A program made the position numbers and the translations under genes. A stretch of DNA of 20,487 nucleotides. Source: Amoebidium appalachense. Its lineage: Eukaryota; Protista; Ichthyosporea. The notes beneath the pieces are model-generated. The model was not told the DNA's origin. It was given only the letters and a program-made list of their open reading frames with translations, and ran no database searches. Within the stretch, counting starts at the first letter, position 1; every line of letters begins with the position of its first letter. The DNA is taken from the NCBI GenBank assembly GCA_963693365.1, contig CAVNZM010000065.1, positions 1 to 20,487 of the forward strand, written 5' to 3'. Positions 1 to 20,487 of this stretch are shown here, piece after piece.

Positions 1-476
1 CGAGAGATTTACCAAAACGTTTATGGGGGGGATGGGGAATGTGCCCCTGGAGTACGAGGGTCACACGAAAAAAACACAACGTTGTAGCTCGTATAGAACC
101 CCCCTTGTAGCATAGTATATGTACACACACACACACACACACACCCACACACACCCACACACCCACACACACGTTACCATGCGCACCTACCCCCCCCCCC
201 CCCCCCCCCCCTGATATCCACAAGATTGTCCTACGCATATTCATACGATATCTCTATGATATCACAAAAAGCCCCCAATTCCGAAATTCTCAACTACACT
301 GGATAGAGACTCCTTCCACTATCTGTTGTGACATCTATAGGTGCTCTTTCTGATATCATCCTGATATGGTCAAACGGGCTCGTCATAGCTTCACCGAGAT
401 CACCCCAAATGAATGACGAATACAAAAAAAGCCGCATACATACATTACATTCATACACTCGTACCGGCAAGTACTG

Positions 477-2846
477 CTACATGTCCACGAACCTGTTCAC
501 CAAGAACTGCTGCCGGCTCCCTGCTGCAGGTGGCAGGGGGATGCAGTGGAAAGTGCCCAGTATGGATTCCACATCAATAACATCGTATCTTTGTTTCCTC
601 CTGCTCCCCGTCCCTGTCAATTCGTACTGTAACTTCATACAGCCTGTGGGTGGATCTTCCCCCATTGCAATATAGTAGCGGACAAAGGCAAGGTTGTGCT
701 GAACGGGAGCGGATGACCCTTCGTGCAAGGTCAGGCACGAGAAAAGGAGCAGAGTTTCTGCGTAAAAATCCTCCCCATGCTCCCCCTGGATGACGATGTT
801 GTCGTACCGGTCGCGTCGCCCGTAAAACCCGTCACACGCCACCACCCGATGCCACACAGCCTCAGCGGGCAATCCCAGTCGGATATAGCAGCTGTTGTAC
901 AGCCATATGCAGCCGTGCACGGGCACCGGAAGAACACGGCGTGGTGTGATACGCGCCTGCTCGGAGGATATCCCAGCCAGGTGCAACTGCAGCTGTAGTG
1001 GCAGGTACTTTAGGGCGCTGCCTCTTTCAGTGTCCAGCAGGGTGCTGGGCACGAAGTTCCCTGGCTGGGCAAAGAAGGCATCCAGCTTGGCAAGGCCTAG
1101 GCCTTTCTTCCTCTGCATGCCTAGAATATAAAGGAATGCAACATCGTTACCAGTGGTGTGAATTTCCATGATTGGGGGGGGGGGGGGGGGGGGGGGGGTG
1201 GTTATCGGGTGGACGAAGGGGTTGGGGAGGAGGCAGGGGTGGGGAGGGGGTGGGGGTGGGGGGGGGGGGTTAAAAAAAAAAGCACACACAAACCCTTCAA
1301 CTTGAAAGTTTGGTCACTCCCTAAAATTACGGTTTGGACCCCCCCCCCCAGTGGGGGGGTTCCTTCATGCTTTACCACGTGCTTCCCTACACCCATGCCC
1401 TGCTTTTCCTGAAAAGAAACCCTGCTACTTGGCTTTTCCCTGGGATTTAGGGGAATTTGCATGCAGGCTCAATGGAAAGTTCGCTGATTATGATTTTTGG
1501 CCTGAAATTCAGGCCGTTCGGACCCCCCTGACCCGGCATGGTGCCATGCCGGCATGAAACTTTGCAGGCACGTTCTATGCTCCTCAAGGGTGTGTACACC
1601 AAAAAAACTGGGTGGAAAACCGTACGGTGGAAGGGATTTGGCACGTGTTGTGCCCCCATCTAATAGTAGCCCCCCCCCCCCCCCCCCCCCCGGCCTGGCC
1701 CCACCCACACCCCTAGGAACATCCATATATGGTATAAGGAATTGGGGGGGGGGTTCCTTCATACTTTACCACGTGCTTCCCTACACCCATGCCCTGCTTT
1801 TCCTGAAAAGAAACCCTGCTACTTGGCTTTTCCCTGGGATTTAGGGGAATTTGCATGCAGGCTCAATGCAAAGTTCGCTGATTATGATTTTTGGCCTGAA
1901 ATTCAGGCCGTTCGGACCCCCTGACCCGGCATGGTGCCATGCCGGCATGAAACTTTGCAGGCACGTTCTATGCTCCTTAAGGGTATGTACACCAAAAAAA
2001 AACTGGGTGACAAACCGTATTGTGGAAGCGATGTGGCACATGTTGTGCTCCCATCTAATAGTAGCCCCCCCCCCCCCCCCCCCCCCCGCCTGGCCCCCCC
2101 CCACACCCCTAGGAACATCCATATATGGTATAAGGAATTGGGGGGGGGGTTCCTTCATACTTTACCACGTGCTTCCCTACACCCATGCCCTGCTTTTCCT
2201 GAAAAGAAACCCTGCTACTTGGCTTTTCCCTGGGATTTAGGGGAATTTGCATGCAGGCTCAATGCAAAGTTCGCTGATTTAATGATTTTTGGCTTGAAAT
2301 TCAGGCCGTTCGGATCCCCCCTGCCCCGGCATGGTGTGATGCCGGCACGAAACTTTGCAGGCACGTTCTATGCTCCTCAAGGGTGTGTACACCAAAAAAA
2401 CTGGGTGGAAAACCGTACGGTGGAAGGGATTTGGCACGTGTTGTGCCCCCATCTAATAGTAGCCCCCCCCGCCTGGCCCCACCCACAACATCCAGATATG
2501 GTATAAGGAATTTGGGGGGGGGGGGGGGGGGGGGGGTTGTGCTGACTGTACCTGACATGAGCACTGTCTCATCGTCGTCTGCCCGCTCTAGATCAGCATC
2601 TTCAGCTACCTCTGGTAAGACCTCGTCTGGTCGGTCCTCCACCTCCGCCAATTCCTCGACTGTCAGGTCTGGGGGTACATCCTGAACGATTGGGTGAAAT
2701 CCCATGGCCATTTTCTTCTCCTCATCCAAACCCTGCAGCAAAGCCCTACGCAGGTCCATTGCATCCCACCGGCGAACCTTGGTGGCCACCTGCAAAAAAA
2801 ACAGACGGTGTGAGGCAAGGCAGGTTACGGTATTCCATCCCCCCCT

Positions 2847-2880
<34 letters not shown>

Positions 2881-4399
2881 CCCCCCCCCCCCTGTTGCAG
2901 GCCAAACCCTAACGCTAACCCTAACCCTAACCCTAACCCCCCCCCCCCGCCCTCCGCCCCTGATGAAAACTATGAGATATACCCTCAACCCCAACTGACC
3001 TGAATGATGAAGGTTGAGTTCTTGTTGGTCATGCGATAGGGGATTTTGCAGTAGTATTTGTGGGCCCGTTCCCAGCTCTCTGCCGTCTCCAATGGACCAA
3101 ACAGACGGAAATCGTCTGCATAATGGTCGCCGGCATGAAGCTTCGCTGTGGCGAGGTCGTTTTTGGAGGAGTCCTTGAAGCACTCGTACGCGTCCCGGGC
3201 AAACCTGGAAAAGTGTAGTGAGCACTTTCACATGTTTTAGGTTTTCAGGCACGTCATACACAATCAACGAGAAACTAAAGATATCTGGAGGATATGAAAA
3301 CGATATGCACAACATATCAGAATGGTGTTTTAATATGCCATTAATGATGGGCATGTTCATGGCCATATATCACCAGGATGTAACATATCAACGATACGGA
3401 AAAACCAATCCATCACATACCCTCTGGATATCAAATGGACACACTATGCCTGAGGAAGACCAACCTTCGGTATTGTTGTGTCATTTTCTCCAGTGCATCT
3501 TCCGTGAACGTCTCCTTCGTTACACTCATGTACCATTCATTCCATCCCACAAACACCCTCTCAGCCTTGGCATTGGCTGCTGCATCTGGGAGTAGGCCAC
3601 GGACGACGAATGGCATGACCTGCACATGTGTTCACAACAATGTATTAGGCCCTTTCTATACAATATCCTTTGATACTGCATGTGCATACTGTGTGTGTGT
3701 GTGTGGGAGTGTGTCACGTTAATTGTGAGAACGGCACTGTTTTGGTGTGTGTTTGTTGTGTGTGTGTGAGGAATGGAAGGGGGCCCGGGCGGGTGGGGGG
3801 GGGGGGGGGGGGGGGTCTACATTTACCTTCATTAGGTCTCTGTACTCGTTAGCACGGAGGAATGTGAGATCAGACACAGTGCCGGTGAAGTGTCTGAGCC
3901 CGTGGAATCTGGGCATGTCATTGAACCTGGCATCGAACTCCCGAATGGTTTCCTTTGCATATTGGTCAGCAGTGGCTCCCGGCCCTCCGTAAACCTCCTC
4001 GCAGACGTGTTTAACGTAATGTTTGTATTCGATCATCATTTGCTTAAATACACCACTGTCAGCTTGGTGCATGCGCTCAATGGGGACGCCCCACAACCAC
4101 CGGAAGCCTGGTAACTTTGGGCCAGCATTGATTGTGAAATTTTGGTCCTGCAGTGACGCCATTTTCAGCAACTCGGTTGCTACAGCCGACGGCCCGTTGG
4201 CGCGTAGTTCGGCTACCTCGACGTATATCCCCTCAATTTGCTCCTCGCTCTTCAAAGGTTGCGGTTTCCAAACCTCACACAGGCCGTTGCATGACTGCCA
4301 GCATTTATGACATGGGCTGGCAGTTGCGACACCACCTCTGCATCGTTATTGTGGTGGGGAAACATTCAATTAGAAGGAGTGTGTTGTTGGTGGGTCCTC

Positions 4400-4434
<35 letters not shown>

Positions 4435-6613
4435 ACAACGTGCACACCCACACACACACACACCCTATCATCAGTGCTTACCTGGTACATGTCACCTTGC
4501 GCCCCTCCGGCCAGTCTGTCACGTAGTATGATACACGTGGGTACATAAGACGCCACTTTCCATCGCTTCCACAATAAAACCATCGCCCCGTCGCGTTCAT
4601 TTCACGCAGCGGCTCGCCAATAACACGATCCAGCACCGCGTGAAACAACTGCAGTCGCGCCTTAGACTTAACAGCCTCCGATATCTTTGACCCAGCAGAG
4701 AACTCCAGCTCAGGGATGTATGCAACCGGAAGCCTGCAAATCACTGGTTACCACACTGTATACTTGCACGCCCTACTACTAGCCTACGGTACTCTACATA
4801 CTAAAATAGTGCCGCCATCTTTCAACCCTATCTAAATGATGGGTATAAGTTCCCATAAGGAGCCCATAAACACCAGAAAAGGATATAATCATGATAACAT
4901 TTAGATACTTCGGCTAAGTTCAACAGCAACTAGTAGCACTGACCTGCACCAGTCGCCCGACCTGAACTCCTTCTTGATGTTGCCCGCGGAAATATAGACA
5001 GGATATGCCTTCTTCCCGGCAAATGATGTTAACTGCGTCTGGTCAGAGTACACAATAACCGACCATAGAGTACCCCCCACTGGTATCGTCAGCTCCTCCC
5101 TTACTGCCCAGTCGCCATCCATATTGTCTGTGTACAACCTACGGCCGAGACCATCAACTGGGAACTCTGTTTTATAGGTGATGGAACCCTCGTGCCGAAG
5201 CGTGGGGTGTAGTAGCACGCGCTGAATGCAGTCACCAACATCCCTGTACATGACGTCCACCTTCTTGATGCCAGCGCGGTGCACATCCACCTCCATGCGG
5301 GAGAAGGCCTGTGGGAATGTCATGATATTCAATTCAAGGTGCATTGTATGTGTTGGGAGTGTGGAGTGTGCCGCTCGGTTTCAGCCAGCAATGGATGCAC
5401 TGTGTTGTGTGCAGGGGGCGTAATAGCATGTCCGTTCAAGCGAAACCACGGCCGAGATCTAAGTATGCATGCAAGTCCATCTCTAATTAGCCAATCGTAT
5501 ACCTTGTCGTCGATCGGATCTAACATTGAAATGTAGATAAACCAATGGCGCATACTCCCCGGGCTCACGATCTAAATCCAGATCTGTGTCTTCCAATCTT
5601 CATGTACACTCACCAGACTTGGGATGCTGTCCATCTTGTCGTGCAGGTGTTTTATCTTCTTGGGGAACGTGTCCTGGCCATCTTCACCCTGTGCATGCTC
5701 CCTCATTATCCCCAAAAGGCGGTCTGCTGCAGCCATGGACGTCTTGGTCTCGTGGAAGTATTCCGCTATGTCTGCCTGCGCCCGGCCCGGTGAAGTCGTC
5801 TTAGTTAGATTATCTATAATATACGCGTCATATAAAATACCTATCCCAAAGATGTCCAAAACATACCTAAAAGTGAACCCAAGAGCCCGCACAGTGTCAC
5901 CCAACAGTTGAGCCGCGTCATGTATTGTAGGTTATAGCAGTTTTAGCGGCTACCCTGCCGTGGTGCATCCCTACCTCTGCTTTGTTGTCAAACGGGTAGT
6001 GGGGGTCCGCACGTAAACGGTCAATGAAGTCACTGACGTCTTGGATGTATGCCTTCTGTCCCTCCTTCAGGTTGGCATTCACTGTCCCAATAAATGAATC
6101 ATGGCCGTCTAGCACTTGCAGCTGCTCCTGTTGCTTTTTCAATAACAAAGCTTTCAAAGCACGATACTCATCCCCGTCCCTAAGGAATTTAAGATGGTGT
6201 GTGTGTCCAGGCGGCACTGGCATGCCTTCCCCATCGTCCTCAGCCACGTCCTCCCACTCCGCCTGCTGTGCGTCGACGTCAGCATCCCCCGCATCCTCCT
6301 CAGCTGCAGGCTGTGGGTTATCCGAGTCCGGATCCGCGTCGTCTTCATCCATACTAACATCATCATCATGACCACTCTGCTCTGGCTGCATATACTTGCG
6401 TGCTCTGTGGCGTGTGAGGATGCGGTCATTGTTACGTTCACGCTCGATGTCTTCTAACGACGTGTTGTGTACATGTATGCGGTGGCTTACCATACCCGCC
6501 CTGTTGACAAAGAGCTCATTGCATGCATATGAAGGGCACGGTATCAGTCTACTTAGTGTTGTTCTTTGAAAACTTTTCCTGTTACGAGTCATTTTTGGTA
6601 GGTCGCAGCGCAT
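477..6613 (-). CDS. Plavaka-type (CACTA/EnSpm-related) DDE transposase, 9 exons, ~1056 aa, with N-terminal C2H2 zinc finger
   Basis: Manual splice model: complement(join(477..1120,2552..2789,3000..3204,3465..3619,3827..4337,4482..4733,4944..5308,5614..5775,5975..6613)). All 8 introns are GT-AG with consistent phases (0,0,2,2,0,2,0,1), giving 3171 nt with no stop. Motifs: CPSYACNELF..MVSHRIHVH (C2H2), VIVYSDQTQLTSFAGKKAYPVYISAGNI, CGSDGKWRLMYPRVSYYVTDWPE, CHKC, MHQADSGVFK, FDARFNDMPRFHGLRHF, KLHAGDHYADDFRLFG..ESWERAHKYYCKIPYRMTNK, C-terminal RYDNIVI..LAFVRYY..DVIDVESI..FHCIP..FLVNRFVD. These match my recollection of the Plavaka family consensus. Confidence 0.9.
1360..2513. repeat. Three tandem ~395 bp near-identical units inside transposase intron 8
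   Basis: Units start with TTCCTTCAT at 1360, 1754 and 2150 (periods 394 and 396), end with GGTATAAGGAATT, and are separated by poly-G. Internal palindromes include GGCCTGAA-A-TTCAGGCC and CCGGCATGG-TG-CCATGCCGG. Confidence 0.95.
2907..2936 (+). repeat. Interstitial telomere-like (CCCTAA)5 with one variant unit, in transposase intron 7
   Basis: ccctaa cgctaa ccctaa ccctaa ccctaa read directly. Confidence 0.8.
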
Positions 6614-7806
6614 GCGCGCAATGCTACTAGCTAAACCAGTACAGGCGTACTACTCAGCTACTACTACTGATGTAGGTAGTAGCTACGCGTACCGTCACAG
6701 CGGTGACGGTCCACATCATGATATCAAAAAGATATCTTGGTCTTGCCGATAAAGATGCATCTGGTTGCCATCAATTTCGGTAATGCTGATAGGAGATATT
6801 CTGATTAGTTTCATATCACGTATATTTAGCCATCGGAGGCCGTGGTGGGTCGCAACAACGTGTAACCTCAAAGGAAGCAGAAATAATACATGAGTCGAAT
6901 ATCCAGCTTGGTCTATATTTCTTGGAGATCTTACAAAAAAAATTATCACGTGAATTTTGTTAGCTGATTATAGCTTTTGTATGAACTATAGTTCACTCCA
7001 TGTTTAACCCAGACACCATTCAGGGATCGGTGCCTCCATTCTGATTGGCAGTCACGTCATTTAGTCGAATCCAGGGGGCGAAGAAAAAAAGGACAAGTAC
7101 TTGGATATTATTAGGATACATATGCTCGTTCCCTGCGTTTATGTGCATCCCAATGATATTGAAAATAACGCATATATTTCTAAAAGACAATTTAAAAGTT
7201 TGCCGCTTAATATATTACAACCGCCTTTGAGGGCATTTCGAAACAGTCAATCCTCTTCCGCGTCAGCGAGTCAGTAGTTTTGCACTGCTCCGTCACCGTG
7301 CTTTTCGCATTGTGTGATTGGTCTCAAGGTTTCCTCACCCCATCTCCAAAAACCACCGGTTTGCGGGCGCGCAGAGTCCTATGCACGTGGGTTTGTTTTA
7401 TTCATCAAAAATCTATAGTCGTGAGACATTCTTTAACAGGCTAAGATAAATATATTTTTATTATTTATTGAACCAAGTTCAAAGTCTTTAGTAAGAGTTT
7501 ATTTTCTGGCGATGGTCTCCTTTTCCATATTTCCTTTTTTGTTTTTTACAAAGCTGGTAAAACGGTACCATCATTTCTTTACATGAAATCGGTTACGCAT
7601 ATCCAGAAATGCCCACTCTAAGAGTATTGGGAGAAGATCCGCTTTCTGATCATAGGATTGACCAATGAAAATGTTTTTAGCGACATTGGAATGCAAATCT
7701 GTCCCACCATTTTTTCGCCATCAAAGACCCGCTAGAGATGGCCTCCAGTAGCTCCAAATGACCCCATTCGGATATACAAAGTAGACACGCTGTGTAACGT
7801 TCAGCA

Positions 7807-10658
7807 ATGTCAAAGAGGCAGAAAGCCGCGGTGGCTAACACTAAGAAAGCCACAGAAACACCGGGCCGGCGCGGACTCCCACCCCCTGTGGCGGGGGGTG
7901 AGGAAGAGGGGGTTCATGACCTCTCCGCGCTTACGTCCAGGAACAAAAAGGGTTCCGGCAAGGCTCCTGCCGCGACCGCCTCTCAGGCATCCCTCTCTGC
8001 TGGCGTGCTGCTCACACGCATCACCAAGGAAAACGCCCCTCTTGCCCTCGGCATCCTCAACGGCGGCAAGAAAAAGATTCAAGGTGTGTGGCGGTGGTCT
8101 ATGCATGCACGCTCTGGTTTTCCGTGTTCCACCTTTTATCTCTCTGTACCTTTTTGCACATAGTCACTTTCTCTCTGCTGTTCTGGGTGTCACATCGCTA
8201 AAGACAATCGTTAGGTGTAGGCCGAGCTCTCTCATGGATGAACGCAGGGCTGTGCAAGCACTTAGTGCTTTGCACGACGCGGAGGCCCATGGTGAAGGGT
8301 GTTGTTTAATAAGTGGTTTCGCCTCCCCAATTCCTTTCACCGAGGCAATTGATTTGTTTTCTGCGACTGCAATCAAGAAACAGGCAACCAGGCAAACAGT
8401 TACAAGTGTGTCAGAGCAATGGTGTGAGATCACTAGGAAACCAGCTCGCGTGAACCTTTCAGAGTGCGATGCAGTGCCGGTTGATAGCGAGGGTCTGTCA
8501 GACATGAGCAGCGATGTTGTGGCACGCTTTTACGAGGAAAACCTTTTTGGAAAGGGAGGGGTGTATGCCGCTGACGTGGAGGTGGACGCTCGAAACATAA
8601 CCGACAACCGTTTTTTTGACGTCTCCTCCATTGCTGATTTCACTCCACTTGGATGGAAACACTATGGGGAGACGATGCCGGGTCTAAACGTGGCCATGTT
8701 GTATGCGCAGTTAACGGTTTTGGGCCTGACCTTTTTTGGGGCACACATTGAAGATGCTGCACTTGCATCCGCCAGCCTGCTCTTGTGGGGGCTGAAGATT
8801 TGGTTTATTCATCCTCCAGCACAGTACAAGCAACTTCTCGCGCTTGCAAAGAAGGGAATACCTGGATCGTGTGCCAATCCTTTACAACACAAGAACTATC
8901 TTCCTCGCTCCCCCCTCTTTCTGGCATCCATAGGGTTGGCCCCAGTTGTTGTTGTTCAACGTGCTGGTGATTTGGTTCAGACCACGCCAGGTGCTCTCCA
9001 TTATGGTTTTCAGTTGGGTCCCAACGTTGCGCTAGCGGTGAACACGGCCACGTTTCGATGGATTGACCAGCTTGCTTCATATCCTGCGTGTGACTGTCGC
9101 GCTCATTTTATTCCCAACGTGGATAAGATGGTGGCTGCCTTTCAATCTGTTGGTCGGCTTAGAACCCCAATTGCTTCCGGTTCATCCTCCCTCCCCCCCC
9201 CCCCCCCCCCCCCCCAAACACACACACACACACACACACAACTCATTGCCATGCAGTTTTTTTTGGCAGTTATGTTGACGGCACAACACGCCTTTGCACG
9301 TTTAGTTGCCTGTTTTATGGGTTAATGATATAATGTTGATATCTTTATTATATGTCTATTATGCAAAGAAGGTATGGTACTTTACATATGAACTTTTTTG
9401 GCCCCTGGTCTAACTCAAATATCATTTCCCCCCCCCCCCTGCAGTGGTTTCTGAAACGTGTGAGCCTGAGGATAGCGAGAGCGGCGAAGACGCAAATGAT
9501 TCGAGGGACGTTGCCGATGCCAGACCACCCAGGGGCGACGGCATGGCTATCATGCCCACTGACCCGCTCGAGGTTTCCTACCTGGTCCTCATCCTCAAAA
9601 CTCGGTACCCCAGGGCAACCCACCGGTCCCATCTCGCGATGTTGTCGCAGGTTAGCCGCCGGGAAATGCGCGCGGCCCTGACCGCTGAACATGGTATGCC
9701 CCCGTTTCCCATGACCGACAAGGACCGCGCTGAGGAGGCGGCAAGATCAAATCCCTCCCCGAAGAAGAACGGCGTCACCATGCTGACCCCCAAGGAGGGA
9801 TATGATCATATCGTAGGTGCACCCATCACACCACTTTAGAAGTGAAACATTTTTGCCCTCCTCCGTCTTTCCAAAACAAAAATCCAAAGCTCTGCTTTGC
9901 TGCTTTGCCGTGTTAGTTAACATCTCCTTGATTGATCAACGTGGCTGATCCGTCGTGTGGCTTCATGCATTCCCGTGTTCTGGATGTGTGTTTTGGTTTT
10001 GTCATCCGTCGAAATTTAAGAAGTCCACCCCAAATACTCCCCCTGCCCCTCAGTCTTCATTACATGCACATTCTTCTTGTGGTGCTTTGGTTTTGTGATT
10101 TTTCGTCGATGAAACATATGAAGCATCCCATCCTATCCAAAGGATGTCTTGCCGACATCTAGTTAACTTGAACATATTATTTATATGATATGTACATGTT
10201 CCACGTGAATGATATCTGTTAGACACTTGTTTCACTGTTCAATGTCAGAGATATATTCAGATGCAGACTTTGAACAAGTATTGCCCCTAACACGTGTTTT
10301 TTTCCTGACAGTCGGCCGTGGTCAAATCCACTTCCAAGACTGGCATTCTCTATCAGCGGTTGCTGCTGGAGTCCCCCTTCATCAACACGGCCAACGACGG
10401 GGATTTGGCCTTTGCTGTCCTCGAGGTCTACAAGATGCTCGACCGCAAGAACTACAACCGCATCTGCCAGGATGCCAAGGATGATTGGTGTCTGGCGCTG
10501 AACAACGCTCAGCGCAAGACTGACGAGAAGGCCCAGGTCACTGCCATCCGCACAGGCCTCACCACAGTCAAATCCATTCTGGTCAGCAGTATTCGCAGCT
10601 TTTTGAAGACCGGCTACATTGTGCCCGGCACCAATCAAGATGCAAGTGCTCCCCTCCC

Positions 10659-10689
<31 letters not shown>

Positions 10690-10823
10690 AAAAAATAATA
10701 AAAAATAAAAAGTAAAAGAACACAGACATTGGGCCCAACTAGCAATTCTTGCCTGAATTAATTGTTTAGAAAATATGCATGCACTAGAGTATTGTCACGG
10801 CTTCCCTACATATCCCCCCCCCC

Positions 10824-10854
<31 letters not shown>

Positions 10855-12183
10855 ACACACCAACCCCCTCCAAACAAGCGTCTGTGAAGGTGTGTCATTT
10901 AGACTCTTGTATATCATTGGGTTGCCCGCACATATACTTTGGTTTGATTTGGATTCTCCATGGCATCTACTCCCTCCTCTCCCCCTGTCGGAAATAACTC
11001 CTTGGACCCCCCCCCCCCCCCCCCCAAAAAAAAAAAAAAAAAAAAAAAACCAAACCAAGCCAAACCAAACTACACACCCACACCCAACCCCACCCTCCAT
11101 TCACATAGCAAATACCTGAGTTTCCCTGTTCCGATGCCTGCTAACTTTATCTTGTATTTATTTCCTACAGCTGTTTCATTGGGCGCCCGCCGGCGAGGTG
11201 CGTGTCGAGAAGTGGCCCTCACTTCTGAAGGAGGTCATGGTGGAGGGCAAGCCATGTGGCCAGAGGTTCAGCGCCGACCCGGAGAGCCTCAACCCCTACG
11301 GCGCTCAATCCTTCACCCGCTTGTTCAGCACCATATCCATGAAGGCGATCAAGGACGTCTGCGGGAAGATGACGGCGTTGGTATAACCTTCCCCCCCCCC
11401 CCCCCCCCCCCCCCTCTTCCCCCCCGCCCCGCCCCCGCGCCCAACCCCAAACTTTGCTATCTGTGCCCTTTGATAAGAAGACGTCAGAGATGAACATATC
11501 ATGATATGGCACCCAATTAGACCATTTTAATGTCTCTTTGTTGAAACGGTTATAGCAATAACGTCCTTGTAATGTTCCAATCCCATATAATGAGGTCATA
11601 GACCTCTTTGATTGGAATATTTCATGTTGTGGACCATTTTAATATGTTATTGTGGAAACGGATATAGGAATAGCGACTTTGTGATATACAAACGATATAA
11701 TATGGATATCCTCTTAATTATCGTGGTATAATATGGATATCCTCTTAAATATATGATATTTTAGAGAATATCCATATTATATCGTTTGTATATCACAAAG
11801 ACATTATTCCTATATCCGGTTATTAATAGAGGGAATTTCTGCATTTTGATTCAGCCTAATCTTACTTGTTGTTCGGCAGGAGATTGCAAAGCAGAAGCCG
11901 GAGTTTTTCTCCTTGGTCGTCAACATCATCGAGGAGTCGCTGAAGTGCACCAGCATGCATCAATCTGACAATGCCAAGTGGTCCAACTTTTCTTACCGTG
12001 CCAAGGAGCCAACATACGACGGTGGAGCAAGTCCCGACAATATCAAGCTGGTGTGTTGCAGCTTTTATCCCACTACTTCCCATCCCCCCCCCTCTCCCCA
12101 CCATAGCAACACGTCATCTCATCTATTATACCTATTTTTCAAAGATGATTGTTGTAGATAAGCAGGAGATCCCCGGTCCCCCC

Positions 12184-12214
<31 letters not shown>

Positions 12215-12418
12215 CCTTCCCCCTCTACACAAAGCAGACATGTGACGTGCTATTGGTGTAGACAAGAACCCCCCCCCCCCCCCCCCCCCTCAAACACACA
12301 CACAAAGGTTGCATCCCTCTGGTTTGCATTTTTTGCATCCATGGTCTTGTGATGGTACGTCATGCTGTGATCTCTGAATTCACTTTATGTTTATGTGTTG
12401 TGGTTAAATTGTCGTTGA

Positions 12419-12453
<35 letters not shown>

Positions 12454-12865
12454 ATAAACCCTATACCAAATATACCCACTAACAATAAAAATGCTTCCCA
12501 AATAGTACATCAAGGTCTACGAGCAGTTCCAGAAGCGGAGAGATGCCGCTGACGCCAAGGCCGCTGCCGCCCGCGCCGTCGACGAATCCGACGCCAGCGC
12601 CGCCCCCAAGACCATTCCCGCCGAGCATGACGGCGCCATGAGCGTGGATGACGTTGACGAGCAGTTGAACGCGAGCGATAACAGTGAAGGCGAGAGCAAG
12701 AAGGGAGGCCAAGACAGCAGCGAGCATGAGAACAGCGATCATGAGGGCAGCCGCGAGGGCGATGAGGGCGAGGGCGAGGGCGAGGGCGAGGACGAGAGAG
12801 AGGGCCGCAAGCGCAAGAACAGCTTGGAGGGCGACGAAGACCTCGACAAGAAGAGGGCAAAATAG
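7807..12865 (+). CDS. Multi-exon gene (~900 aa if fully spliced): KDM4-like JmjN/JmjC demethylase plus unknown helical C-terminal region and acidic/basic tail
   Basis: Predicted exons 7807..~8083, 8164..9152, 9445..9812, 10312..10641, 11171..11380, 11880..12050, 12506..12865. Phases are consistent from exon 2 onward (1,0,0,0,0), and intron 4 needs a GC donor (GAT|GCAAGT). The exon1/exon2 junction is unresolved because of a phase mismatch. AATAAA at 13105. Confidence 0.72.
8164..9152 (+). CDS. JmjN+JmjC catalytic exon, KDM4/JMJD2-like Fe(II)/2-oxoglutarate histone lysine demethylase
   Basis: JmjN-like IVRCRPS..AEAHGEGCCLI; VYAADV; PGLNVAMLY; FGAHIED (HxE at 8744-8752); LKIW (2-OG Lys); CANPLQHK and CDC (the KDM4 Cys-His-Cys-Cys Zn site); QRAGDLVQTTPGALHYGFQLGPNVALAVNTATFRWID (distal His at 8999-9001). 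The order is colinear with KDM4 FAWHTED..PKSW..CEAFLRHK..[36 protein letters not shown]..CxC. Confidence 0.9.
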
Positions 12866-13119
12866 CTCCCCCCCCCCCCCCCCCCCCCCCACCACCACCA
12901 CCACCACCACCACCACCACCACCACCACACACACACACACACACACACACAAAAGAGTGACTTTTCTTTTTTTTTTCTTTTTTTCTTTTTTTTTGTGTGT
13001 GTGTGTGCGAAGAGAAAAAGTAACAGAGCTTTTTAGTATTTTTATTATTATTATTATTATTTTGTGTGTGTCTGTGTATTTATTTTGTGTGTTTTCGTAG
13101 TTCGAATAAATTGTGTGAA

Positions 13120-13210
13120 GACATGTCCCAAGACATGTCCCGAGGACATGTCTTTAAAAATATTTGTCTTAGTATTTGTCTTAGAAAATATTTGTCTTAG
13201 AAAATATTTG
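13120..13210. repeat. Short repeat cluster after the JmjC gene poly(A) signal: GACATGTC x3 and TATTTGTCTTAG x3
   Basis: Palindromic GACATGTC at 13120, 13132 and 13145, then three TATTTGTCTTAG copies between ~13161 and 13200. Confidence 0.8.
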
Positions 13211-13394
13211 AAGTGACAGACACGCCCCAGTGGGACATAACCCTACGTAAAAGATAATAGATGAGTTATAGTTGACACGTTCCAGTGGGACGTGTCTGCA
13301 GAAAATGGATCTGTAATCAGCGGCTCGACGACATATGACCACGTGACAGGCAGGTTCGAAAGGGGTGAGGGGCGGGGGGGGGGGGGGGGCCGGT

Positions 13395-13429
<35 letters not shown>

Positions 13430-14468
13430 AAACGACATCAAACTGTGATCGGAAACGACGTCTGGATGATATCAAAATGGCTCAATCATATATATCAAGA
13501 CATGACATAATGATATGAAAAGGATAATATAACTATATTGCGAAAATCATTCTTAATAAATCTTAATTATACCTTAAATTTATCGTTTTGATATATGTTC
13601 TGTATGTCAAAAAGATGTGACAGAGTTATCTTAACGATATGCTACTAATATCATAAGGAATGGTTAGCTGATAAACTACTATATGTTTTAAAGATATGTA
13701 ACAGATACTAGAAAGATGTCGTGTATAGGACATACAGCCAGAACTTCTCATATCTTTAAAGGCTCCTAAAACTATCAAAACGATATTATTACGAAATTTC
13801 TTTTGACCCATCCTAGTTATCTTTATGTTATGAGGCTTATATCGTTATGACATTTAACGTATGATCTTTAGATAATGTTTTCGGCATCCTATACCTATCC
13901 GTTGTATATGAAAAGGACATCTGTAAGAGTATCTTATAGATGTATTACCATATACGAATCCTCCTATAATGACCTCGAAATGATATCATATAGATATATA
14001 TGTATCTTATGATCGATTATCATATATATCGTAAGGATATGTGATAGCTACCATAAGGATATGGTGAAGGGCTCCTAATCCGCTCTTAGAGATATCTTTA
14101 TTATGTCTAAAACGCTTCTGAACATCAGACTAAAAACATTTTATGATATCAAATAGACTATCATAATGGTATCATACGGATATAACGAGGTTGTTGAATA
14201 CATGGAACACAGGATAGAACAACGATGGGTTCAGGGTGCTCCGTATGAGCCCATTATGAGATCATTTAGATATCAAGCAAAAGATACCAAAATGATATCC
14301 AGAAATTCCATGATAGCAAAACGATGCTGTTATGTTATCTAAAAGACAAGAGGGGGATAAAGAGTGGCAAAAAGATGGGTTTATGGGTTTATGATATCTT
14401 TAATGGGGTTTTAATGGGTTTCGGATGCCGGATGAAGTTTGCTGATGACCGTAGTTTTTCCACGACCA

Positions 14469-14537
14469 CTATGGTGCCCGGATCCACCATTTAGTAGCCT
14501 AAGGGGTGTCGATAAAGTGTCGGTGGAAGCTTCAAAA

Positions 14538-14594
<57 letters not shown>

Positions 14595-15461
14595 AAGCCT
14601 TGTGTGTGTGTGTGTGTGGAAGCCTTGTGTGTGTGTGTGTGTGTGTGTGTGGAAGCCTTGTGTGTGTGTGTGGGGGGGGGGGGGGGCTCCTACCGCTTCT
14701 GTGCCTGGTACATCACGGGCGTTTGCGATTTTGGCCTGATCGAGACGGTCGCGTATCTCATCGATGTCCCTGAAGCCGAGAAGCGCACAGATGCTACCAG
14801 CGTCGAGGTAGGAGAGCTGCTCTTTGCTAGCTGCAAAAGGGAGCGTGCAGCTGATGAACGGTACAAGGCACAACGGGCTAAGTCTGTCGAGCGCCTCGCC
14901 CAACATCTGTGAAACAGGCAGGGGTGCAAGATGGCGCCTCCAATCACCAGCAGTGGCGAGGGCTTTGATTTCACCAGGTGGCTTTTTGGTCATTGAGATG
15001 TTAGCGCGCGAGCGCTTCCATTGTCTCGTATCGGAATCCTGGTTCTCGGCAGACCTGAGCCGGCCAAACCATGTTGTTGCTGGCGTGGTTGTGGTGGGTG
15101 GCAGCGTGGGGGCGTGAGAGGAGACCGCTTGCAGATGCAGACGTGCGGGAACAGGACGCGCCGGAGAGGGGGGGATTGTCTCGCCGCAGACCATGTCGAA
15201 GTCGAAGACGTGGTGCTGGCCGTGGCTCTTAGCCGTCGTCGGGGTGGGCGCATGGAGCATGGAGCCGTCACCTAGTTGGTTGTCAAAAGCAGCAAAATCG
15301 TCGGACGTCAGCGGAATGAAGTCGGTACTCTGTATGATGTCCAGGTCGGGTTGTGGGGTGGGTGGAAACGTGAAGGTGCTGAATACGGCCGGCTGGGAGA
15401 CAGGCGCAGCGCCAGGAGCGCCGATGTCCATCGCGGTGTGCAGTGTCTGTGACATGTACAT
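14469..15461 (-). CDS. Hypothetical protein ~265 aa with a Pro/Thr-rich disordered N-terminus and weak BRO-N/MSV199-like C-terminal motif
   Basis: Open frame 15461..14694 ends at the donor GCG|GTAGGA. A poly-C/(CA)n intron follows, then acceptor CCCCTTAG| and a short last exon 14498..14469 (ATKWWIRAP*). Motif [30 protein letters not shown] and several CCAAT/ATTGG boxes lie upstream. Confidence 0.5.
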
Positions 15462-15525
15462 TTTGTATGTGTCACCTGAGTGTCTGTGGTTGTAGAATGA
15501 TGGCAGAGGCCTACGAGATGTTGAC

Positions 15526-15675
15526 TTAAATAGCTGGCTGCGCCACCTGGTGAGCCAATTGAGAACATGTTTTTTTATTGGTTATTGAATGACCAATCGA
15601 AACAACCGGTGATACAATTGGATGCTGCATTTGTTCCTGGAGTGCACGCGATTGGCAGTAACGCTTGATTGGCTT
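15526..15675 (-). promoter_or_regulatory. Putative promoter: TATTTAA plus clustered CCAAT boxes
   Basis: TATTTAA on the minus strand ~65 nt upstream of ATG 15461. CCAAT or ATTGG occurs six times between ~15555 and 15672. Confidence 0.5.
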
Positions 15676-16310
15676 TTTGGTGATCTCAGTATTGGGAGTG
15701 AGTGCAAAAGGACTGAAGCCATTTCGGAGCCCTTGACTGCCTAAATGTTTACAAATATACCATGAACTCTTTGGCGCAGCAATCCATTTTCTCTCTCGCG
15801 ATTTTGCTTGAATTAAATCGTGTTTTACGCATCTACGCATCTATCCCCCCACCAAATAACGGCTTCCAAGAGAACATTTGGAAATCCAGGTTAGGCCAAT
15901 CAAATTCTACCGAAAACCGATTGGATGAAGTCTCAGCCCCAAGAGAACAATTTGCATATTGATGAACCCATGATGGAAAGTCTCACGCTTATGCACCCAC
16001 CATGAAAAATACAATTCAAGATTTTTTGCATTTATTGTAATTACAATTGAGAGCTTATGTTGCACAGGTTATTCCCACGTATAGCGCAGAACTACATGAT
16101 GCAGATGGCCCATCATCCCCAGCGCCAACCAACTCTATTTAAGTAAGCGGATGACGTCAAAATGACGTCAACGCATATGATGACATATCTACTCTGATAA
16201 CAAAGAACACCTGCCGGCAGGCGCGCTGGCGCCGCGCTCTAGCGCTGCACAGCCTGACACAATTCCGAGCAAGACACACACACACACAACTCAATTCTAA
16301 TTTATAATAT

Positions 16311-16480
<170 letters not shown>

Positions 16481-16585
16481 CCCCTCGAAAGCTACACTAC
16501 TACGAAGCTACGAAAGCTACGCTACCCACAACTCTAGCGCTATACACTAACACCCCCAATCGACCAGCGCTACACAACTCTCATA

Positions 16586-17603
16586 TCACTCACTATCACT
16601 GTCCGCAATCACCACAACATCAACGGGGCCCTCGGGCTTCTGCAGGCGGGCGACCTTGCGCTTCCGCCCCAGCCGCCCGCGCTGCACATACACGTCCAGC
16701 TGGGTCTGCCCCTTGAGCTGCTCGCCGCGCTCCACCAGCGGCTCGTTGAGGCTGACGGTGCGCCCGAGCTCCAGCGGCTCGATGTCGGGGAACTTGTCCT
16801 GGATGGCCTCCAGCCACGACGCCAGCTCGACGTGCACCTCGTACTCGGCAGCGCCCGTGTCCGCGTTGTTGATGGTCGACTGGCGCAGCACCGGCGCCTT
16901 GCAGTACTCGACGTACCAGCGCGTGTAGTTGTAGACAAAGGTGTACAGCTGCTGCGTGGTCATGTCGGTCGAGTACTTGGGCTCCTCGCCGGTCCACAGC
17001 CGGATGCGCTCCTTCATGGCCTTCTGCAGCCCGGTGGTGGCGATGATGTTGGAAATCTCCCCCGACTGGAACACAAAGCACACGCCCGTGGTGGCCATGA
17101 TCATGCCCGTGTACGTGCTGGCGCAGCGCACGCCTTCGCCGTACAGCGTGTCCACGCACACATACGCGAACGCGCGCGTCAGGCGCTTGAACTTATGGTT
17201 GTCCGTGTACGTGCCGCCGGTTGTGAGAGGCATGCGGGTCGGGAGGGTGAGTGGTTCGAGCTTCACGCGGGCGAGAGCGGCAGCGAGGGTGGCGAGTGCC
17301 TCGGCCTGGGCGGCCTCCGCGGCCTCCTTGGCCAACTCGGCAGCCGTCTTGTCGCCCATGGCCTGGTCGCGCTCGGCGGCAGCAGCGGCCGCGTTTGCTT
17401 CGGCCGCAGCAAGGGTGGCGCGCAGGGCAGAAACGGCCTCGTCCTTGCGGTTGGCAGCCAGACGGGCAAAGGCCTCGGCAACATCAAAGGCCCACAGACG
17501 CACAGTGTGGCCCAACAGAGTGTTGGTAGAAGATGACGCCATGCGAAACCCTTTGGGCGTCATGTGGTGGTCCATTGGGGGCTGAACCACCGGACTTGGG
17601 AGT
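16586..17603 (-). CDS. Exon 2 of an MSV199/AntA-like DNA-binding protein with Ala-rich coiled coil, unknown domain and PIP-box/NLS/SIM tail
   Basis: 334-codon GC3-rich ORF preceded by poly-C and the acceptor CCAACACAG| (exon starts 17603). The N-terminal PPMDHHMTPKGFRMASSSTNTLLGHTVRLWAFDVAE resembles the second half of AntA/MSV199-type domains (GRPxxDYxLT...TxxGxxVRxYF). Joining to exon 1 requires a 1-nt correction near 17586. Confidence 0.7.
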
Positions 17604-17651
17604 CTGTGTTGGAGGGGGGGGGGGGGGGGGGGGTTGAGTCATAGAGCTACC

Positions 17652-17760
17652 GTGTCAGCCCGTGTGGCTGTGTCGTCATTATGACGCGTGTCAGCCCTTG
17701 GAGCTGTGACGTCATTATGATACGTCATTGTGAAGTCACCGTTTTTTTTTCTATACAAAG
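17652..17760 (+). promoter_or_regulatory. Putative promoter of the nested nuclease: 36 bp direct repeat with CRE-like TGACGTCA/CGTCA, and TATACAAAG
   Basis: GTGTCAGCCC..GCTGTG(T/A)CGTCATTATGA starts at 17652 and 17688. TATACAAAG at 17752-17760 precedes ATG 17764/17779. Confidence 0.5.
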
Positions 17761-17763
17761 AGT

Positions 17764-18282
17764 ATGGTGAGTATTCAAATGAGCGCGGATACCATAGCGC
17801 GCAAGTATGGGCTCTCAAGAAATAGAATGACTGAGAATATAATACGGACCATAAGACGACTGGGCTGGGCAGAGAATGTAGATTACAGAGTTACAAGAGT
17901 ACGCACAGGCAGCAGGGGCATGCCAGGCAAATCGTTTTTTCTAACTGATCGTGCTTACAGCAAACTGGCTAAAAGGCTCGAACAGACACTCGGAAAGGAG
18001 CAGTCAGAGAGGAAGGTATGTGCAAATCTACAGAAAAGGGAAGGGGGCGTGAAGAGAACAGTGCCTGCTGGAGAAATAGACTTATTGACAGACAGTGATG
18101 TGATCGAAGTGAAACATGTCCGCTCATGGAAACATGCTCTCGGACAGATCCTAGTCTATGGGAAGTACTACCCTGGTCATCGTAAACGCGTCCACTTGTT
18201 TGGTAAAGCACCACTACTCGTTTGTCATAGAGTCTCTCATGGAACACAATGTGGCTGTGACTGTAGAACCAGGATATTATGA
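17764..18282 (+). CDS. Intronless AntA/MSV199-like DNA-binding domain fused to a PD-(D/E)xK restriction-endonuclease-fold domain; C-terminus probably frameshifted
   Basis: N-terminal WAENVDYRV...GSRGMPGKSFFLT. Nuclease segment ERKV..L..REGG..VPAGEIDLLTDSDVIEVKHVRSWKHALGQILVYGKYYP...VHLFG has D, ExK and GQxxxY motifs. This type is familiar from large DNA viruses and cyanobacteria. The A-rich codon usage differs from the flanking exons. Confidence 0.8.
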   Translation: MVSIQMSADTIARKYGLSRNRMTENIIRTIRRLGWAENVDYRVTRVRTGSRGMPGKSFFLTDRAYSKLAKRLEQTLGKEQSERKVCANLQKREGGVKRTVPAGEIDLLTDSDVIEVKHVRSWKHALGQILVYGKYYPGHRKRVHLFGKAPLLVCHRVSHGTQCGCDCRTRIL

Positions 18283-18377
18283 TCCAATGCAGGTATCAAC
18301 TATGTTGACAACCTCGTCTAAAAACAAGCTCGACCTACTAGCAACGGTTGCACTTGCATCAGAGGGGATGTTCATAC

Positions 18378-18680
18378 CTTCATCTCAACAACACTGTAGC
18401 TTCCAGCCGGGACAAAACCAGGCGACCCATTGCGCCCCTTGAACATGGCTCTCACAAACTCGTTGTAGTTGCCGTACCCCAGCAGGCGGAACACGGCGCG
18501 CCCGGAGATGGTCTCGGTGGTGTCCAGCAGGAACGGGTCGAGGAAGCGCAGCACCTTGACCACCACGTCGTCGCCCACGGTGCCCAGCAGGCGCTCGAGC
18601 TCGGGGGAGATGGGAGGGAAGCCGGCCTCTTTGGCACCGGCAATGTTGAGGCGCTCGTAGATGGCATAGGTGGAAGCCAT
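18378..18680 (-). CDS. Exon 1 of the MSV199/AntA-like DNA-binding protein (continues in 16586..17603)
   Basis: ACCATGG start at 18680 with TATATAAA ~90 nt upstream; GC3-rich. ISGRAVFRLLGYGNYNEFVRAMFK..GFVPAGSY is the first half of the domain. The frame ends exactly at a consensus donor AAG|GTATGA. Confidence 0.65.
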
Positions 18681-18770
18681 GGTCGCTGGTGGAAGAGTTG
18701 GGGCTTTGGGTTTGGGGGTTGAGTGCTGTGTGTGTACCGTAAAGGTGCTGGCTGTCCAGCGCTTGCTGTG

Positions 18771-18999
18771 TTTATATAGGGAGGCGTCCGGCGCTTCATT
18801 GGTTGTACGCTTCATTGGTTGTAGGAGGAGAGGAATGGAATCCAGCATTCGATTGGAGAGGATTGCAAGAGAATACTGGTCCCAGATGATTGGGTCGATT
18901 TGTTCGGCTTGTTCGGCGCTACATGCACTTTCTACACATATGCTGCATGCCATTCTCCTCTCCAATCGAATGCTGCATTCCTTCTACACCCAATGAAGC
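18771..18999 (-). promoter_or_regulatory. Promoter with TATA, tandem CCAAT boxes and an inverted repeat
   Basis: TATATAAA on the minus strand at ~18771-18778. CGCTTCATTGGTTGTA x2 at 18792-18823. Perfect 20 bp inverted repeat 18843-18862 / 18956-18975. Confidence 0.6.
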
Positions 19000-19096
19000 A
19001 CCGCTTTACGGTGCTCACACACCTGTCACAACCCCAATGTAACTCCAAAGTGCCAACTTTTCCATTCTAATATATAATAGCGCTATCATCCGTATA

Positions 19097-20487
<1,391 letters not shown>

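Follow-up and report, generated by a model that had tools for sequence, protein, structure and literature searches.

Two open reading frames on the minus strand of this Amoebidium appalachense contig look like halves of one DNA-binding protein, and they are separated by 774 nt that hold a nuclease-like gene on the opposite strand. Is the interposed segment an intron, and could the gene inside it once have spread it? We analysed the whole stretch of 20,487 nt, referred to as the window, together with contigs from sequencing runs (numbered X2, X6 and so on). Homology and the contigs give good support to a single gene, apparently AntA-like, that is split by a spliceosomal-type intron with a nuclease gene nested antisense within it. 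The features on which the argument rests are these:

18681-19060 (-): host 5' leader and promoter-like region, with a TATA-like word and CCAAT repeats, plus an inverted degenerate duplicate
18378-18680 (-): host exon 1, 101 codons; N-terminal region and first half of an AntA/MSV199-like domain
18378-18455 (-): low-GC3 tract in the last part of exon 1; paralogues diverge here
17604-18377 (-): predicted phase-0 GT-AG intron, 774 nt, closed in all three minus-strand frames
18372-18377 (-): donor GTATGA
17604-17641 (-): acceptor region; branch-point-like TGACTCAAC, 20-C tract, CAG
17764-18282 (+): nested ORF, 172 aa; weakly AntA-like N-terminus (about residues 1-80) and NucS-like PD-(D/E)xK core (about 81-147)
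17651-17760 (+): promoter-like region of the nested gene; 36-bp tandem repeat, TGACGTCA and CGTCAT words, then an AT-rich stretch
about 18205-18215 (+): frameshift in the nested gene, with the family's last helix and strand in the next frame (displaced tail within 18205-18271)
16586-17603 (-): host exon 2; remaining AntA-like domain, Ala-rich coil and C-terminal domain of unknown function
17411-17603 (-): low-GC3 tract at the start of exon 2, near the loose ends of paralogues
17575/17576 (-): one extra base beside a G run, breaking the exon-2 frame in the window copy
16313-16480 (host minus strand): A tract of 168 nt, about 105 nt past the host stop codon

The host gene and its predicted intron

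A single protein, KAI9549629.1 (P0008, labelled a Daphnia sinensis hypothetical protein), matches both exons in order: exon 1 corresponds to its N-terminus (52% identity, E 3e-28) and exon 2 to its C-terminal part (50% identity, E 4e-66). We presume that the Daphnia label may stem from a co-sequenced epibiont. Because P0008 matches both ORFs in order and their registers on a domain profile meet at the junction, we regard them as one gene, as the preliminary description had proposed.

Its naming of the two halves as MSV199/AntA-like stood less firmly. With the curated models for AntA (PF08346) and MSV199 (PF10553), scanned against the separate halves, the likeness fell below every cut-off, and neither exon was named MSV199 or AntA by any Pfam, PHROG or NCBIfam model. 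The likeness does appear with a home-built profile made from 10 viral ORFs, each of which weakly matches AntA or MSV199 below the cut-off. The start of exon 2 aligned with profile columns 64-99 at a probability of 52.7% (E 1.4e-4), while exon-1 residues 61-72 aligned only weakly with columns 12-23 (1.1%, E 0.047). On gapless extension exon 1 ends, and exon 2 begins, at approximately column 52, with the GG of exon 2 falling on the GG of the profile. The label is thus a plausible one. Searches for host-gene loci found no match in viral or metagenome contigs, and exon 1 had no match in the ESM Atlas.

The middle of P0008 is unrelated as annotated, but its residues 220-269, read one frame over, are compatible with the start of exon 2; P0008 is therefore probably interrupted near the same place. 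This frame test gave a score of 61.3, against 38.8 +/- 4.7 for 1000 shuffles, the maximum of which was 62.8. With P0007 as the query, 7 of 1000 shuffles reached the score, while the shorter P0015 gave no signal, with 480 of 1000 shuffles being as good. Residues ~100-205 of P0008 also contain a 42-residue repeat. The same stretch has the words DVTS, CDVT, FHWS and FDWS, in which TGACGTCA and ATTGG motifs can be recognised by eye, much as in the promoter-like region within the intron of the window. The intron of this homologue may likewise hold a promoter.

Six proteins matched in the exon-1 search. Three of them (P0009, P0010 and P0013) cover the N-half only, their ORFs ending no more than about 15 residues from the donor position; two others do not fit, as P0012 ends earlier and P0011 looks spurious. 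The exon-2 homologues P0007, P0014 and P0015 are C-half matches that begin past the acceptor position. Since the ends and beginnings of these homologues fall around the splice positions, the host family appears to be commonly interrupted at this site.

The donor AAG/GTATGA (18377), the poly-C plus CAG acceptor (17604) and the length of 774 nt are present as first described. The 3' end of the segment consists of 20 C followed by TCCAACACAG, with 17604 as the last base; its pyrimidine tract (17 of 20) was the best among the nine AGs listed, and the branch point TGACTCAAC was called by eye. Given the base composition of the segment, the chance of both ends occurring together is approximately 5e-7, and none of 20000 shuffles had both, in a test that considers only these fixed ends. 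No Rfam match was found for the segment at E<=1, and its folding was unexceptional (z -0.25, with 10 of 20 shuffles folding equally well), so that neither approach points to a group I or II ribozyme core. Nor did the ends of the insert carry the terminal inverted repeats or target-site duplication of an introner or DNA transposon. Among the contigs listed from eight runs, which attest presence and not absence, no junction skipping the 774 nt was found; the cover in X23 and X24, guessed to be RNA runs, was confined to the G run. Altogether, we consider it very probable that the segment is removed by the spliceosome.

Exon 2 opens from the acceptor with TPKSGG, and as assembled it reaches a stop after 39 codons, so a one-base offset is needed. 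The preliminary description had recognised this offset and placed it near 17586; the extra base in fact lies about 10 nt away, at 17575/17576. It had also suggested that the indel be sought in reads. In each of X2, X6 and X20, the sole contig across the site is without one base at 17575 and carries substitutions at 17549 and 17573 (spans 17549-17575, 17457-17632 and 17504-17632, respectively), and no contig with the window version was listed. These runs represent three studies, one of which may be the window's own source. Because the spanning contigs lack the extra base, copies in the population keep the exon frame unbroken across precisely this junction, and the window's base is likely either a consensus error by the G run or a private change. 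With the base at this position, the GG motif runs directly into DHHMT, and the QPPM that had been expected to follow TPKSGG drops out. Another acceptor, at 17582, has a poorer tract (12 of 20) and keeps the frame only if the assembly is left uncorrected; as the contigs favour 17604, it was rejected.

The nested antisense nuclease gene

The antisense ORF has a codon usage different from that of its host, as had been noted, with a GC3 of 0.47 where the two host ORFs have 0.83-0.86. Of 34 candidate proteins, 6 match its residues 81-147, and an alignment-based search matched 37 of 122 viral stretches (loci L001-L037); when the nuclease sequence alone served as the query in the locus search, nothing was found. 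The catalytic core motifs are present, with D106, E115 and K117 invariant. In the viral relatives the same nuclease domain comes after KilA-N, Rha or AntA-like domains; the N-terminus of the nested ORF matched the AntA-like profile at a probability of only 6.9%.

A structure model built from seven sequences was confident only over residues ~80-150. Its best fold match among 48,161 chains was NucS (2vld; Z 7.3, a middling value; rmsd 2.7 over 70 aligned residues), and the other listed matches were mostly restriction-like nucleases, suggesting a NucS-like fold for the modelled core. Foldseek returned nothing at E<=0.001, the PDB held no sequence match, a single-sequence model of the N-terminus reached Z<=5.6, and leads in the ESM Atlas were under 0.9.

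The preliminary description took this gene for a complete PD-(D/E)xK nuclease. Its NucS-like core bears out the class; the gene is nevertheless not complete in the copy family seen, being frameshifted near its end. Homology ends at G147 (~18204), and the tail continues in the next frame at 18212-18271, where it scores 6.7 on a profile of family tails versus -19.4 in its own frame (shuffle maximum 6.6, 2000 shuffles; family members score 3.7-26.6). The comparison used 28 family tails, leaving out L028, a long fusion, and counting L034 as truncated; all but one of those shown end in a helix and a short strand, 41-69 residues past the LGQ motif. A 152-nt contig from X6 covers 18103-18254 with zero differences, and hence the frameshift is present in the genome. 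Because the tail is frameshifted, the nuclease of this copy family may be inactive.

A 28-nt GT-AG stretch at 18203-18230 was rejected as a mini-intron within the nuclease gene, since none of the 28 tails has a loop and helix nearly as short as its removal would make them. Beyond the tail, its frame (18155-18442, plus strand) runs on without a stop for about 57 codons, crossing the donor and reaching 65 nt into the antisense of exon 1. This open stretch overlaps most of the exon-1 low-GC3 tract and may be chance or a former C-terminal extension.

A promoter had also been placed within the intron, and there is indeed a 36-bp tandem repeat with TGACGTCA at 17651-17720, a resemblance in motifs only. 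A separate pair of TGACGTCA-like words lies near 16150, in a region (16140-16260) with no clear gene.

Among the loci of the viral relatives, 33 of 37 have no antisense ORFs on both sides, and the other four were not split genes on inspection. As none of the 37 shows an intron-like setting, this is not a known homing family.

Copies, flanks and methylation

The window looks eukaryotic, with a Plavaka transposase, a JmjC gene, homopolymer and (GT)n tracts, and several poly-C...AG ends; those resembling the acceptor are also found at 2900, 9444 and 12106 on the plus strand. A Pfam scan of 10 window ORFs matched only a Plavaka transposase piece (4901-5344, E 6.5e-22) and the JmjC gene (7898-9322, E 5e-12). 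The former belongs to a multi-exon gene at 477-6613 (-), apparently with a 396-bp tandem repeat inside it (2.8 copies, 1353-2470). The latter is intron-containing (7807-12864, +), with a large exon that looks low in GC3. In the portion of PMC11244446 available to us, endogenous giant-virus regions typically carry stand-alone JmjC genes. Elsewhere in the window we noted a non-coding, AT-rich stretch at 13500-14400 (31-35% GC) with many GATATC-like words, and an orphan ORF at 14532-15461 (-) with an upstream region rich in CCAAT words. The 168-nt A tract beyond the host gene could be a retroposition scar or an assembly-inflated homopolymer; a poly(A) sits oddly with an intron-containing gene. 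On the other side, 18711-19060 forms a large imperfect palindrome. Its right arm repeats the host promoter and leader in inverted, degenerate form without a gene behind them, as if derived from a head-to-head gene pair. It is followed at 19099-20487 by a satellite-like tandem array of a ~154 bp unit interleaved with (GT)n, each unit carrying the word AGGTAAGT on the minus strand.

Every DNA run holds several variants of each part, and the intron-bearing unit is therefore multi-copy. Many contigs track exon 1 as far as 18426, 18427 or 18436 and from there part from the window with differing in-frame peptides; two X14 contigs leave it closer to the donor, at 18381 and 18383, and other paralogue contigs rejoin exon 2 near 17397-17447. 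One X9 contig shares exon 1 and GTATG, after which unrelated sequence begins with a T, giving the donor GTATGT. Contig depth drops across ~17450-18450, although depth is no measure of copy number here and the G run may lower it. Within the intron, 18209 is where a second variant family (X2, X6 and X14) departs from the window, right at the break in the nuclease gene. The same genomes contain nuclease copies that have diverged, with 29 differences over 240 nt in X2 and 33 over 519 in X14, and by eye many of the listed differences lie at third codon positions.

The exon sequence beside the insert also differs in composition, with a GC3 of 64% (48 of 75 codons) compared with 92% (263 of 286 codons) in the distal exons (p 1.5e-8, an optimistic value, as the boundaries of ~80 nt before and ~190 nt after the insert were picked after viewing the profile). 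Such flanks would fit co-conversion from a foreign donor during homing, but they could equally reflect a linker that is hypervariable or diverged paralogues recombining with each other. By eye, the flanks of paralogues are also AT-rich at third positions.

In X20, 41 of 45 difference places were C>T or G>A. We read X20 as a converted library because its differences are almost only of these types. In seven of the eight X20 contigs listed, there are as many differences as C or G outside CpG on the better-fitting strand, the eighth having one more; the printed loose ends retain CG in TCG and CCG contexts. The exons and the insert thus appear fully CpG-methylated, as are the silenced giant repeats in the part of PMC11244446 available to us.

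Competing explanations and comparison with known systems

The preliminary description started from the premise that nucleases do not normally live in spliceosomal introns. That premise is outdated: spliceosomal homing introns, named shintrons, have been described in mirusviruses, where cleavage of host-gene copies without the intron is their predicted means of spread, and 15 of 334 carry PD-(D/E)XK nucleases, one of four classes (PMC12768974). We favour, with a probability of roughly 55%, a shintron-type spliceosomal intron in a multi-copy and likely methylation-silenced gene, spread at one time by the antisense nuclease, the tail of which is now frameshifted. The host gene would be transcribed on the minus strand, and the spliceosome would remove the intron and join the AntA-like DNA-binding gene. 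The nuclease gene would be driven by its own plus-strand promoter in the 3' part of the intron, as its motifs suggest; lying on the opposite strand, it would be expressed independently of splicing and would escape the fate of the excised lariat. An intact ancestral nuclease may have cleaved paralogues that lacked the intron, close to the junction; repair of the break from a copy with the intron would then have moved it together with some exon flank. For this last part, homing with flanking exon carried along, we put the odds at about even; the divergence of paralogues at and around the site and the shift in codon usage of the exon flanks lend it indirect support.

Enzymes of homing systems generally decay once their targets are filled. 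The recent multiplication of the family seen here is most likely due to a larger repeat that carried it along and not to its own homing, and the 774-nt unit looks like a shintron, probably decaying, in a Plavaka/JmjC repeat region. Counted against this reading are the frameshifted tail, the viral loci without any intron-like setting and the interruption of distant homologues, because of which the intron may predate the nuclease. The low GC3 of paralogue flanks, for which a hypervariable linker would suffice, the missing signal with P0015, the two exon-1 matches that do not fit and the sub-threshold AntA likeness also weigh against it. A bolder extension, which we hold only tentatively, is that homing spliceosomal introns extend beyond mirusviruses: a eukaryote's nuclear repeat family would carry a shintron that homes between paralogues, and different lineages of intron and nuclease would compete for a single site in an AntA-like gene, leaving conversion tracts and a diverged target site as their footprint. 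Some copies, such as the variant family that departs at 18209, would encode an intact enzyme.

The most serious competitor, although we think it unlikely, is that the intron is an old and genuine spliceosomal one into which a free-standing viral nuclease gene inserted by chance, as a passenger that never homed and is now decaying. It would account for homologues interrupted at about the same site, for the other sequence that follows the same donor in the X9 copy, and for a broken nuclease whose relatives are free-standing viral genes. It sits less well with a nested ORF and upstream region that occupy nearly the whole intron, or with low-GC3 tracts centred on the insertion site; the diverged nuclease copies, with their many third-position differences by eye, also suggest long retention.

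That the insert is not spliced at all strikes us as improbable. On this view, AntA-family genes recombined and brought in an inverted AntA-nuclease gene that destroyed this copy, and the resemblance of its ends to splice sites is chance. Both genes do seem AntA-like in part, the copy appears methylated and the assembly has an out-of-frame base; against this, the joint chance of the two ends is very small, the junction frame is intact in contigs from three studies, and the donor is kept in the X9 copy despite the unrelated sequence after it. Three independent neighbouring genes, a reading that draws on gene callers listing the N-half and C-half homologues as separate ORFs, are largely refuted and have only a slight chance of being right: P0008 contains both halves, the break falls inside one predicted domain, and the N-half ORF ends one codon into the donor.

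If the shintron-type reading is true, the range of shintrons widens to a chromosomal repeat family, whose variant copies, several sequenced samples and apparent silencing by methylation make splicing and homing testable, and a spliceosomal intron spreading by its own enzyme would be a route for intron gain. According to the Discussion of the paper that named shintrons (PMC12768974), eukaryotic genomes and other viruses are apparently without them, and cultures are needed for a homing test; shintrons are known there only from metagenomic virus genomes. In the literature on introns of this type, covering few subscription papers and preprints without their supplements, that paper alone was relevant and we found no case from a eukaryotic genome. 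In the portions available to us, the main text of 10.64898/2026.10.09.758095 describes no introns of this nuclease-carrying kind, and PMC12166617 reports that autonomous introners were not found in integrated viruses.

Several known systems share parts of this arrangement. Viral genes that join AntA, MSV199, KilA-N or Rha domains to a NucS-like nuclease, in nucleocytoviruses and others, have the same variable N-terminal DNA-binding domain and the same IDLLT / IEVK / WKHALGQ nuclease domain; SmDNAV (BCU09076) has this architecture too, in the available part of bioRxiv 10.64898/2026.08.29.747986. Unlike the window ORF, these genes are free-standing, none of the 37 loci lying inside an intron; in the window ORF the family's final helix and strand are out of frame. 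Antisense homing endonuclease genes within nuclear group I introns of myxomycetes resemble our case in orientation and nesting, whereas those introns are self-splicing rDNA ribozymes with His-Cys box enzymes for which cleavage has been demonstrated, as far as the accessible part of PMC9548176 describes them. The Plavaka giant repeats and endogenous giant-virus regions of Amoebidium share the Plavaka and intron-containing JmjC genes, the repeated genes and the keeping of CpG outside CGC/GCG contexts; the passages of PMC11244446 that were searched mention endonucleases zero times.

The closest likeness is to the shintrons of mirusviruses. The present intron lies among repeats of a genome that appears cellular and contains spliceosomal Plavaka and JmjC genes, in copies that appear methylated, and its host gene looks AntA-like, while mirusvirus hosts are mostly virion-module genes; its nuclease is 172 aa long and frameshifted, in contrast to 345-563 in the five PD-(D/E)XK rows of the portion of PMC12768974 supplementary file 2 available to us. 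In that portion four of the five rows name the nested gene, and all four place it antisense, as it is here; homing is inferred for mirusvirus shintrons as well. As for a fixed site in a given host gene, homologues and paralogues are interrupted or diverge at the position of our intron. At the level of sequence the two share a GT-AG intron with recognisable splice sites, no group I or II signature, and a nested gene of more than 100 aa from the nuclease classes that define shintrons (HNH, GIY-YIG, VSR or PD-(D/E)XK), here of the PD-(D/E)XK class.
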